Positions 1 to 64,000 of a stretch of DNA of 64,000 bases are shown here, piece by piece (position 1 is the first letter of the stretch; the number at the start of each line of letters is the position of its first letter). Source of the DNA: a virus; IMG/VR virus record IMGVR_UViG_3300008448_000018, positions 37,517 through 101,516 of that record, one strand, 5' to 3'. The position numbers and the translations under genes are program-made. The notes beneath the pieces were generated by a model. That model did no database searches. It saw nothing but the letters and a program-made list of their open reading frames with translations, and was not told the origin of the DNA.

Positions 1-106
1 GATGTCTAGTTATTTGAATACATTCAACACCAGAAGGATCTGTTGTATAGTGTAATGGATGATTAACTTGGTCAACTGTAATGCTTAACTCTGTATGATT
101 ACTCAT
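1..106 (-). CDS. DUF3310-family protein, 5' part (runs off window)
   Basis: Manually translated: MSNHTELSITVDQVNHPLHYTTDPSGVECIQITRH; D-x-VNHP-x-HY...ECI is the DUF3310 signature. Confidence 0.75.
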   Translation of the reverse strand, partial: MSNHTELSITVDQVNHPLHYTTDPSGVECIQITRH

Positions 107-227
107 CTGATTCATCCTCTTCCCAATCAAATGCTTCTGGCATACCTTTAAGCGCTGTGATAACATAGGTTAAACCTACTGCGCCAGCAATTCCAATTCC
201 AATTAAAACCTTTTGTGCTTTATTCAT
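99..227 (-). CDS. small membrane protein (42 aa)
   Basis: Manually translated MNKAQKVLIGIGIAGAVGLTYVITALKGMPEAFDWEEDESDE; one hydrophobic helix; overlaps both neighbours in a translationally coupled way. Confidence 0.65.
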   Translation of the reverse strand: MNKAQKVLIGIGIAGAVGLTYVITALKGMPEAFDWEEDESDE

Positions 228-379
228 CGTCGTGACTTCCTTAGTCCAAATTTAGCAAGGTAAACATAGATTGTTTCTACGCTTGCCCCGCACTCTTTTG
301 CAATCTCTTCTGGAGACTTTTTATCCATAAGAAACCTCTTACGGAGCCAAACCTCTGATGTATATAGTTTACCAGCCAT
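224..379 (-). CDS. small helix-turn-helix DNA-binding protein (51 aa)
   Basis: Manually translated MAGKLYTSEVWLRKRFLMDKKSPEEIAKECGASVETIYVYLAKFGLRKSRR; S-x-EEIAKECG-x-S-x-ETI HTH pattern; ATGA overlap with the next gene. Confidence 0.7.
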   Translation of the reverse strand: MAGKLYTSEVWLRKRFLMDKKSPEEIAKECGASVETIYVYLAKFGLRKSRR

Positions 380-394
380 AGCGTTATTTGTCAA
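366..394 (-). promoter_or_regulatory. sigma70-type promoter TTGACA-N17-TAAACT with extended TG
   Basis: Minus strand TTGACA (394-389), 17 bp, TAAACT (371-366) preceded by TGG. Confidence 0.5.
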
Positions 395-980
395 CCCCCA
401 AAGCCTTATTCCAATTATTTACAGCCCAATGACCAATGCCACAGGCATCAGCCACATCGTTATCAGTAATAGTCTTTTTATACTGAAACTCTATAAAGTC
501 CATAGTTCTTTGTTTTCTAAGATTACGCTCAAAGGTTTTATACCAAGACAAAGACTTTCCAGGATTTCTAACAGCAATCATTGCTCTTTCATCTTTAGAT
601 ATCTTTTTGTTACCAATATAATTTTGCCAGGTAATAGGTGAAACTTTTCCCACTGTAGTAATTCCACACATAGCGGCAGCACCAAGAAGAGCACCCTGAA
701 CCAATGCAAGATCGGCAGCAGTCTTAGGGCTATTCATAAATACCGTATGTTCAATTACTATAGCATCTGCCTTCATAATTGTTTCAAAATATGCCTTAGT
801 TTTTCTAGCAGCATCCCCCACTTTAGCGTATATGTCTTCACCTTCAAAGTTTATCTTACCAATTTCTTTTAAATCTTTTTTATCAAATACAGCAAAAGCA
901 AGGCTATTTGTACTAGCGTCTATAGCACAAACACGATCTGGCTGAACCTCTATGCCCCACTTATTCTTGCTCATAATCAA
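384..980 (-). CDS. ruvC: RuvC-like Holliday junction resolvase
   Basis: RNase H-fold acidic motifs AIDAS, VIEH, DVADACGIG. Confidence 0.75.
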   Translation of the reverse strand: MIMSKNKWGIEVQPDRVCAIDASTNSLAFAVFDKKDLKEIGKINFEGEDIYAKVGDAARKTKAYFETIMKADAIVIEHTVFMNSPKTAADLALVQGALLGAAAMCGITTVGKVSPITWQNYIGNKKISKDERAMIAVRNPGKSLSWYKTFERNLRKQRTMDFIEFQYKKTITDNDVADACGIGHWAVNNWNKALGVDK

Positions 981-1251
981 TAAACCCCTTTAATTCTTTT
1001 AACATTTTTGCTACTTGTTTTTCACTTACATTGCAGTTAGCACAAAATCCAGAATCGTTATATATTGATAACTGGGTTTGGCAACCACCTAAACAAAATC
1101 TTTTCTTGCCTTTTCTCTTTTGACGACGAGTTATCTGATACCTCTCGGTAATCTTTTCTTTAGTTGCAGCGTCTCTACAATCAACACTACAGTAAATTTG
1201 ATAAGTTACTTTAGGTTCAAAATATGTATCACATCTGTCACAGAGTTTCAA
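961..1251 (-). CDS. Cys-rich (zinc-binding) hypothetical protein
   Basis: CxxC, YCSxxC, CxxxC and CxxC motifs; overlaps neighbours. Confidence 0.7.
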   Translation of the reverse strand: MKLCDRCDTYFEPKVTYQIYCSVDCRDAATKEKITERYQITRRQKRKGKKRFCLGGCQTQLSIYNDSGFCANCNVSEKQVAKMLKELKGFIDYEQE

Positions 1252-2053
1252 TCAGCCCCTCCATAGATTTGATTTTAACAACTCCAGCGCCAGCCTCATC
1301 ACATGCTGCTTTGATTGGGCATGTCTTACATATTTTTGAATTAGCACGATAATTTTTAGTTGGTAGTGTTCGATCAACCCAAGCCTTACGAACATCACGC
1401 ATCCATTGGAAAGTTGCATCAATCCACTGTCGATAATAATCGTCTACTTCAACTGGAAGAACTAAGAGTTCATGATTATTTTTATTCTCATAAATCAATA
1501 CACCCTTTTTCTTACCAAGAATCTTCATATAGATAAGCAACTGAATTAGGTGACCAGTTTTAGGCTTCATTGAGTTCTTACGATACTCAAACCCTTCGTT
1601 AAGCATTGTCTTGATTTCTCCGACAATCTCTTCGCCTTCCCAGTCAAGCATTGCATCACCATATCCAAAGATAGGTGGATCATCATATCTAATCTTAAAT
1701 TCTGTTGTTGGCTGGTTATCGTCATCACGGTATACCTTGGCAACTCCAGCATTCATCATGGCATCTTGAATTCTTGCGTGTGACAATGTTCCAGCAGTCA
1801 TATTTGCTGCACCATAGGCATCTGCGTTGTCTTCAAATGTAGCACCATCAAATGCAAGATACCAATAGCGTGGACACTCTCCATGGCTATAGGCAATTGT
1901 TGATGGGGCAAATGTTTTTTTGGTTTGAAACTTTGGACCACGATTTACAACGTATCCAGATTTAATCTTTTCAATCAGCGCATCTGCATCCAGTATGGTG
2001 CTTTTCTTAGAAACACTTTTGAGCATAACCTGCTGTAATAAACTTTTTGTCAT
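1238..2053 (-). CDS. Cas4-like PD-(D/E)XK exonuclease
   Basis: N-terminal CPRYWY Cys, D...EIK catalytic motif, QLLIY, C-terminal CxxCxxxxxC (Fe-S cluster arrangement). Confidence 0.8.
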   Translation of the reverse strand: MTKSLLQQVMLKSVSKKSTILDADALIEKIKSGYVVNRGPKFQTKKTFAPSTIAYSHGECPRYWYLAFDGATFEDNADAYGAANMTAGTLSHARIQDAMMNAGVAKVYRDDDNQPTTEFKIRYDDPPIFGYGDAMLDWEGEEIVGEIKTMLNEGFEYRKNSMKPKTGHLIQLLIYMKILGKKKGVLIYENKNNHELLVLPVEVDDYYRQWIDATFQWMRDVRKAWVDRTLPTKNYRANSKICKTCPIKAACDEAGAGVVKIKSMEGLIETL

Positions 2054-2085
2054 TATATCCCCTTGTTTTATATAAGTATAGCATG

Positions 2086-2397
2086 TTATCGCATTATGTA
2101 TTTAAGTGCTGATACTAAGTTATTTACTGCTTCTGCTGCTGTATAGTAAATGTTTTTCTTTGCTCTGTTGTTTTTATCTACATTTGCCATCCAAGTAGCC
2201 TTTAGTGCTAACTTTCCTGCAATAGCCTGAAGTCTAACGATTTCAATACTGGCTACTGGAGCAGGGATATCTGGTTTAATGATTAACTTAGCAATCATTG
2301 TTAGAGCCGTATTGAGTTCTTCATCTTCCATAAACTCAGCAATCTCTGCCAAACCATTAATCATTTCTAGTGTTGTTTGCCCTGTACCCTCTGTCAT
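2086..2397 (-). CDS. hypothetical protein
   Basis: 103-aa ORF with GGAG RBS, tightly packed in the operon. Confidence 0.7.
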   Translation of the reverse strand: MTEGTGQTTLEMINGLAEIAEFMEDEELNTALTMIAKLIIKPDIPAPVASIEIVRLQAIAGKLALKATWMANVDKNNRAKKNIYYTAAEAVNNLVSALKYIMR

Positions 2398-2398
2398 T

Positions 2399-2695
2399 TT
2401 ATTCTCCTTCTATCAACTGTTCTAGTAGTTCTAATTCTATAATAGCCAGACGTACCTTCTTTGTACCCTCGCCTAAAACAATCACTAGCGCTGGATCCAT
2501 ATTTTTCTTTAGAGCATCAGTAACTGCTTTTGCCCATACATCTTGGTTAAGTGTAAAAGATTTAGAGCACTCTTTGAAGTCTAAAACAAAGTTATGCCAA
2601 GAAGCATCTCCCTTTGTATTATTTCTTCCAGAGTTTTTATGCTGCTTAGCACCTATTCTTTTAGATTCTCCACGCTCACTCATTTTTAAAATCAC
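2399..2695 (-). CDS. Hjc-like PD-(D/E)XK Holliday junction resolvase (probable start ~2683, MSERGE)
   Basis: E...NSG...KGDA...LDFKE pattern typical of small phage resolvases. Confidence 0.6.
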   Translation of the reverse strand: MILKMSERGESKRIGAKQHKNSGRNNTKGDASWHNFVLDFKECSKSFTLNQDVWAKAVTDALKKNMDPALVIVLGEGTKKVRLAIIELELLEQLIEGE

Positions 2696-2858
2696 TTTTC
2701 TTTTTCTTTGGAGGAATGAGATTTACTTTTGATATATGTTTTTCTGGACACATCCATGTTGCATCCCCACTTTCAGCCCAATATCTTAAAGATGTAACTT
2801 CAACTCCACACTTCTTACATGGAAATTTTCCAGGATATACAGTAAAATCTTTAGCCAT
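2676..2858 (-). CDS. small zinc-ribbon protein
   Basis: CKKC...WMCPEKH motif. Confidence 0.6.
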   Translation of the reverse strand: MAKDFTVYPGKFPCKKCGVEVTSLRYWAESGDATWMCPEKHISKVNLIPPKKKKSDFKNE

Positions 2859-3867
2859 TATTCAACTTATCTTTAAGACTTTGCTGTAAGTCAAGGTCTT
2901 CCTTAACACGAGCAATAAAACCATCTCTACCTTGAACTTTAGTTCCATCATCTAGTTGGTACCATGCACCAGTTCTATTTACAAGACCTGCTGCTTCTGC
3001 TGTATCAACTAAATCTCCTATGGAGTCGATTCCTACTTCATCTCCTCTAAAATAAAAATCATACTCACCTGATTGAAATCCTGGAGAAGTTTTTGAGAAC
3101 TGCAGTTCCCAACGAATCTTTCTACCAATCTTTTCTTCAATTAACTTATCACCAATCTTTATTTTGCCTTTAATTGCTTGGTTATCCGATTCGGACGAAA
3201 ACAATTTAATAACAGTAGAAGAATAGAACTTAGTAGCCTGACCACCAGTAGGCTGCTGGCTAGTATACATAGCATTAATATTGTTACGGCTTTGACTAAT
3301 AAGAACAAAAAGCGTTGGCTTAACTTTATTATTTGCATAGTTAATCATCTTCCAAGCATTGGAAAAGTCACGAGACTCTGCACCAATTTGTTTTGTGTTT
3401 TCAAGTTGCTTGAGTTCATCGGAATCCTTTTCAAAATAGATTGCTGGAAGTAATGATGTAATTGAGTCAACAACCACAATATCAACACCAGCATTGATTA
3501 GGTTTGTACCTACGTCAACCATTTCATTAATTGTACGAGCCTGAGAATAAATAAGTTTAGATGAATCTACTCCAAGACGTTCTGCCCATGCTTTATCGTA
3601 TGACATTTCTGCATCAATCCATGCACAGATCTTTCCTTCTTTCTGTGCTAGACCAATCATCTGAAGGCATAGAGAAGACTTTGCAGAGGATTTAGAACCC
3701 CAAACAAGTACTTGACGACCATATGGTAATCCACCTGCTAATGCACGGTTTAAACCAAAACTGGGAGTTGCTGCATATTCTGTTGGAGGTACTGAGTCTC
3801 CAACCATAATAGTCTTACGCAACTTAGGGTTAAGTTGTGCCAATACTTCTTCCATTGTTACTGACAT
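2851..3867 (-). CDS. recA: RecA/UvsX-like recombinase
   Basis: GGLPYGR, Walker A-like GSKSSAKS, WIDAE, VVVDS, GGQATKFYSS, GAWY. Confidence 0.92.
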   Translation of the reverse strand: MSVTMEEVLAQLNPKLRKTIMVGDSVPPTEYAATPSFGLNRALAGGLPYGRQVLVWGSKSSAKSSLCLQMIGLAQKEGKICAWIDAEMSYDKAWAERLGVDSSKLIYSQARTINEMVDVGTNLINAGVDIVVVDSITSLLPAIYFEKDSDELKQLENTKQIGAESRDFSNAWKMINYANNKVKPTLFVLISQSRNNINAMYTSQQPTGGQATKFYSSTVIKLFSSESDNQAIKGKIKIGDKLIEEKIGRKIRWELQFSKTSPGFQSGEYDFYFRGDEVGIDSIGDLVDTAEAAGLVNRTGAWYQLDDGTKVQGRDGFIARVKEDLDLQQSLKDKLNNG

Positions 3868-4211
3868 TAGAATCGTACCCCGTGTTTTTCTGGTCTAGTT
3901 TTATTAAAATCTATTTTTTCTCTTAACATTTGATCAAGAGATAGTTTTGTATATCCAGCCTCTACCATGCCAGCATATAAATCTAATGTACGGATAATGA
4001 TGTCTGCAAATTCTTTAGTTATTTCTTCTTCACCCTTATCTTTACGTACTGCTTCCATTACTTCAGTAACCTCTGAAACAATCATCATACACTGCTTAGC
4101 AACAAAAATATCGTCTATTGCATCGCTATCTTCTGGGCTTCCCCAAAAACCTTTTTCAACTGCTACCTTATGTAATTCAATTGCTAGATTATCAAACACG
4201 TTATCGTACAT
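3867..4211 (-). CDS. mazG: MazG-like nucleotide pyrophosphohydrolase
   Basis: SEVTEVMEA...KEFADIIIR acidic MazG motif. Confidence 0.8.
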   Translation of the reverse strand: MYDNVFDNLAIELHKVAVEKGFWGSPEDSDAIDDIFVAKQCMMIVSEVTEVMEAVRKDKGEEEITKEFADIIIRTLDLYAGMVEAGYTKLSLDQMLREKIDFNKTRPEKHGVRF

Positions 4212-7200
4212 TTACTTCCTCCAATGTAATTGTTCCATCTTTTGTTTTACCAAACTTAAATTTATAAGCATTGCCTTCTTCAATATGCATGTATGCCTGT
4301 GCAAACGAAGTTGGAAATACTGTAACTGGGTGCAAATCTCTACTAGTATCTGCTAAGGTTAAAGAAGCCATTTTTTTACCAGCCTTTGTAATTCTTGGCT
4401 TAAAGGAAACAACAAACATTTCCTCTTCTGTAAAAGGCAATTGCTTATAATTTAAAAACTTTACAAGTGCATTTGATGAACCTTTAATCTCTTCTACTGG
4501 AATAGCAGAGACAATTCTGTTATCAGTAGCCAGAAGAAGGTAAGTCTTCCCTGGCTCAATCATTGTTTGTTCTTCATCAAAAATGCCAACGGATCCAGTC
4601 TTGTCAAGAATTTCTACTCTAGACCAACCTTTGCCACGCTTAATACTTTTAACCATACCCATTAATACAAAAGAACCCTTTTCCTCAAAATCACAAACCT
4701 CTTGAATAAATGCATGGTAATGGGATGGGACTGTAATGTTAAACTCAGGAAGATTTAAATAATCATAAAGATTTTCTTTAATCTCTTGCTCATTACGTGG
4801 ATTATCTGGGAAGTTAGCAGCACCAATAACTCTTAATGCTTGTAGTGCCCTGCTGTTTACTCCATTTCCTTTTGTAAAGGTAAATTCTTCAAGTTCTTTG
4901 TATGAACTAAATGGTCGTGCCGTAATGTATCTCTCTGCAATTTTGTCAGATATGTACTTGATAGCAGTGAGTCCAAACCGAATACCCTTACCCTCAATTT
5001 TAAAATCAATATCCGAATCGTTAATGTGAGGTAACTTAATACTAATGCCCATTCTTTTCGCTTCAATAAGATACTCAGTTCTTCCATCTTTATCCTTTTC
5101 GTTTTTAAGAAGTGCAAACATAAACTCAAGAGGGTAGTAATATTTTAACCACGCCGTCCAATACGAGACTGTAGAGTAAGCAACCGCATGAGACTTGTTG
5201 AACGAGTAGCCTGCATGCGCCTCAAAGTCATGCCATAAATCAAGAGCCTGATTGGGACTAATATAGGCAGAAGCACCTTTAACGAATTTGTCTTTGAATA
5301 CGTCAAACTCTTTAGCATCTTTCTTCTTGCCAATGATCTTTCTAACTTTATCTGCTTCCGACATGGACATACCGCCAAGGTGTACGCATGCTTGCATAAC
5401 TTGTTCCTGGTATAAAACACAGCCATAGGTATCCTCCGTAAATGGTTTCATTACCTGATGACTATATGATACCGACTGTTTTCCATGCTTACGAGCAATA
5501 TAGTCTTTACCAATAGTGTTCATTGCGCCAGGTCGAACTAAAGCGTTTGATGCAGCAAGTTCATTTAGGTTCTTTACACCCATCTTAATAAGAAGGTTTG
5601 TATATGGTGTTGCTTCACACTGAAATACACCCTTAGTGTATCCACTGGATAACATTTCATATACATTTGCATCGTCCATATCAATATTTAATAAGTCTAT
5701 ATCTTTAAAATGATTTTGTTTGACCATTTGTAAAGTATCTTGGATTACACTTAAAGTCTTTAACCCAAGAGCATCTATCTTAATTAAACCAATTCTTTCA
5801 GCCTCTTCCATATCCACAGCAACCACTGGAATGCGATCATCGCTACCAGTACTAGAGCGTGTTTCCATAGGTGCATGTCTAAAGATTGGTTCTTTTGATG
5901 TTACAACACCAGCAGCATGAATTCCAGTACCACGGATTCTGCCACGAAGTTTATCTCCATAGATTTCTACTTCAGGGTATTTTTCACGGAACCATGCAGT
6001 TGTTTTAGAACTACAATACTCATCCCATGTATCTACTAACTTTAGAACTTTGTTAACATCTGTTAATGGAATATCTAAAACTCGTGCAACATCTCGCACT
6101 ACACCCTTATCTTTGAACTGAAGGAATGTTGCAATTGATGCTACGTGTCTATACTGTCTAACTAAATAATCTTTAACTTCTTCACGTCTATTATCTTGAA
6201 TGTCTGTATCAATATCAGGAAAGTCATTACGCTCTGGGTTAATAAAACGGAAGAATAGAAGTCCATGTTCAATTGGATCAATTTCAGTAATGCCAAGTGC
6301 ATAACATACCAAAGAGCCTGCAGCAGATCCACGACCAGGACCTACCATAATCCCTTCCTTCTTTGCCCAACTAATCATACTTTGCACAACAAGAAAGTAT
6401 GGACCAAAGTTCTTTGTTTTAATAATCTCTAACTCTTCATCAAGACGAGCAAGATATTCTGGATTACTATCAAACCCACGAACCTTTAAACCTTCTAGTG
6501 CAAGAGATTTTAGTTCTTTATCAGGATTCTTGTATTGTACTGGTAGGAGGTTTAGACCATCTTTAATGTCATAGTCCTCTATCTTATCTGCAATGGTTAT
6601 AGAGTTGATATACATGTCTTCTCTTACAATACCCTGCGATTCCATGGCTACCTTCATCTCATCATAAGATAAAAGATGGATGTCAAACTTATTAAATGAC
6701 ATTTGGCGATCTTCACCATACAAATAATCAAGACGCTTCATCATTCCATTTTGCTTTTTAGACTTATCATAGGTTACATCTTTTTGAACTTTAGCATGTG
6801 AGTTCATTAATAGTTTAAATTCTTGAATCTCTTTTTGTGATTCATCAACATGGTGACAGTCTGGTGTTACGACAGTTTGTACCTTGAACTCATCTGCAAG
6901 TTCTGCTAGTTGCTTATTAACTTCTGCACCATTGTGTGGCATGAGTTCCATATAAAAATCATCTTTAAATACACGCTTGAACCACTCAATGTGCTTCTTA
7001 GCCTGAGCATACTCCCCATGCTCCAAGGCTTTTGCAATGATACCGCTTAGACATCCAGATAAAACAATAATGCCTTCGCTGTACTTTTCTAGAACTTCAA
7101 AGTCAAAGCGTGGCTTACTAAAATATCCTTCAGTCCAAGCGATTTCATTAATCTTGTTTAGATTTTCTAAACCAAGTTGGTTCTTAGCGAGAAGGATAAT

Positions 7201-7476
7201 GTGATTATAGACCATATCAGTTGGCTCAGTGCGTTCTGCCTTTGCCCTTTTATCAAATCTATCAGTACAAAAATATCCTTCTACGCCAAGAATAGGCTTT
7301 ACACCTTTTGCTTTTGCAATTCGGTACAGTTCCCGATGCCCAGATAAGGTTCCGTGATCTGTGATAGCCAATGCTGGCATACCAAGTTCAACTGCTCGGT
7401 CTATATATTCTTCTGGAGTAGCAACACCATCAAATAATGAATAGTGTGTATGTACGTGTAAGCCTACGTAATTCAT
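4201..7476 (-). CDS. dnaE: DNA polymerase III alpha subunit (family C)
   Basis: PHP motifs HVHTHYS, ITDHG, DCH; GPGRGSAAGS; PDIDTD; GYSFNKSHAVAY; C-terminal OB folds. Confidence 0.97.
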   Translation of the reverse strand: MNYVGLHVHTHYSLFDGVATPEEYIDRAVELGMPALAITDHGTLSGHRELYRIAKAKGVKPILGVEGYFCTDRFDKRAKAERTEPTDMVYNHIILLAKNQLGLENLNKINEIAWTEGYFSKPRFDFEVLEKYSEGIIVLSGCLSGIIAKALEHGEYAQAKKHIEWFKRVFKDDFYMELMPHNGAEVNKQLAELADEFKVQTVVTPDCHHVDESQKEIQEFKLLMNSHAKVQKDVTYDKSKKQNGMMKRLDYLYGEDRQMSFNKFDIHLLSYDEMKVAMESQGIVREDMYINSITIADKIEDYDIKDGLNLLPVQYKNPDKELKSLALEGLKVRGFDSNPEYLARLDEELEIIKTKNFGPYFLVVQSMISWAKKEGIMVGPGRGSAAGSLVCYALGITEIDPIEHGLLFFRFINPERNDFPDIDTDIQDNRREEVKDYLVRQYRHVASIATFLQFKDKGVVRDVARVLDIPLTDVNKVLKLVDTWDEYCSSKTTAWFREKYPEVEIYGDKLRGRIRGTGIHAAGVVTSKEPIFRHAPMETRSSTGSDDRIPVVAVDMEEAERIGLIKIDALGLKTLSVIQDTLQMVKQNHFKDIDLLNIDMDDANVYEMLSSGYTKGVFQCEATPYTNLLIKMGVKNLNELAASNALVRPGAMNTIGKDYIARKHGKQSVSYSHQVMKPFTEDTYGCVLYQEQVMQACVHLGGMSMSEADKVRKIIGKKKDAKEFDVFKDKFVKGASAYISPNQALDLWHDFEAHAGYSFNKSHAVAYSTVSYWTAWLKYYYPLEFMFALLKNEKDKDGRTEYLIEAKRMGISIKLPHINDSDIDFKIEGKGIRFGLTAIKYISDKIAERYITARPFSSYKELEEFTFTKGNGVNSRALQALRVIGAANFPDNPRNEQEIKENLYDYLNLPEFNITVPSHYHAFIQEVCDFEEKGSFVLMGMVKSIKRGKGWSRVEILDKTGSVGIFDEEQTMIEPGKTYLLLATDNRIVSAIPVEEIKGSSNALVKFLNYKQLPFTEEEMFVVSFKPRITKAGKKMASLTLADTSRDLHPVTVFPTSFAQAYMHIEEGNAYKFKFGKTKDGTITLEEVNVR

Positions 7477-7479
7477 CTA

Positions 7480-8136
7480 CTACCAGTCGATGTTGGTAGC
7501 AGAAGAAGTTGATGGACCGTCAAAGCCCAAATAGAATGCCTCTTGCTCAGCATATGGAATTTTCTTCAATGCTAGTTCTAGAGGATATGGTTTTACTTCT
7601 GCCCAGTCAAAAGGTTCCTTGTCTGGAGCACCTGGAATAATTGTGTAAGATGTTTCAGTTCCCTGACCATTACGCTTTACTTTCCAGAGTACGTTTGAGA
7701 TGCTTCCTGTTTCAAGAGCATACTCACGAATTGTGTTAAATGCTGACTGCTTGCTAACACCCATTGACCAGATTGCAACATAAGGTGCTTCAATGCCGTC
7801 ATCTACCAAAACGTTGCAATAGAAACGAAGACGTGCTCTCCAGCCAGCCTTTGGATCCTTGCGGTGCATCTCTTCTGCCCAGTCACGACCTTCTGATTCC
7901 ATTGTGTCTACAGCCTTACGCTTATAGTCCTTTGGATTTGTGTGTTCTTTAACAACTAGTGCAAGACCACGTTCTGCATTATAGTTTGCAGAGTCTTCAT
8001 CTAGTTCTTCAATGAAACGAATTTTTACTGATTGACCGTCGGCAAGTTTAAGCCACTTTACCTTTGGTGAGTTTTCATCATACTTTGGCTTGTCGAGCAG
8101 GGCATTAATATTTTTGAGTCCCTTTACTACGCTCAT
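7480..8136 (-). CDS. single-stranded DNA-binding protein (gp32-like)
   Basis: KLADGQSVKIRF, KRNGQGTETSY, C-terminal IDW; lies between primase and polymerase. Confidence 0.7.
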   Translation of the reverse strand: MSVVKGLKNINALLDKPKYDENSPKVKWLKLADGQSVKIRFIEELDEDSANYNAERGLALVVKEHTNPKDYKRKAVDTMESEGRDWAEEMHRKDPKAGWRARLRFYCNVLVDDGIEAPYVAIWSMGVSKQSAFNTIREYALETGSISNVLWKVKRNGQGTETSYTIIPGAPDKEPFDWAEVKPYPLELALKKIPYAEQEAFYLGFDGPSTSSATNIDW

Positions 8137-8160
8137 GTGTTTCTCCTTTGTTTGTTATAT

Positions 8161-9081
8161 TTATTTTAGCATAGCCGATATAGAATTGTCAAACTGAAAC
8201 TCAAGTTTTCTGATTGAATCATCATCCATATCACCTATGTCTTTATATTTTTTATCTAGATTAACAATAGTTACCATTGATCCAAGTTTTTCAATTAACT
8301 TTTCTGTCATGATAATTCCTGCTTCATCATTATCTGCTATTAGTACAACGTTGTTGAAGTACTTCTCTAATAGTCTGATTTGTGATACAGACACATTAGC
8401 ACCCAGAGTTGCAACTGCTGGGAAACCTACTTGATCTAATCGTATTGCATCAAATGATGATTCTACGACATATACAATGCTTGATGTTTTAATTCTATTA
8501 AGATTGAATAGTATCTTACTTTTTGGAAGACCTGGAGTATTCTTAAACTCTTTACCCTCGATTGTTCTAGCAACAAAGCCCAGGCACATTCCTTCGTGAT
8601 TATGCATTGGTACTGTAACTGAATCTTGTTTTTCTGAATATCCAAGGCTAAATTTGATCATAGAATCTTTTGTAATCTTACGACCTTCAAAATATCTAAT
8701 TGCCCTAGGAGATTCCATAGCCTGATTATTTAATCTTTTAATAAGTAGTTCGTCATACTGAACAAAGTCAGGTGGACTATAAAGTGTTTTATTTATTACA
8801 CTAGTAAGATCTGTTTCTTGACCCTTGCTACGAATATATCGAACTGCCTCAAAGTATGTCCTATTGGATATAGTCATAACAAACTCTTCTAAACTTTTGG
8901 TTACTTGACATCCAAAACAAAAGAACCTACCATGCTCTTTAGATATTTCTCCTGCAGGAGTTCTACTATTATTATGATAAGGACAATACACAATTAGTTC
9001 ATTACCAAACTCAGCCTCAACATCTACGCCAATTCCGTTTAATACTCTTCTAATTTGCTCTTCTGTATATATGTCTGTCAT
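8161..9081 (-). CDS. dnaG: DNA primase (start probably 9081, MTDIY)
   Basis: CHC2 zinc finger CPYH...CFGC; TOPRIM VVES.FD and ADNDEAG; KDIGD. Confidence 0.9.
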   Translation of the reverse strand: MTDIYTEEQIRRVLNGIGVDVEAEFGNELIVYCPYHNNSRTPAGEISKEHGRFFCFGCQVTKSLEEFVMTISNRTYFEAVRYIRSKGQETDLTSVINKTLYSPPDFVQYDELLIKRLNNQAMESPRAIRYFEGRKITKDSMIKFSLGYSEKQDSVTVPMHNHEGMCLGFVARTIEGKEFKNTPGLPKSKILFNLNRIKTSSIVYVVESSFDAIRLDQVGFPAVATLGANVSVSQIRLLEKYFNNVVLIADNDEAGIIMTEKLIEKLGSMVTIVNLDKKYKDIGDMDDDSIRKLEFQFDNSISAMLK

Positions 9082-9082
9082 T

Positions 9083-10306
9083 TTATTTTCCGTCTTCGTA
9101 ATCTTTGTATCTGTAATAACCTTTATCAAAATCTACTTGTACTAAGAAATCACCCATAAAACCATTACGATTCTTTCTAAATACACACTCAATAATATCA
9201 CTATTGGTAGCACGACCAAGAGCCATTACCCAGTCAGCATCATAAGCAATCTGTCTAGACCATGCTGTTTGACCCAGAGTAGGTGCACTACTAAGATCTT
9301 TTACATCATCTGGAGTAGCAGAGGAAATAGCAATAATAGGAACTTCTTCACTAATAGCCATAAGTTTAAGTTCTCGTGAAAGGTTCTTCATTCGTACCGT
9401 TTCATTATCTGACTTTTGATTTGGACTCATAAGTTGTAGGTAGTCTACAATAACAAAGTCTGGCTTATACTGATCAATCTTTCCACGAATAACGGAGGGT
9501 GTAACTTCACCACCATTGTCATTTGAAATAATGTGAAACTCTGGTCTGCCTGCAACCTTATTAGCATGCCAATTTTTAAGCATATCAAGTTCTACTTCAC
9601 CATTGCTTAATTTTCTATGTGACCAAACACCTTCACCCATGATTGCAAAAACACGATTACGAACTTCTGTTTCAGACATTTCAAGAGAAATAATTAATGG
9701 AGACTTTCCTTGCTTCCATGCTTGCACTGCAAAGTATAAAGCCATCCAAGACTTACCAATTCCAGGGTAAGCAAGAAATACTCCAAGTTGACCTGGCATA
9801 ATTCCAGAAGGTAGATAGTTATCAAATCCTGGAAGATTAGTTTTAATTCCAATTTGACCAGTCTCTTTTTGTTTTTGAACATTTTCGTAATATGCAATAG
9901 CAGACTCTAAATCTGTAGCATCAATATCACGTATAGCAGAGGTATTCTTTTTTAATTCTGAGGTCTTAGTGATAAGTTCTTCTAATGCTTTTGAACCTTC
10001 TCCACCCTGCACTTCTCCTGCTGCAGACCTCAATATATCTTTTAGACTATCATTTAAATACTCAGTCTGCAATTCTTCAAGATGATGTTTAGTTGCTCCG
10101 ACACCAGATACTGGTTCAAAATCTCTAAATTTTTCTACAACTAAAGAAGCAGGGGGAACGCTACCATTATTTTCAAAGTACAGCCTAATAAAATTCCAGA
10201 TATCGTTATGTGTTCTAAGAAGATTTTCTACATTTGCCTGTAGCAAAACATGCATTTGCTTATCTTCGAGTAGTGCAGATATAACCCTTGCTTCTGTATT
10301 ATTCAC
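9083..10306 (-). CDS. dnaB: replicative DNA helicase
   Basis: Walker A AYPGIGKS, SLEMS, IVDYLQLM, YDAD, KNRNG. Confidence 0.93.
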   Translation of the reverse strand: MNNTEARVISALLEDKQMHVLLQANVENLLRTHNDIWNFIRLYFENNGSVPPASLVVEKFRDFEPVSGVGATKHHLEELQTEYLNDSLKDILRSAAGEVQGGEGSKALEELITKTSELKKNTSAIRDIDATDLESAIAYYENVQKQKETGQIGIKTNLPGFDNYLPSGIMPGQLGVFLAYPGIGKSWMALYFAVQAWKQGKSPLIISLEMSETEVRNRVFAIMGEGVWSHRKLSNGEVELDMLKNWHANKVAGRPEFHIISNDNGGEVTPSVIRGKIDQYKPDFVIVDYLQLMSPNQKSDNETVRMKNLSRELKLMAISEEVPIIAISSATPDDVKDLSSAPTLGQTAWSRQIAYDADWVMALGRATNSDIIECVFRKNRNGFMGDFLVQVDFDKGYYRYKDYEDGK

Positions 10307-10607
10307 TAAGCCACTTCCTCGCCATCGCTCTGCGCTCTTTGCGCTCTTGCAAATCTAATTGATAATCTTTTTTACCGTTGATAATCTTTTCTGCGTTGTA
10401 TGCAAAATAATTCCAACTTGGTTCTTGTGCAACACTAAAATAATAATCAAGTAATTCATAGCAATTACTAATGCCATAAGATTCTATCAAGGCATCAGAA
10501 GCCCACTGCTCTACATTTAAATTCAGAGATGGCTTTTGCTCATACTTTGCTGTATGTAACTTGCTGTACCTACTAAGCAAAGCCATGCGGTCTTTGCGTT
10601 CAGCCAT
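10299..10607 (-). CDS. hypothetical protein (replication module)
   Basis: 102-aa ORF coupled to dnaB. Confidence 0.7.
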   Translation of the reverse strand: MAERKDRMALLSRYSKLHTAKYEQKPSLNLNVEQWASDALIESYGISNCYELLDYYFSVAQEPSWNYFAYNAEKIINGKKDYQLDLQERKERRAMARKWLSE

Positions 10608-10816
10608 TATGCCTCTGCAGCCTCTTCCTGTGCTTCTTTAATCTTGTCAGTGAGTTTTTCTTCTACAAACTTGTAGACACGCTCAAATGCCTGCTCAGTA
10701 GTCTCGCCATCACGCTTGCTATCAATAACGCCAAGATCAAGTCTTAGAGATTGAAAGTTTCCAAGGTTTAGCGTATATCCCAGAGTTACATTTACTTTTG
10801 TTGAATCGTTTTCCAT
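10607..10816 (-). CDS. hypothetical protein (start 10816 or 10828)
   Basis: VTLGYTLNLGNFQSLRLD; ATG at 10816 is directly preceded by GGGTGGGGTA. Confidence 0.7.
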   Translation of the reverse strand: MENDSTKVNVTLGYTLNLGNFQSLRLDLGVIDSKRDGETTEQAFERVYKFVEEKLTDKIKEAQEEAAEA

Positions 10817-10837
10817 TACCCCACCCATTTCATAGTT

Positions 10838-11380
10838 TTAAATACTTTCAGACCAAACAGGAATAAACCTTCCATCTTCAGTCTTCGTATATGTAAGTAT
10901 ACCGTCTCCCATTCGCCTTGTCAACTCCTGGCTTGTAGGCGTACTATTATTTGTTATTAGTCCATCTTTTCTTGGTTGTCCTATATGTATACTTGCAAGT
11001 ATAGCACGAATCTCTCTAACGTGGTCTTCTGAATAATAAGATCTGATTTGAAATCCAGTCTTACCACCAATACTTGAACCCACTGGTCTTGGAATGACTC
11101 CTCGTTTAATTAAACTTGGCATATACTTTCTATGACGATTAATTAATTTAGCAGTCTCAGCAACGGTATATGCTCGTTGTCTATTTTTTCTAAAGTCAGA
11201 ACGCAAACATGTTTCTATTCTATCTTTATTAATATTATAAACAGTTACCATTCCAGTAGAACGTGAACTATGATATAGCCTTACAAGATCACCATTTAAA
11301 AACCAAACCTTTTGATTTCCTTTTATTACAGGCTCGTTATTGTACGCTTGGCTCTGGATTTTTCCTTTTGCAGTATCCAT
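10838..11380 (-). CDS. MerR/excisionase-like HTH DNA-binding protein
   Basis: YTVAETAKLINRH...LIKRGVIPRP...RSYYSEDHV winged-HTH pattern. Confidence 0.65.
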   Translation of the reverse strand: MDTAKGKIQSQAYNNEPVIKGNQKVWFLNGDLVRLYHSSRSTGMVTVYNINKDRIETCLRSDFRKNRQRAYTVAETAKLINRHRKYMPSLIKRGVIPRPVGSSIGGKTGFQIRSYYSEDHVREIRAILASIHIGQPRKDGLITNNSTPTSQELTRRMGDGILTYTKTEDGRFIPVWSESI

Positions 11381-11517
11381 CTACCTTGCTCACTTTCTGA
11401 AGGAGGGTGAAAAAAAATTCTTGATCCACATAACACACAAAAGATCTCTATATGTTCGGTTGTATTGTATTGTCTATCGACAAGCATACGACCTTTGCAT
11501 TTTTTGCAAAAAATCAT
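11326..11517 (-). CDS. small zinc-ribbon protein
   Basis: CKKC...CVLCG; first gene after the virion module. Confidence 0.65.
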   Translation of the reverse strand: MIFCKKCKGRMLVDRQYNTTEHIEIFCVLCGSRIFFHPPSESEQGRWILQKEKSRAKRTITSL

Positions 11518-11532
11518 TTCCCACCCTTAACT

Positions 11533-11976
11533 TTAGTTTGGTATACCAAGAATAATTAAATTAACTGCTAATGATAAATCTCCAGAAGCACCAAACCTAA
11601 CTATTCCTTCTACTCTAGAAGTTGTAACTGTTTTTAAAATAACACTAACATTTTGTCCAGCAGGTGTGTTTCCAATGTTTACTGGTGTAGCAGTGGCTAT
11701 TGGTTGGTACTTAAAGTCGCTTGGAAAGTCATATGAGAATGTTTTTTCGTTTCCTGCTGATACTGTTGAGTTGTTTGCTACCTCAACATACCCGCCAATC
11801 ATACGAGCCTCAGATGTTTTTACGCTTTGTTTTCCTGCGCTTACGGTATCTACCGTTGTGTAGTTGTAGGTTGCTGAAGAAACCTGTGTAGACAGATCAT
11901 TAATAGTATCAGCCAACTGATAGATGTATGTAACATCTAAGGGTTGTCCTCGTTCTGGTAGCGGTACTTTAGCCAT
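11533..11976 (-). CDS. putative virion/minor tail protein
   Basis: Beta-rich; last gene of the tail module; own TGATATAAT promoter. Confidence 0.55.
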   Translation of the reverse strand: MAKVPLPERGQPLDVTYIYQLADTINDLSTQVSSATYNYTTVDTVSAGKQSVKTSEARMIGGYVEVANNSTVSAGNEKTFSYDFPSDFKYQPIATATPVNIGNTPAGQNVSVILKTVTTSRVEGIVRFGASGDLSLAVNLIILGIPN

Positions 11977-11994
11977 TATCTCTCCATTATATCA

Positions 11995-12495
11995 TTAGAT
12001 CGTATGCATTGCAGGGTTATAAACCAAAAGGTTTACAGAATCTCTTGTTATTGGTTCACCCTTTAAGTAAACTTCTATTGTTACTCTATTTGGTGCTTGT
12101 GTTTGATCTACACCATTAATATAAAACGTAGTTGGATGAACAAGATTAATGGAATTACCAGAGATTCTTTGAACATAATTCCAGTCTCCATTTCCTGCAG
12201 CCCTACTCCACTTTACCCAAACATCATAATCTTTAGCCTGACGAATTACCTGAGTGCCTATTTTAATAGTAACTGTATCCCATGCAACAGTAGTTATTCC
12301 TGAAGAAACAATGGTTATGTTTCCAGGAACATAAATATATTCTGGATCAAGCGTTACTATTGGTGACCAGTGTGAGGTTCTGTTTTTATCTTCAGAAATA
12401 ATTCTATATCTTATATCATATTTTTCTGTAGTACTATTTATTGTTGGAAGATTATCTTGTTCAACTTTAACCTTTTTAATAGTTTCATTTTCCAT
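11995..12495 (-). CDS. putative minor tail protein
   Basis: Position in tail module; Ig/FN3-like beta composition. Confidence 0.55.
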   Translation of the reverse strand: MENETIKKVKVEQDNLPTINSTTEKYDIRYRIISEDKNRTSHWSPIVTLDPEYIYVPGNITIVSSGITTVAWDTVTIKIGTQVIRQAKDYDVWVKWSRAAGNGDWNYVQRISGNSINLVHPTTFYINGVDQTQAPNRVTIEVYLKGEPITRDSVNLLVYNPAMHTI

Positions 12496-13652
12496 TATGT
12501 TACCCCAATTGAAAATCTAAATTCAATATAATTACTTGTATTTGGTGACTTAATAATTGTTTCTGCACCGTCAGTCTTAATTACTGAGTATCCTGTTAAG
12601 CCATATAATGGGTTAACTGTTGCTACGTTTTCTAATCTAATGGCATCCAAAGCAATGTAGTAATCTTCAGATGGAACTCCACCATCAATAACACATGCAT
12701 AAATTTTAACAACTGTTACGGCGTTCCAAGTAAAGTTTGCGCTTGTATATAATTCCTGTAGTTGCTTAGTAACAACAAAATATCTATTTGTTGAAAAGTC
12801 TTGAACATCTTCTGGATTCCCTGATGTTCCATGATTTATTTCTGCTTCAAACCTTGCAAACCCAGTAGGTGTTGATGCATCTGTATCTGCAAAATCTACT
12901 AATATTCTAATTGTTTCTGGTATTGCTAAAGAGTCTCCATCTTTATTTACTAAAGAAAATGCTAGTTTTAGTTCATCAGTTGGAGAGTTTCTTGTAAAGT
13001 CTACATTTGCTCCAGTTAAATGGATATGATTTGATCCAGGCTCTATAACAAAGTGATCTGCTGCTGGACCACTTTCTTCATTAATTGTAAGATCTGAGTC
13101 ATCGCCTTGAATAAAAATTGTATTATTTAAAAATCTACATCTTTCATATCTTGCTGAACGAGCAGGCTTGTAAAAAATAGAGTTATCTGCATTTGTTTGA
13201 AATACTGATTCTGCAATAGCAATAACATTGTCATCATTTGGATCGTCAAGTGGTGAAGAATAAGAAGGGATTGCAGTTGCAGCCGATGCTGTATGATGTT
13301 GCCAGTTTTCTGCAGTTGTAAAAGCAAAAACTGTTTTACTGTCATATGCTCCAGCGGAAGGGTTAGATCCTGCTGAGTATAAACCAACCTCTGTAATCTC
13401 ATATCTTTCTTCTGTTGGTAGTTCTGCAGTTAAAACAATTTTATTAACACCATTTTCATTAACAAACCCTCTGGATGAAACTGGTATTCTAAACATTTCA
13501 AAATCAAGGGCTTCCTTTGTGGCAAAATTACCAGGGGTGTCTTCAAGGTCAAGTGGGGTAGGACCACAGCCAACCGCTATAAAAGAAGCATAGGCAGGAG
13601 CCTGTCCAAGCATATATTTTCCTATAATGCTTTTACCAGTGTTAGTTATCAT
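12495..13652 (-). CDS. putative baseplate/minor tail protein
   Basis: MITNTGK...IAVG...EMFR...TEVGLYS N-terminus like fibre-attachment domains. Confidence 0.6.
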   Translation of the reverse strand: MITNTGKSIIGKYMLGQAPAYASFIAVGCGPTPLDLEDTPGNFATKEALDFEMFRIPVSSRGFVNENGVNKIVLTAELPTEERYEITEVGLYSAGSNPSAGAYDSKTVFAFTTAENWQHHTASAATAIPSYSSPLDDPNDDNVIAIAESVFQTNADNSIFYKPARSARYERCRFLNNTIFIQGDDSDLTINEESGPAADHFVIEPGSNHIHLTGANVDFTRNSPTDELKLAFSLVNKDGDSLAIPETIRILVDFADTDASTPTGFARFEAEINHGTSGNPEDVQDFSTNRYFVVTKQLQELYTSANFTWNAVTVVKIYACVIDGGVPSEDYYIALDAIRLENVATVNPLYGLTGYSVIKTDGAETIIKSPNTSNYIEFRFSIGVT

Positions 13653-14626
13653 GACGTGATTTCTCCAAATTCCGCTTCATATATTGTACCACTTACCGTA
13701 ATTTCTATCTCAATCTGCTCATCTTGTTCAACATTTACAGCCTCAATTACTAGGTTTCCATTTGTAGAATCAATATATATGTGATTTCCATTAGGACCAG
13801 TGCCAACTTTTGGTATCTTATTTTCAAGTTTAATAGGAAAATTAGCAAAATACTTATCAGATGTAGCCTGAACACTAAGTATATTATTAGGGTTATATTG
13901 CTGCTGAATAGATGAAAGGTTCTTGATTGGCTGATAAGAAACTTGCTGACCATTAATAATATCATTACGAGCAATATTGATTAACTCTTGCCCACCAATA
14001 TTTTCAAATATAAGATCAGTCATTACCTCAATTGGTAATTCATCATCATTAAATAAAACTGTATCAATTGGTGCTGTTTTTACTGGAGGAGGTGGCGGAA
14101 GCGCAGCAGCAACTGAAGCAGTTGTTATGTCTGCTGGAGTTATTGGTGTAGCACTTGTATATCCGCCAGAATATGTACTTCCTCCGCCACTATCTGTAGT
14201 AGTTGTAGTAGTTGTTGTAGTACCAGTTTCAGTGGTACTTGCTGTTGTTGTGGATGTTGTTGTTTCATCTACTTTTGTTGTTTCTTGTGTTTGAGGAACT
14301 AGTGGTGGTGGCACGTCAACTTTTGGCGTAGGTGCTTTTGGTGGTGTTGAAACTTTGGGTGGAATCTTTACAGTTGTTCCAGCCCATATCATGTTACCGC
14401 CTTGATATTTAGCCTGTTCTGTAAATTTAGGATTTGCTGCTAAAATTGCTTTAACTGTTGTATTGTTTTCTTTTGCAATAGATGAAAGGGTATCTCCTCT
14501 TTCAACAGTTACTTTAATTGGTGCTGCTGGCGCAGGTACAACTGCAGCCTTTTGTACGCTTTGTGGAACGTAATCTTCACCACCACCATCAATCATATTT
14601 CCATAAAATCTCATATTATACCTCAC
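13649..14626 (-). CDS. LysM-domain tail protein with Pro/Thr-rich linker
   Basis: VTVERGDTLSSIAKENNTTVKAILAANP...IWAGTTVKIP is a LysM domain; poly-Thr and poly-Pro tracts follow. Confidence 0.8.
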   Translation of the reverse strand: MRYNMRFYGNMIDGGGEDYVPQSVQKAAVVPAPAAPIKVTVERGDTLSSIAKENNTTVKAILAANPKFTEQAKYQGGNMIWAGTTVKIPPKVSTPPKAPTPKVDVPPPLVPQTQETTKVDETTTSTTTASTTETGTTTTTTTTTDSGGGSTYSGGYTSATPITPADITTASVAAALPPPPPVKTAPIDTVLFNDDELPIEVMTDLIFENIGGQELINIARNDIINGQQVSYQPIKNLSSIQQQYNPNNILSVQATSDKYFANFPIKLENKIPKVGTGPNGNHIYIDSTNGNLVIEAVNVEQDEQIEIEITVSGTIYEAEFGEITS

Positions 14627-17600
14627 TCAAATATGCTGTCATATTTGGTCCGTCAGTTCCTCTAGAGTATTCAATATTATATACTACAAATCTACTTGTA
14701 TCAGAAGAAACAAGATCAAGACCAGTAGAGTCTTTATAGTTAAGTGTAACTATATCTCCAAGTTGAAGAGTTGGGATAGAAAACATATTAACACCAACAG
14801 ATTTTTTAGGATGCATAATCTTATTAATAATCCACCCCATTAAGGCATTAGCATCATCATCTGTTTGAACATATATACTGTCGATTGTAAAATCATTCTT
14901 TCCATAAATCATTCTGCTTTGTCTAATTTCATCATATTTAGCCTTTTCAACTAAAGGAGAAAATGCTAAAGTGCTACCTACAAACTCTGGATCTGACAAG
15001 TTTCCACGCTTTTTAAAGTACTCATCTACAGTTAATTCATGAGTGGTGTCTTGTGTAAATGTTATACCCTGAATTCTTAAAAAGTTACCAGTAGTTTCGT
15101 CAAGACTTAAGGCTTTATCTGTAGCATTAAATATTAAAAACTCTGCTCCATATGAGTCTGCTTTAAATCCAGAGGTAGTGTAGCCTTTAATTCTGTTAAA
15201 GGTTGGAGATAGTTGTGCATATAGTGCTGGGTATGCACGATCATATTTAACATCAAAGTATGCACACTCACGCATAATTGATCCAAATTCTTCAAAATAC
15301 ATATTGTACTTAGGTGGCTCCTGTGCACTAATACCAGATAGGTATGTTGATTGAATAATACCACTCATTGCATATTTTCTAAATGATTCGTTTGCATTAA
15401 TTTTGCCATCTGAAAGAGCAGAAGATAATGTTTCTCCAACTGTAAATACGCTATTTTGAGAATAGTTTTCTGAAAGTGCATAAATGTTTTCAAACATAAC
15501 TCTTGATGATCCACGAGTAAACAAAGCCATATTGTTATAAATTGGAAGTGGATCTGTATCGTCTACAACCTTAATAAGTTTATTATTAATGTATAAATAG
15601 AACCTTCTAGTTTTTCCAATATCTTGATACTCTACTGATAAGTCATATACGGTTGGATTGTCTTCTCCAGACATTCTATATTGTCCAGTAAATCTTCCAT
15701 CGTCTACAAGTATCTTTGAAAGACCACCCCAAAGTTTAATTGGTATTGCATTATTATTTGAAGAATCTTTTTTAACCTTATAAAATACAATATTATTAAT
15801 AGACTTTTCAGCCTCACCTTTTGTATTTAACTTTAGATAAGAGTTAATATTATCTTCAGTTAGTGCAATAATTTCAAAATAATATCCATTGTTTGTTTCT
15901 GGATTAAGCAATACTGCTAAGCCACCTGAACCTCCACCAATATTAACATTTTGATCTGGCTGTGTTCCAGAAGCCTGATAGTAGGTTGTACTACCTATTG
16001 GAGTTTGTGTTCTACTTGTATTGTTTTCTATTTTACCAATAATTCTAACCCTTGTGCCAAAGTGTTTGTAAGCATTATTTAATGACTTATATACATAAGA
16101 AACAAAGTTGAGTGGCGTATCTGTAGTTTTAAATGATGGACCATTCATAACTAATGCTGATGACTGAATAGTTCCAGTTTCAGTGCTCTTTAAATTATTT
16201 ACCTGTGTTTCTGTTAAATAATTATTTGACATAAAGTTTTTTATAATACCATTACGAGTTGTTTGTCTGGCAAGAACATTGTCAACACCTGCTGCGCCAA
16301 GCGTAGTTGATGGATAGGTAACATCTTCATCTAACTGTGTTGTAAACATGTATCCCGCTTGCATATTACATCCACGAACATAGTCATTATTAGACCAGTA
16401 ATCGCTAATACCTGCTGTATGTTCAACTATCGTTGTTCCAAATTGACCACGACCATGGTCTACTACAGCACCATTTTGTAGCCTTGTTATGCCATCGACT
16501 GTTTCATAGTATGGTGTTGTATATATTCTTATTAGTCCCGTTGGATAAATTTTTCCATTAAATGGTATTGATGCAAAATATCTTTGGTACTCTTGGTTAC
16601 TGCTAATCCAGACATTGCCTACCCCAGTTATACTAAACTCTGCGGCATCATACTTTATTACTTCACCATTTGAATATAGATACCCATTGTATCTTGTTAT
16701 CCAATATATATTTTCTCCAAGATCAATCACATTATTTGTTATAGCATGATTGACTACTGTTGGTGCTACCGCAGGAATAATAGAGTTTAGTGGCATTGCT
16801 CCTAAAACATATGCTCCTTGCTTAGATGCAATTTCATTTATTGTTTTAGTATTTTCAGTTCCAGATACTTCCCAAAGCAAAGATGGTTTATATATCCAAG
16901 TTTTATTTTGATCAACCATGCTGGACTGTCTAATGCTTCCGTATGATCTTTGAATATATCTAGTTGTATAGTTTATCTTTCCATCGTTATAAATCTTTTT
17001 ATCTTTTGATGCAATAGATATAATATTAGGAAGATTTCCAGATGTAGAATTTTCAATAACGCCAGTATCTGTTTGATTATTTGATCCAGACAAAACGAAG
17101 TCTGTTGATCTCTGATCTACTGTTGGCATTAAATAGTCTTTACTCATAACTACAAAGTTATTGTATTCATCAAAAAACATTGCTGTCTGAGTGGCAAGTG
17201 CCAATTGATTTAAAACTTGTGCAACATTTTGATCTGGAGCAACAAAAAAATATGGAATGATTGGGTCTGACTCTCCAGTAACACGTCTAAAGGTATAGTT
17301 TGTAAAACCAATATAATCAAGAAGTGTTGTTATTGCATAACTTAAAGATGTTTGGGTAGTTAATAGTCTTGGTGCTGACATAGATTCTAAGAAAAAGAAA
17401 AAATCTCTTAACTGGATAGATATTGTTCCTGCAGTTACATCTGCTTGTGGAAAACCCTCTGAGTATAAAGTTTTGATAGGAACATAATAATCAAACCCAT
17501 TTACACCTAAGATTACTTCATAAAAATTAAATTTGATGTTTTTTCTTACATATTCTGAAACAATGCTTGAAGAATTTTGATCATTAAATGCTTGGTCATC

Positions 17601-18926
17601 ATCAAACAAAGATATCTCTCCGTTAGATGCAAGCAACTGTCCAACTGGCAAAGATGTAATCCCAATATCAGAAAGTGTTTTAGTAATTCTAAAGTCAGTA
17701 ACTTTATCAGAAATATCAACAATTAATCTTGGAGACATCTCAATTAAATCAAAAGTAGAATCAAACTTATTCATAACATCAACGACTATACGCATTCCAC
17801 GTATATATTGGAATTCTCTATAAGTTACGTCTCCGTCTATATCATTGTCAAATGAGTCTGGGGATGTTAAATCAGTTACAAAATTAGTGTTATTTGCTAC
17901 CTCTTCTGAACCTAACTGCCATCCATACTGTGGTGTAAATGTTGCATAGTCTCCATTAGTCCAGATATAGAATGTTCCACGATCCCCTTCGTTTTCAATA
18001 ACAAGGTAGGCATAACCTTCTACGCTTGTTTCTGGAAGCAATGTGTCTGAAGATAGTGTTTCTGCAAATACAAAAGAAGACTGATACTCTTCTGGAATAA
18101 TTAAACCATATTCAAGTTCAACGTATCCATCTGTATCTATGATTGGTTCTCCCGATGCTCTTGTGTCATTTTCTCTAAATGAATATGCATCTACCCAACT
18201 ATTACCCTTAAGGTACTGAACCTTCCATCTTGTGGGAGTTGTTTTATTTGCAGTTCCAAATAATGGATCTGCTATTGAAGAAGTTCCATTAATAAATGGA
18301 CCTAAATTAACATCACCAATGTTTGTCTGCATTTTAATAATAATTCTATTGGTTGGAACGTTTTCTTTATATACAACAAATGGAACAGCATCATCAATAT
18401 AGTACAAGCCATTAGAAATATTTTTAGCAATGCCTCTTTCAATATTATTTTCTGTTCTATATGATGTCCAATACTTAAACTCATCATACCTAGAAGGCAT
18501 ATAATATCTTGGTCTTTGTGCCATTGATGCACCAGAGTTTGCTAAAAATTTATTATTAAAATATAGTGGTTTATTAATACCTGATCTAGGTCTAAATGGC
18601 TTTAAGCAATCTTCTAAAGAATATATCATCTTCATCTTATCTTTAGTTGATGTAAATAACTGAGGCACATTTGAATTTGTAAAACCACCATCAATTACTA
18701 CATCGGCATCTGTTGCTCCAGTAAAATAATTTCCAGCATCTAGTTGGTCAAAATCATTTGGTAGTGTAAAATATTGTGAAGAACTGTCTAATGGTCTATA
18801 CCTATAGTTGCCAAGTTTATAAATATTGTCTGGCATATTCATATTCCACTCAGCCAAAACTAATGACTGAAGTCTAACTGTTGCAGATGTTTCTAGGTGT
18901 GTCTTTAGCGCTTCATTTACAAACAC
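14616..18926 (-). CDS. large minor tail/tail-tip protein (1436 aa)
   Basis: Second gene after tape measure; C-terminal PTLQLGDIVTL hub-like motif. Confidence 0.7.
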   Translation of the reverse strand: MFVNEALKTHLETSATVRLQSLVLAEWNMNMPDNIYKLGNYRYRPLDSSSQYFTLPNDFDQLDAGNYFTGATDADVVIDGGFTNSNVPQLFTSTKDKMKMIYSLEDCLKPFRPRSGINKPLYFNNKFLANSGASMAQRPRYYMPSRYDEFKYWTSYRTENNIERGIAKNISNGLYYIDDAVPFVVYKENVPTNRIIIKMQTNIGDVNLGPFINGTSSIADPLFGTANKTTPTRWKVQYLKGNSWVDAYSFRENDTRASGEPIIDTDGYVELEYGLIIPEEYQSSFVFAETLSSDTLLPETSVEGYAYLVIENEGDRGTFYIWTNGDYATFTPQYGWQLGSEEVANNTNFVTDLTSPDSFDNDIDGDVTYREFQYIRGMRIVVDVMNKFDSTFDLIEMSPRLIVDISDKVTDFRITKTLSDIGITSLPVGQLLASNGEISLFDDDQAFNDQNSSSIVSEYVRKNIKFNFYEVILGVNGFDYYVPIKTLYSEGFPQADVTAGTISIQLRDFFFFLESMSAPRLLTTQTSLSYAITTLLDYIGFTNYTFRRVTGESDPIIPYFFVAPDQNVAQVLNQLALATQTAMFFDEYNNFVVMSKDYLMPTVDQRSTDFVLSGSNNQTDTGVIENSTSGNLPNIISIASKDKKIYNDGKINYTTRYIQRSYGSIRQSSMVDQNKTWIYKPSLLWEVSGTENTKTINEIASKQGAYVLGAMPLNSIIPAVAPTVVNHAITNNVIDLGENIYWITRYNGYLYSNGEVIKYDAAEFSITGVGNVWISSNQEYQRYFASIPFNGKIYPTGLIRIYTTPYYETVDGITRLQNGAVVDHGRGQFGTTIVEHTAGISDYWSNNDYVRGCNMQAGYMFTTQLDEDVTYPSTTLGAAGVDNVLARQTTRNGIIKNFMSNNYLTETQVNNLKSTETGTIQSSALVMNGPSFKTTDTPLNFVSYVYKSLNNAYKHFGTRVRIIGKIENNTSRTQTPIGSTTYYQASGTQPDQNVNIGGGSGGLAVLLNPETNNGYYFEIIALTEDNINSYLKLNTKGEAEKSINNIVFYKVKKDSSNNNAIPIKLWGGLSKILVDDGRFTGQYRMSGEDNPTVYDLSVEYQDIGKTRRFYLYINNKLIKVVDDTDPLPIYNNMALFTRGSSRVMFENIYALSENYSQNSVFTVGETLSSALSDGKINANESFRKYAMSGIIQSTYLSGISAQEPPKYNMYFEEFGSIMRECAYFDVKYDRAYPALYAQLSPTFNRIKGYTTSGFKADSYGAEFLIFNATDKALSLDETTGNFLRIQGITFTQDTTHELTVDEYFKKRGNLSDPEFVGSTLAFSPLVEKAKYDEIRQSRMIYGKNDFTIDSIYVQTDDDANALMGWIINKIMHPKKSVGVNMFSIPTLQLGDIVTLNYKDSTGLDLVSSDTSRFVVYNIEYSRGTDGPNMTAYLSEV

Positions 18927-18927
18927 T

Positions 18928-19569
18928 TTAGACCTCTTCCAGCGTTACCGAAATATTCCAAAGATCATGGTTACCACCACCACGTTTTACGACAGTATAG
19001 TTGAAGTCAGCAAAGTATACCTGCATAATTTGATTATATTGTGCTAGATGACCATAAGCAGCACTATCTTTACCAAAGTTATTATATTTATCATATGCCA
19101 AATACATCCAGAATGGACCCTTATGGTTTTCATACCAATCCAATAACTCTACTCCACCTGCTCCACCATCTGCTGTGTACTCTTGACCAGCAACATTTTT
19201 ATATGGTGAAGCACCAGTTGTTGGATTAAAATCTGCTGGTAAATGAAAACCTCTAGATGGCAATAGATTCCAAGATAATGACATAGTTAACTTGTCGGCA
19301 ATATGATAAGACCTCATCCTACCATTGATGGTTCTTTGACGTTGTTCTATTCTTACTGGTTTAAATTGAAGTTCCCCTCGATTATGGTCAGAAAGTATTA
19401 AGAACTGGTCTAGAAGGGCTTCATCAGCCCCCTCTGGGGCATCTACGCCTATTTCATAGCCTGTTGGTACATAAACTCCATCTACCAAGGTTCCTGCGTT
19501 CTCAGACCAAAGTAAAGCCTGTGGGCGTTGATATCTACGACGACCTGTTAAATATGCTGCGGTAGCCAT
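18928..19569 (-). CDS. distal tail-like minor tail protein
   Basis: Immediately after tape measure; ends ISVTLEEV. Confidence 0.6.
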   Translation of the reverse strand: MATAAYLTGRRRYQRPQALLWSENAGTLVDGVYVPTGYEIGVDAPEGADEALLDQFLILSDHNRGELQFKPVRIEQRQRTINGRMRSYHIADKLTMSLSWNLLPSRGFHLPADFNPTTGASPYKNVAGQEYTADGGAGGVELLDWYENHKGPFWMYLAYDKYNNFGKDSAAYGHLAQYNQIMQVYFADFNYTVVKRGGGNHDLWNISVTLEEV

Positions 19570-22500
19570 TATCTTTGTCCTCTAATTCTCTGTGAATCAA
19601 TATACTTAATCTGACCCATTACTGCTCTAGCAATATCGTTAGAACTTGCATTTGATTGTGGAACTGTAATTCCAATATTATAATTATACATGGTCGTAGA
19701 ACTGTCTGAAACTGTTGTTGCTACAGATGTTATTGTTGGCATCACTACAGATGAATTATTAGATGAATAAACTGCTGGAGTCATATCTTCAATCATTGAA
19801 GGGAACTTAGAATTATTCATCTGATTAAGCATTGGACCAAATCTCTTGGTTGCAGCCTTATTCATTACAAACTCTCCAGGGGTAAGCATTGCTGGAACTG
19901 AATCAGATCCAACTCTACCACCTGCAGCAAAATACTTAGGAACCATTCCGCCATAGTTCATTGGCATAATCTTTCCACCATACATTTTCTTTTGTGTACT
20001 ACTACCGCCACCTCCACTGCTTGTATAAACAGTATTAACAATATTTGTTGTTGTAATAATTCTATTTACATTTTCTGTAAGGGTAATAGTCTTACTCTTT
20101 AGTGCCTGCCAAGAAGCAAGAATTGCTGCTGTGTTTTTAGCAGACTTACTTGTTTCTGCTTCAACAGCCTTCATTTTAGACTCTACAGCAGTTAATTCTG
20201 TATTAATAATTACCCACTGATCTTTTGTCTGACCTTGGTAAGTAATGCTCTTAATAAGTGCATCAGTTTGTTTCTCATATTGCTCTTTAGCAAGAGTTGC
20301 TTTTTCAAGAGCCTGTTGTGCTGGTACTAAAGATTCACGTTGCTTCTTATCTATATCAAATTGATAATCTCTAATCTTTTTATTAATTGGCTCACGAAGA
20401 AGTTCTTTAGCATAAATCTGATCTTGTATAGCAAGGATCTGTGCTTCAATAACTTGACGTTGTTGTTCTAGTGCAAATGTTTGTTGACCAATTTGGAACT
20501 GACGCTCTTCAATTTGAACCCTTGTCATTCCGCTAACTGATACTGCACCAATCTCTGCTTCTCGTGCAGCAGCAAGAACTCCAGATGATCTACGTGATGC
20601 AGCCTCTGCAGCCGTTGCCCTCATTTCTTGAGCAGCAGCAGCGGCGGCGGCAATATCTCCTTGACTTAATGCATCAGCAAGTGTAAGTCTTTGTTTTTCT
20701 TGTGCTGCAATTTCAGAGTTAAGTTGTGAAATTTTTGACAAGGCTTCTTCTTGGGCATCATATTTTTTATTAATGCTTTCTTCTGCTCTATCAATAAGTC
20801 CTAAAGTATTTGAAAGAATGTTAGATTCATCACTTAAGTTTGCAAGCGGTCTATCAAAATTAATATCAGCAGTTCTATTTAAGGTATCAATCTGTGCATT
20901 AAGATTATCTATTATTCTTGCTCCATAGACAGTGTTATATTCTAGGTCATACTGAAGGTTGCCAATTTTATCTTGATAATCACTAATAACTTTTTCTGCT
21001 GCATCTATTGCTGCTGTTTGAGCATCTATCTCTTTTGTTAGTTCTTTATATGCTGGAGCAGCGTTTCTTTCTTGTTCAACAAGTGCTGATTGTGCATCAA
21101 AATAATCCATTGCCGCACCAAATGAATCTTGGAATATTTGGAACTGACCCTCTCTGGTTTGCATGTTAAGGTCTTGCTGTAAGTCTTTAACTGCCTGTGC
21201 TGCAGCCTTAGCATCAGTAGCCATTTTCTTTAACTCTTCAGAACTAATGTCTTTTCCATTTATTGCTACGGCAAGTTCGGCATCTGCAACCATTTCAATT
21301 GCTTGTGCAGCATCTATTCCAGCAGCCTTTAGTTTCATAAATGCATTCCACTGAGCCTTTGTAGAATCTACAGTTTGTGATTGTGTAAGTTGGTATTCTC
21401 CAATTACTGCTTCATCAAATGCTTCTTTAAGAGCCTTGCCTTGTGCAGTTAATACTGGCTGACCATTTTTAATGGTCATATATGTTTTACGAGTCTTATC
21501 GTCCATTTGATTAATAAAATCAAGGAACTCTCTATTCATTGCTCCAGGTGCTTGGTTCATAAGGTTTTGCATTACTCCACCAAATTGAGTTAATCCTTTG
21601 CCTTTTGTAACCTTGAGCAGTTCATTAATTCCTCCAGTAGCATTAATTGATGCCTTACGAACCATTTTCAGTCTATTTAAAATATCATCAAGTGTTGTAT
21701 CTCTTGAGCCTGTGTCTCCACCTGTTCCACCTGTACCGCCAGGAATAGCGTTTGGATCTACCTTCCCTTGTCTTCCAACAAGGTCAGCCTTTGCTGCATC
21801 CATGTACTTCTTCTTTTGTGCAGCGGCACCCCTACCTCTAAGTTGAGTAATTCCTTGTGCAGCAAGATATGCAGACAGTACATTTCTATCTCCAGCAGCA
21901 ACAAAGTCAACAATCACACTCTTATTAATTGTTTTAGAAGTACCAACCAAAGTTGTCCATAACTTATCAAATTCTGCAGATGTCATATCTCCAGTAATGC
22001 CTAAATTAAGAAATGCCTCTTTGGTTAATTCTTCTCCAGTTATTCCTGCTAATTTTTCAGTTATTGCAACAACTTCTTTTATTTGTGTTGCTCCATCATC
22101 ATTAACATCAATAGTAATTCCATACTTTTGCTGCATATTAGCAAGAGTTGCAATAGCATTCATATTTTTATCAAAATTCTTTGGATCTTTATTTAAGATA
22201 TCCATAAAGATTGGAAGATTTGTATCTGTTACTCCAGCCTTCATAAGTAATTGCATTACTAGATTTGCATTTTCACTACCTTGTGTTTCAACAAGAACTG
22301 TAAACTGGCTTTCAAGATTTTCGTTATTTGCAAGTTTCATTATAGTTACTGGGTCAAGTGAACCACTAGCAAACTGAACTTGTAGCATTGCCTTAAAGTC
22401 TGCGTCTTTTATTCCATCCATGGCTTTCTTTGCTTCATCAGCAAAAACCTTCATAGGTCCTTCTTTATAGAGCGCATCTATTGCTGCATTAATTCCTTTT

Positions 22501-25500
22501 GTAAATATTTCTGGACCAAAAGCATCTTTTTGTGCAATAAGAAGATTTAGGGCTTCAGCATTTTTAGCATTTAGAGTATCAAGTGCTGCTTTTCTTTCTG
22601 CTTCAATTGTTTTAATTTCAGCATCTGTTTTAGCCATTTTAACTTTAATGTCATATTGTTTATTAAGTGAGTCGACAAGACCATTATTCATTGTTACTTG
22701 CTCTAAACCAAGTTGAAGTGCTGCAGCACCTAGTTCAGCATTTACTTCTCTACGTTTATTTTGATCTGATAGTCCAGCGGCAACGCTTGCTGATCCTGCT
22801 GCAGTAAGAGCAGTTCCACCAGCAAGTAATCCTGCACCTGGAAGACCTCCTGCAGCAAGCGCTGGAACACCTGCTGCTGCCATAAGCCCACCAACTGCTG
22901 CAGTAATTCCTCCACCAATAACTTGACCAACATTGGTAAATGTTACAGTGCTAACTGATTGTTCAAGGGCAGTCTTAAAGAAATCAGCCTGTCTATTCAT
23001 TGATTCCTGCTGAATTGCAAGAGTGATCTTAAGTGGATCTGTTGCAAGGTTTTCGCCATTAGGTCCAAGAAGAGTTGTTAATTTTCCACTAATAATTGCT
23101 GGAATTTCATAACTCTTTAATTCTTCACCAAGCGCTGAGGCAATACTTCTTGCTTGATCAGTTGTTATAACTCCTTGAACAATTGCATAAGCAAGGCTAT
23201 TAGAAATATTTGTACCAATTTGTTGAATTCCTTGACCAGACTTTGCTTGCTTTTCGATATCTGCTAAAAGATTTTTACCAAACTCACTACCAAGAATGTT
23301 TTGACCAAATTTTCTTTGTACTGCATCTTCTCCAGTTAAAACATTTTGTCGTTTTCTGTTTGCCTCTTCTGTAGCGCTTACAGTTCCAGTAGTTTCTGCA
23401 AGACTTTGAAGTTTATCAGATGTCATATTCATAGACTTAGCAAGATCAACTCCAGCCTTTCTAGCCTTTTCAACATCTTTAGCCATCTTTATAAATACTC
23501 CGCCAACAACAGCAATGGCTGCAATGGCTGCTACCCAAGGATTTGCAAGCATAGGAAGAAGCATTGTTATACCCTGCAAACCAAATACAAATGGCATAAT
23601 CTTTTGTGCCATCTCTCCAACTTGACCACCAGCAAATGAGGCAGCAATTGTTAAACCACTCATTGCTCCAATTCCAACGCCTGCCTTTGAACTGAACTGA
23701 GTTAGTTTTTCTTTTGTTGTCATCTGAGCCTTTGTAGACTCTTCCATAGATGTAGTAAGTTTTCTTTCTGCTGCTATCCTACGCTTGGCTTCCTTTAAAC
23801 TTATTTTTTCTGTTGCTGCTATTAATTGTGCACGAGATAGTTGTGCTGATTGTGATACCGCTCCAACTGTAGTGCTTCCAGTTTTTTGTCCTGTTGGAAT
23901 ACCCTGCTCGGCTCCAGCAATTCTAATCTTGCCAAGACCTGGAATAAATGCTGGCTTTCCACTACGAATTGCATTTGTTGTTTTTTTATTAAGAACTGTT
24001 TCGCCCTTACCGATAGCAACTTGTCTTCTATCCCCAATTCCTCCACCAACTACACCTACAGATGTTGGCTTTGCTCTACCAGTTTGACCATCAACAACTC
24101 CAGTCTTAGTTCTTGATTTCTTTGTAGGGGTTATGTCTGCCAAAGTCTTCATTGGTTGTGAATAGAAATTACTCTTTGAGCGATACTCTAGTCCTGCAAG
24201 CACAGCCTTTGCTTGATATGAATTAGGATTGATTGAGGCATCATATCTAGCAACAGCACGTAGTGTTTCTGCTGCTCTAGCATTTGTTGGATGTGTTCCA
24301 GACTGCAACTTCTTAAGTTCATTTCTATCAATTCCCATTGACTTAAGTTGTTCGTCAGACATTCCAAGTAGATTTTGACCAAGTTTGCCCTTTACAGTAT
24401 TTAAGTAATTATTTACATATCCTAAATCTGCTACTAGGTTATTAGCCTTCCACTCTTTAACTCCAGCACTTCTTACTTCTTGAATGTGAGATGCTTGAAC
24501 ATTAAATAAATTCTTTTCTTGTTGTGGTGTTAAAACAATGCCTTGTCTTCTTAAGACTTCCTTAATGGCACGAGTCTCTGACATAAATCCTGATTGAGAC
24601 TGCTTGGCAAGATTTCTAATTGATGATGGTGCAGATGTTCCAGTTGATGAGCCTCTACCAATAGAAAGTCTTCTATCAAGTTGTGAAGCAGTCATTGGGC
24701 GACCACGTTCAACATTTCTATCTAAAGCATTTACAATTTTTTCTGTTTGATATCCATCTGCAAGAAGTTGTTCAATTTTTTTCTTAAGAGCAAGTGCAGT
24801 TTTTTGACTTGTTGTAGGATATGTTTTACCACCAAATGACAACATTCCGTCTGCAGTAACTGTTGCTTTATTTCCTTGCATTCTTGCAAGCAATTTTGCA
24901 CTTCTTGCTGCAAACGCTTCATTGCTTTCTTGTGTTACTCCAGATAAACCTAGGACAAGTCTATTTACTTGGCTTGGGTTAGTATTAAGAACCTGTGCTG
25001 AAGGTCCGCTTAGATCCATCTTTGGTTGGAACTGTGGAGAATTAGCAAATGGTTGTGCATCTCCAGTTCCAGTTCCAAATGCTTGTAGTTTTCCACTAAG
25101 CATTGCATCAATAATTGGTTGGAACTGTGGATCTTGTGCTATATCTGTTGGTATTACTGCTTCTCCAGGCATCAATACTGCAGGAACATTATCTTTTCTT
25201 CCACTGCCTGGAACAGATGCTGTTCCTCTAGCAAATTTCTTTGGAGCGCCACCCTTACCTGGCATCATCATGCCTGGGTTTGCTCTAGCAAAGTTTGCGG
25301 CTGCTACTGTGGCATCAATATATGCTTGACGAAGTAATCTAACTGCAGATGTTTCTGCTGTAAATGATTGGGTTAATCTTGTGTGTGCCTGGTTAAGAGA
25401 TGCAGCAACTGTTGCAGCCTCAAGTTGCTCTGCATTCATATATCCAGTTTGCTCTGCAAGAATCTTTGTATTACCACCAAGTTTTAAGAATCCACCACGA

Positions 25501-27236
25501 AGAGCAAGGAATAGTTTAATAATATTTGCTACACCGTTGGCAAGCAAACCAAATGTCATCAACAATGTTGGACCAATAATTCCAACAAGGGTAGAGGCAA
25601 TTACAATAAACTTCTTTGTTCCATCTCCAAGGTTGTTAAACTTATCAAGAAGGTTTCCAATAGTTTTAACAATTGGTGTAACTGCTTCAAGGAATGTCTT
25701 TCCAATTGGAGCAATTGCTAATTTAAGTTCTTCTACTGCTGATTTAAACTGTGTACCAACAGCATCTTCTACTGTTTTTAATTCTCTTTCTGACAATATT
25801 GCAAGTTGTTCAACAGATGCTCCAGCAAGTTGTAGTACCTTGCTTGCTTGTGTACCGTCTTTAGTTACGTTCTGAAATAGTGTAGACAAACGTGAAAATT
25901 GAAACTTACCAAATAACTGTTCAATTGCACGAGCACGATTAAGAGGATCAAGTGTATCAAGCGCTCTTGCAAAGTCAATAACTGTTTGTCTTACATTTCC
26001 TTGATTTCCTTCAACGATTGCCTTAATATTAATTCCATATCCCGCAAGCATTTCAGATGCTTTTTTAGTTGGATTAATTAATGATGCTAAACCAGACTTA
26101 AGTGCGTTAGCACCTTCTGATGCATTAATTCCACCTTCCTTCATTGCTGTTAGGAAGAATGCTAAATCTTCTACATCTCCGCCAAGTTGCTGTACAACTG
26201 GTCCAGCCTTTGGAATTGCAATTGTTAAATCTTCAATAGATACAACAGTTTGGTTTTCAACTGCGTTAAGGAAGTTAATCTTTTTTGCTAAATCTTCTGC
26301 TGCTATACCAAATGCATTTGTAATTGATATAGTTGTTTCTAGGGCTTGTGTTTGTTCTACCCCGCCAAGAACAGCAAGTCTATTTGCTTCTGCTACTTGT
26401 GCAGTAAGGTCCGCACCCTGTTTACCCATTGCTGCAGCCTGTGAAGCAAGTTCCATAGTCTTAACTGCAGAAACTCCATATTTTGTAAACTCTTTAGCAA
26501 GAGCCTCAATATCTGCAAGAGCCTTAGTTGTTTGATCTGTTGTTGTAAACATGTCACCATAAACACGCTTAAACTTAATAGCCTGTGCTTCAAGATCCAT
26601 AAATGTTTTTGCTGCTGCTGTACCAAAATATGCAAGTGGTACTGTAAATCCAACCATCAACTGGCGACCAGCCCACTGGGTATTCTTACCAAAGTTTAGA
26701 AGATTGGTAGAACCCTGCTTAACTAACTGATTAAATAATGCTTGTTTCTGTGCTGCTAAGGCTGTTTTTGTGGCGTAATCATTCATATCCAATGTTCTTG
26801 GTGTGATTGCCATTGCCTTCATTGCACCAGATGCATCACGACCCATCTTAATATATTGAGTCTGCATCTTCTTGACACGCTCTTCGGCTACCTTGCCAAT
26901 TGTGTCAAACTCTTGTCTAAATAACTTTCCGAATGTCTTAGTAGATCCGCCTGCATAACGGAAATACTCACGCATAGAGAGTTTATTTTTCTCCAGTGCG
27001 TGAGTAAACGACTCCGTTGAAGTTCTTACCAACCCCATCTGGGCAGAGAATTTGCCAGTGGCATTAATAGCGTTTAAAAGATTAGTCTGTAGATTCTTTT
27101 GTGCTGCTGCTGAGGCTGCACTATTCTTTGCTACAGAAGAATGGAAGTTGGCTAATTGACGCTGTAAGTTTTTAAGTTCTGCCAGTGCCGCTGACGTATC
27201 AATATGTACGCCAATATTAGCATTTACATCAGCCAT
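19569..27236 (-). CDS. tape measure protein (2555 aa)
   Basis: Very long Ala-rich helical protein after the chaperones; TP901-like core; TM segments; DSVPAMLTPGEFV motif. Confidence 0.92.
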   Translation of the reverse strand: MADVNANIGVHIDTSAALAELKNLQRQLANFHSSVAKNSAASAAAQKNLQTNLLNAINATGKFSAQMGLVRTSTESFTHALEKNKLSMREYFRYAGGSTKTFGKLFRQEFDTIGKVAEERVKKMQTQYIKMGRDASGAMKAMAITPRTLDMNDYATKTALAAQKQALFNQLVKQGSTNLLNFGKNTQWAGRQLMVGFTVPLAYFGTAAAKTFMDLEAQAIKFKRVYGDMFTTTDQTTKALADIEALAKEFTKYGVSAVKTMELASQAAAMGKQGADLTAQVAEANRLAVLGGVEQTQALETTISITNAFGIAAEDLAKKINFLNAVENQTVVSIEDLTIAIPKAGPVVQQLGGDVEDLAFFLTAMKEGGINASEGANALKSGLASLINPTKKASEMLAGYGINIKAIVEGNQGNVRQTVIDFARALDTLDPLNRARAIEQLFGKFQFSRLSTLFQNVTKDGTQASKVLQLAGASVEQLAILSERELKTVEDAVGTQFKSAVEELKLAIAPIGKTFLEAVTPIVKTIGNLLDKFNNLGDGTKKFIVIASTLVGIIGPTLLMTFGLLANGVANIIKLFLALRGGFLKLGGNTKILAEQTGYMNAEQLEAATVAASLNQAHTRLTQSFTAETSAVRLLRQAYIDATVAAANFARANPGMMMPGKGGAPKKFARGTASVPGSGRKDNVPAVLMPGEAVIPTDIAQDPQFQPIIDAMLSGKLQAFGTGTGDAQPFANSPQFQPKMDLSGPSAQVLNTNPSQVNRLVLGLSGVTQESNEAFAARSAKLLARMQGNKATVTADGMLSFGGKTYPTTSQKTALALKKKIEQLLADGYQTEKIVNALDRNVERGRPMTASQLDRRLSIGRGSSTGTSAPSSIRNLAKQSQSGFMSETRAIKEVLRRQGIVLTPQQEKNLFNVQASHIQEVRSAGVKEWKANNLVADLGYVNNYLNTVKGKLGQNLLGMSDEQLKSMGIDRNELKKLQSGTHPTNARAAETLRAVARYDASINPNSYQAKAVLAGLEYRSKSNFYSQPMKTLADITPTKKSRTKTGVVDGQTGRAKPTSVGVVGGGIGDRRQVAIGKGETVLNKKTTNAIRSGKPAFIPGLGKIRIAGAEQGIPTGQKTGSTTVGAVSQSAQLSRAQLIAATEKISLKEAKRRIAAERKLTTSMEESTKAQMTTKEKLTQFSSKAGVGIGAMSGLTIAASFAGGQVGEMAQKIMPFVFGLQGITMLLPMLANPWVAAIAAIAVVGGVFIKMAKDVEKARKAGVDLAKSMNMTSDKLQSLAETTGTVSATEEANRKRQNVLTGEDAVQRKFGQNILGSEFGKNLLADIEKQAKSGQGIQQIGTNISNSLAYAIVQGVITTDQARSIASALGEELKSYEIPAIISGKLTTLLGPNGENLATDPLKITLAIQQESMNRQADFFKTALEQSVSTVTFTNVGQVIGGGITAAVGGLMAAAGVPALAAGGLPGAGLLAGGTALTAAGSASVAAGLSDQNKRREVNAELGAAALQLGLEQVTMNNGLVDSLNKQYDIKVKMAKTDAEIKTIEAERKAALDTLNAKNAEALNLLIAQKDAFGPEIFTKGINAAIDALYKEGPMKVFADEAKKAMDGIKDADFKAMLQVQFASGSLDPVTIMKLANNENLESQFTVLVETQGSENANLVMQLLMKAGVTDTNLPIFMDILNKDPKNFDKNMNAIATLANMQQKYGITIDVNDDGATQIKEVVAITEKLAGITGEELTKEAFLNLGITGDMTSAEFDKLWTTLVGTSKTINKSVIVDFVAAGDRNVLSAYLAAQGITQLRGRGAAAQKKKYMDAAKADLVGRQGKVDPNAIPGGTGGTGGDTGSRDTTLDDILNRLKMVRKASINATGGINELLKVTKGKGLTQFGGVMQNLMNQAPGAMNREFLDFINQMDDKTRKTYMTIKNGQPVLTAQGKALKEAFDEAVIGEYQLTQSQTVDSTKAQWNAFMKLKAAGIDAAQAIEMVADAELAVAINGKDISSEELKKMATDAKAAAQAVKDLQQDLNMQTREGQFQIFQDSFGAAMDYFDAQSALVEQERNAAPAYKELTKEIDAQTAAIDAAEKVISDYQDKIGNLQYDLEYNTVYGARIIDNLNAQIDTLNRTADINFDRPLANLSDESNILSNTLGLIDRAEESINKKYDAQEEALSKISQLNSEIAAQEKQRLTLADALSQGDIAAAAAAAQEMRATAAEAASRRSSGVLAAAREAEIGAVSVSGMTRVQIEERQFQIGQQTFALEQQRQVIEAQILAIQDQIYAKELLREPINKKIRDYQFDIDKKQRESLVPAQQALEKATLAKEQYEKQTDALIKSITYQGQTKDQWVIINTELTAVESKMKAVEAETSKSAKNTAAILASWQALKSKTITLTENVNRIITTTNIVNTVYTSSGGGGSSTQKKMYGGKIMPMNYGGMVPKYFAAGGRVGSDSVPAMLTPGEFVMNKAATKRFGPMLNQMNNSKFPSMIEDMTPAVYSSNNSSVVMPTITSVATTVSDSSTTMYNYNIGITVPQSNASSNDIARAVMGQIKYIDSQRIRGQR

Positions 27237-27258
27237 TCATTTACACCTCTTTTAAGTA

Positions 27259-27591
27259 TTAGTTGTTTGCAAGTACTGTATTTAAAAGAGTATTTGCGTC
27301 TGTTAGTTTAACTCCAGAAGCGGCTTCAATAACTTTGTAAACTGTTGGGAGATCTAGGATCTCTTCTAGTTTGTTGATATCTTTAGACAGGTCTGGACTG
27401 TACTGCTCCATTGCAATTTGTACACATTCAATAAGAAGAGTCATTGACTTCTCGTTATCTTCTGCCACCCCTGCTACTTGTTCGAACTTCTTCATAAATG
27501 GACGGAGCAAAGAGATCTTAAGTGGACGTACCTTAATCTTTGAGCCATCCATAAGGGTAAGTTCTGTGCCCTCATGTACGGTTGTTGCCAT
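27259..27591 (-). CDS. tail assembly chaperone, short form (G-like)
   Basis: Between tail tube and TMP; paralog of the N-terminal half of 27636..28331; AGGAGG RBS and TGCTATAAT promoter. Confidence 0.7.
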   Translation of the reverse strand: MATTVHEGTELTLMDGSKIKVRPLKISLLRPFMKKFEQVAGVAEDNEKSMTLLIECVQIAMEQYSPDLSKDINKLEEILDLPTVYKVIEAASGVKLTDANTLLNTVLANN

Positions 27592-27635
27592 GTATTTCCT
27601 CCTATATAGGTTAACTCAATTATAGCATAAACAGG

Positions 27636-28331
27636 CTATTTTGTTAAGTTTTCGTAATCTAATCCCATTCCAATACCAAACCCTAACTTCTGGGCTTTAG
27701 GTCCTTGTAAGGATAGAATATCATTTGAATCGTTGGTCTGACCTTTACTAAATACTCTTGCTTTCATGTCTTCCCATTCCTGCTGCCCCTTGCCTTTTCC
27801 AGACTCTGCATCTAGGTCAACTCCTTGAATAGCAGCCATAAATTTCTTTTCTGCATAATCTAATTCTCTACTTACCTCTAGTGTTGCCATGAGTTCTGGC
27901 ATAGATAGTGATAATTCTAATTCATGATAGTCTTTCCAAATACCCAACAAAAATACCTCTGACTCTAATTTAGCAAGGTCTAGGTCATCCCAACTAGAAC
28001 CGCTTTCTACAGCCTGATCTTTTACTGGCTCTTCAGATTTTTTGTTAATTCTAATTCCAGCAGATACATCTAAAACCTTATAAATTGTTGGCATGTCTAT
28101 GCTATCTTCAACATCTTCTACGCTTCCAGATATTGGTGGATAGTATTGCTTCATACATACACGAACACACTCTACTAGGGCTGCTATGGCTTCATCATCA
28201 TTTTTAGTTACCTTGACATTTTCAAATGCCTGCATAAATTCACGTAAATACTTAATCTTTAATGGCATTATTTCTAATTCTGTACCATCAAATAAATGTA
28301 TTATTTCACTTTTATATACTGTAGTTGCCAT
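27636..28331 (-). CDS. tail assembly chaperone, long form (GT-like)
   Basis: Follows the major tail gene; G-like N-terminal domain plus C-terminal extension (WKDYHELELSLSMPEL). Confidence 0.7.
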   Translation of the reverse strand: MATTVYKSEIIHLFDGTELEIMPLKIKYLREFMQAFENVKVTKNDDEAIAALVECVRVCMKQYYPPISGSVEDVEDSIDMPTIYKVLDVSAGIRINKKSEEPVKDQAVESGSSWDDLDLAKLESEVFLLGIWKDYHELELSLSMPELMATLEVSRELDYAEKKFMAAIQGVDLDAESGKGKGQQEWEDMKARVFSKGQTNDSNDILSLQGPKAQKLGFGIGMGLDYENLTK

Positions 28332-28350
28332 AGAAATTCTATTCTACCAT

Positions 28351-28385
28351 AAAACAACAAAGCCCACATCCGAAGACATGGGCTC
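28351..28385 (-). terminator. intrinsic terminator after major tail gene
   Basis: Minus strand GAGCCCATGTC-TTCG-GATGTGGGCTT followed by TGTTGTTTT; cUUCGg loop. Confidence 0.75.
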
Positions 28386-28403
28386 TGATGTATAGTTAAA
28401 CTA

Positions 28404-29042
28404 TTAAGACAATAGGTCTCCGAAGGTACGATCAACGATCTTACCATATGAGCCTGAAGTATCTTCTGGTAGCAAACGGAATGATACTTCAAACATTGAA
28501 GCCTCATCACGCTTTGCTGAAACTGTTACGTTTTCGATTGACAAAGCACGGTATGCTGTGTAGACACGCTCCACGAATGGAGAATCTACGCAATCACCTG
28601 TACCAGGACCGACTGCAACAATTCCACGCTCTACTGGACATTCGCCAATATCACCTGCAGATAGGTTCAAGACCTGACCTGAGTGAGTTGACTTTGAACC
28701 AGTTAGTTCGTCTGAACTGAATGCCAACGCCAAGAGAAGATTCTCTAGTGTTGCCTCAGCAAAAGCAGTTGCAAGATTAACCTGCATGCCTTGCTTATAA
28801 AGTTTTGCAACGTCAAGAATTTGGTCTACCTGGACTTCACCGAAGTCTGGTTGGAACTGCATTTCTAGACCGTTCATGGTGTAACCTACGTTTGTGTAAT
28901 CCGCATCGTTTGAGAGTGTTTCTCTAAAAGATACTTCTGTGCTAAACGGCTCCAGGGTTGCTGGAGTTAGGGTTGTGTCTGCAACGAAAAGTGCTGCTGC
29001 ACCAACAATAATGTTGGACGACGTTCCACGACTGTATGCCAT
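28404..29042 (-). CDS. major tail (tube) protein
   Basis: IIVGAA...GYTMNGLE...EATLENL pattern; position before chaperones and TMP. Confidence 0.85.
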   Translation of the reverse strand: MAYSRGTSSNIIVGAAALFVADTTLTPATLEPFSTEVSFRETLSNDADYTNVGYTMNGLEMQFQPDFGEVQVDQILDVAKLYKQGMQVNLATAFAEATLENLLLALAFSSDELTGSKSTHSGQVLNLSAGDIGECPVERGIVAVGPGTGDCVDSPFVERVYTAYRALSIENVTVSAKRDEASMFEVSFRLLPEDTSGSYGKIVDRTFGDLLS

Positions 29043-29119
29043 ATATTCACCTCTTCCTTAAGAATAGATATTAAGTTGTACGGCGTTTGTGTTTCCTCAC
29101 CATAATTATAACAGCATTT

Positions 29120-29698
29120 TTATGTGTATCTTTGGGACGTTCCAAGGGTATCTGTAGTATGGTAGTCATACTCTATGACCAATTTATTCAAAAATAGTGT
29201 TCGTGCTGAGGCTAACTCGGCTATATCTCTTGCCTCATCTGCCTGATAAACCTTAATATTATGAAACATTACATTTTTAGTAATAGCATTGCCATTTTCA
29301 TCTTCTATGTCATTAACGGATAGCCAGGCGTTTAGATCTTGGGCTGCTGAATCTTCTCTATCTAGACACTCAATAATTACCCTGGTCGCATCAAAAAGTT
29401 TGGTCAAGTCTGGGGCATAAATAAAGTATACAAGTTGCTCTCTTTTATTTCTATAAAATGCATTTGGTCTAAATCTAATAAGCCTATCAAACATAACTAC
29501 TATAGCATTTGGGTTATTTTTAATATAAACGCTATCATTATAAATGTCTTCTATATTAATTGGGCTTTGTGCTGGGAAAAATGGTTGAAATGGGTTAGGT
29601 CCATCTGGAATCAAACCAAACTCTTTTAACTCGCTGTTTATATAAGCATTAAGAAATGTTGGGGGGAAGCCAGTCTGAGCATAAGTATTTAAAGTCAT
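29120..29698 (-). CDS. putative tail terminator protein
   Basis: Position directly before the tail tube gene. Confidence 0.55.
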   Translation of the reverse strand: MTLNTYAQTGFPPTFLNAYINSELKEFGLIPDGPNPFQPFFPAQSPINIEDIYNDSVYIKNNPNAIVVMFDRLIRFRPNAFYRNKREQLVYFIYAPDLTKLFDATRVIIECLDREDSAAQDLNAWLSVNDIEDENGNAITKNVMFHNIKVYQADEARDIAELASARTLFLNKLVIEYDYHTTDTLGTSQRYT

Positions 29699-29702
29699 AG
29701 GT

Positions 29703-30380
29703 CTATTCTACACCAATCTTTGCATTTGCTATCCACCTAAATCCAGTATCGACTCCTTTAGATTTACCCAGTTTTGATCCAGCCTTAAAGTTCTTCTTAT
29801 ATAGAACTGGCTTCTTTATATAATCGTAAATTCCACTAGCACGTAAAAATGATTGCTTAAAATATTTAAGAATAAACTCATCTATTGTTCTTTCAAATGA
29901 TCCAGCAACATACTCTCCGCCTGGGTTTCTCACTGTTACTGGATTCTTGGTAAAGATAGTCTCTCCGCCTTGTTCAAAAACCAATACTGAAGATTTCTTG
30001 GGTGTTATAGTTACTGGTATGCCGTTTTCCATAATGCTTGCTTTATTATAAAATGGAACATTTGAATCTTCTTTTAATGTTCTAGATTGTCTAAACTTTG
30101 AGTTAAATGTTAAACCAAGATTACTAACTGTATAGTCTATGTCAAATAGTCTTGCGCTAGGGCTTCCTGTTTGGTACCACTCGTACACATGGTGTAGGGC
30201 ATTAGGATTACCTTTAGCAGAAACATCTACATATGCAGCCATTGCTTGTATTGTTCCTGCACCAAGATTTTTTAAAAATACTGACTTACCTTTTTGCACA
30301 CCATCTAAAAATCCCATAGAGTATTTAATAATATTACCAACCTGAGATTCAAATTGTTTTGAGTTTGTTGTTATTCTCAT
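29703..30380 (-). CDS. putative neck/tail completion protein
   Basis: Position in head-tail joining block; basic composition. Confidence 0.5.
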   Translation of the reverse strand: MRITTNSKQFESQVGNIIKYSMGFLDGVQKGKSVFLKNLGAGTIQAMAAYVDVSAKGNPNALHHVYEWYQTGSPSARLFDIDYTVSNLGLTFNSKFRQSRTLKEDSNVPFYNKASIMENGIPVTITPKKSSVLVFEQGGETIFTKNPVTVRNPGGEYVAGSFERTIDEFILKYFKQSFLRASGIYDYIKKPVLYKKNFKAGSKLGKSKGVDTGFRWIANAKIGVE

Positions 30381-30829
30381 TAGTCACTCACTGTTTGATT
30401 CTCTGTCCTACGCCAGAGCATCTTAAAATATTCGACACTTCCAAAAGGTCCTAGGAAAGGCTCTACTGTAGCCATTTCGTAAATGGTTCCTCTTCCTGCT
30501 CTAGCCCCTGCAGTCTCTTTATAAATAATATCATCATTAGCACTTCTTATGTTTGTAACTAGAATATTTGTAATAGCGTTTTCAGAATTTGTAGATGATA
30601 TTCTTGGATCATTTTTTGTTCTGGCAATTAGTTTATTTTCATACTGTAAAAATGTTTCAGGCTTAATATCTTCTGTTCCTGCACCACCAACATTTGTTGC
30701 GTTGCATATAATTGTTCTGTCAAATACCCAATCTTTTGTAGCCTGACCATATTGGGTTTGTTTAATTATTGGGTAGTAGATATCAGCCTTCATCGGGTAC
30801 ATGAAATCTGTTTCTGGACAGCATTCCAT
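30380..30829 (-). CDS. putative head-tail stopper
   Basis: Position and size; beta-rich. Confidence 0.5.
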   Translation of the reverse strand: MECCPETDFMYPMKADIYYPIIKQTQYGQATKDWVFDRTIICNATNVGGAGTEDIKPETFLQYENKLIARTKNDPRISSTNSENAITNILVTNIRSANDDIIYKETAGARAGRGTIYEMATVEPFLGPFGSVEYFKMLWRRTENQTVSD

Positions 30830-31803
30830 TATAAGACTCCTGGACGGATAATCGTTTCTACGTATTTATCTAATATCTTGTCAACCAGAATATTGCCAGT
30901 GCCGTCTATCATTCTCTTATCGTATTCAATCTTAAACTGGTCTGTGCTATAGTTTTTAATATATCTCTTATAGTAGTCAAGTTTTCCACATTTGATATCT
31001 TCAATTAACATTTTTACTGCATCTGTAATATCTGATGGGACTACCTTATATCCAGTTTCTAACAAAAAGATATAGTCAGTTCCTTCTGGAAACGCTACGG
31101 CTGGGACTATAGTCTGAACATTGCCACTATCCTCTGTATCAAAAAGACTAATTGAGTCTGAAGGCGCTACAGGAATACTTGGGTATTTTCTTTCTGCACG
31201 GTTCATAGCATCTGTTGTTTCAATTGGGTCTTTTGTAATAGCAGACTTATCTTTAGTAATTATATAGTTATAAGATTTTAAGGCTGGACCATTAACTGTA
31301 TCGCTAAGGTCATAAACTAACTCTGCATTTTCGTATGCCTTTAAAATCTTATGTGTTCTTTTCCAAAGTGGTACATAGTCTGTACCTTGACCGACAACCT
31401 CTAGATATGTTCTATCATAATAGAAACCACCAGTTATTGCGTCAATGATTGCTCTTGCAAGGCTTTCATATTCTGTGTATGCAGCAATATCTGTTGCTGT
31501 TCCAGAAGTGGCTAATGTAGTTGGGTTTACATATGGTCTAGCAACATCTAAGTTATCTTCAACTACAATATCTCCACGCTCTCCATCAACATCCTCATAG
31601 ATGCTAAGGGCATAGGATTTATCATACTTCACAAAGTCTCCAGTTAAAGAATATGTAAGTTGAGAATTTGCATTAGAGGTTATGAACTCCTCTACTTCTG
31701 TTTGTTCTGCAACATCCTCAATAACCAAAATATAGTCAGCGTTATTATCTGGAACTGTATAAGTAACTGAAAGTGGGTATGGTGGAATTCTTAAAATATT
31801 CAT
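30829..31803 (-). CDS. putative head-tail adaptor
   Basis: GYKVVPSDITDAVKMLI...TGNILVDKILDKY resembles gp6/gp15 connectors. Confidence 0.6.
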   Translation of the reverse strand: MNILRIPPYPLSVTYTVPDNNADYILVIEDVAEQTEVEEFITSNANSQLTYSLTGDFVKYDKSYALSIYEDVDGERGDIVVEDNLDVARPYVNPTTLATSGTATDIAAYTEYESLARAIIDAITGGFYYDRTYLEVVGQGTDYVPLWKRTHKILKAYENAELVYDLSDTVNGPALKSYNYIITKDKSAITKDPIETTDAMNRAERKYPSIPVAPSDSISLFDTEDSGNVQTIVPAVAFPEGTDYIFLLETGYKVVPSDITDAVKMLIEDIKCGKLDYYKRYIKNYSTDQFKIEYDKRMIDGTGNILVDKILDKYVETIIRPGVL

Positions 31804-32147
31804 GCTTGTTTACCGTAGTATGAGGCTACTTCTTCAGGAGATGCTATTCGCACTAACCTGTGAGTGAGCCACTTTTCCGATGCCTCCTTTGAGACGATGT
31901 TATAGCCTACAGTTATAGGCTTAAGGTTATCCATATGTAGGTTTTTATCTGAGTAAATTGCAACCTTCTCTTTTGGATCTTCTGGCTTAACTTCAACGCC
32001 ATCTATTGTTGGTGGGAAGAATGATGCAATAACTTCTAGAATTTCTAATTTAGTATTTGACCCATATAGATCAATGCCGTTCTTTTTGGCATAGGACTTT
32101 AGTTCCATAACGGTTTGCTTTGATAATTGTTCCATTGTTGGTTTCAT
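31800..32147 (-). CDS. hypothetical protein with Rho-N/HeH-like motif
   Basis: LSKQTVMELKSYAKKNGIDL...KLEILE. Confidence 0.55.
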   Translation of the reverse strand: MKPTMEQLSKQTVMELKSYAKKNGIDLYGSNTKLEILEVIASFFPPTIDGVEVKPEDPKEKVAIYSDKNLHMDNLKPITVGYNIVSKEASEKWLTHRLVRIASPEEVASYYGKQA

Positions 32148-32180
32148 AAAATCTCCTATGCTTATTTGTAATTATACCAG

Positions 32181-32220
32181 AAAAGAATAAGGAGGGTAGT
32201 TTTTACGCTACCCTCCCTAT
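32181..32220 (-). terminator. intrinsic terminator after major capsid gene
   Basis: Minus strand GGGAGGGTAG-cgtaaaaa-CTACCCTCCT followed by TATTCTTTT. Confidence 0.75.
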
Positions 32221-32237
32221 AAGTGATTGGTTAAATC

Positions 32238-33389
32238 TTAGGAATCAGCACTATCTGAGTCGACATAAGCGACTGCATCTAGTTCTTCCCATTGGATACC
32301 AAAACGTACGAATACTGTGTATTCGATTGTGTCCTTCTTTGCAACGTACTCACGATTTACTGTGATATCACGTTGGAAGCCCCATACACGGTTCTGAGGG
32401 AATGTCAAGTCGACATAACCTGCAGGGTAGTAAGGAACCTCAAGAACATCTACACCAAGTACACGAGTTGTACGTGAATTACCAAGTGTTTGTGCAGTTC
32501 CATCAAGGAATTCTTGACGGTTTGCCTGTGTGCTACCAATGCGATCTGAGAACGCTGATGAAATAGCATCTGCTAGTGTACCGTTGTTACGAACAATACC
32601 AGCAAAAGCGTCAGTACCTGCATAGAACTTAAGGTTTGACTTAAGTGCACGGTACTTGCGTGGCATTGCTAGAAGCAAGCCCTGCATTACTGATGTTGTG
32701 TAGTTGTTGTCTGAAACGGTTGCTGCGTACTCGTGTGCGTCGTTTCCGACTGTTCCACGGGTCTGCTTGATAAAGCCAGGCATGATGGAAAGGAAGGCAT
32801 CTGCGCCTGTTCCTGTACCATTAATTGCAAGGTCTTCGATATCGTTAGCAAATGCATTAGTCATCAAGCGAACTAGATGATCTTCAAGTGCACCGCCTTC
32901 AATATTGTCTTCTAGTGCTTCAGTAGAGACTTCCCAATCAAGACGAATCTTCTTGGTTGTCAATTCTACCTTAGTAAAAGTAGCGCCTGCGTTTGTGTAG
33001 TCTGGTGCTCCTTGAGCAGCAGCACGGATTACACGTTCTCCAACGTTGACCTTTTCGATCTCCATTGTGTTAGCACGCATTGTAACTCTACGACCATCTT
33101 TGGCGAGAACTGTTGCATCCCACACGTAGTCGATGAAGCGACGAGCCTGCTCTGGTGCTAGAATACCACCTGCAGCGCCAGTTGGGTTTACTGCGTTTGG
33201 TCCAGATGTTGATCCGAATGCTGCTGTTGCAGTGTTACCGAGTTGTGATCCTACAGATGATCCTGCAGAGTCTAAACCAGTTGCACTACCAACACCACCA
33301 GATACGAAACCGCCCTGAGAGTTAATCTCATTGCCTGCTCCGCCTGATCCAGGGTAGTTCTTTTCTAGATTGTTATTTTGTTCCGACAT
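32238..33389 (-). CDS. major capsid protein (HK97 fold; start 33389 MSEQ)
   Basis: GGILAPEQARRFID, EALEDNIEG, DLAINGTG; GGAGGTGA RBS; follows the protease gene. Confidence 0.9.
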   Translation of the reverse strand: MSEQNNNLEKNYPGSGGAGNEINSQGGFVSGGVGSATGLDSAGSSVGSQLGNTATAAFGSTSGPNAVNPTGAAGGILAPEQARRFIDYVWDATVLAKDGRRVTMRANTMEIEKVNVGERVIRAAAQGAPDYTNAGATFTKVELTTKKIRLDWEVSTEALEDNIEGGALEDHLVRLMTNAFANDIEDLAINGTGTGADAFLSIMPGFIKQTRGTVGNDAHEYAATVSDNNYTTSVMQGLLLAMPRKYRALKSNLKFYAGTDAFAGIVRNNGTLADAISSAFSDRIGSTQANRQEFLDGTAQTLGNSRTTRVLGVDVLEVPYYPAGYVDLTFPQNRVWGFQRDITVNREYVAKKDTIEYTVFVRFGIQWEELDAVAYVDSDSADS

Positions 33390-33416
33390 ATTGTTCACCT
33401 CCTAGTGATTTTTACC

Positions 33417-34736
33417 TTAGTTAAATAGGTCGGTTGATGTGAGGAAACGACCGCCCCATAGGGATTTTTGAACCTTGGTAGGCTCAAACTGCACGACCTC
33501 GCCTAGATCGCCAGACTTGCGGAAAGCGGTATCTTGCTCTACGGCATCTACTCGCTTGCCAAACTCATTAAAAACTCCCTTGACATTTTTTACCTCATCA
33601 GATACGGTCTTAACCTCACCTGATACGGTGTCAAGAGATTTGTGTAGTGCAACAATTTGCTCGTTAAGAGACTTAATAGTTGTTGCAAGATCGCCAAAGG
33701 CATTTGTAAGAGAATTCTTGATTTCTGCAACTGCCTCAACAATTGCTTCATCAGACTTTGCTACAACAGTTTCTGTTGCAACAACTTCTCCCTCTTCTGT
33801 TTTTTCGACAGAAGAATCTGCACTACCATCATCTGACTTGGCAACTGCAAGTTCTTCAACTGCTGGTGCTTCGTCAACGACTGCAGGAGTTTCTACAACT
33901 TCTGCTGGCTGTGCCTCTGGAGCGACCTGAACTTCTTCAACTGCAGCATCAACTGCTGTTTCTGTTGTTTCATTCATAGGACTAACCTCCTTTGTAATCT
34001 TAATTGTACTAATGCCTTTAGCACTATCAACTAAGAACTTTATCATTTCTGCTTTTTCATTATCATTCTTTTCAACAAAACCAATGTTTTTCATTTGCTT
34101 TTCAGTAACTGGGTGTGAAACTGTTTCTGCATCTGATAGGATAACCATTCCTGATTCTTGATCATAAAAAATATTTTCTGTATCTACCTTTGAAATCAAA
34201 CCACCAAGAACATTGTGACCATCTTGTTTTTCAATTGATACAATATTTGCAAACTGATTTGCAGGGGAGTCAACTAATGAGAGTTCAAAAAGATCATATT
34301 CCTTGATAACACGAATTGTCTTATCCATCTCTTCATTAAATGCATCATCCCAGGTCTTGATGTTTCCACCAATAGAGAATCCTGTGTAAGTTCCATCTAG
34401 AACTTTCTCCCAGGCATCCTGTGCACCCTTTGAAACATACGCTGAAACGTATACTCCACTATAAAACTTTTTTGTACTTGGATCGAAGTAACGATCTTCT
34501 TTAAAAGAAACAATCTTACCAACTGCTGAAGGCTGGTGCATCTCACGTAGATTTCCACGGAAGTTCTTAAATGCATTTATACTAGACTCTGTGGTTACAA
34601 TGTCGCCCTGCTTGTCAATATTATCAAGAGTGGCAAAACCTGACACCATACGGCGCTCAACATCAACTTTTCCAATAGGCATTGATAGACGAACATTGTC
34701 GCCATCAGTCACCCAATGAGCCTTATTTATTAACAT
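33417..34736 (-). CDS. prohead protease fused to scaffold-like domain
   Basis: SGFAT..DKQGD, EMH, GFSIGG, ELSLVDSPAN; acidic/coiled-coil C-terminus. Confidence 0.88.
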   Translation of the reverse strand: MLINKAHWVTDGDNVRLSMPIGKVDVERRMVSGFATLDNIDKQGDIVTTESSINAFKNFRGNLREMHQPSAVGKIVSFKEDRYFDPSTKKFYSGVYVSAYVSKGAQDAWEKVLDGTYTGFSIGGNIKTWDDAFNEEMDKTIRVIKEYDLFELSLVDSPANQFANIVSIEKQDGHNVLGGLISKVDTENIFYDQESGMVILSDAETVSHPVTEKQMKNIGFVEKNDNEKAEMIKFLVDSAKGISTIKITKEVSPMNETTETAVDAAVEEVQVAPEAQPAEVVETPAVVDEAPAVEELAVAKSDDGSADSSVEKTEEGEVVATETVVAKSDEAIVEAVAEIKNSLTNAFGDLATTIKSLNEQIVALHKSLDTVSGEVKTVSDEVKNVKGVFNEFGKRVDAVEQDTAFRKSGDLGEVVQFEPTKVQKSLWGGRFLTSTDLFN

Positions 34737-34776
34737 ATCGATACCATTATACCAAACATTTTCAACGTTATCTCAA

Positions 34777-36372
34777 TTATTGAGATGCTCTACCTTCTCC
34801 TTGTGGATTGCGTCCAGCCACCGTTGTAGTAGAGTCTGAATTGTTATTAGTTCTCTCAGCATCTCTTTCACGGTTCCCTGCCAGATTTGCTCTGGAGTCA
34901 GTTGCTTGACGTGGTGACATTACAAATGGTTCATCGCCATCTGCCCTTTGTGGCAAGTCCAACTTCTCACGAGCCTCGTTTGGAGTCATAACCTGTGTCT
35001 TTACATATCTTTCAATAATCTGTGATTGTGCAATTTCATCAGTCAAGGTAAGTTCATTAAACTTAAGTTCAAGTATATCTGTTTTTTCTTTAATAATCTT
35101 ATTGACAACCTTTTCCAAGTGCTTTTGGGCTGGGCGTGAAACCTGCTCCTTAAAAGTTCTATCCTGTGAAAGTGCTGCAGCAATGCCTGAATCTGCTCCA
35201 CCTAACTTAGAGATTGGAACTTGATGGGCAATGAGAATGTCATCACGGTTCTGTTTACGATACTCTTTAAATGAGCCATCTTGAATGCCGTTTTCAACAG
35301 CCTCCATTTTAAACTCAACCTTGTTTTGATCAGTATCTCCAGGAAGCGGGATATAAAGAGTTCTGTGTGACTGAGACTTAAGTCCAGTCTGCAAGAATCT
35401 AAACATCTTGTCTTCTCCCTCAGCAGATAATTTTGCACCCTTTAAGGTAACAACATATCTAGGAACAGCCTTATTCTCAAAGTAGTCAATATTGTATTGT
35501 GATGCAAGTTGATCTCCAATAAGAGATGGCAATGCAGCAACAATATCTGGAATACCATAGTATGTGTTTAGAGGAGAGTATTCCTTATAATGAATAATCT
35601 CATTTGGTCTTGTGTCAGCAGTCATTGGGTTTTGATTGTTAGCCCCAAAATTACGGAAGTAAACTACGGAATTTCCAATAATTTGAACATATCCATCACG
35701 AAGACGGCGGACACGAACAGTTGTTGCTGGAATATGACCAACATATCCAATCTCTCCAGTTACGGTACGACCAATTTCTAGGAAGCCGTTACCTGTAGCC
35801 TGAACATCTGTATAAAACTTTTCCATTGTCTTTGTAAAAGAATCATCATCATTAAGGTTTTCTAGCCAATCCTTTAATTCTAACTTCATTCTTTCAATAC
35901 GGCGACGAGCACGGTCAACTGCTCCTTGATCATCATTCATTTCAAACCTTAACATTGTTCTATCTGCTACCTCAAAGTAGTATCCAAGACCAACAACGTT
36001 TTCTACCTTTGCATCAATAGCAGCGTGATTAGCAAATGAAGTATCATAAAAGTTAGCCAACTCATACATGTTATATGGTGGAGTAATTACATCAAATAGA
36101 CCATAACCATTACGATATACAGTTCCAGGATTGATTGCCTTTGATGATGCATCTACACCAGATGGTGTTGCATTTGCTGCATCTAGATATGCTGCTGTTG
36201 GAGTAATAACTGCCTTTGCAACATTCCGTGAAGTTTTTCTACGAAAGTTTTGATTTAAACCATTATAGTCTTTAAGGTTTTCCCAAGACTTATTAAAAGG
36301 ATCTTGTTCCTTAAATGGGCTATCTTCTTTTGGCTGGGTGTTTAACCCAACTCTTATATAATCATCAGTCAT
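34777..36372 (-). CDS. portal protein (start probably 36372, MTDDY)
   Basis: TGNGFLE, NEIIH, YYGIPDI, YFENKAVP, MTPNEAR. Confidence 0.9.
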   Translation of the reverse strand: MTDDYIRVGLNTQPKEDSPFKEQDPFNKSWENLKDYNGLNQNFRRKTSRNVAKAVITPTAAYLDAANATPSGVDASSKAINPGTVYRNGYGLFDVITPPYNMYELANFYDTSFANHAAIDAKVENVVGLGYYFEVADRTMLRFEMNDDQGAVDRARRRIERMKLELKDWLENLNDDDSFTKTMEKFYTDVQATGNGFLEIGRTVTGEIGYVGHIPATTVRVRRLRDGYVQIIGNSVVYFRNFGANNQNPMTADTRPNEIIHYKEYSPLNTYYGIPDIVAALPSLIGDQLASQYNIDYFENKAVPRYVVTLKGAKLSAEGEDKMFRFLQTGLKSQSHRTLYIPLPGDTDQNKVEFKMEAVENGIQDGSFKEYRKQNRDDILIAHQVPISKLGGADSGIAAALSQDRTFKEQVSRPAQKHLEKVVNKIIKEKTDILELKFNELTLTDEIAQSQIIERYVKTQVMTPNEAREKLDLPQRADGDEPFVMSPRQATDSRANLAGNRERDAERTNNNSDSTTTVAGRNPQGEGRASQ

Positions 36373-36736
36373 CGCTACCATACTTATCATAGGTTTGTCG
36401 TGCTGCTACCCAAGCACCGTGGTCATTCATAGAAGGAATCAAACCGTTCTTCATTCTATCCATTTGCTCAGAATACTCTTCTTCGCTAATTCTTGTTAGC
36501 CCAGGAACAAAAACGGGCTTTCCTTCACCATCATCGCCATAGTGCATAGCGGCTTTTCTTAATTCTGCAATCTTTGAGATATCTCCACGCTCTGAAGGTA
36601 TGTTTAAAACACTACCGCTTCCGTCAGTAAACCAATTGCCATCTGACTTTTTGTACACGTATAGACCCCAATTGTAGTCTTTTTCTATTACTTTGCGTCG
36701 GACATTGCCAACTTTTTCAAGAATTTTGTCATCCAT
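36365..36736 (-). CDS. hypothetical protein upstream of portal (start probably 36736)
   Basis: ATG lies 7 nt after TGCTATACT; overlaps the portal start. Confidence 0.7.
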   Translation of the reverse strand: MDDKILEKVGNVRRKVIEKDYNWGLYVYKKSDGNWFTDGSGSVLNIPSERGDISKIAELRKAAMHYGDDGEGKPVFVPGLTRISEEEYSEQMDRMKNGLIPSMNDHGAWVAARQTYDKYGSDD

Positions 36737-36754
36737 AACCACAAGTATAGCATA

Positions 36755-39700
36755 CTATACTGGAATCTTGACCGTGGTCTGCCAATCTGTATCGGAATAC
36801 AGTCTCAACTTTTCAGCATCAAATATCATGCCTTCAGAGTCATCAATGATAATCTTATTAGTTCCAAGGTAGGTTTTATAAACATCTGCAGGGTTAACTC
36901 CGTATAGGTCTGAAGCCTCAACTACCAATACACCTTCCCAAGTAAAGTTATTTAGCCAGTACTGCCACTGGTAGTTTGTAACTCCATCAGTCTTAACCCT
37001 AAGCCAAGGTCTAGTAATAGTACTCTGTACCTGCTGTAGATTATTAGCCTGGTAGTAGGCTATATTATTAAATAGCATTGGTCCTGTTAGATTAATACCG
37101 CCAAGGTATGCATCAAAGTTTAGGGCTGTTCCAAATGCAATTCCTAGTACACCCCACTCTTTAACTGTTAAGACTGGCTCTCTAACCAATATTCCATTCC
37201 AGTAATAGGCTAGTCCATTAAATGGTAAACCAGAGGCTAGGCTTTTTGCATATATCTTTGCCCTTGTTCCCTTTTCACTATCGGCAACCATATAAAACTT
37301 AATTGTGTCACCTTTATAGTCAATTTCAAACAACTCTGTTGGAATAATTGGGAACTGCTCATCATCATATCTCATCCAAATTTGAGCAGCACTTACACGA
37401 TAGTTTGCTGCTTGCTCTTGGTTGATTGGAACAGCAATACCACGATTAACCTGCTGATCAAATTCTCCACGAACCTGTATTCCAGTTTTTCTATTTAGGT
37501 ATAGATATGGCGTGCTTCCCTTATAAATGCTAAATGGGTTCTTTGATTTATAGTCATAGTAAATGCCAGAGCGCTTGTATGGAAATACGTTAAGACCAAA
37601 TCTGGTTCCAATTGGGTTAAACGAGTTATTGTTCAATGCCTGTGATGCAAATTCTAGCCTGCTTAGTTTTATAGGCTTTGTTAAAATATTTCTAAGTTTA
37701 AACTCTAAATGAAAAACAATAGCCAAGTCATTAAAGTCTACAGTCTTTGTTGGGTAAATAAGGGTATTGTCAACAACCTCAAACTTTGTTGTTGCCCAAG
37801 ATGGATGCTGATCTATATCAATTATCTTATCACTCTTTGGAGTCTCTACAATAGTAAAAGAATCTTGCAAAGCGTTTGCACCTTCGGCAATATACTGGAA
37901 GGTTATATAACTTCTTATAGAAGCGCTTGACGTATCATACTCATAAAACTTTGCAGACTTTTCTAGCATATCTTGATAGTTAGCCCACCCAGTGTGAAGT
38001 ATATTATCTAACTGTGCGTAAGTATGCTGAAATGGGTTCTTATATTCTTCTTTTAGATCGCCGTAGGTCCAACTTTCTAGTACCGTCTCAGTTTCTGAAA
38101 GTTTATCTGGTGATGGATATCCTATATTAAACTGTAAAAAATCTAAATCATAAAATTGGTTGCCAACATCATTAGTTACAAATTGAGCAAAATATGATAG
38201 TGGAAGATAGTCTTGCCAATATCCAGAAACACCAATATCTAAGAAGAACTTGTCATAAGCCTCTGTTGGCAATAATGTATAACTTGCTGTATGGGCTATT
38301 AGAGCAATAGCATTTTCTTCTTCCAGCACTCCGCTAATTGATAGGTCATCAAATATTGCTATTCCAGTAGACAAAAAGTAATCAGAAATACTAGAAGCAT
38401 TAAATCCAGTACATAGACCAAACGAATAAATTTTACCAGTAAAAGTATTTAGTGGTTCTTCATCTCCGCCGATGTATGTTTGTAGCCCATTTTGATTACC
38501 AAAAAATGCTGAAACATTTTCTCCAAAATTATTTGAAATATCATCTAGGTTAATTCCAACAGAAAACAACTGATCAGACTCTAAAGATGCTGTTGTGTAT
38601 AACTCTTCATCTGTTCCATTATAGTTAAGAACATATTTAATAACATCTTCTTCTTGCTTAATTATAAAGTAATCTCCAGTTAATGTGCTATATATCTTGA
38701 TTAGTGTTTGTGGCTGTACGGTTGGTCCCGACTCTGGTCCTATGTCTGATGTACTGAATACTCCATATATAGCCTTTACCTGATCATTTAATATATTAAA
38801 CCTTGGGAAGTTAAAATAGCATTGTTCTGAATTCCATCCAACATTAGGTCTAAATGTAATGAATTTATAAGGTTCAATTGGTCCAGACTCTACTGTTTGA
38901 ACTGCCTGACAATCATCATATAGGTCTTGTAGTGTTTTTGAATCTAAAAATATTTCTGGAAGTTCATATTCTGGAGTTGTCAAAGATGTTGAAGTTGTAG
39001 TTAAGTTATCAAAACTACCCTGCTGCCATTGTGCAAAATCTGGGTAAGTATAGTTAGAAGTATAATCGGCAAATGGATAATCTATAAAAGCAGATGTTCC
39101 ACCGTAGGCTGAGTTAATACCTTCTGGAGACAAAACACCTTGACCGTATACCCATCTACGCTTTGCAACAGTAATTGGAATTTGATATGAATATATTGCA
39201 ACACAGTCAATTTCTACTGGAGTAACATCTGAGTAGGCATAAAAGCCAAGCCAGTCTTGTGAATCTCCATTTAGTGTTTCTTCTGGCAAAGCAATAGTTG
39301 CAGTATCTATTGCCATAGATATAACCTCTTCACCATTTAATAATACTGTTGCTGAGTTTCTAATTAAACGAACCTGGATAAGCATTGGTCTAACCCATTC
39401 ACCAACAAAGTGTGAAGCAAAGTTATCTCCTATTACAAGAGTTAAAAATCCACCCTCAACATAAAGACCATTAGATCCAGCAATAGGACCAAATATTCTT
39501 TTTGGTGTTGATGCACTTGAGTTAATTCTTGCCCAAAACTCTACAGTATATTCTTTATATCTTCCTACCTCATTTAAAAATCCTTTTCCTGGGACTATCA
39601 AAGAAGGTCTTCCTGAATCATTTGGAATTAATCTAGTAACACCTGATGCTCCATAAACAAGAGGGATGCTTGTATTTTTAGCAAGCAAAGCATTATTATT

Positions 39701-40411
39701 TACAATGTAGTAGCCCTGGTTTCCAGATAAACCGTATGCTGCTGCTGGAACAACTTTGTCTGTTGTAGTAATTGCTATAGTTGATGGAAAAGTCTGGGGT
39801 GTAATTCCTAAAGACGTTGTGTTAAACTCTTCAGACCATTGACCAACACTTATTCCGTTTAAATAAAATTGATAGGCTTCTGGGGTTGGTCCACCACTTA
39901 CTGTGGCAATTTTTACAACTGCACGAAGATTAGTAAACTCATTAGGGATTTCAAATGTTCCAGATATAAAACCCCATTTTTGGAAAAGATTTGTATCAAA
40001 AGTTTCTAGTTTTTGCACTGTCAAAGATGTTGTAGTATCTGTATATTCGTATCCAATTGAAACTGAATCTAAATAGGCGCTGTTTGAATAAAAGTACCCA
40101 CCAACAGAAAATGTACCAAGATCAGAGTTTAAGTCTTGAAAATTTACTAAATCTGGACTAATACAAATAATATCATTAGTGGCTCCAGTTGGGACATCTC
40201 CTTGAAGTTCTACAGTTATGCTATCTTTAAATGGCTCATCTGTTGTTGTTCCTTCTGAAGCAGTACCGCCAGTTACTGACCACTCATTCTCAACATCACG
40301 TTGAGCCTCAGTAATTAGGGTTATGTAATCAGCCTGATCATCTAACGCCCAAAGAACTAGCGGATGTTCGCTGTATATCTTTTCTGCATATAAATTGGAA
40401 GGGTTAGACAT
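36755..40411 (-). CDS. large virion protein with lectin/LamG-like domains (1218 aa)
   Basis: EHPLVLWALDD, YTVEFW...; beta-rich; own promoter and RBS. Confidence 0.6.
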   Translation of the reverse strand: MSNPSNLYAEKIYSEHPLVLWALDDQADYITLITEAQRDVENEWSVTGGTASEGTTTDEPFKDSITVELQGDVPTGATNDIICISPDLVNFQDLNSDLGTFSVGGYFYSNSAYLDSVSIGYEYTDTTTSLTVQKLETFDTNLFQKWGFISGTFEIPNEFTNLRAVVKIATVSGGPTPEAYQFYLNGISVGQWSEEFNTTSLGITPQTFPSTIAITTTDKVVPAAAYGLSGNQGYYIVNNNALLAKNTSIPLVYGASGVTRLIPNDSGRPSLIVPGKGFLNEVGRYKEYTVEFWARINSSASTPKRIFGPIAGSNGLYVEGGFLTLVIGDNFASHFVGEWVRPMLIQVRLIRNSATVLLNGEEVISMAIDTATIALPEETLNGDSQDWLGFYAYSDVTPVEIDCVAIYSYQIPITVAKRRWVYGQGVLSPEGINSAYGGTSAFIDYPFADYTSNYTYPDFAQWQQGSFDNLTTTSTSLTTPEYELPEIFLDSKTLQDLYDDCQAVQTVESGPIEPYKFITFRPNVGWNSEQCYFNFPRFNILNDQVKAIYGVFSTSDIGPESGPTVQPQTLIKIYSTLTGDYFIIKQEEDVIKYVLNYNGTDEELYTTASLESDQLFSVGINLDDISNNFGENVSAFFGNQNGLQTYIGGDEEPLNTFTGKIYSFGLCTGFNASSISDYFLSTGIAIFDDLSISGVLEEENAIALIAHTASYTLLPTEAYDKFFLDIGVSGYWQDYLPLSYFAQFVTNDVGNQFYDLDFLQFNIGYPSPDKLSETETVLESWTYGDLKEEYKNPFQHTYAQLDNILHTGWANYQDMLEKSAKFYEYDTSSASIRSYITFQYIAEGANALQDSFTIVETPKSDKIIDIDQHPSWATTKFEVVDNTLIYPTKTVDFNDLAIVFHLEFKLRNILTKPIKLSRLEFASQALNNNSFNPIGTRFGLNVFPYKRSGIYYDYKSKNPFSIYKGSTPYLYLNRKTGIQVRGEFDQQVNRGIAVPINQEQAANYRVSAAQIWMRYDDEQFPIIPTELFEIDYKGDTIKFYMVADSEKGTRAKIYAKSLASGLPFNGLAYYWNGILVREPVLTVKEWGVLGIAFGTALNFDAYLGGINLTGPMLFNNIAYYQANNLQQVQSTITRPWLRVKTDGVTNYQWQYWLNNFTWEGVLVVEASDLYGVNPADVYKTYLGTNKIIIDDSEGMIFDAEKLRLYSDTDWQTTVKIPV

Positions 40412-40446
40412 TTTTCTCCTATCCCCTTATTATAGCAGGCTAGAGA

Positions 40447-42477
40447 CTAATAAAGTTTGATCTCACAAGCATCTGTAGAACAATACTTTTCAGACTCGGC
40501 ATCTAGATTATCCTTGCCATCATAAATAGCAGACCAGTCAATCTTGCCAATTGTTCCTACGTAAGCATTATATTCTTCTCGTGTGATCTCTGTATAAGGC
40601 TGTTGCGGATAAGTCTTATTTCCCATTGGAAGGAATGAGACTGCCTTGAGTTGTCCCTCGTACATGTTGAGTGCTGGAGCAACAAACTTTTTCTCTTCTT
40701 CCTTATCAAATGATAGTGTTACAGAAACACCATTATCTGACCAGTACTTCTGAGCAGTTGCTGCCAAACCAATTTTTTCAAATAGGCTAACCTGCTTCTC
40801 AGAACGCTTATGTCCTGACGCAACTGGGAAATATACAACTTGTGTATTTGCTGATACAAGATCTGCTTCAATCTTATACCCTGCTGCTTTAAATAAATGA
40901 AGCATTGGATCTTGATCTCCAAAACGAATAGCACGAAGATAGAATTCTCCGCCAGGTCCCCAGTGAACTCCAGGTGTAGCACCAGAGAGAAGTGAGACAG
41001 ATCCTGAAGGCTTAACAGTTGTTACACGAACTGATTCACGAACACATAGCCACTCGGAATAGGAATGATCGTATTTACGAATTGTATTATATCCTTCATC
41101 CATCCATTCACGAATAACTGGAAGACCGTGCTCATCAGCAAATGCAGCAATACCTGTAAGAGATGTACCAATACGGCGGTTACGTTGCATAATACCGTTT
41201 GTCTGTTGCCAATGCGTTGGCATAAGAGTAACAGTCTTACCATACAAATATGCAAACTTCAATGTCTTTAGAAAGTCTTCTTTAGATTCATGACGGTTTA
41301 AGTGCACTTCTACAAGTGTACAAAGTTCATATGATTCCAATGGCTGCTCTGCACAAGGATTAAAACCCATAATTCTAGAATCTTTTCCATCTGCAGGATC
41401 TGCAAGACGACCAAAGTTTCTAGCAACATCAAGCCAAATAAAACCTGGCTCACCATTATCTGCAATTAGGTCAACATAGTCTTCATACTTTGTTCCTACT
41501 TCTGCAGCAATAGAGTTATTACTCATCCATGCCCAACCTGGTTTTTCTGGATCATATGAGTTGCGTTCTGGAAATACCTCTGGATTTTTAAGATTAATAA
41601 AACCTTCATCTCCAGGAGAGCCCAAAGCAAGAGTTGCTGAGCGACGAACATTGCCAGATACTACACATGTCCCAATAAGATTTACAATGTCGACAATAGC
41701 ACGAGAATCAAGAACTTCTCCCGCTCTAGAGCCAATTACATTACGAATCCGTGTATGGAGATCAATAAGTGGTGCTGGACCGCTTGCAACGCCTCCAAAG
41801 CCTTTAATAGGGGCTCCTAGAGGACGGATAAGGTCATAGTTGAACTCTTGGATAGGTTGATTTTGGCGCAGGAAGGAGTTAATTAAGAGACGAACTGATT
41901 CTACCCAACCTTCACGGGTGTCTGGGATTTCATAGATTGAGGCTGGTTCTGTAGGAGCATAGATAGGCATCTGCTTATCCTGACCAATGGTATCAAACCC
42001 TACACCTATACCTAACATCAATGCATCCATTACCCAAGCGAACAAGGCTCCTGGATCATTACGATCAATATCACGAGTGGATACCATAGCACAGTTTTGA
42101 AGGGAAGCAGAGTTACGCTTCTCCATAGTCATAGGTGTGCCAAATGCCCAGAGTCCACGACCTGGTGGTGTCCACTTTAACTCAAACATTCTTTGAAAGG
42201 CTTCTTGTGCAGACTTCTGTGCTTTGTTATCGTTCCATGGTAGGCGATTATCTTTAGCATGGTTCTTTTGTACTGAATACATACCCTCGATTACACGACG
42301 GCAAACCTCATGCCAGCGTTCCTTTGTACCGTCTTCTTTAACACGAGAATATGTACGAATAAATGTAATTTCTCCTAACGAGTTTGAGCCTGCGTCTGAA
42401 AAGCCAAACGGTGCTGGCACATTATTATATTTATTTACAAAATCCTCCGACAAACGGAATGAGAAAACATCTGACAT
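40447..42477 (-). CDS. nrdJ: class II (B12-dependent) ribonucleotide reductase
   Basis: PPGRGLW, LQNC, GNVRRSA, NPCAEQ, TTVKPSG, C-terminal CSTDAC; no small-subunit gene adjacent. Confidence 0.93.
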   Translation of the reverse strand: MSDVFSFRLSEDFVNKYNNVPAPFGFSDAGSNSLGEITFIRTYSRVKEDGTKERWHEVCRRVIEGMYSVQKNHAKDNRLPWNDNKAQKSAQEAFQRMFELKWTPPGRGLWAFGTPMTMEKRNSASLQNCAMVSTRDIDRNDPGALFAWVMDALMLGIGVGFDTIGQDKQMPIYAPTEPASIYEIPDTREGWVESVRLLINSFLRQNQPIQEFNYDLIRPLGAPIKGFGGVASGPAPLIDLHTRIRNVIGSRAGEVLDSRAIVDIVNLIGTCVVSGNVRRSATLALGSPGDEGFINLKNPEVFPERNSYDPEKPGWAWMSNNSIAAEVGTKYEDYVDLIADNGEPGFIWLDVARNFGRLADPADGKDSRIMGFNPCAEQPLESYELCTLVEVHLNRHESKEDFLKTLKFAYLYGKTVTLMPTHWQQTNGIMQRNRRIGTSLTGIAAFADEHGLPVIREWMDEGYNTIRKYDHSYSEWLCVRESVRVTTVKPSGSVSLLSGATPGVHWGPGGEFYLRAIRFGDQDPMLHLFKAAGYKIEADLVSANTQVVYFPVASGHKRSEKQVSLFEKIGLAATAQKYWSDNGVSVTLSFDKEEEKKFVAPALNMYEGQLKAVSFLPMGNKTYPQQPYTEITREEYNAYVGTIGKIDWSAIYDGKDNLDAESEKYCSTDACEIKLY

Positions 42478-42623
42478 TTATTTACCTTTCATAGAAAATT
42501 AATAGAGTACTTCACAAATTCGGAAGTAGTCCTAGTATATCACAAATTTATAAAAAGAAAATACGCATAAATTAGACAGTAAATGTTTAGTTTAGAGTTA
42601 AGTACTTTTGTTATAATAAAGTA

Positions 42624-44162
42624 CTAGCAACCAATTAGCATAAGTTCGCTAAATGCTGCACCTGCTGCAGGAGTTGACCAAGAAAGTGTACCTGATCCAT
42701 TTGTAGACAATGTTTGTCCACTTGTTCCATCTGCGCTTGGAAGTGTCCAGATTCTATTTGTGGTAACTGTACCAGGAGACTTAAAGCCAACATAATGTGT
42801 TGAGTCTGTGTCTGCTAATCTAAGTTCTGCTGTAGCATTAAGTGTAAATGCTGTTGTAGCAACAGCGCTTGAAAGTGTTTTGTTTGTTAGTGTATCTGTT
42901 GATGATGTTGTTACAACATTTACACCCTCAATTGCCACCACGCCAGCAGACACTCTAGAGATGGTTGTATCTGTAGCATGACCTAACTCAATGCTTCCAA
43001 GACCTAATGCTGCTGAAGTTGAAGATGTAATACCACTAACAGGAAGACCAGTAGCATTAGTTAATGTACCGCTGGAAGGAGTTCCTAGTGCACCACCTGA
43101 AGTAAGTAGTGTTGCTGATGAAGGAATGGTTGTTGAGTTAATAGTTAAACCATCAATATTTGTTACAGTAGATCCTGATCCTATAGACGTTGACCCAAGC
43201 GTTGGAGCAGAGTATGAAGATACTGTTCCCCAAGAAGCAGTAGTTCCATCTGTGGTTAAATATTTTCCTGAGTTCCCAGTTTGTGAAGGAAGGCTTATAG
43301 GCGCTGCTGCCCATTCAATTCCATTTGTTGCAGATGAATTAGCGGTAAGGATATATCCGTTTGTACCTACCCCAAGTTTTGCTGGAGTATTATCTGCAGA
43401 AGCAACTAAAAGATCTCCTTTAGCATCAAACAACGATTCATCTACTTTTCCATCTAATTGTGTTTGAATTGCTGAAGTAACTCCATTGAGATAGCCAATC
43501 TCTGTATCATCAACATTTTCAACTCTAAGTTGTACAGTTCCTGTAGCATCTGGAAGAGTAATAGTTCTATCAACAGTAGGATCTGTAACTGTTAAAGTAG
43601 TTTCAAATGCGTCTGCTGTTGTACCTTCAAAAACAAAAGCATTTTGAATATTAACAGTTGTTGAGTTTACTGTTGTAGTGGTTCCATTGACAGTTAGATT
43701 ACCAGATAGGGTTAAATCTGCTGCATTAACAGTTCCAGTAAATGTTGGGTTTGCTAAAGTAGCATATGAAGAAAGATCTGTTGTTAATGCTACTGTTCCT
43801 GTAGCGTTGGGAAATGTAATGGTTCTGTCAGCAGTTGGGTCTGTTACTACTAAAGTGGTTTCATGAGCATCTTCTGTACCTTCAAAAACAATACCCGCTG
43901 GAGCAAGAATGTTTTTACTTGCATCAAGTTCTGCAACACCATTGACTGCACTTTTTTCACTATCTGGAATATAAGAACCAAGACTAGTATCTAACGAAGA
44001 TGAACTTACAATATAGTCTAATCCAGACCAGTTAGTAACACCATCGCCGACTTTAATTTGACCAAGGGTGCTGTTATAGCCGATTTCACCTTCAGTAAGG
44101 GTTGGATTTGCAGTATTCCACTCGGAGGTAGTACCTCTACGAACTTGAATCCTAGTTGCCAT
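42624..44162 (-). CDS. tail fibre-like protein with Mtd/hyaluronidase-type N-terminus
   Basis: MATRIQVRRGT..W...NPTL..GEIG....KVGDG..W; repeated FEG..ETTL.VTDPT.DRTIT modules. Confidence 0.7.
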   Translation of the reverse strand: MATRIQVRRGTTSEWNTANPTLTEGEIGYNSTLGQIKVGDGVTNWSGLDYIVSSSSLDTSLGSYIPDSEKSAVNGVAELDASKNILAPAGIVFEGTEDAHETTLVVTDPTADRTITFPNATGTVALTTDLSSYATLANPTFTGTVNAADLTLSGNLTVNGTTTTVNSTTVNIQNAFVFEGTTADAFETTLTVTDPTVDRTITLPDATGTVQLRVENVDDTEIGYLNGVTSAIQTQLDGKVDESLFDAKGDLLVASADNTPAKLGVGTNGYILTANSSATNGIEWAAAPISLPSQTGNSGKYLTTDGTTASWGTVSSYSAPTLGSTSIGSGSTVTNIDGLTINSTTIPSSATLLTSGGALGTPSSGTLTNATGLPVSGITSSTSAALGLGSIELGHATDTTISRVSAGVVAIEGVNVVTTSSTDTLTNKTLSSAVATTAFTLNATAELRLADTDSTHYVGFKSPGTVTTNRIWTLPSADGTSGQTLSTNGSGTLSWSTPAAGAAFSELMLIGC

Positions 44163-44188
44163 TTATTAATCCTCCAACGTTTATTATA

Positions 44189-44542
44189 TCAGAATTGTTC
44201 ACTTGGACTACCACCATCTGCTGAAGGTAAAGCGTTTGTAAAAGTAGTGTTTGGAGCACCACCGTTTAGTGTAGCAAATAATGTTGGATAGGTCATACCA
44301 TTTCCATCATATTCATATTGAGCATCAAGATATGTTGCTATTGGGTTCCACTCACCATTTAAGTAATAGTAAATTCTTTCTGTAACAGTATATAAAAATA
44401 ATTGACCATTAGAGGGGCTTACTGGAAATGTACTTCCAACCGTAAGGGCTGCGGTATTTTGTACAGTATTATCAGGAAAAGTAACTCCAGTAGCGACCTT
44501 AATACCTTGTTTTACAACAAAGTCTTTATTATTAGTTGCCAC
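44189..44542 (-). CDS. small fibre-associated virion protein
   Basis: N-terminus KDFVVKQG similar to that of 44570..46759; GTG start. Confidence 0.6.
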   Translation of the reverse strand: MATNNKDFVVKQGIKVATGVTFPDNTVQNTAALTVGSTFPVSPSNGQLFLYTVTERIYYYLNGEWNPIATYLDAQYEYDGNGMTYPTLFATLNGGAPNTTFTNALPSADGGSPSEQF

Positions 44543-44569
44543 TGAAGTTCACTGTCCCTTCAGCCCACA

Positions 44570-46759
44570 TTACGCTTCGATAAGCGTCTTGTGAACCTTT
44601 ACTGTTGTACCATTTGATGCTGTAACCTTTAGGCGAACATTTCCACCTGAATAGTCTGCATCTGTTGTACCAATCTGTGCATTACTCTGAACATCCGCAT
44701 ATTCAGTTAGATAAACATTGTTTTCTCCATTAACAGTTACTAGAACTTCTAGAACTTCAATGTCATTACCGTTAACCATTTGTACAAGATACTTTGCTGA
44801 ACGGTATGCAGTTGCTGACCAAGAGTCTATAACAGTTGCATTTCCATCAGTAAGTGCCTGTGTTGCTGTTCCAATAAGAGCATCAGCAAGAGTAATTGAA
44901 CCTGTTAATGCAAGGCTTGTACCTGATGCAGCACCAATGTTTGGTGTTGTAAATGATGGAGATACTAACGCAGCCTTTGTATCAAGTTGTGCTTGAATGC
45001 CTGAAGTAACACCGTTAAGATATCCAATTTCTGTATCTGAAACATCTGCCACTCTTAACTGAACAACTGTAGAATCTACTGTGATTGCAGGTGTTGCATC
45101 TGCGTATGTAAGACCAGATCCAAGAATTCCACCCACTGCATCTTGTGCTCTTTCGTCAGTGAAATACTTGTTTGTAGATCCTTCAGCAATATCATCAGAT
45201 CCTAATGTACGAGTTCCGCCAAGTGATGTGGACGTACCATTAATTGTAATTGCTGAGTTTGACAAAGCATTGTTTGGAATATTTGTTAGTGTATTTGCTG
45301 AACCACTAATTGACTTATTTGTTAATGTTTGCGCTGTAGATAAATCTGCAGTAATTGTTGTATTAATGGTAAATGTATTACCAGTTAATGTTAAACCATT
45401 ACCTGCTAGGTATGTACCAGAACCTGAGAACTGAGTAAATACGATTGCGTCTGTTCCAATTGTTGCTGGCTTGTTTGTTTGTACCCATCCAGTGCTGGCA
45501 TTAACTGTACCTGCATATACGAATATGAAGTCACCAGAATCAACCTCAGTAGCAGTATCAAAGTCTGTAGCACGAGTTGGCTGACCAGAAGCCTGAACTA
45601 CGTAAATACCGTTTTCAGATTGTGTTGTCTGGTTCTTAACAAGAACACGATCTCCTGTTGCAAGGGTTACTCCGTCAAGAGTATCTCCATTTTCAAGAGC
45701 ATTTGCTAGGTTAACGTTTGCTGTTGTTGCTGCACGAGCAGACTCATGAATATGTAGACCTTCTGTAACTGAGTCTACATAAGCCTTTGTAGCAGCATCT
45801 GTCGAATCAGTTGGTGTTCCAAGACTTGTAATCTTGTAAGTTGCTAGACTAACATTTCCAGTTGGTGCTCCAACTGCGCTTAGTGCAAACTCTGAAGGGT
45901 CTACAGAAATTGCTCCTGAAGAATCATCATAATCAAGACCATTGCCTACAGAATTTCCAACAGCGTCTTGTGCTCTTTCGTCTGTGAAGTAAAGGTTTGT
46001 TCCTTCTGAAATATTTGATGTTGAAGCATTTGCTGTTGCAAACTTTGCATCTAGTTGTGTCTGAATAGCAGAAGTTACACCATTAAGGTATCCAATTTCA
46101 GTATCGGAAACATCTGCAACTCTTGCCTGGATTGTACTTGTATTTACAGAAATTGCTCCAGTGCTGTCATCATATGAAAGTCCGTTGCCAACTGCATTAC
46201 CTACAGCATCTTGCGCTCTTTCATCTGTAAAGTATTTATTTGTTGAACCTTCTGCAATATCGTCAGAACCTAATGTACGTGAACCACCAAGAGATGTTGA
46301 TGTACCGTTAATAGTAATTGCTGAATTTGAAAGTTTATCATTTGCAATTGATCCTGCAAGCATTGCATTTGTTACAGTTGCCGTATCGCCAGTTGTTACA
46401 ACAGTACCTGTTACGTCAGGAAGTGTAATTGTACGATCTGCTGTTGGGTCAGTTACCTGAAGAGTTGTTTCAAAAGAATCGGCTGTTGCACCTTCAAAAA
46501 CAATTGAGGTTTCAAATGATCCGACTGCTGGGGCTGCTGCCCATTTTAGTCCTTTTGCTTCGTTTGAGTCTGCTGTTAAAACATATCCGTTTGTTCCAGC
46601 AGTTAAAATATCTGTTGTGTTATCTGCAGTACCAACAATTAAATCACCTTTTGCATTTATGATTGATTTTGTAAGTACATCGTGTCCATTGACGGTAGCA
46701 GTACTACCCTCAACAACTAAGCCATTTTTGATTCTAAAGGCTTTGTCTACTGTTGCCAT
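44570..46759 (-). CDS. repeat-rich tail fibre-like protein (729 aa)
   Basis: Three EG.N.YFTDERAQDAVG repeats; DAATKAYVD; GDRVLVKNQT...ENGIY. Confidence 0.7.
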   Translation of the reverse strand: MATVDKAFRIKNGLVVEGSTATVNGHDVLTKSIINAKGDLIVGTADNTTDILTAGTNGYVLTADSNEAKGLKWAAAPAVGSFETSIVFEGATADSFETTLQVTDPTADRTITLPDVTGTVVTTGDTATVTNAMLAGSIANDKLSNSAITINGTSTSLGGSRTLGSDDIAEGSTNKYFTDERAQDAVGNAVGNGLSYDDSTGAISVNTSTIQARVADVSDTEIGYLNGVTSAIQTQLDAKFATANASTSNISEGTNLYFTDERAQDAVGNSVGNGLDYDDSSGAISVDPSEFALSAVGAPTGNVSLATYKITSLGTPTDSTDAATKAYVDSVTEGLHIHESARAATTANVNLANALENGDTLDGVTLATGDRVLVKNQTTQSENGIYVVQASGQPTRATDFDTATEVDSGDFIFVYAGTVNASTGWVQTNKPATIGTDAIVFTQFSGSGTYLAGNGLTLTGNTFTINTTITADLSTAQTLTNKSISGSANTLTNIPNNALSNSAITINGTSTSLGGTRTLGSDDIAEGSTNKYFTDERAQDAVGGILGSGLTYADATPAITVDSTVVQLRVADVSDTEIGYLNGVTSGIQAQLDTKAALVSPSFTTPNIGAASGTSLALTGSITLADALIGTATQALTDGNATVIDSWSATAYRSAKYLVQMVNGNDIEVLEVLVTVNGENNVYLTEYADVQSNAQIGTTDADYSGGNVRLKVTASNGTTVKVHKTLIEA
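45138..46330. repeat. imperfect ~125-bp direct repeat pair (45138-45262 and 46206-46330)
   Basis: Both encode SNSAITINGTSTSLGG.RTLGSDDIAEGSTNKYFTDERAQDA. Confidence 0.8.
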
Positions 46760-46775
46760 GTGGTGCTCCTTTGGG

Positions 46776-47213
46776 TCATGCCTTCAAACCAGTTCGATAG
46801 TACCGAATGGTCATCGGCGATAGTACGGGTGTTACCGTCATACTGATTATACCAGAATTTAAATTAGCAGTGATATTTCCAATAGCATTTGCCGTATTGG
46901 ATACCGTGCCAAACTCTGTTATATTTTGATTTGTTCCATCAAAAACTATGTTTATCTCTGTACTCTTATATACACTTGTAGATGGGTGTGAAACCTGAAT
47001 AAGATACTTTATGGTTCTCCAGACACTGGTATCAATAGTGTCAAATACTGTTGCTGTTTCAATACCTGTTATTGTTGATGAATTGTTGCCATCTCCACCT
47101 AATGCTTCTGCACGGTATGAGGTAGTATCAATTAAGTCTGCAAAGTCTTGTCCAGTAGGTCTATCTCCAGACTCAAACTTTGTCTTTAGCGTGGTTATTG
47201 GTACTATAGCCAT
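46776..47213 (-). CDS. virion protein
   Basis: LKTKFESGDRPTGQDFADLID N-terminus; C-terminus similar to the C-terminal domain of 44570..46759. Confidence 0.6.
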   Translation of the reverse strand: MAIVPITTLKTKFESGDRPTGQDFADLIDTTSYRAEALGGDGNNSSTITGIETATVFDTIDTSVWRTIKYLIQVSHPSTSVYKSTEINIVFDGTNQNITEFGTVSNTANAIGNITANLNSGIISMTVTPVLSPMTIRYYRTGLKA

Positions 47214-47226
47214 ATATGTGATTATA

Positions 47227-47451
47227 TCATAAAATGTAGAAGGTACTACCGATGACTGCTATGCCAATTCCTGGAGTTGTGTTTGTTGAAAAACCAGGAT
47301 AACCAATATCTTTAAACCTAACCTTGAATGGGTATATTCCCTGAACCTCTGCAAGAGTGGTTCCTATTCTTGTTATGTTTACATCTGTATATTCAGTTGG
47401 CTTTACCGATACCTTCGCAATTTCAAGGGTAGTAATTTTTTCAACTGGCAT
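47227..47451 (-). CDS. small virion-associated protein
   Basis: Packed ORF ending PGIGIAVIGSTFYIL. Confidence 0.55.
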   Translation of the reverse strand: MPVEKITTLEIAKVSVKPTEYTDVNITRIGTTLAEVQGIYPFKVRFKDIGYPGFSTNTTPGIGIAVIGSTFYIL

Positions 47452-47453
47452 AA

Positions 47454-47843
47454 TTAACTCTCAGCAGAAGTTACATCTTCAATTACTGTTATAGTACCCT
47501 TGCAGATTGTCCATGTGCGGGTAGCGTCAGATAATTGAATGTCAAAAATATCACCAGTCTCAAGATCTTCTGATTCACCAGAAGTAAGTGAAACAGTAAA
47601 CTCACCATCGTCATCTTGTAGAGTTACTTCTGGAGAAAGTGAAACAATTAATGTATTGCTAGTTGATGGTCTAACAATATCCATCGAGATAGTCCACTCG
47701 CTAATGGTTAGTGGATTACGATTTTCATCTGTTACATAAACTCTAAATGCTGCTGTGTCTCCACGAACTACTGTCCAAAGAACATTTGGTGGGGCTGCTC
47801 CAATAGAAAAAGAATCTGATCCTTGCCCTCTGTATGTAGCCAT
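47454..47843 (-). CDS. BppU-N/Ig-like 'RGDT' domain protein
   Basis: WTVVRGDT...FDIQL...KGTITV..DVT. Confidence 0.55.
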   Translation of the reverse strand: MATYRGQGSDSFSIGAAPPNVLWTVVRGDTAAFRVYVTDENRNPLTISEWTISMDIVRPSTSNTLIVSLSPEVTLQDDDGEFTVSLTSGESEDLETGDIFDIQLSDATRTWTICKGTITVIEDVTSAES

Positions 47844-48367
47844 TATAGTAAGCCTTCCTTAAGTGCTCCCCAAGTTGCTGCCCTTGATCGTGGGGATGAA
47901 ACAATAATAACACCACTTGTTGAATTAGATTTTGCAACAACTCCAACAGTGACAACATTTGATGCTGGCTTAGTTGCTGTAAGCCCTCCACCAGATGCTA
48001 CATATAAAACATCTCCTGCTGTATATGAAGCGGTATTAATATCAGTAAAAACACCAGAGATAACAATAATGCCATCTGAGTTATTTCCAATTGCAGACTG
48101 CGCCAAACCAACTACTGGAAATGTACCAATTGTTGCAATATCTGATTTTGCTACTGTTGGTTTAGTTGAATATCCTGTTATGTATACTGGATCTCCTTTT
48201 GCAATTGATACCCCGCTAACATTGCGAATTTCAAGGGTATGAAATGGAAGACCAATTGTAGGTAATACGGCATCTATTGCTTCTGCTAATGATTGAATAT
48301 CCCCAGCAACATCTACAGGATCTGTGTTTGTTGGGTAGGGTAAATCATAAATAGTTGTTTCAGCCAT
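47843..48367 (-). CDS. virion protein
   Basis: YDLPYP..DP.DV.GDIQ.LA N-terminus; GDPVYI...GDVLYV domain. Confidence 0.55.
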   Translation of the reverse strand: MAETTIYDLPYPTNTDPVDVAGDIQSLAEAIDAVLPTIGLPFHTLEIRNVSGVSIAKGDPVYITGYSTKPTVAKSDIATIGTFPVVGLAQSAIGNNSDGIIVISGVFTDINTASYTAGDVLYVASGGGLTATKPASNVVTVGVVAKSNSTSGVIIVSSPRSRAATWGALKEGLL

Positions 48368-48429
48368 TCAATTATTATACCACTTCCAAGCATAACATTT
48401 ATAATAAAATAAAAAAATATTGTTAAAAC

Positions 48430-48484
48430 TTGTTTTTTAAAGCAAATTCGTGCTACAATTAGATTAAGGCTACCGTGAGGTAGC
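48430..48484 (+). promoter_or_regulatory. promoter and 5' hairpin of the lytic transglycosylase gene
   Basis: TTGTTT-N18-TACAAT with extended TG (48451-48459); GCTACC-GTGA-GGTAGC hairpin 48469-48484; AGGAGG RBS follows. Confidence 0.6.
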
Positions 48485-48510
48485 AATTTTGCTCTAGGAG
48501 GTAATATACA

Positions 48511-49062
48511 ATGAGAGACAAGAATAAAGGGGTTTGGTTAGGTTTAATAGCACTGGTTGGGTTGTTTGCACCTTTTAGCAACGCCGCTAATGCTCTTGAA
48601 ACTAAAACTCTAATAAAAACTACAGTGGAAAAGGAATCAGCCCTCAAAGGGGCTTTTTTGGTTTCTAAGGAGAAAATGTTAGAGAAGTACGAAAATGCTC
48701 ATAACTTAAGTGATGGGCAGTTGGTTGAACTATTAAAGACAGTAGGTTTCAAAGGAAAGGCTTTACGATCTGCTTGTGCAATCGCCAAGGCTGAGTCTAA
48801 TGGTCGCCCACTTGCTTTTAATGGCAACCTAAAAACTGGAGATAGTTCATACGGAATGTTTCAAATAAACATGATCGGTGAATTGGGTCCAGATCGCAGG
48901 GAGAAGTTTGACTTAAGTTCAAACGCTGAGTTATTTAACCCAGTTACAAATGCACAGGTGGCGCTTCACATGACAAAGAGCGGAACAGATTGGTCATCAT
49001 GGTCGTCCCTAAATGGGGCACGGTATCAGGAATGGTACAACAAATATCCATGTAAAGCATAA
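48511..49062 (+). CDS. secreted lytic transglycosylase (lysozyme-like/SLT)
   Basis: Signal peptide ending ANA; catalytic AIAKAES; GDSSYGMFQIN; LFNPVTN; WSSW. Confidence 0.82.
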   Translation: MRDKNKGVWLGLIALVGLFAPFSNAANALETKTLIKTTVEKESALKGAFLVSKEKMLEKYENAHNLSDGQLVELLKTVGFKGKALRSACAIAKAESNGRPLAFNGNLKTGDSSYGMFQINMIGELGPDRREKFDLSSNAELFNPVTNAQVALHMTKSGTDWSSWSSLNGARYQEWYNKYPCKA

Positions 49063-49069
49063 AATTTAA

Positions 49070-49112
49070 TAAAAAAGACCCCATTAGACATTTTGTCTTT
49101 TGGGGTTTTTTA
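49070..49112. terminator. bidirectional intrinsic terminator
   Basis: AAAAAAGACCCCA...TGGGGTTTTTT between convergent genes. Confidence 0.75.
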
Positions 49113-49123
49113 TTGTTTAAATT

Positions 49124-50452
49124 TTATGAAAGTGGATAACGGATAATAATTAAGCCTGAACCACCTGCGCCACCAACAATAGTTCCACCAGTACCTCCAC
49201 CTCCTCCACCTCCGCCAGTGTTTGCTGTTCCAGCAGTTCCTGTCGTTGGTGTTCCAGCGCCTCCAGCACCGCCACCGCCATAACCACCCCTTGATTGAGT
49301 ACTATTAGTAAAGGCACCGCCTCCGCCGCCACCTGCATAGTAGTAAACTCCACCTACTAATTCACCAGTACCAGTTACTGACCCCCAAGAATTAAAAATA
49401 AGACCATTACCACCATTACCTGCAGTCGTTGCGGTTCCATTTGTTCCAATCTGACCTGCACCACCGCCACCGCCAGCACCACCATTGATTACTGAACCGA
49501 TTCCGCCTGCATATCCTTGACCTACTGTTGGAGTGCCACCAGCATTACTGCCGTAAGCACCTCCTCCACCACCTGAACCTCCTGATGCTCCAGCCACACC
49601 ACCGTTACCTCCACCACCACCGCCAACTGTAGTAAAAGTAGAAAATATAGAAGACGAGCCTCGAACTCCATTAGTACCCGCTGTAGCACCACCTGAACCT
49701 ACTAATGCAGTATAAACAGTTCCTGAATTAAGAGTTTGTGAAACAGGATTAAGTAGTCCTCCAGCACCTCCACCACCAGCCTCATTTATACTTCCTCCAC
49801 CGCCGCCTGCAATAACTAAATATTCAGCACCAGTAATTTTCTGGGAAGGTATAAAAGATCCAGTACTAGTAAATGTATGATAAGCATAACCACCAGCAAC
49901 TGTGAGTGTTCCACCTGTTGCTTTTACACCATTAGATATTCCATATAATGTAAATGTTGAACCTGACAACAAAGTTCTTGGAGTATTATATCCATCTATG
50001 GTTATTGAAGTTATTGGGTTGGTGTCGCTACAAGAGTTTGAAGTAAATCCTACTTGCGAACTGGTAGCATTGTTCTCTGCAGTTCCGTCAGAACTCCATA
50101 ATTTTCTAGTATTAGAAGTATAATTAGAGAAATAAAACTCAGTATTAGAGTAAACTCCTGCTGTTGCTGTAGTAGCAGTACTTATTCCTGAATAGGCATA
50201 TGTCAGTCCAGTAGCGCTTCCACCGTCAGCACCTGTTGAACTTCCAGTACCGTACATTCTTCTATTTGCATAAGTTGCAGCAGTATTACCATTAATAGTA
50301 ATTCTTAAGTCATCTGCATAACTATCTCTTCCAGATCTTGCAGAGCAAACAATCTTCAAATCAGTATAATTTTGCGGAATATTAGAAAAAACTATAGATG
50401 TAACATCTGAAGTAAGTGTATAAGTCTGAATAGGAATAATTGTATTTGGCAT
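49124..50452 (-). CDS. glycine-rich virion/adhesin-like protein
   Basis: FSNIPQ.YTDL N-domain, KATGG, polyglycine repeats, GGSGLIIIRY end. Confidence 0.7.
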   Translation of the reverse strand: MPNTIIPIQTYTLTSDVTSIVFSNIPQNYTDLKIVCSARSGRDSYADDLRITINGNTAATYANRRMYGTGSSTGADGGSATGLTYAYSGISTATTATAGVYSNTEFYFSNYTSNTRKLWSSDGTAENNATSSQVGFTSNSCSDTNPITSITIDGYNTPRTLLSGSTFTLYGISNGVKATGGTLTVAGGYAYHTFTSTGSFIPSQKITGAEYLVIAGGGGGSINEAGGGGAGGLLNPVSQTLNSGTVYTALVGSGGATAGTNGVRGSSSIFSTFTTVGGGGGGNGGVAGASGGSGGGGGAYGSNAGGTPTVGQGYAGGIGSVINGGAGGGGGAGQIGTNGTATTAGNGGNGLIFNSWGSVTGTGELVGGVYYYAGGGGGGAFTNSTQSRGGYGGGGAGGAGTPTTGTAGTANTGGGGGGGGTGGTIVGGAGGSGLIIIRYPLS

Positions 50453-51813
50453 TAGACTGGATACCTCACAATAACTAGACCCGAACCACCATTTTTTGGG
50501 TCACCAGTTGCGTCGCCACCACCGCCGCCGCCAGTGTTTGCTGTTCCTGCTGTGCCAGTTGATATAAAGCGGGCACCACCATTTCCGCCACCACCTGCAC
50601 CACCTGTTCCTGCATAGTAACTTTGACCGCCATCATATGAGCCGCCTCCACCGCCACCTGCAATATAACCGCTAACACCTGTGCCAGTAGCATTAAGCCA
50701 AGAAGATAAAGTATTTAGACCAGGACCACCATTTCCAGCATTTTGTCCTGAAGCATTACCACCTGTGTTGCCAGCACCACCACCGCCGCCGCCATGAGCA
50801 TACCCAGTACTTCCTGACCCGCCATTTCCACCAGCATAGCCTTGCACTGGAGAAGTGGAAGGTGTATTTCCAGCACCACCTGCGCCACCGATGTAACCGC
50901 CACCACCACCGCCTGAGCCGCCGCTATTACCAGCCTTAAAAGAATCGTATGAACCTCCAGTGCCACCACCCGCAGATGTAGTTACCGCAAAAACTGAGTC
51001 CGAACCATTTGGATTTTTATAGGTTGTAGCAGCACCTGTGCCACCAGCACCAATTATTACGGGATAACCTTGTGGTGTTACAGAGTAAGAAGTAGAAGTT
51101 CTATAACCACCAGCGCCGCCACCACCGCCGCCAACACCGCCCGCAACTCCACCACCACCTCCACCTGCAACTACTAAATAGTCAACAGACATTGCAGTTT
51201 TTACATCAAGAATACCTGAGTTTTTAAATGCGTGGTACCAATAAGTACCATCTGTAGTAATAACATCTCCACCAGTTGCTTTAGGAACAGGAGCGGCTGC
51301 TTTGATTCCATAAAGAGTAAATGAACAACCAGAATTAAGATTACCATTTCCATATAAAGTTATAGATGTAATTGGTGAAGTATTTCTCCAAAGGTGCCCA
51401 AGAAGTTGTGTACTGGCAGTTGGATATCCACATCTGCTTATTGATGTTTTAAAAGTTGTTGCATTGGAATAATTCATTATGTGTGAAATACCACTTGTTG
51501 GATTTGTTGTATCTGTATCTCCAATAATGTATATTACTGATCCAGAATTTCTTCCTGATGTGACTGAAGTTATTCCTGTTAAATAAGTATTTGAATAATT
51601 AGATCCAGAGTCACCGTTAAATCTTAAAGAAACAAAGCCTGAACCACTTGACGTTGTTATGTTAGTTGATACAATTACCAAATCTGTATAAGTAGTTGGA
51701 ATATTAGAAAATGTAATAGAAGAAACTGCTCCTGATAAGGTTTGTGCATAAATTGGGGTATAAGTACTAAACTCTCCTTGAGGACCACCACTGGGTGTAG
51801 TTGTTATAGGCAT
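50452..51813 (-). CDS. glycine-rich virion/adhesin-like protein
   Basis: Same architecture; ends GGSGLVIVRYPV. Confidence 0.7.
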   Translation of the reverse strand: MPITTTPSGGPQGEFSTYTPIYAQTLSGAVSSITFSNIPTTYTDLVIVSTNITTSSGSGFVSLRFNGDSGSNYSNTYLTGITSVTSGRNSGSVIYIIGDTDTTNPTSGISHIMNYSNATTFKTSISRCGYPTASTQLLGHLWRNTSPITSITLYGNGNLNSGCSFTLYGIKAAAPVPKATGGDVITTDGTYWYHAFKNSGILDVKTAMSVDYLVVAGGGGGGVAGGVGGGGGGAGGYRTSTSYSVTPQGYPVIIGAGGTGAATTYKNPNGSDSVFAVTTSAGGGTGGSYDSFKAGNSGGSGGGGGGYIGGAGGAGNTPSTSPVQGYAGGNGGSGSTGYAHGGGGGGAGNTGGNASGQNAGNGGPGLNTLSSWLNATGTGVSGYIAGGGGGGSYDGGQSYYAGTGGAGGGGNGGARFISTGTAGTANTGGGGGGDATGDPKNGGSGLVIVRYPV

Positions 51814-52415
51814 TATGCTACCTTGATTCCATATAACGCAGCAGTTGTTCCTGAAGCCCAGGTGGAACCATTTACTGGAGACAAAGAGATTGTACTAATA
51901 GCATTTGCAGAATTTCTCCAGTTTCCAGAACTAAGATCTACCTCTCCTGAGCCATTTTGGTCATTACCTGTAATTGCACGAAAACTTTTAGTTTTAGATG
52001 TACTTGAGTAATCTACAATATCTATAATGCTTACCCCAAAAATAGATGCAGAAGCATTTGCTGCTGTAATAGCAAAAGTTCTTCCATAGGTAGCACTACC
52101 ACCTGTTAATGCTCCAGAACCTACTGAACTGCCATTACCCCACAAATCGTGGTTTGAGTAGTTAGCAGTAGTATCACTATTAAATACTAATTTAATTCCA
52201 TCTTGTGTACTTGCAGTAGTTGATCTAGCCATCATTCTAATCTGCAAATGTGTATAATTTGCAGGTATATCACTAAAAACAATACTAGAAGCCGTACTAG
52301 TCAAAGTAACTGTAGCCAAAGCAAACATGCCACTCTGGAAGGTCGTCTGATCCCAAAGTTTAGACGACTTACCATTAGTCTGAATACTTGAGGTAGATAA
52401 CCTTCTGAGTGCCAC
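51813..52415 (-). CDS. virion protein, paralog of the Gly-rich proteins' N-domain
   Basis: FSDIPANYTHLQIR...ALYGIK. Confidence 0.65.
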   Translation of the reverse strand: MALRRLSTSSIQTNGKSSKLWDQTTFQSGMFALATVTLTSTASSIVFSDIPANYTHLQIRMMARSTTASTQDGIKLVFNSDTTANYSNHDLWGNGSSVGSGALTGGSATYGRTFAITAANASASIFGVSIIDIVDYSSTSKTKSFRAITGNDQNGSGEVDLSSGNWRNSANAISTISLSPVNGSTWASGTTAALYGIKVA

Positions 52416-52433
52416 GGTTTATTGCTCCTAAAA

Positions 52434-52670
52434 TTAGATTACGAGTACTGCTGCTTCTTCTTCTGTCAAAGGTGTTCCAGCAATTAGTTTTGCTCTTGCT
52501 GATGCTTTGAGTTCCGCCAATGCTTCGGCTGCTGCTACACGCTCTGCTTCTGCTTCTAGAGCGGCTGCTGCATCTTGATCACGCTGTGCAATTTCTGCAG
52601 CAGTCAAGGGAACAATCTTTTGTTCTCCACTGGCGCAATCAACTACGATCTTTGTTAATGCTTCAGACAT
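52434..52670 (-). CDS. small fibre-associated/chaperone-like protein
   Basis: Ala/Glu-rich helical; ends LTEEEAAVLVI. Confidence 0.6.
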   Translation of the reverse strand: MSEALTKIVVDCASGEQKIVPLTAAEIAQRDQDAAAALEAEAERVAAAEALAELKASARAKLIAGTPLTEEEAAVLVI

Positions 52671-53041
52671 TATTCAACTTCCTTCCATGAGGTTGTATCT
52701 TCATCCCATGTGAAGAATTTTCCTTCTTCAACAGGCATAGGTGTTGGGGCTTCCCAAAGACATGTGTCTTCGTTAAGGTTCCATGAATCAAATGGCTTAG
52801 GTGGTATGAAAGCATCTCTGCCTGCATCATACTTAAAGCCAATACCCGCATAATTCTTGCGGTATGGAGTTCCACCATTTGAGTGTACTCCTCCGACGGT
52901 ATTGTAAGAAGTTTTCTTCCATGTACCGCCAAGTCCTAGATCATCTGCCAAAAATTCTTGACCACGATCTTCTTGTGCATCTGCAACTACTAAAACACGA
53001 AGGACTGTGCCCTCTGCGTCAATTTCTGCAAAATGTGCCAT
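52670..53041 (-). CDS. fibre-associated protein
   Basis: MAHFAEI...RKNYAGIG..YD...DAFIPPKP..SW...WEAP.P.P...W.E. Confidence 0.65.
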   Translation of the reverse strand: MAHFAEIDAEGTVLRVLVVADAQEDRGQEFLADDLGLGGTWKKTSYNTVGGVHSNGGTPYRKNYAGIGFKYDAGRDAFIPPKPFDSWNLNEDTCLWEAPTPMPVEEGKFFTWDEDTTSWKEVE

Positions 53042-53089
53042 TACTTACCTCCTTGTTTGTATAACTTATTATAGCATTAAAAATTTTTG

Positions 53090-54463
53090 TTATGCTTTGT
53101 ATCTGATAATTACTATACCAGAACCACCAGAACCACCTTCATAGTAGTTAGAAGAAGTAGGTGAACTTCCACCTGCACCGCCGCCACCGCCAGTGTTACG
53201 GTCTCCGTTATTTCCTGCTCCTTCATCATTTGCTTTGCCGTTTCCTCCGCCGCCTATGCCTCCAGAACCAGCAGTTGTTCCTCTTGCTCCAGCACCGCCA
53301 CCACCAGCAAAGTAAGTTGTAGTTCCGTTATACCAAATTCCTACACCAGCGCCACCATTTCCTGAAGTTGCACCTGAAACACCTGCAGCGCCTGCGCCAC
53401 CGCCGCCACCGCCACGAGTGCCGCTACCTGCACCACCTGCATTACCCTGAGAAGAAGGAGAAACGGAGCCACCTGATCCAGAAGAACCAGCGCCACCACC
53501 ACCAGAGGCTCCTGAAGTACCTGTAAATCCACTACTTCCATTATCACGACCACCACCGCCACCACCTGCAGGGGCAAGAGTAAATGAACCAAACCCAAAG
53601 GTTGTTGTGTTTCCATTAGTTCCATTAGTTCCAAAACCTGAGCCTGCTGCATTAACTCCTGGTCCTGCTGCGCCACCTGCGCCAATTGTAATAGTTCCTG
53701 ATGCTCCAGAAGGAAAAGATGTTAAAGAAGTTAGGTAACCTCCTGCACCACCACCTCCTGCACCATTACCTCCACCTTGAGCACTTCCTGCACCTCCACC
53801 ACCAGCAAAAGCAAAGACATCTGCGGCTGGAATTGGTGCGGTAGTTGAAAAGGTTCCCGAAGAAGTAAAGGTATGGTAAACATAAGTACCATCAAATACT
53901 ATATTTCCACCAGTTGCTTTGATTGAGTTACCTGCAGTTTTTGCAGCGTTTTTAATTCCATAAAGAGTAAAAGTTGAATTCTCTGAAATTGTTCCAGCGG
54001 ATGAAGATATATCAATACTTGTTATAGGATCAGGGTTTGACCAAAGACCTGAGGCAATTATTAAATAGGCAATAGTTTGGTTTGCTTCAGTGGTGCAATC
54101 AACAGTGTAAGTTTTGTAAACATAACCCGTATAGTTTGGTATATTAATTTCTGTATTTGAAAATACGTTATCTGTTACAGGAGAGTTTACTCCTGGAAAT
54201 CTTCCTATATCACCAGCAGTAGTTGCGCCAGTTCCAGTAGCAACGCTATCCCCACGTCCTTGAGCGTAGACGGAAGAGTAGCCTGTTGTGCTTCCATTAA
54301 ACTTTAATCTTGCAATAGTTCCAGTATTTCCATCACTAGTTCTTGCAGAAATAAGTATTTTTAAATCTGTGTAATTTTGAGAAATATTAGAAAAAGTAAC
54401 AGTTGATGTACCGCCTACCCCAACAGTAGTTGAACTAAGTTTTGTCATTGTCTCTAAACTCAT
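53090..54463 (-). CDS. glycine-rich virion/adhesin-like protein
   Basis: Same architecture; ends GGSGIVIIRYKA. Confidence 0.7.
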   Translation of the reverse strand: MSLETMTKLSSTTVGVGGTSTVTFSNISQNYTDLKILISARTSDGNTGTIARLKFNGSTTGYSSVYAQGRGDSVATGTGATTAGDIGRFPGVNSPVTDNVFSNTEINIPNYTGYVYKTYTVDCTTEANQTIAYLIIASGLWSNPDPITSIDISSSAGTISENSTFTLYGIKNAAKTAGNSIKATGGNIVFDGTYVYHTFTSSGTFSTTAPIPAADVFAFAGGGGAGSAQGGGNGAGGGGAGGYLTSLTSFPSGASGTITIGAGGAAGPGVNAAGSGFGTNGTNGNTTTFGFGSFTLAPAGGGGGGRDNGSSGFTGTSGASGGGGAGSSGSGGSVSPSSQGNAGGAGSGTRGGGGGGAGAAGVSGATSGNGGAGVGIWYNGTTTYFAGGGGAGARGTTAGSGGIGGGGNGKANDEGAGNNGDRNTGGGGGAGGSSPTSSNYYEGGSGGSGIVIIRYKA

Positions 54464-55788
54464 ACTGGATACCTCACAATTACAATACCTGAAGCACCAT
54501 TAGATCCCTGGCGAGAGTTTACGCTAGTATACGATCCTCCACCACCGCCGCCGCCGCCATTAACTGTTGGACTTGTTGGATTTACGTTTCCACTTGAACT
54601 TTGTTGTCCACCAGTTCCAGCATTTGTACCAGCAGTTCCTGCTGTACCAGTACTACCATTGACGTAAATACCTCCAGAACCTCCAGAACCAAAATGTGTT
54701 AAGCCTGAAATAGTTAGTCCAGAAAATATATTTGATAAGGCATATCCCTGTCCACCAGCACCTGAAACACGAGTAGATGTATTGGCTGCTCCACCAGCAG
54801 AGGTTGCACCTCCACCTCCACCACCAGCATATCGCTCAGGTCCGCTACCTACTGCAAAACCTGCACCACCAATATTTGTATTAGAACCTGAAGCACCTCC
54901 ACCACTAGAACCTAGAGCACCACCGCCACCTGAACCACCAGTTTGTCCAGCCTGTAAACCAGCAGATGCATCACCAGTTCCACCGCCACCTCCACCTAAT
55001 GAGGTTGTGTCAGAGGCAAAACTTGTAGTTGCACCATTTGCACCTGCAGATGAAGTGCTGGTTGCTGTAGCGCCACCGCCACCAATAGTAACTGTTTTGG
55101 TAACTCCAGAAGCAATTGACAAGTTATTAAGAATGTCTACTTCGCCTCCACCGCCACCACCTGCGTTATTCCATCCTCCTCCGCCTCCACCGCCAACAGA
55201 CAAAACATCGCAAGTTAGTGCTTGGTTTGTAACAAATGATTGAGTTTGGTTAAATACGTGATACCAGTAATTTCCGTCGGTAAATAATAGACCACCAGTA
55301 GCCTTTGGAGTACCTGATTTAATACCGTATAGAGAAAAAGTAGTTCCTGTTTGAAAAAGATTTGTTCCGCCAGTGCCACATTCAATTGATGTAATTGCTG
55401 CAGTACTACGCCATAAACCAATAGATGCTTTTACTCCACTTGTTGTATAATTACTGCGTGAAAGCGCAGTTTTAAAAGTTGTAGAGTTTGAGTAGTTATT
55501 AATGTGAGTAATTATATTTGACTGGGTAGCGATAATACTTCCATTATAAATATAAGTCTGATTTGTATTTCTATTTGTTGATGTTGCACTACCATTTCCA
55601 TCTATTTCAGTATTTGAATATAAAGAAGTTGTGTTACCATTAAAACGCAATGTAAAATAAGAACCTGTATTTGCAGTTCCATCTACAACAATAGTTAAGT
55701 GTGTGTAATCCTGTGGAATTCCAGAAAAAACTACTGAAGTTGTAGTTGAAGTTAAAACTACCGACTGTAATGGTTTATAAGTAGGCAT
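54460..55788 (-). CDS. glycine-rich virion/adhesin-like protein
   Basis: Same architecture; ends SGIVIVRYPV. Confidence 0.7.
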   Translation of the reverse strand: MPTYKPLQSVVLTSTTTSVVFSGIPQDYTHLTIVVDGTANTGSYFTLRFNGNTTSLYSNTEIDGNGSATSTNRNTNQTYIYNGSIIATQSNIITHINNYSNSTTFKTALSRSNYTTSGVKASIGLWRSTAAITSIECGTGGTNLFQTGTTFSLYGIKSGTPKATGGLLFTDGNYWYHVFNQTQSFVTNQALTCDVLSVGGGGGGGWNNAGGGGGGEVDILNNLSIASGVTKTVTIGGGGATATSTSSAGANGATTSFASDTTSLGGGGGGTGDASAGLQAGQTGGSGGGGALGSSGGGASGSNTNIGGAGFAVGSGPERYAGGGGGGATSAGGAANTSTRVSGAGGQGYALSNIFSGLTISGLTHFGSGGSGGIYVNGSTGTAGTAGTNAGTGGQQSSSGNVNPTSPTVNGGGGGGGGSYTSVNSRQGSNGASGIVIVRYPV

Positions 55789-55789
55789 T

Positions 55790-56368
55790 CTATTTTACTC
55801 CAAATAAAGAAAAAAGTGAATTTGCAGCAAAATTTCCTGTATTTGGAAATATTGTTATTGTATTAATTGCTGCTAACATACGCCAGTTACCTGAAGTAAT
55901 CTGTAAAGCGCCACCTGTACCGTTTCTATCAAACCCACCAATACTACGGGCAGCCTTATACTTAGTTGTATTAGCATAGTCTAATATGTCTGTTACTGAC
56001 ATTGCTGGATATGTGCTATCTCCAGCATTGAAACCAAGATAGAAAAAAGGTTGATTTGCTCCACCGCTTGATGACGTAGCGCCGCCACCACCAGCGCCAT
56101 AAAAATAATGTTGAGAATAATTGCTACCATCTCCATTAAATGTTACTTGTATGTCAGAGTTGGCATTAGGTGACAAAACAAAAGAACGCAATTGTAAATG
56201 TGTGTAGGTAGCAGGAATAGACGAAAAAGTTACAGAAGAGGCGGTACCAGTTAAAAGAACAGATCCTAAAGAATCAAAAGCCGAAGTAGCAGTAAAGCCA
56301 TCCCAAATATCATTATACTTTGGCAAGCCATCTTGAATAGATGAGTCCGATGCTCTACTAATTGCCAC
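55790..56368 (-). CDS. virion protein, paralog of 51813..52415
   Basis: FSSIPATYTHLQLR...SLFGVK. Confidence 0.65.
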   Translation of the reverse strand: MAISRASDSSIQDGLPKYNDIWDGFTATSAFDSLGSVLLTGTASSVTFSSIPATYTHLQLRSFVLSPNANSDIQVTFNGDGSNYSQHYFYGAGGGGATSSSGGANQPFFYLGFNAGDSTYPAMSVTDILDYANTTKYKAARSIGGFDRNGTGGALQITSGNWRMLAAINTITIFPNTGNFAANSLFSLFGVK

Positions 56369-56382
56369 TTACGTGACCCCCT

Positions 56383-56745
56383 TTAAGAAATTTCAGAGCC
56401 GAAGGCAGAAAATGACATTGTAGCAGCAGAAGCATAAACAGTAATAATATCTGTTGTACCTAGCGTGATACCAAGCGTAAGTGCTGTTGTATCATTTGCT
56501 GCAATTGGAACATCATAAGCAACATAGTGTTGTGTTGCAATTGACGCACCTGAAGGGCGAACTGCAATACGGAATGTTCCTGCTGTTGATGCTTGATTAC
56601 ATACAGTAATTGTTGAAACAACTGTTGAAGTTGCTGAAGGGACTGTATAAAGATTTGTATTTGTAGTAGCAGCCAAAGTTGCAGATCCATTACCTGATGA
56701 ACCAGATGAACCTGTCTGTGCTAGTACCTTATATGCTGTTGGCAT
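56383..56745 (-). CDS. small virion protein
   Basis: LYTVP....VVSTITVCN...FSAFGSEIS; own promoter and AAGGAG RBS. Confidence 0.6.
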   Translation of the reverse strand: MPTAYKVLAQTGSSGSSGNGSATLAATTNTNLYTVPSATSTVVSTITVCNQASTAGTFRIAVRPSGASIATQHYVAYDVPIAANDTTALTLGITLGTTDIITVYASAATMSFSAFGSEIS

Positions 56746-56778
56746 TGTTTATCTCCTTGTGATTATATTGTACCATAT

Positions 56779-57492
56779 TTACATACCGCCAAGTAAAAAG
56801 ATATCTGGCAAAGATGCAGATCCGCCACCACCACTTGGTGCAGACCAGGCAGGGATTCCAGAAGAAACAGTGAGTACCTGTCCTTCACTTCCAATGCCTA
56901 ATCTTGCTGGGGTATTAGAACCTGATGCATAAATAATATCACCAGTGGTACTAGTTAATGTATTATTTATTACCTGACTCAATAGGGCTACTGTGCCTGA
57001 TGTGTCAGGAAATGTAATTGTTCTGTCTGCCGTTGGATCTGTGACAGTAAGAGTAGTTTCAAAATCGTTTGCTGTTGATCCCTCAAAAACAATGCTTGAA
57101 TCATTTAATGTTAAACCAGTAACGACTGGAGACACTAGAGTGCTTGTCCACTGTAACCCAGTAGCGGTTGCACTATTAGCAATTAAAAATTGATTATTTG
57201 ATCCCACTGCTAATTCTGCTGGTGTGCTTGCTGCAGAGGCTGAGATAAGTGAGCCTTTGGCTGTTAGAACATCTTCATCAACATAGTCATCACCAAAAGT
57301 TGTGATTTGAGATTGAAGGTTGTTTATTGTGTAGGCAATAGAAGGGTTAATAAGGTTTGCTGGGTTTGTTTCGCTGGTGTCAAAACTATATGAGCCATAG
57401 TGATATGCTCTTAGAGCAGCCTGGATATCTGCGGCATCCGCATATCCTGGAATCTTTGTTGGGACTAATACACCAATACTTTCAACTGCCAT
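56779..57492 (-). CDS. fibre-like virion protein
   Basis: Shares the FEGSTANDFETTLTVTDPTADRTITFPD module with fibres at 42.6-46.8 kb. Confidence 0.65.
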   Translation of the reverse strand: MAVESIGVLVPTKIPGYADAADIQAALRAYHYGSYSFDTSETNPANLINPSIAYTINNLQSQITTFGDDYVDEDVLTAKGSLISASAASTPAELAVGSNNQFLIANSATATGLQWTSTLVSPVVTGLTLNDSSIVFEGSTANDFETTLTVTDPTADRTITFPDTSGTVALLSQVINNTLTSTTGDIIYASGSNTPARLGIGSEGQVLTVSSGIPAWSAPSGGGGSASLPDIFLLGGM

Positions 57493-57530
57493 ATATCACC
57501 TCACTAGAATTATATCATAAAGTATACAAT

Positions 57531-58130
57531 TTAAGACTCTTCGTCTGCTGCAACTATTGATATAAATAAATGTGTTGTCACCTCTCCTGTCAAAAGTGCC
57601 CAGTCTCCATATGGACCAGAGTCTATATCGCTTCTATGTTCTACTGCCTTAAAGTTAATTACAAGGTCATCTCCTGCACCTGCAAGTGCTGGAATAGACA
57701 TTGATGAGGCAATTGGATTGTCATGAGCAATGCTGTATTGAACGTTAAAATTAGCGGCAGTTAAAGGAGTTCCAGTAACAGTAACAATATCTGCAATAGG
57801 AATAACTACTTGACCTTCTCCTGCTGCATATGTTGTTAAGTGATTCTCTGAATAAATAGTTGGGTTAATTTCAAGAATTTGAATCCATGTGTCTCCACCA
57901 GGCTCTGATACATATTGGTATAAATATCCATAGTCTGTTCCTGGAGATGTATTAATATAAAGATCGTTTAGAAGTGGAGTCTGACCAATTTCTACAATAT
58001 TTGGATCTCCAACGCCAACGAATACTTGACTACCACGAGTTCCAGATGGTCCAATATCTACAAGAACCTCTACCGTGCTTGGTGGACCTAAAACTGTTAC
58101 ATCGTCATTAGACAATAAAACTTCAGGCAT
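57531..58130 (-). CDS. virion protein
   Basis: GPSGTRGS collagen-like stub; coupled ORF. Confidence 0.55.
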   Translation of the reverse strand: MPEVLLSNDDVTVLGPPSTVEVLVDIGPSGTRGSQVFVGVGDPNIVEIGQTPLLNDLYINTSPGTDYGYLYQYVSEPGGDTWIQILEINPTIYSENHLTTYAAGEGQVVIPIADIVTVTGTPLTAANFNVQYSIAHDNPIASSMSIPALAGAGDDLVINFKAVEHRSDIDSGPYGDWALLTGEVTTHLFISIVAADEES

Positions 58131-58483
58131 TAGACAGCACCTGTAATATCATCAGTAACTGTAATTGAACCAGTCAATACTGTTAAAATAACATCTGGTG
58201 TTGGTGTTGTATCTGTAATCTGAACGTCATAAACATATGTACCTGCTGCAAGCGTTCTTCCAACTGCAGGAGTAATTGTACAGGTAATAATATCTGTTGT
58301 TGCATTTACTGTTGCAGTTCCAACATACTGTGTACCAGTTGAACCACGACGATTTGCAATTGTAAAAGTTGCACTATAGTTTGTCAAGTCATATGCAGAA
58401 CCATTTGAAGTTTTTGGACGAATTACAAACTCTGCTGTGTCACCACGATAGTAACTAAAATTGTATGTTCCTGGAAATGCCAT
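58130..58483 (-). CDS. BppU-N/Ig-like 'RGDT' domain protein
   Basis: YYRGDT...YVYDVQI...GSITV.DDIT. Confidence 0.6.
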   Translation of the reverse strand: MAFPGTYNFSYYRGDTAEFVIRPKTSNGSAYDLTNYSATFTIANRRGSTGTQYVGTATVNATTDIITCTITPAVGRTLAAGTYVYDVQITDTTPTPDVILTVLTGSITVTDDITGAV

Positions 58484-58587
58484 TATAACTCCTGTACCTT
58501 ATAAGTAACGTCATCAACCTTTACGATAGGTGGCAGGGTATCAGTTTTAGATGTAATAGCAATTACAATATCTGTTGGAATACTCAT
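58483..58587 (-). CDS. 34-aa protein missing from the ORF track
   Basis: MSIPTDIVIAITSKTDTLPPIVKVDDVTYKVQEL; AGGAGG RBS; ATGA and TAATG overlaps with both neighbours. Confidence 0.7.
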   Translation of the reverse strand: MSIPTDIVIAITSKTDTLPPIVKVDDVTYKVQEL

Positions 58588-58988
58588 AGACTACCTCCTG
58601 GAGAAACATCTCCTATAACAGTAATTGTACCAATAATCGGAGTCCAAACAGTATCTTCTCCAGCACCACTACCTGCTTCAATAATAACCTGTAAATCAAA
58701 AGGTAGTTCTGCTACCACAGATTTGTATGATGATCCCCAGTTAAGTGTGAGTGAGGCTGGAGCCTTAATAATTACCGAATGACCCTCAGACTCTGTTATA
58801 AGTTCATCTAGAACATCCCCGTTGACATCATAGGCTGTAGCCTTGTAGGTCCATCCAGTGCAGTCAAATCCTGTGGTCTCATCTAATTCAAAAAAGTCGA
58901 CAAATAGTTGGGCTGTGTCTCCACGGACAACGTTCCATTTTACGCTTATCGGGTTAGCGCCATATTTTTGGATTGTAGAGGTACACAT
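58584..58988 (-). CDS. BppU-N/Ig-like 'RGDT' domain protein
   Basis: WNVVRGDT...FDLQV...GTITVIGDV. Confidence 0.55.
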   Translation of the reverse strand: MCTSTIQKYGANPISVKWNVVRGDTAQLFVDFFELDETTGFDCTGWTYKATAYDVNGDVLDELITESEGHSVIIKAPASLTLNWGSSYKSVVAELPFDLQVIIEAGSGAGEDTVWTPIIGTITVIGDVSPGGSL

Positions 58989-59006
58989 AATAATTGATTA
59001 TACCAT

Positions 59007-59067
59007 AAAAAAGGATTAATCCCTAGGCGCAGTGGGGTGGGGTAGAGAGCAACCTAGGGACTAATCT
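59007..59067 (-). ncRNA. candidate ~61-nt hairpin small RNA with C-rich loop
   Basis: TGATATAAT promoter at 59082-59074; 14-bp stem GAUUAGUCCCUAGG/CCUAGGGAUUAAUC; loop UCUCUACCCCACCCCACU; U6 tail; no ORF. Confidence 0.65.
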
Positions 59068-59290
59068 GTTTAGATTATATCATTGATATTATAAAAATAT
59101 ATGAGGTTTATAACAAATTGTTATCATCCAGGTATATAAAGAATTGTTACCTAATTGTTATAATTCAAATGTCCGATTTATACTATAAGTTCACATATGC
59201 CAGAGTATTGATGGTGTATACTTAAATATATATAAAGAAAAGAATATCTTTAAACTTAGTTTTTAGAATATATATTATATATAGAAGAAA

Positions 59291-59572
59291 TTAATCTTTA
59301 GTTTTTGCTCTAGGCTTTTTAGCATTTTGACTAGCAATGAAGTCAATTAAAATATCATACATATGATCTATTTTACGATTCATGTCTTTACGTAATGCGT
59401 CTGCTTCGTTTTGTCTAGCCTCTAGTCGATTGACTGCATCTTTTAGACTGGATCCAGAATTTGGCTTAAGTTCGTTTAGATAATGTTTTACGAGCCATTT
59501 AATTCCTCCAGCAAAAATGCCTAGGATTGATAAAATTGAAAGTGTTAGGGCTGCCCAATCTTGTGGAGTCAT
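59291..59572 (-). CDS. holin-like membrane protein
   Basis: N-terminal TM helix, LKPNSGSSLKDAVNRLE coiled coil, basic C-terminus. Confidence 0.55.
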   Translation of the reverse strand: MTPQDWAALTLSILSILGIFAGGIKWLVKHYLNELKPNSGSSLKDAVNRLEARQNEADALRKDMNRKIDHMYDILIDFIASQNAKKPRAKTKD

Positions 59573-59601
59573 GAGATTTATTATATCATTATTTGAGACA
59601 A

Positions 59602-60048
59602 TTATTCACAAATATATGAGAATGACATGTGAAATCTATCATCAGTATCAATGTTTACTGGGCTATCATGATCAAATGGTTGATCTGCAGCACTACTACC
59701 AATTGCCCATAGCGTAAATGTTGTTGATCCATTAGATAAATGACCTTTAAGGCTATAATGATCAATTCCTTGATTTACAACTTTATGTAGTGAGCCACCA
59801 TAAACATCTGTGTGATACTTTGAGTTAAATGGTAGGGTCAAAGAATATTGACCAGTTCCAAAGTTACTAACTGTTGTAAATGCAACATCAATCTGCACTA
59901 TGATTATATTCCCAATTTTCATATATGTAGCAGTTGCTGGTGTTCCAGTAAAGGCAAGTCCAGTTCCAGACCATACTGGAGCATATGAGTTAATAGTTGT
60001 TGTAAGTCCACCTGCATCGCCAAAAGCAGGATGAGTAAACCGTGCCAC
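59602..60048 (-). CDS. fibre/receptor-binding-like beta protein
   Basis: ATYMKIGN...GTGQYSLTLPF pattern of fibre C-terminal domains. Confidence 0.5.
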   Translation of the reverse strand: MARFTHPAFGDAGGLTTTINSYAPVWSGTGLAFTGTPATATYMKIGNIIIVQIDVAFTTVSNFGTGQYSLTLPFNSKYHTDVYGGSLHKVVNQGIDHYSLKGHLSNGSTTFTLWAIGSSAADQPFDHDSPVNIDTDDRFHMSFSYICE

Positions 60049-60324
60049 TTATGGTTCCAAACTAATTTGAATCATAGCCACATTCATAGCGTCAACTGAA
60101 GAAAGCGCATATAAAGCGTCGGGCGATGAGAGTTCGAAAGAAATTGAGTGGTTTGGCAAAATCCTAAAGCCATAGTTTGAAGATGTAACTCCTTCGCCGC
60201 CAATATAGATGTAGCCAGTAGCATTAACATTTTGAAGAGTAATGTCCATACCACCGTGAGCACCTGGAGGAGTCATACGAGTTGCTGTAGTGTTACTAAG
60301 AACAGTTAGTGAGTGCTGAGTCAT
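60049..60324 (-). CDS. small virion-like protein
   Basis: ITLQN....IYIGG.GVT...YG; ATG 6 nt after TGTTATACT. Confidence 0.55.
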   Translation of the reverse strand: MTQHSLTVLSNTTATRMTPPGAHGGMDITLQNVNATGYIYIGGEGVTSSNYGFRILPNHSISFELSSPDALYALSSVDAMNVAMIQISLEP

Positions 60325-60471
60325 GTGTAAAGTATAACATCATTAATTCGGCGGGATACGAGTAAAGCCGAAAATAGAGATAACAAACCTCCCCCTAGAC
60401 AATCTATGGGACACACTCCCAAACATGTCTACAATGGCTTCCAAACCTCTATATGGGCTATAATAGATAAC

Positions 60472-60555
60472 GTGGATAGTGGCGTATTGGGAATGTTTTC
60501 ATATGCTCAGTTTGTTGTTGGTTTGTTTGTTTTAGTTTATATAAGTTGGAGTTAG
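60472..60555 (+). CDS. possible 27-aa membrane peptide
   Basis: GTG 7 nt after TATAAT (60459-60464); MDSGVLGMFSYAQFVVGLFVLVYISWS; stop 1 nt before the next ATG. Confidence 0.4.
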   Translation: MDSGVLGMFSYAQFVVGLFVLVYISWS

Positions 60556-60556
60556 T

Positions 60557-60760
60557 ATGGCTGATAAAGATGATGTTAGACCTTGGGATTTAATTAATGG
60601 TTCGCCAAGAACGCCAGATGAATTGGCTGCATACCGTCTCGAAATCTGTAAAGGCTGTGACTGGTTTAGACCAAAGACTCAGACTTGTAAGAAGTGTGGA
60701 TGTTTTATGAAACTTAAGACTACCTTGGAGAAAGCAAAGTGCCCAATTGGTAAGTGGTGA
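60557..60760 (+). CDS. Cys-rich small protein (DUF6171-like)
   Basis: RLEICKGC...CKKCGCFM..K......CP..KW. Confidence 0.7.
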   Translation: MADKDDVRPWDLINGSPRTPDELAAYRLEICKGCDWFRPKTQTCKKCGCFMKLKTTLEKAKCPIGKW

Positions 60761-60782
60761 AAAACCTCAAACCCACAAGTTC

Positions 60783-60968
60783 ATGAACAAAGAATGGTTA
60801 TCAAACCAATATATCCAGCAAAACCGATCTGTTCTGGATATAGCCAGAGAGTGTAATGCTCATCCTGATTTAATAAGGTTTTATATGGATAGGTTTGAGA
60901 TTTACCGTACCCTGCCAAAATGCAAACATGGGATGTTGGTTTGTCAGAAGTGCCAAACCTTAGATTAG
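60783..60968 (+). CDS. small HTH protein with C-terminal Cys/His motif (start uncertain)
   Basis: WL...Y....RSVLDIARECN similar to ORF 224..379. Confidence 0.55.
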   Translation: MNKEWLSNQYIQQNRSVLDIARECNAHPDLIRFYMDRFEIYRTLPKCKHGMLVCQKCQTLD

Positions 60969-61033
60969 AAATATAAAGGCTGCCATGCCTATAATGAATA
61001 TAGACCAGAGAAACCTTTGTTTAAGTTCAGACA

Positions 61034-61198
61034 TTAGATTGACCACCATTGGCTAGTATTGTAGAAGTATCCTACTCTTTGTCTATATTCCAGATATAGT
61101 CTATAGACTTCTTTCCAATTTGGATCATGAGTTTCATACCCGCATTTATTGCATGGACCTGGGTTTGAGTACTCATAGACATGGCTGCAATATGACAT
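61034..61198 (-). CDS. 54-aa Cys-containing hypothetical protein
   Basis: Manually translated MSYCSHVYEYSNPGPCNKCGYETHDPNW...; TATAAT 5 nt upstream. Confidence 0.55.
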   Translation of the reverse strand: MSYCSHVYEYSNPGPCNKCGYETHDPNWKEVYRLYLEYRQRVGYFYNTSQWWSI

Positions 61199-61227
61199 AG
61201 TTTATTATACCCCAAATCTGAAAAAAA

Positions 61228-61812
61228 TTATAAATAATCAATCATCTTTTGTAACAAAACTTTATCATCATTTACTTGACCTAAAACTCTATTGCAATTA
61301 GAGCATAGCAAGCCCCTAATGCATTTTCCACAAGATCCGTATCCAGGACAGCATGAGTGGTCGTGATCTACTGATAGACGTTTTTTGTATTTTTCTGGTT
61401 CCCCGCAAATTTTACAAACCCCGTTTTGGGATTTCTCCATATCTACATAGTCATCTCTTGTCAAACCATATTTTTTAAGGTTTCCTAAATGACCAACAAG
61501 ATTATCGCATTCCAGACAATATGTGTAGGTTATGTATTTGCCATTTTTTCTTAATTTAGGAAATTTAGTTTTATCTAAGTATTGTTCGCATTTACGACAG
61601 TGTATTTTTGTACCCTGAATTTTTCTAGGCATAACTCGTTTTAAATCACCTTCTGCTAAATCATATTCCCTTACACAGACTTTACAAAAGTGTTTATATC
61701 CATCTGGTGATTTTGCATATTTATGAAAATCTGAAAATAATTTAAAATTCTTACATTTAGTGCATTGTTTCTTATCTGCCAAAACTATTGGATGCTCATG
61801 TTGTTTTCTCAT
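61228..61812 (-). CDS. endonuclease VII-family His-Me nuclease with N-terminal zinc fingers (start probably 61812)
   Basis: YGLT...Q.G.C.IC...LSVDHDH...IRGLLC..CN..LG; ATG 6 nt after TGGTATAAT. Confidence 0.85.
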   Translation of the reverse strand: MRKQHEHPIVLADKKQCTKCKNFKLFSDFHKYAKSPDGYKHFCKVCVREYDLAEGDLKRVMPRKIQGTKIHCRKCEQYLDKTKFPKLRKNGKYITYTYCLECDNLVGHLGNLKKYGLTRDDYVDMEKSQNGVCKICGEPEKYKKRLSVDHDHSCCPGYGSCGKCIRGLLCSNCNRVLGQVNDDKVLLQKMIDYL

Positions 61813-61913
61813 ATAACTATTATACCATAATTTCAGATTATATTCAGATTTTATTTTCATTGATCCTGAAAATGTTGTTCAGATGTACGATACACAAATT
61901 GAAAAAATAAATG

Positions 61914-61953
61914 CAAAAAAAATAGTGAGCACACTAGAGGGGTTAGCCCCTAG
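61914..61953 (-). terminator. probable terminator of the leftward early operon
   Basis: Minus strand AGGGG-CTAA-CCCCT and TAGTG-TGCT-CACTA hairpins followed by T8. Confidence 0.5.
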
Positions 61954-62123
61954 CGTGATCCTTGTAGATATCCGTTAATGCCTAGCAAATCACAAGTAAC
62001 CTTGACTCTTTGATTTTCATGTAATGTAGATTTAAATAATTCTATAAAATCTAAAACCTCTTGCTTGGTCATGAGATTGATATCTCTTGTGTTACCTTGC
62101 ATTGTTGTTAGTGTTACTTTCAT
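61950..62123 (-). CDS. 57-aa hypothetical protein
   Basis: Manually translated MKVTLTTMQGNTRDINLMTKQEVLDFIELFK...; ATG directly after the upstream TAA. Confidence 0.65.
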   Translation of the reverse strand: MKVTLTTMQGNTRDINLMTKQEVLDFIELFKSTLHENQRVKVTCDLLGINGYLQGSR

Positions 62124-62270
62124 TTATTCCATCCAATCTAAAGTTAATCCATCATTTGCATTAGCCACACACTCGCATGGCTCTATATTGTAATCATGGT
62201 TATCACCTATAAAGATAATGCCATGACCATAGCATGTATTGCATGGGATACTTAATACTGAGTTAATCAT
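62124..62270 (-). CDS. 48-aa Cys-containing hypothetical protein
   Basis: Manually translated MINSVLSIPCNTCYGHG...EPCEC; ATGA overlap. Confidence 0.6.
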   Translation of the reverse strand: MINSVLSIPCNTCYGHGIIFIGDNHDYNIEPCECVANANDGLTLDWME

Positions 62271-62503
62271 TTAATTACCCCCGCTTTCATTAGAGAGATA
62301 TATCGCTTAGCGATACGCACACCCATAGGGTTGAGGATAACTTTTCTACCCTCATAGGTAGGTGGATATTTATCGTTAATGCGTTGAGCAATTCGGATAG
62401 GTAATTCATACTTAGGGCGTGGAGCATATCCACCAGCCTCTAAGCCAAACTCCTTAGCAATATCGCTACGGATTTCGTTATAGTAGTTATTTAATGTAGT
62501 CAT
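62267..62503 (-). CDS. hypothetical early protein (start probably 62503)
   Basis: GAAAGGTGG RBS; promoter immediately upstream. Confidence 0.65.
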   Translation of the reverse strand: MTTLNNYYNEIRSDIAKEFGLEAGGYAPRPKYELPIRIAQRINDKYPPTYEGRKVILNPMGVRIAKRYISLMKAGVIK

Positions 62504-62538
62504 TTTGACCACCTTTCTTTTTTAATTCTTATACTAGT

Positions 62539-62561
62539 ATCCTATCAGATACCACTGACAT
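62539..62561 (-). promoter_or_regulatory. ATGTCAG-N10-TAGGAT promoter
   Basis: Same element and spacing as the plus-strand copies at 62865 and 63744. Confidence 0.55.
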
Positions 62562-62588
62562 TTTGAGGTCTTATTTGCTTAGGCTCAC

Positions 62589-62825
62589 TGTGATTTATCT
62601 CACATTTATTTGCTAAGGCTCATACCTTGCTTCTTTATTTAATTTTTCTTATAGTAGAATACTACCATAGAAATGTCAAAAAGTCAAGTCCTAACACGGC
62701 GTGTCGCATGTGATTTACCTCACAAAGCCCGGCAAAATGTGGTGCACATCACTTTTATACCCCCTTATAAAACCCCTGCTCAGAGCCTTAATTCCCCTAT
62801 TTCTGGAGATGTGGTGTAAGTCACA
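62589..62825. promoter_or_regulatory. cluster of CRP/GlxR-type boxes (TGTGA-N6-TCACA)
   Basis: Perfect at 62589-62604 and 62709-62724; near-perfect at 62738-62753 and 62810-62825. Confidence 0.6.
62659..62687 (-). promoter_or_regulatory. sigma70-type promoter TTGACT-N17-TAGTAT
   Basis: Minus strand TTGACT (62687-62682), 17 bp ending TGG, TAGTAT (62664-62659). Confidence 0.55.
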
Positions 62826-62887
62826 AAACAAAATGTCCGATTTGTCATAGTTACTTATCAGTAGATGTCAGACCCCCCTGTTATACT
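62810..62887 (+). promoter_or_regulatory. early promoter module, copy 1
   Basis: CRP-like box, AAATGTCCGATTT (62831), ATGTCAGACCCC (62865), TGTTATACT. Confidence 0.65.
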
Positions 62888-62939
62888 TACAGTATCAAAA
62901 GAAAATAAAAGTTTAGATAAAAAAAGAAAGGAGTTCCAA

Positions 62940-63077
62940 ATGAACTCACTATATGAAAATAGAAACTCACTAGAAAGTAGAGAGCAACTACTAGCCCGAC
63001 TAGGAGACGCTATATGCTCCGAGTGTGGATGGCTTGCTATCCATATGGATAACTGCTCAAGAAAGGAGTATAAGTAA
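62940..63077 (+). CDS. small early protein (start 62940, MNSLYENR)
   Basis: AAAGGAG RBS; CSEC..H..C motif. Confidence 0.65.
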   Translation: MNSLYENRNSLESREQLLARLGDAICSECGWLAIHMDNCSRKEYK

Positions 63078-63307
63078 TGACTACTTATACACTAAATACT
63101 CTCCCTGCGGAATACGCTAACAAAATTGTATGCGCTTTCTGCTCACAATACGCTGATGAATATTGCGTATCTTGTAATGAATACAAGGGTCTAATGACTC
63201 TTGCAGAATTTATGTCCCACTATGAAATAAGTGAGTGGGTTGCTGATGAGGCAGATGAATTATCTGCTAAGTTAGATTCACTAATTGAGAAAGGAGTGTA
63301 TGCCTAA
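63077..63307 (+). CDS. small Cys-rich early protein
   Basis: CAFC...CVSCNEYKG; AAAGGAG RBS; TAATG coupling. Confidence 0.7.
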   Translation: MTTYTLNTLPAEYANKIVCAFCSQYADEYCVSCNEYKGLMTLAEFMSHYEISEWVADEADELSAKLDSLIEKGVYA

Positions 63308-63516
63308 TGAGTATTGAAATCTTTAGAATGAATGAATCTGGCGCTGGCTGGGTAGATATTGAATCTGCCACTACCGCTGAATTGTTAGACCTTGAATTAG
63401 CAATAACATTCAATGCACCTATGCAAATGCTATGTTTCAAATGTCATACACCAATTCCAAAAGGTAATGTGTGTATAAATCATAAAAATGTAAAAGGAGG
63501 AATTTATTTTGAATAA
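63307..63516 (+). CDS. small early protein
   Basis: AAAGGAG RBS; CFKC...C..H. Confidence 0.7.
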   Translation: MSIEIFRMNESGAGWVDIESATTAELLDLELAITFNAPMQMLCFKCHTPIPKGNVCINHKNVKGGIYFE

Positions 63517-63610
63517 AGATATTTTTGGATTTGCAGATGCAATTAAAATTGATCATTTAACAAATGAAGAAATAAAAACTTTAGAAGAAATTTTTAAAGA
63601 CTTCAAATAA
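63509..63610 (+). CDS. 33-aa hypothetical protein (TTG start)
   Basis: AGGAGG 8 nt upstream; MNKDIFGFADAIKIDHLTNEEIKTLEEIFKDFK. Confidence 0.55.
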   Translation: MNKDIFGFADAIKIDHLTNEEIKTLEEIFKDFK

Positions 63611-63640
63611 AAAACCCGGCACGTTCGGGCGTGTCGCAAG

Positions 63641-63766
63641 TTATCCACATGATATACGTCACACTTTATTTTACGCTCAAGTTATCCACATGACGTACAT
63701 CACATTTCCAAATGTCCGATTTGATACGATTACTGGCTAGTAGATGTCAGACCCCTATGGTAAACT
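63641..63766 (+). promoter_or_regulatory. early promoter module, copy 2, with two DnaA boxes
   Basis: TTATCCACA at 63641 and 63682, each overlapping a CATGA-N6-TCACA box; AAATGTCCGATTT (63710); ATGTCAGACCCC (63744); TGGTAAACT. Confidence 0.65.
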
Positions 63767-63820
63767 TCTATGTATAGAAGGTTGAAAAAGAAGTAAGCCC
63801 CCTAAAGAAAGGAAGTCCAA

Positions 63821-63997
63821 ATGACTTCACTAAATACAATGTGTAAAACACATATTCCATTCGTTCCTGCTATCTCATCAGTAAATGATGACCAATTTAC
63901 ATTCTGCATGGAATGTGAACAAAATATTGAGCGTTGGTATAACGATACCGACCCTGAGCGTCTACCAATGTGGACTGATTGGAAGGTATCTAAATAA
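63821..63997 (+). CDS. 58-aa hypothetical early protein
   Basis: AAAGGAAG RBS; MTSLNTMCKTH...FCMECEQNI...W. Confidence 0.65.
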   Translation: MTSLNTMCKTHIPFVPAISSVNDDQFTFCMECEQNIERWYNDTDPERLPMWTDWKVSK

Positions 63998-64000
63998 TGA

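Follow-up and report, generated by a model that had tools for sequence, protein, structure and literature searches.

In the Firmicutes, sRNAs of the RsaE/RoxS and RNAIII types carry unpaired C-rich motifs which block G-rich Shine–Dalgarno regions, and in the phages P1 and P7 the c4 antisense RNA pairs through its loops with a phage gene at the ribosome-binding region, which also shuts off the coupled downstream genes. To our knowledge, few trans-acting sRNAs of phages are understood, and almost all of these belong to phages of enterobacteria. The C-rich loops of the 6C sRNA of Actinobacteria attach, with no chaperone involved, to G-rich ribosome-binding sites, among them the one of dnaB (PMC6486639). 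A lambda-family phage sRNA which acts on host replication has also been described (bioRxiv 10.1101/2024.10.31.621285), and abundant small non-coding RNAs, whose function and targets are unknown, were found by RNA-seq in the cluster A mycobacteriophages L5, D29 and StarStuff (PMC5712189). No actinophage sRNA with a defined target is described in the literature that was consulted, which included a recent review of phage sRNAs.

The locus considered here lies in a 64,000-nucleotide stretch of viral DNA (positions 37,517 to 101,516 of IMG/VR record IMGVR_UViG_3300008448_000018; hereafter the window), which belongs to a phage genome of 101,516 bp that is complete and carries direct terminal repeats. 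Nearly all genes of this genome are on the minus strand, and a count over the whole genome gives 20 extended -10 boxes on the coding strand as against 4 on the opposite one. Among cultured phages, the closest are large siphoviruses of Streptomyces (Stanwilliamsviridae), with identities to Streptomyces phages of 56% for the DnaE-type polymerase and 44% for the major capsid protein. A WhiB-family gene, located outside the window at G000:C1:22793-22966, scores 47 bits against a cut-off of 23.6. Extended -10 boxes standing only 6–8 nt before an ATG occur on the minus strand at 47229, 48382, 59005 and 59588, which indicates leaderless mRNAs. These three features, namely the WhiB gene, the leaderless mRNAs and the relationship to Streptomyces phages, identify the host as an actinobacterium, and the genomic G+C content of 38% suggests that this is probably a low-GC aquatic actinobacterium.

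The genome encodes, in one copy, a predicted hairpin RNA which is probably a phage-encoded translation regulator, as judged from comparative sequence analysis, and the closest known system to it, by analogy, is the 6C sRNA (B11; Rfam RF01066). Both belong to the same host phylum and both set a C-rich loop against a G-rich ribosome-binding site, which is a predicted one in the phage, and in each case a short G–C seed is expected to be enough. 6C is, however, a chromosomal and pleiotropic RNA with several stem-loops, whereas the phage RNA consists of a single long hairpin with one large loop containing two C-runs, and its best conserved predicted target is a gene of the phage itself. The RF01066 model has no match in the whole window at its gathering score, nor any at E ≤10 in 58950-59150; together with the single hairpin in place of several and the location in a phage, this means that the RNA is not a member of the 6C family. 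The first-pass annotation of this DNA had likened the RNA to RNAIII and RsaE. These have an unpaired C-rich motif too, but they are not the best analogues: 6C fits better, because the host is an actinobacterium, and RsaE/RoxS and RNAIII come from another phylum, have other architectures and are host-encoded. The Rfam covariance model for RsaE/RoxS also found no match. Like c4, the RNA is a small phage-encoded hairpin; c4 is, in contrast, processed from the transcript of its target and controls immunity through ant, whereas the present RNA has its own promoter and would act over 48 kb on a replication block. The lambda-family sRNAs, including OOP, are likewise short phage transcripts which end at a terminator and work through base pairing, one of them being tied to DNA replication, but they belong to Hfq-dependent Gram-negative systems, are cis-antisense or host-directed, and share neither sequence nor structure with this RNA. 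The RNAs of cluster A mycobacteriophages resemble it in being actinophage non-coding RNAs with a host-type promoter; they are known from RNA-seq, whereas the RNA described here is known from sequence comparison and has a predicted target.

The RNA unit comprises the following features.

59082-59074, minus strand: P1, an extended -10 box, TGATATAAT, of the TGNTATAAT type, with a predicted transcription start at about 59067/59066
59007-59067, minus strand: predicted sRNA of about 60 nt, made up of the hairpin and a U6 tail (from fold, covariance model and covariation)
59066-59014, minus strand: hairpin, 7 bases beyond the P1 box
59029-59051, minus strand: C-rich apical loop, with the open part at 59048-59031 and a weak 2-bp extension closing it
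59044-59035, minus strand: seed word of the loop, the exact complement of 10826-10817
59012-59007, minus strand: U6 tract, 3' of the hairpin
59005-58997, minus strand: P2, an extended -10 box, TGGTATAAT, 8 nt ahead of the leaderless ATG at 58988
58584-58988, minus strand: leaderless 134-aa gene (phrog_1084) driven by P2, used as the locus marker in relatives

P1, the hairpin, the U6 tract, P2 and two G-rich words proposed as targets were all found on the minus strand where the first-pass annotation had placed them, and its statement that the unit contains no ORF also holds, since none of at least 30 aa is present on the minus strand of 58989-59290. The hairpin stands 215 nt past the upstream stop codon, behind its own promoter P1. 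RNAfold predicts a stem of 15 bp with a 2-bp extension, an 18-nt open loop and an energy of -25 kcal/mol; dinucleotide shuffles of the same sequence give a mean of -12.8 (sd 2.4; z = -5.0), and none of the 200 shuffles equals the native value. The z-score and the covariation described below place the hairpin far beyond chance. No Rfam family was matched at its gathering threshold across the whole window, or at E ≤10 in 58950-59150. As is expected of a trans-acting sRNA, the unit lacks an ORF and is equipped with a promoter and a terminator of its own, with the qualification that the T tract is weak in some clades.

Relatives were sought using the 134-aa downstream gene as a marker, which returned 52 related contigs at 47–99% protein identity, and a profile search extended this to 560; hundreds of contigs from uncultured actinobacterial phages thus retain the unit. 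A covariance model of the hairpin, R1, matches the copy in the window at 59005-59066 with 84.6 bits and, among the 80 best loci of the 560 relatives, places the unit immediately ahead of the marker gene in 77. A second model, R2, built from the most distant clade, detects the remaining copies and also cross-detects the copy in the window. The element is single-copy in each genome. The order of elements is the same in almost all relatives, i.e. a -10 box, 6–8 nt, the stem, the loop, a T-rich tail, a second -10 box and a leaderless ATG, with stems of 14–17 bp and C-rich loops of 15–22 nt. Every one of the 38 distinct upstream sequences has the P1 box 6–8 nt before the hairpin, and the P2 box is invariant in alignment A1. 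The stems of different clades are wholly different in sequence and retain their complementarity, as seen in three alignments: 12 of 17 pairs have changed on both sides in A4 (26 sequences), 13 of 15 in A6 (15 sequences) and 12 of 17 in A8 (77 sequences), with 85.7%, 85.5% and 84.1% of cells paired, respectively. Shuffles of A4 give 69.7% and none of 500 attains the observed value, and in controls in which the register was slid by 1–3 columns only 27–58% of cells are paired.

Covariation of this kind cannot separate an RNA hairpin from a hairpin formed by single-stranded DNA, and the AT-rich, non-coding character of the region and its repeats would suit a cruciform that serves as a replication origin, a priming site or a packaging signal. 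Such a role at the level of DNA is nevertheless very improbable, given that the promoter is kept at a fixed 6–8 nt from the base of the hairpin in all clades and that the T tract is present on its 3' side only. In addition, G–U pairs are common in the stem on the transcribed strand (e.g. 25 of 49 at one pair), and these would be A–C mismatches on the other strand. We infer that a discrete RNA is transcribed from P1.

In contrast to the stems, the core of the loop, which reads UACCC and then ACC and in some clades has longer C-runs, is constant across clades. In a plain terminator the stem would be kept and the loop would drift. The combination of a fixed loop core and promoter with covarying stems thus argues against a plain terminator, and the claim of the first-pass annotation that this is a stand-alone structured RNA is upheld by the very comparison it had named as able to overturn it, in that the stem sequence varies and the loop is kept. 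Intrinsic terminators are expected to close a transcription unit with a T tract and to have a short G+C-rich stem and a loop of about 3–8 nt, as opposed to the 15–17 bp and 18–22 nt of this hairpin, and a terminator scan did not include the hairpin in its list.

A more elaborate role in cis for the virion operon can also be envisaged, as a terminator or insulator at which early transcription ends, or as a promoter-proximal terminator which a phage antiterminator would override, the loop being the recognition site of that factor. The late promoter of lambda with its short 6S transcript and the put and nut RNAs are parallels for such arrangements. The hairpin with its T tract, its position next to P2 and shortly before the genes for virion and tail-fibre proteins, and the candidate operators upstream of P1 would all be compatible with this. 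We nonetheless regard a cis element as unlikely. In its dimensions across relatives (stem 14–17 bp, loop 15–22 nt) the hairpin does not resemble an intrinsic terminator, and it is absent from the list of the terminator scan. The downstream gene is served by an invariant P2 and has a leaderless start, from which read-through RNA would be poorly translated. Moreover, in one relative (L139, 756-813) an extra ORF lies between the unit and the marker gene, which makes the unit a module separable from P2, and the complementarity of the loop to a site 48 kb away, which covaries with it, would be left unexplained. The U tract is poor in several clades, where some transcripts may read through. In a few relatives (L139, L392 and L424) the marker gene is not immediately preceded by the unit, or an extra ORF stands between the two, and P2 remains with the gene.

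The predicted target of the loop, about 48 kb downstream of the RNA gene, is the start region of a small gene at the head of an overlapping run of replication genes, and a second site had been proposed nearby.

10817-10826, minus strand: predicted target site, a G-rich word abutting the ATG at 10816 and complementary to the loop at 59044-59035
10607-10816, minus strand: 69-aa core gene (phrog_5189), the start region of which carries the predicted target
8161-10607, minus strand: overlapping downstream run of a 102-aa gene, a DnaB-like helicase and a primase (from ORF overlaps and family hits)
9083-10306, minus strand: DnaB-like helicase gene, which overlaps the 102-aa gene and the primase gene
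8161-9129, minus strand: primase gene
11520-11526, minus strand: second site of the first-pass annotation, a 7-nt word 2 nt before the ATG at 11517 of a 63-aa zinc-ribbon-like gene

The stop codon of the 69-aa gene overlaps the ATG of the 102-aa gene by one base. The 69-aa protein is 76–97% identical in 16 sampled relatives, as compared with 47–66% in most for the 134-aa marker, and its homologues in Streptomyces phages occupy the same place before a small gene, the helicase and the primase (window 10299-10828; L365). It is an unrecognised core protein of the replication module. The protein has no match in Pfam, its AlphaFold model (mean pLDDT 59) is too poor for a fold search, and in a protein atlas it meets only viral hypothetical clusters and a weak lead, at 0.76, to an ssDNA-binding family, which is not relied on here.

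Within the one genome, both proposed target matches are at chance level. The 10-mer, allowing up to one mismatch, has 4 sites against 1.5 expected and is equalled by 7 of 100 shuffles, and the 7-mer has 4 sites against 2.8 expected and is equalled by 32 of 100. Matches of 9 nt to the loop are about equally frequent on the sense and antisense strands; sense-strand matches of at least 10 nt number only two in the whole genome, and both are in start regions. It is only the comparison across genomes that lifts the match at 10816 above chance.

For this comparison, genes were called in ten related genomes, orthologous groups were built and the start regions (-25 to +21) of each genome were scored against its own loop. 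Of the 72 orthologous groups, that of the 69-aa gene scores highest: its longest Watson–Crick match averages 7.3 nt, and the next group has 6.0. The best groups obtained with control loops reach means of 6.9 (reversed loop) and 6.0 (complemented loop), so that the margin of the 69-aa gene over the null is real but moderate. By duplex energy the gene is tied for first, despite one mis-called start, and it was also first in an earlier run with six genomes, among groups present in at least four of them. Thirteen genomes retain 6–10 contiguous bases of complementarity to the loop at this start region.

Window and G016: 10 contiguous complementary bases
G008: 9 contiguous complementary bases
G003, G002 and G009: 8 contiguous complementary bases
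G001, G004, G005, G007, G026 and G027: 7 contiguous complementary bases
G006: 6 contiguous complementary bases

Two contigs, G022 and G024, gave chance matches to the start-region pattern; they do not carry the gene and were set aside.

The pairing is achieved by different solutions. In one, a doubled C-run in the loop lies opposite a doubled G-run at the start region. In another, CAUACCC in the loop lies opposite GGGUAUG, the AUG of which is the start codon itself in G004, and in a third UAUACCC lies opposite GGGUAUA, which differs from the second solution by one base on each side and represents a compensatory change. When loops and sites were re-paired by permutation among nine genomes, p was 0.002 for match length and 0.04 for energy. 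The genomes have a common ancestry, so that there are only about two or three independent events of co-variation and one lineage of co-loss. G001 pairs less well than its sister genome. A conserved seed that co-varies with a complementary site, as defines this class of sRNA, is thereby found by computation.

The co-loss concerns a single lineage, represented by the complete genome G021 and by G023, in which the start region of the 69-aa gene has no G-run at all. Neither R1 nor R2 finds a copy of the RNA anywhere in G021, and in this lineage the promoter–hairpin unit is missing from an otherwise homologous intergenic region. The absence in G021 rests on the two covariance models and on reading of the homologous intergenic region; simple hairpin scans overlook known copies that have internal mismatches. 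In the Streptomyces phage Samisti12 (gp74–gp78), a homologue of the 69-aa gene likewise precedes the helicase and primase genes; it has a canonical GGAGGA site, and the search for the RNA gave no match in this phage. The proposal of the first-pass annotation that the start region at ATG 10816 is a target of the loop is thus strengthened on three counts: its first rank among the orthologous groups, the covariation of loop and start region, and their joint loss in one lineage.

The loop might, alternatively, be read mainly by other partners, such as a phage or host RNA-binding protein (with the RNA as a decoy or sponge), the ribosome or host mRNAs that have G-rich ribosome-binding sites, and the phage site would then be secondary. 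In one clade, more of the loop core is conserved than the phage site would require, its 3' ACC being unused at the 69-aa start, which suggests a further partner. C-rich loops can in addition pair with any G-rich site, as illustrated by the strong duplexes with glycine codons noted below, and the G-rich word may simply be the ribosome-binding site of the 69-aa gene. The breadth of such pairing is seen in the host 6C RNA, which has dozens of targets (PMC6486639). Against this, the 69-aa start is the single best conserved match among the 72 groups, the loop and the site change jointly and are both missing in one lineage, and no result points to a protein partner, so that we consider a principal role for other partners possible but rather improbable.

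A further reading is that the RNA is a phage-borne functional mimic of host 6C, its loop tuning the helicase–primase block of the phage and also binding G-rich ribosome-binding sites of host mRNAs, e.g. that of dnaB, and thereby redirecting or shutting off host replication; we think this doubtful.

We favour, by a little over even odds, the interpretation of the RNA as a trans-acting antisense sRNA of a lytic-type actinophage, with its loop pairing to the ribosome-binding region of the 69-aa gene. According to this model, host RNA polymerase would start at P1 and make the hairpin of about 60 nt, ending at the U tract. The sole role of the stem would be to present the C-rich loop of 18–22 nt for pairing at the 69-aa gene, in its G-rich ribosome-binding region, and this pairing would most likely block binding of the 30S subunit and so reduce translation of the gene. 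Duplex energies of the loop alone at the start regions range from -11.5 to -22.3 kcal/mol and the start regions themselves are almost unstructured, which makes occlusion, and hence repression, likelier than activation. Since the 69-aa gene, the 102-aa gene, the helicase and the primase overlap, the effect could spread by translational coupling, and the output of helicase and primase would then be lowered too. Co-folding of the RNA with the start region using RNAcofold was uninformative, as the pairing of a loop to a strand cannot be represented by that program. A switch from replication to assembly brought about by the RNA, as put forward in the first-pass annotation, is conjecture.

The RNA constitutes a structurally simple family outside Rfam which is abundant in environmental viromes and has a specific predicted target backed by co-variation, and a direct test would be easy, since a single RNA of 60 nt, a single start region and compensatory mutations would suffice. 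Confirmation would mean that actinophages share the chaperone-free logic of C-rich loop and G-rich site with the host 6C RNA and use it to set the dose of replication proteins, and would provide a compact, programmable part for control of translation in Actinobacteria.

The other candidate targets fared differently. Complementarity at the second proposed site, ahead of ATG 11517, is confined to the clade of the window, other clades having short matches elsewhere, and the claim that it is a target is not sustained. In a gene for a subtilase-like secreted protein outside the window, 10 nt that lie 13 nt inside the gene are complementary to the 3' part of the loop (G000:C1:29230-29239, minus strand), and in the sister genome G001 the match at the same place is 11 nt. 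The signal-peptide codons concerned were rejected as a target, the match being found in the clade of the window only. The matches at 11517 and in the subtilase-like gene may be clade-specific extras or chance. In G002 (the contig of L157), a 13-nt perfect complement to the loop of that genome lies in the sense orientation at about 99893, directly after a -10 box, where a leaderless gene for a 71-aa membrane protein begins; this match is restricted to G002 and mostly upstream of the likely transcription start, and was also rejected. The many in-frame stops in the G002 contig suggest assembly errors. Two more gene groups rank high by energy and were discarded, their duplexes being gapped, inconsistent and located at internal methionines. 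The strongest hybrids of all by energy (to -35 kcal/mol) are with the repeats of glycine codons (GGN) in tail-fibre-like genes at 49000-55500; they contain many G–U pairs and were judged to be an effect of base composition, although some pairing there may occur.

Upstream of P1 lies a further feature.

59111-59160: AT-rich region upstream of P1, with a perfect 13-bp palindrome at 59111-59123 and two degenerate copies

The exact palindrome is unique in the window, the palindromes lie 30–80 nt upstream of P1, and similar palindromes are found upstream of P1 at related loci. They form a candidate operator for P1, and their counterparts in relatives suggest that P1 is itself regulated. On the plus strand, 59156-59179 holds an extended -10 box and then an 11-nt box, a possible divergent promoter or shared regulatory word, and in the most distant clade the 11-nt box occurs in the opposite orientation just upstream of the sRNA promoter.
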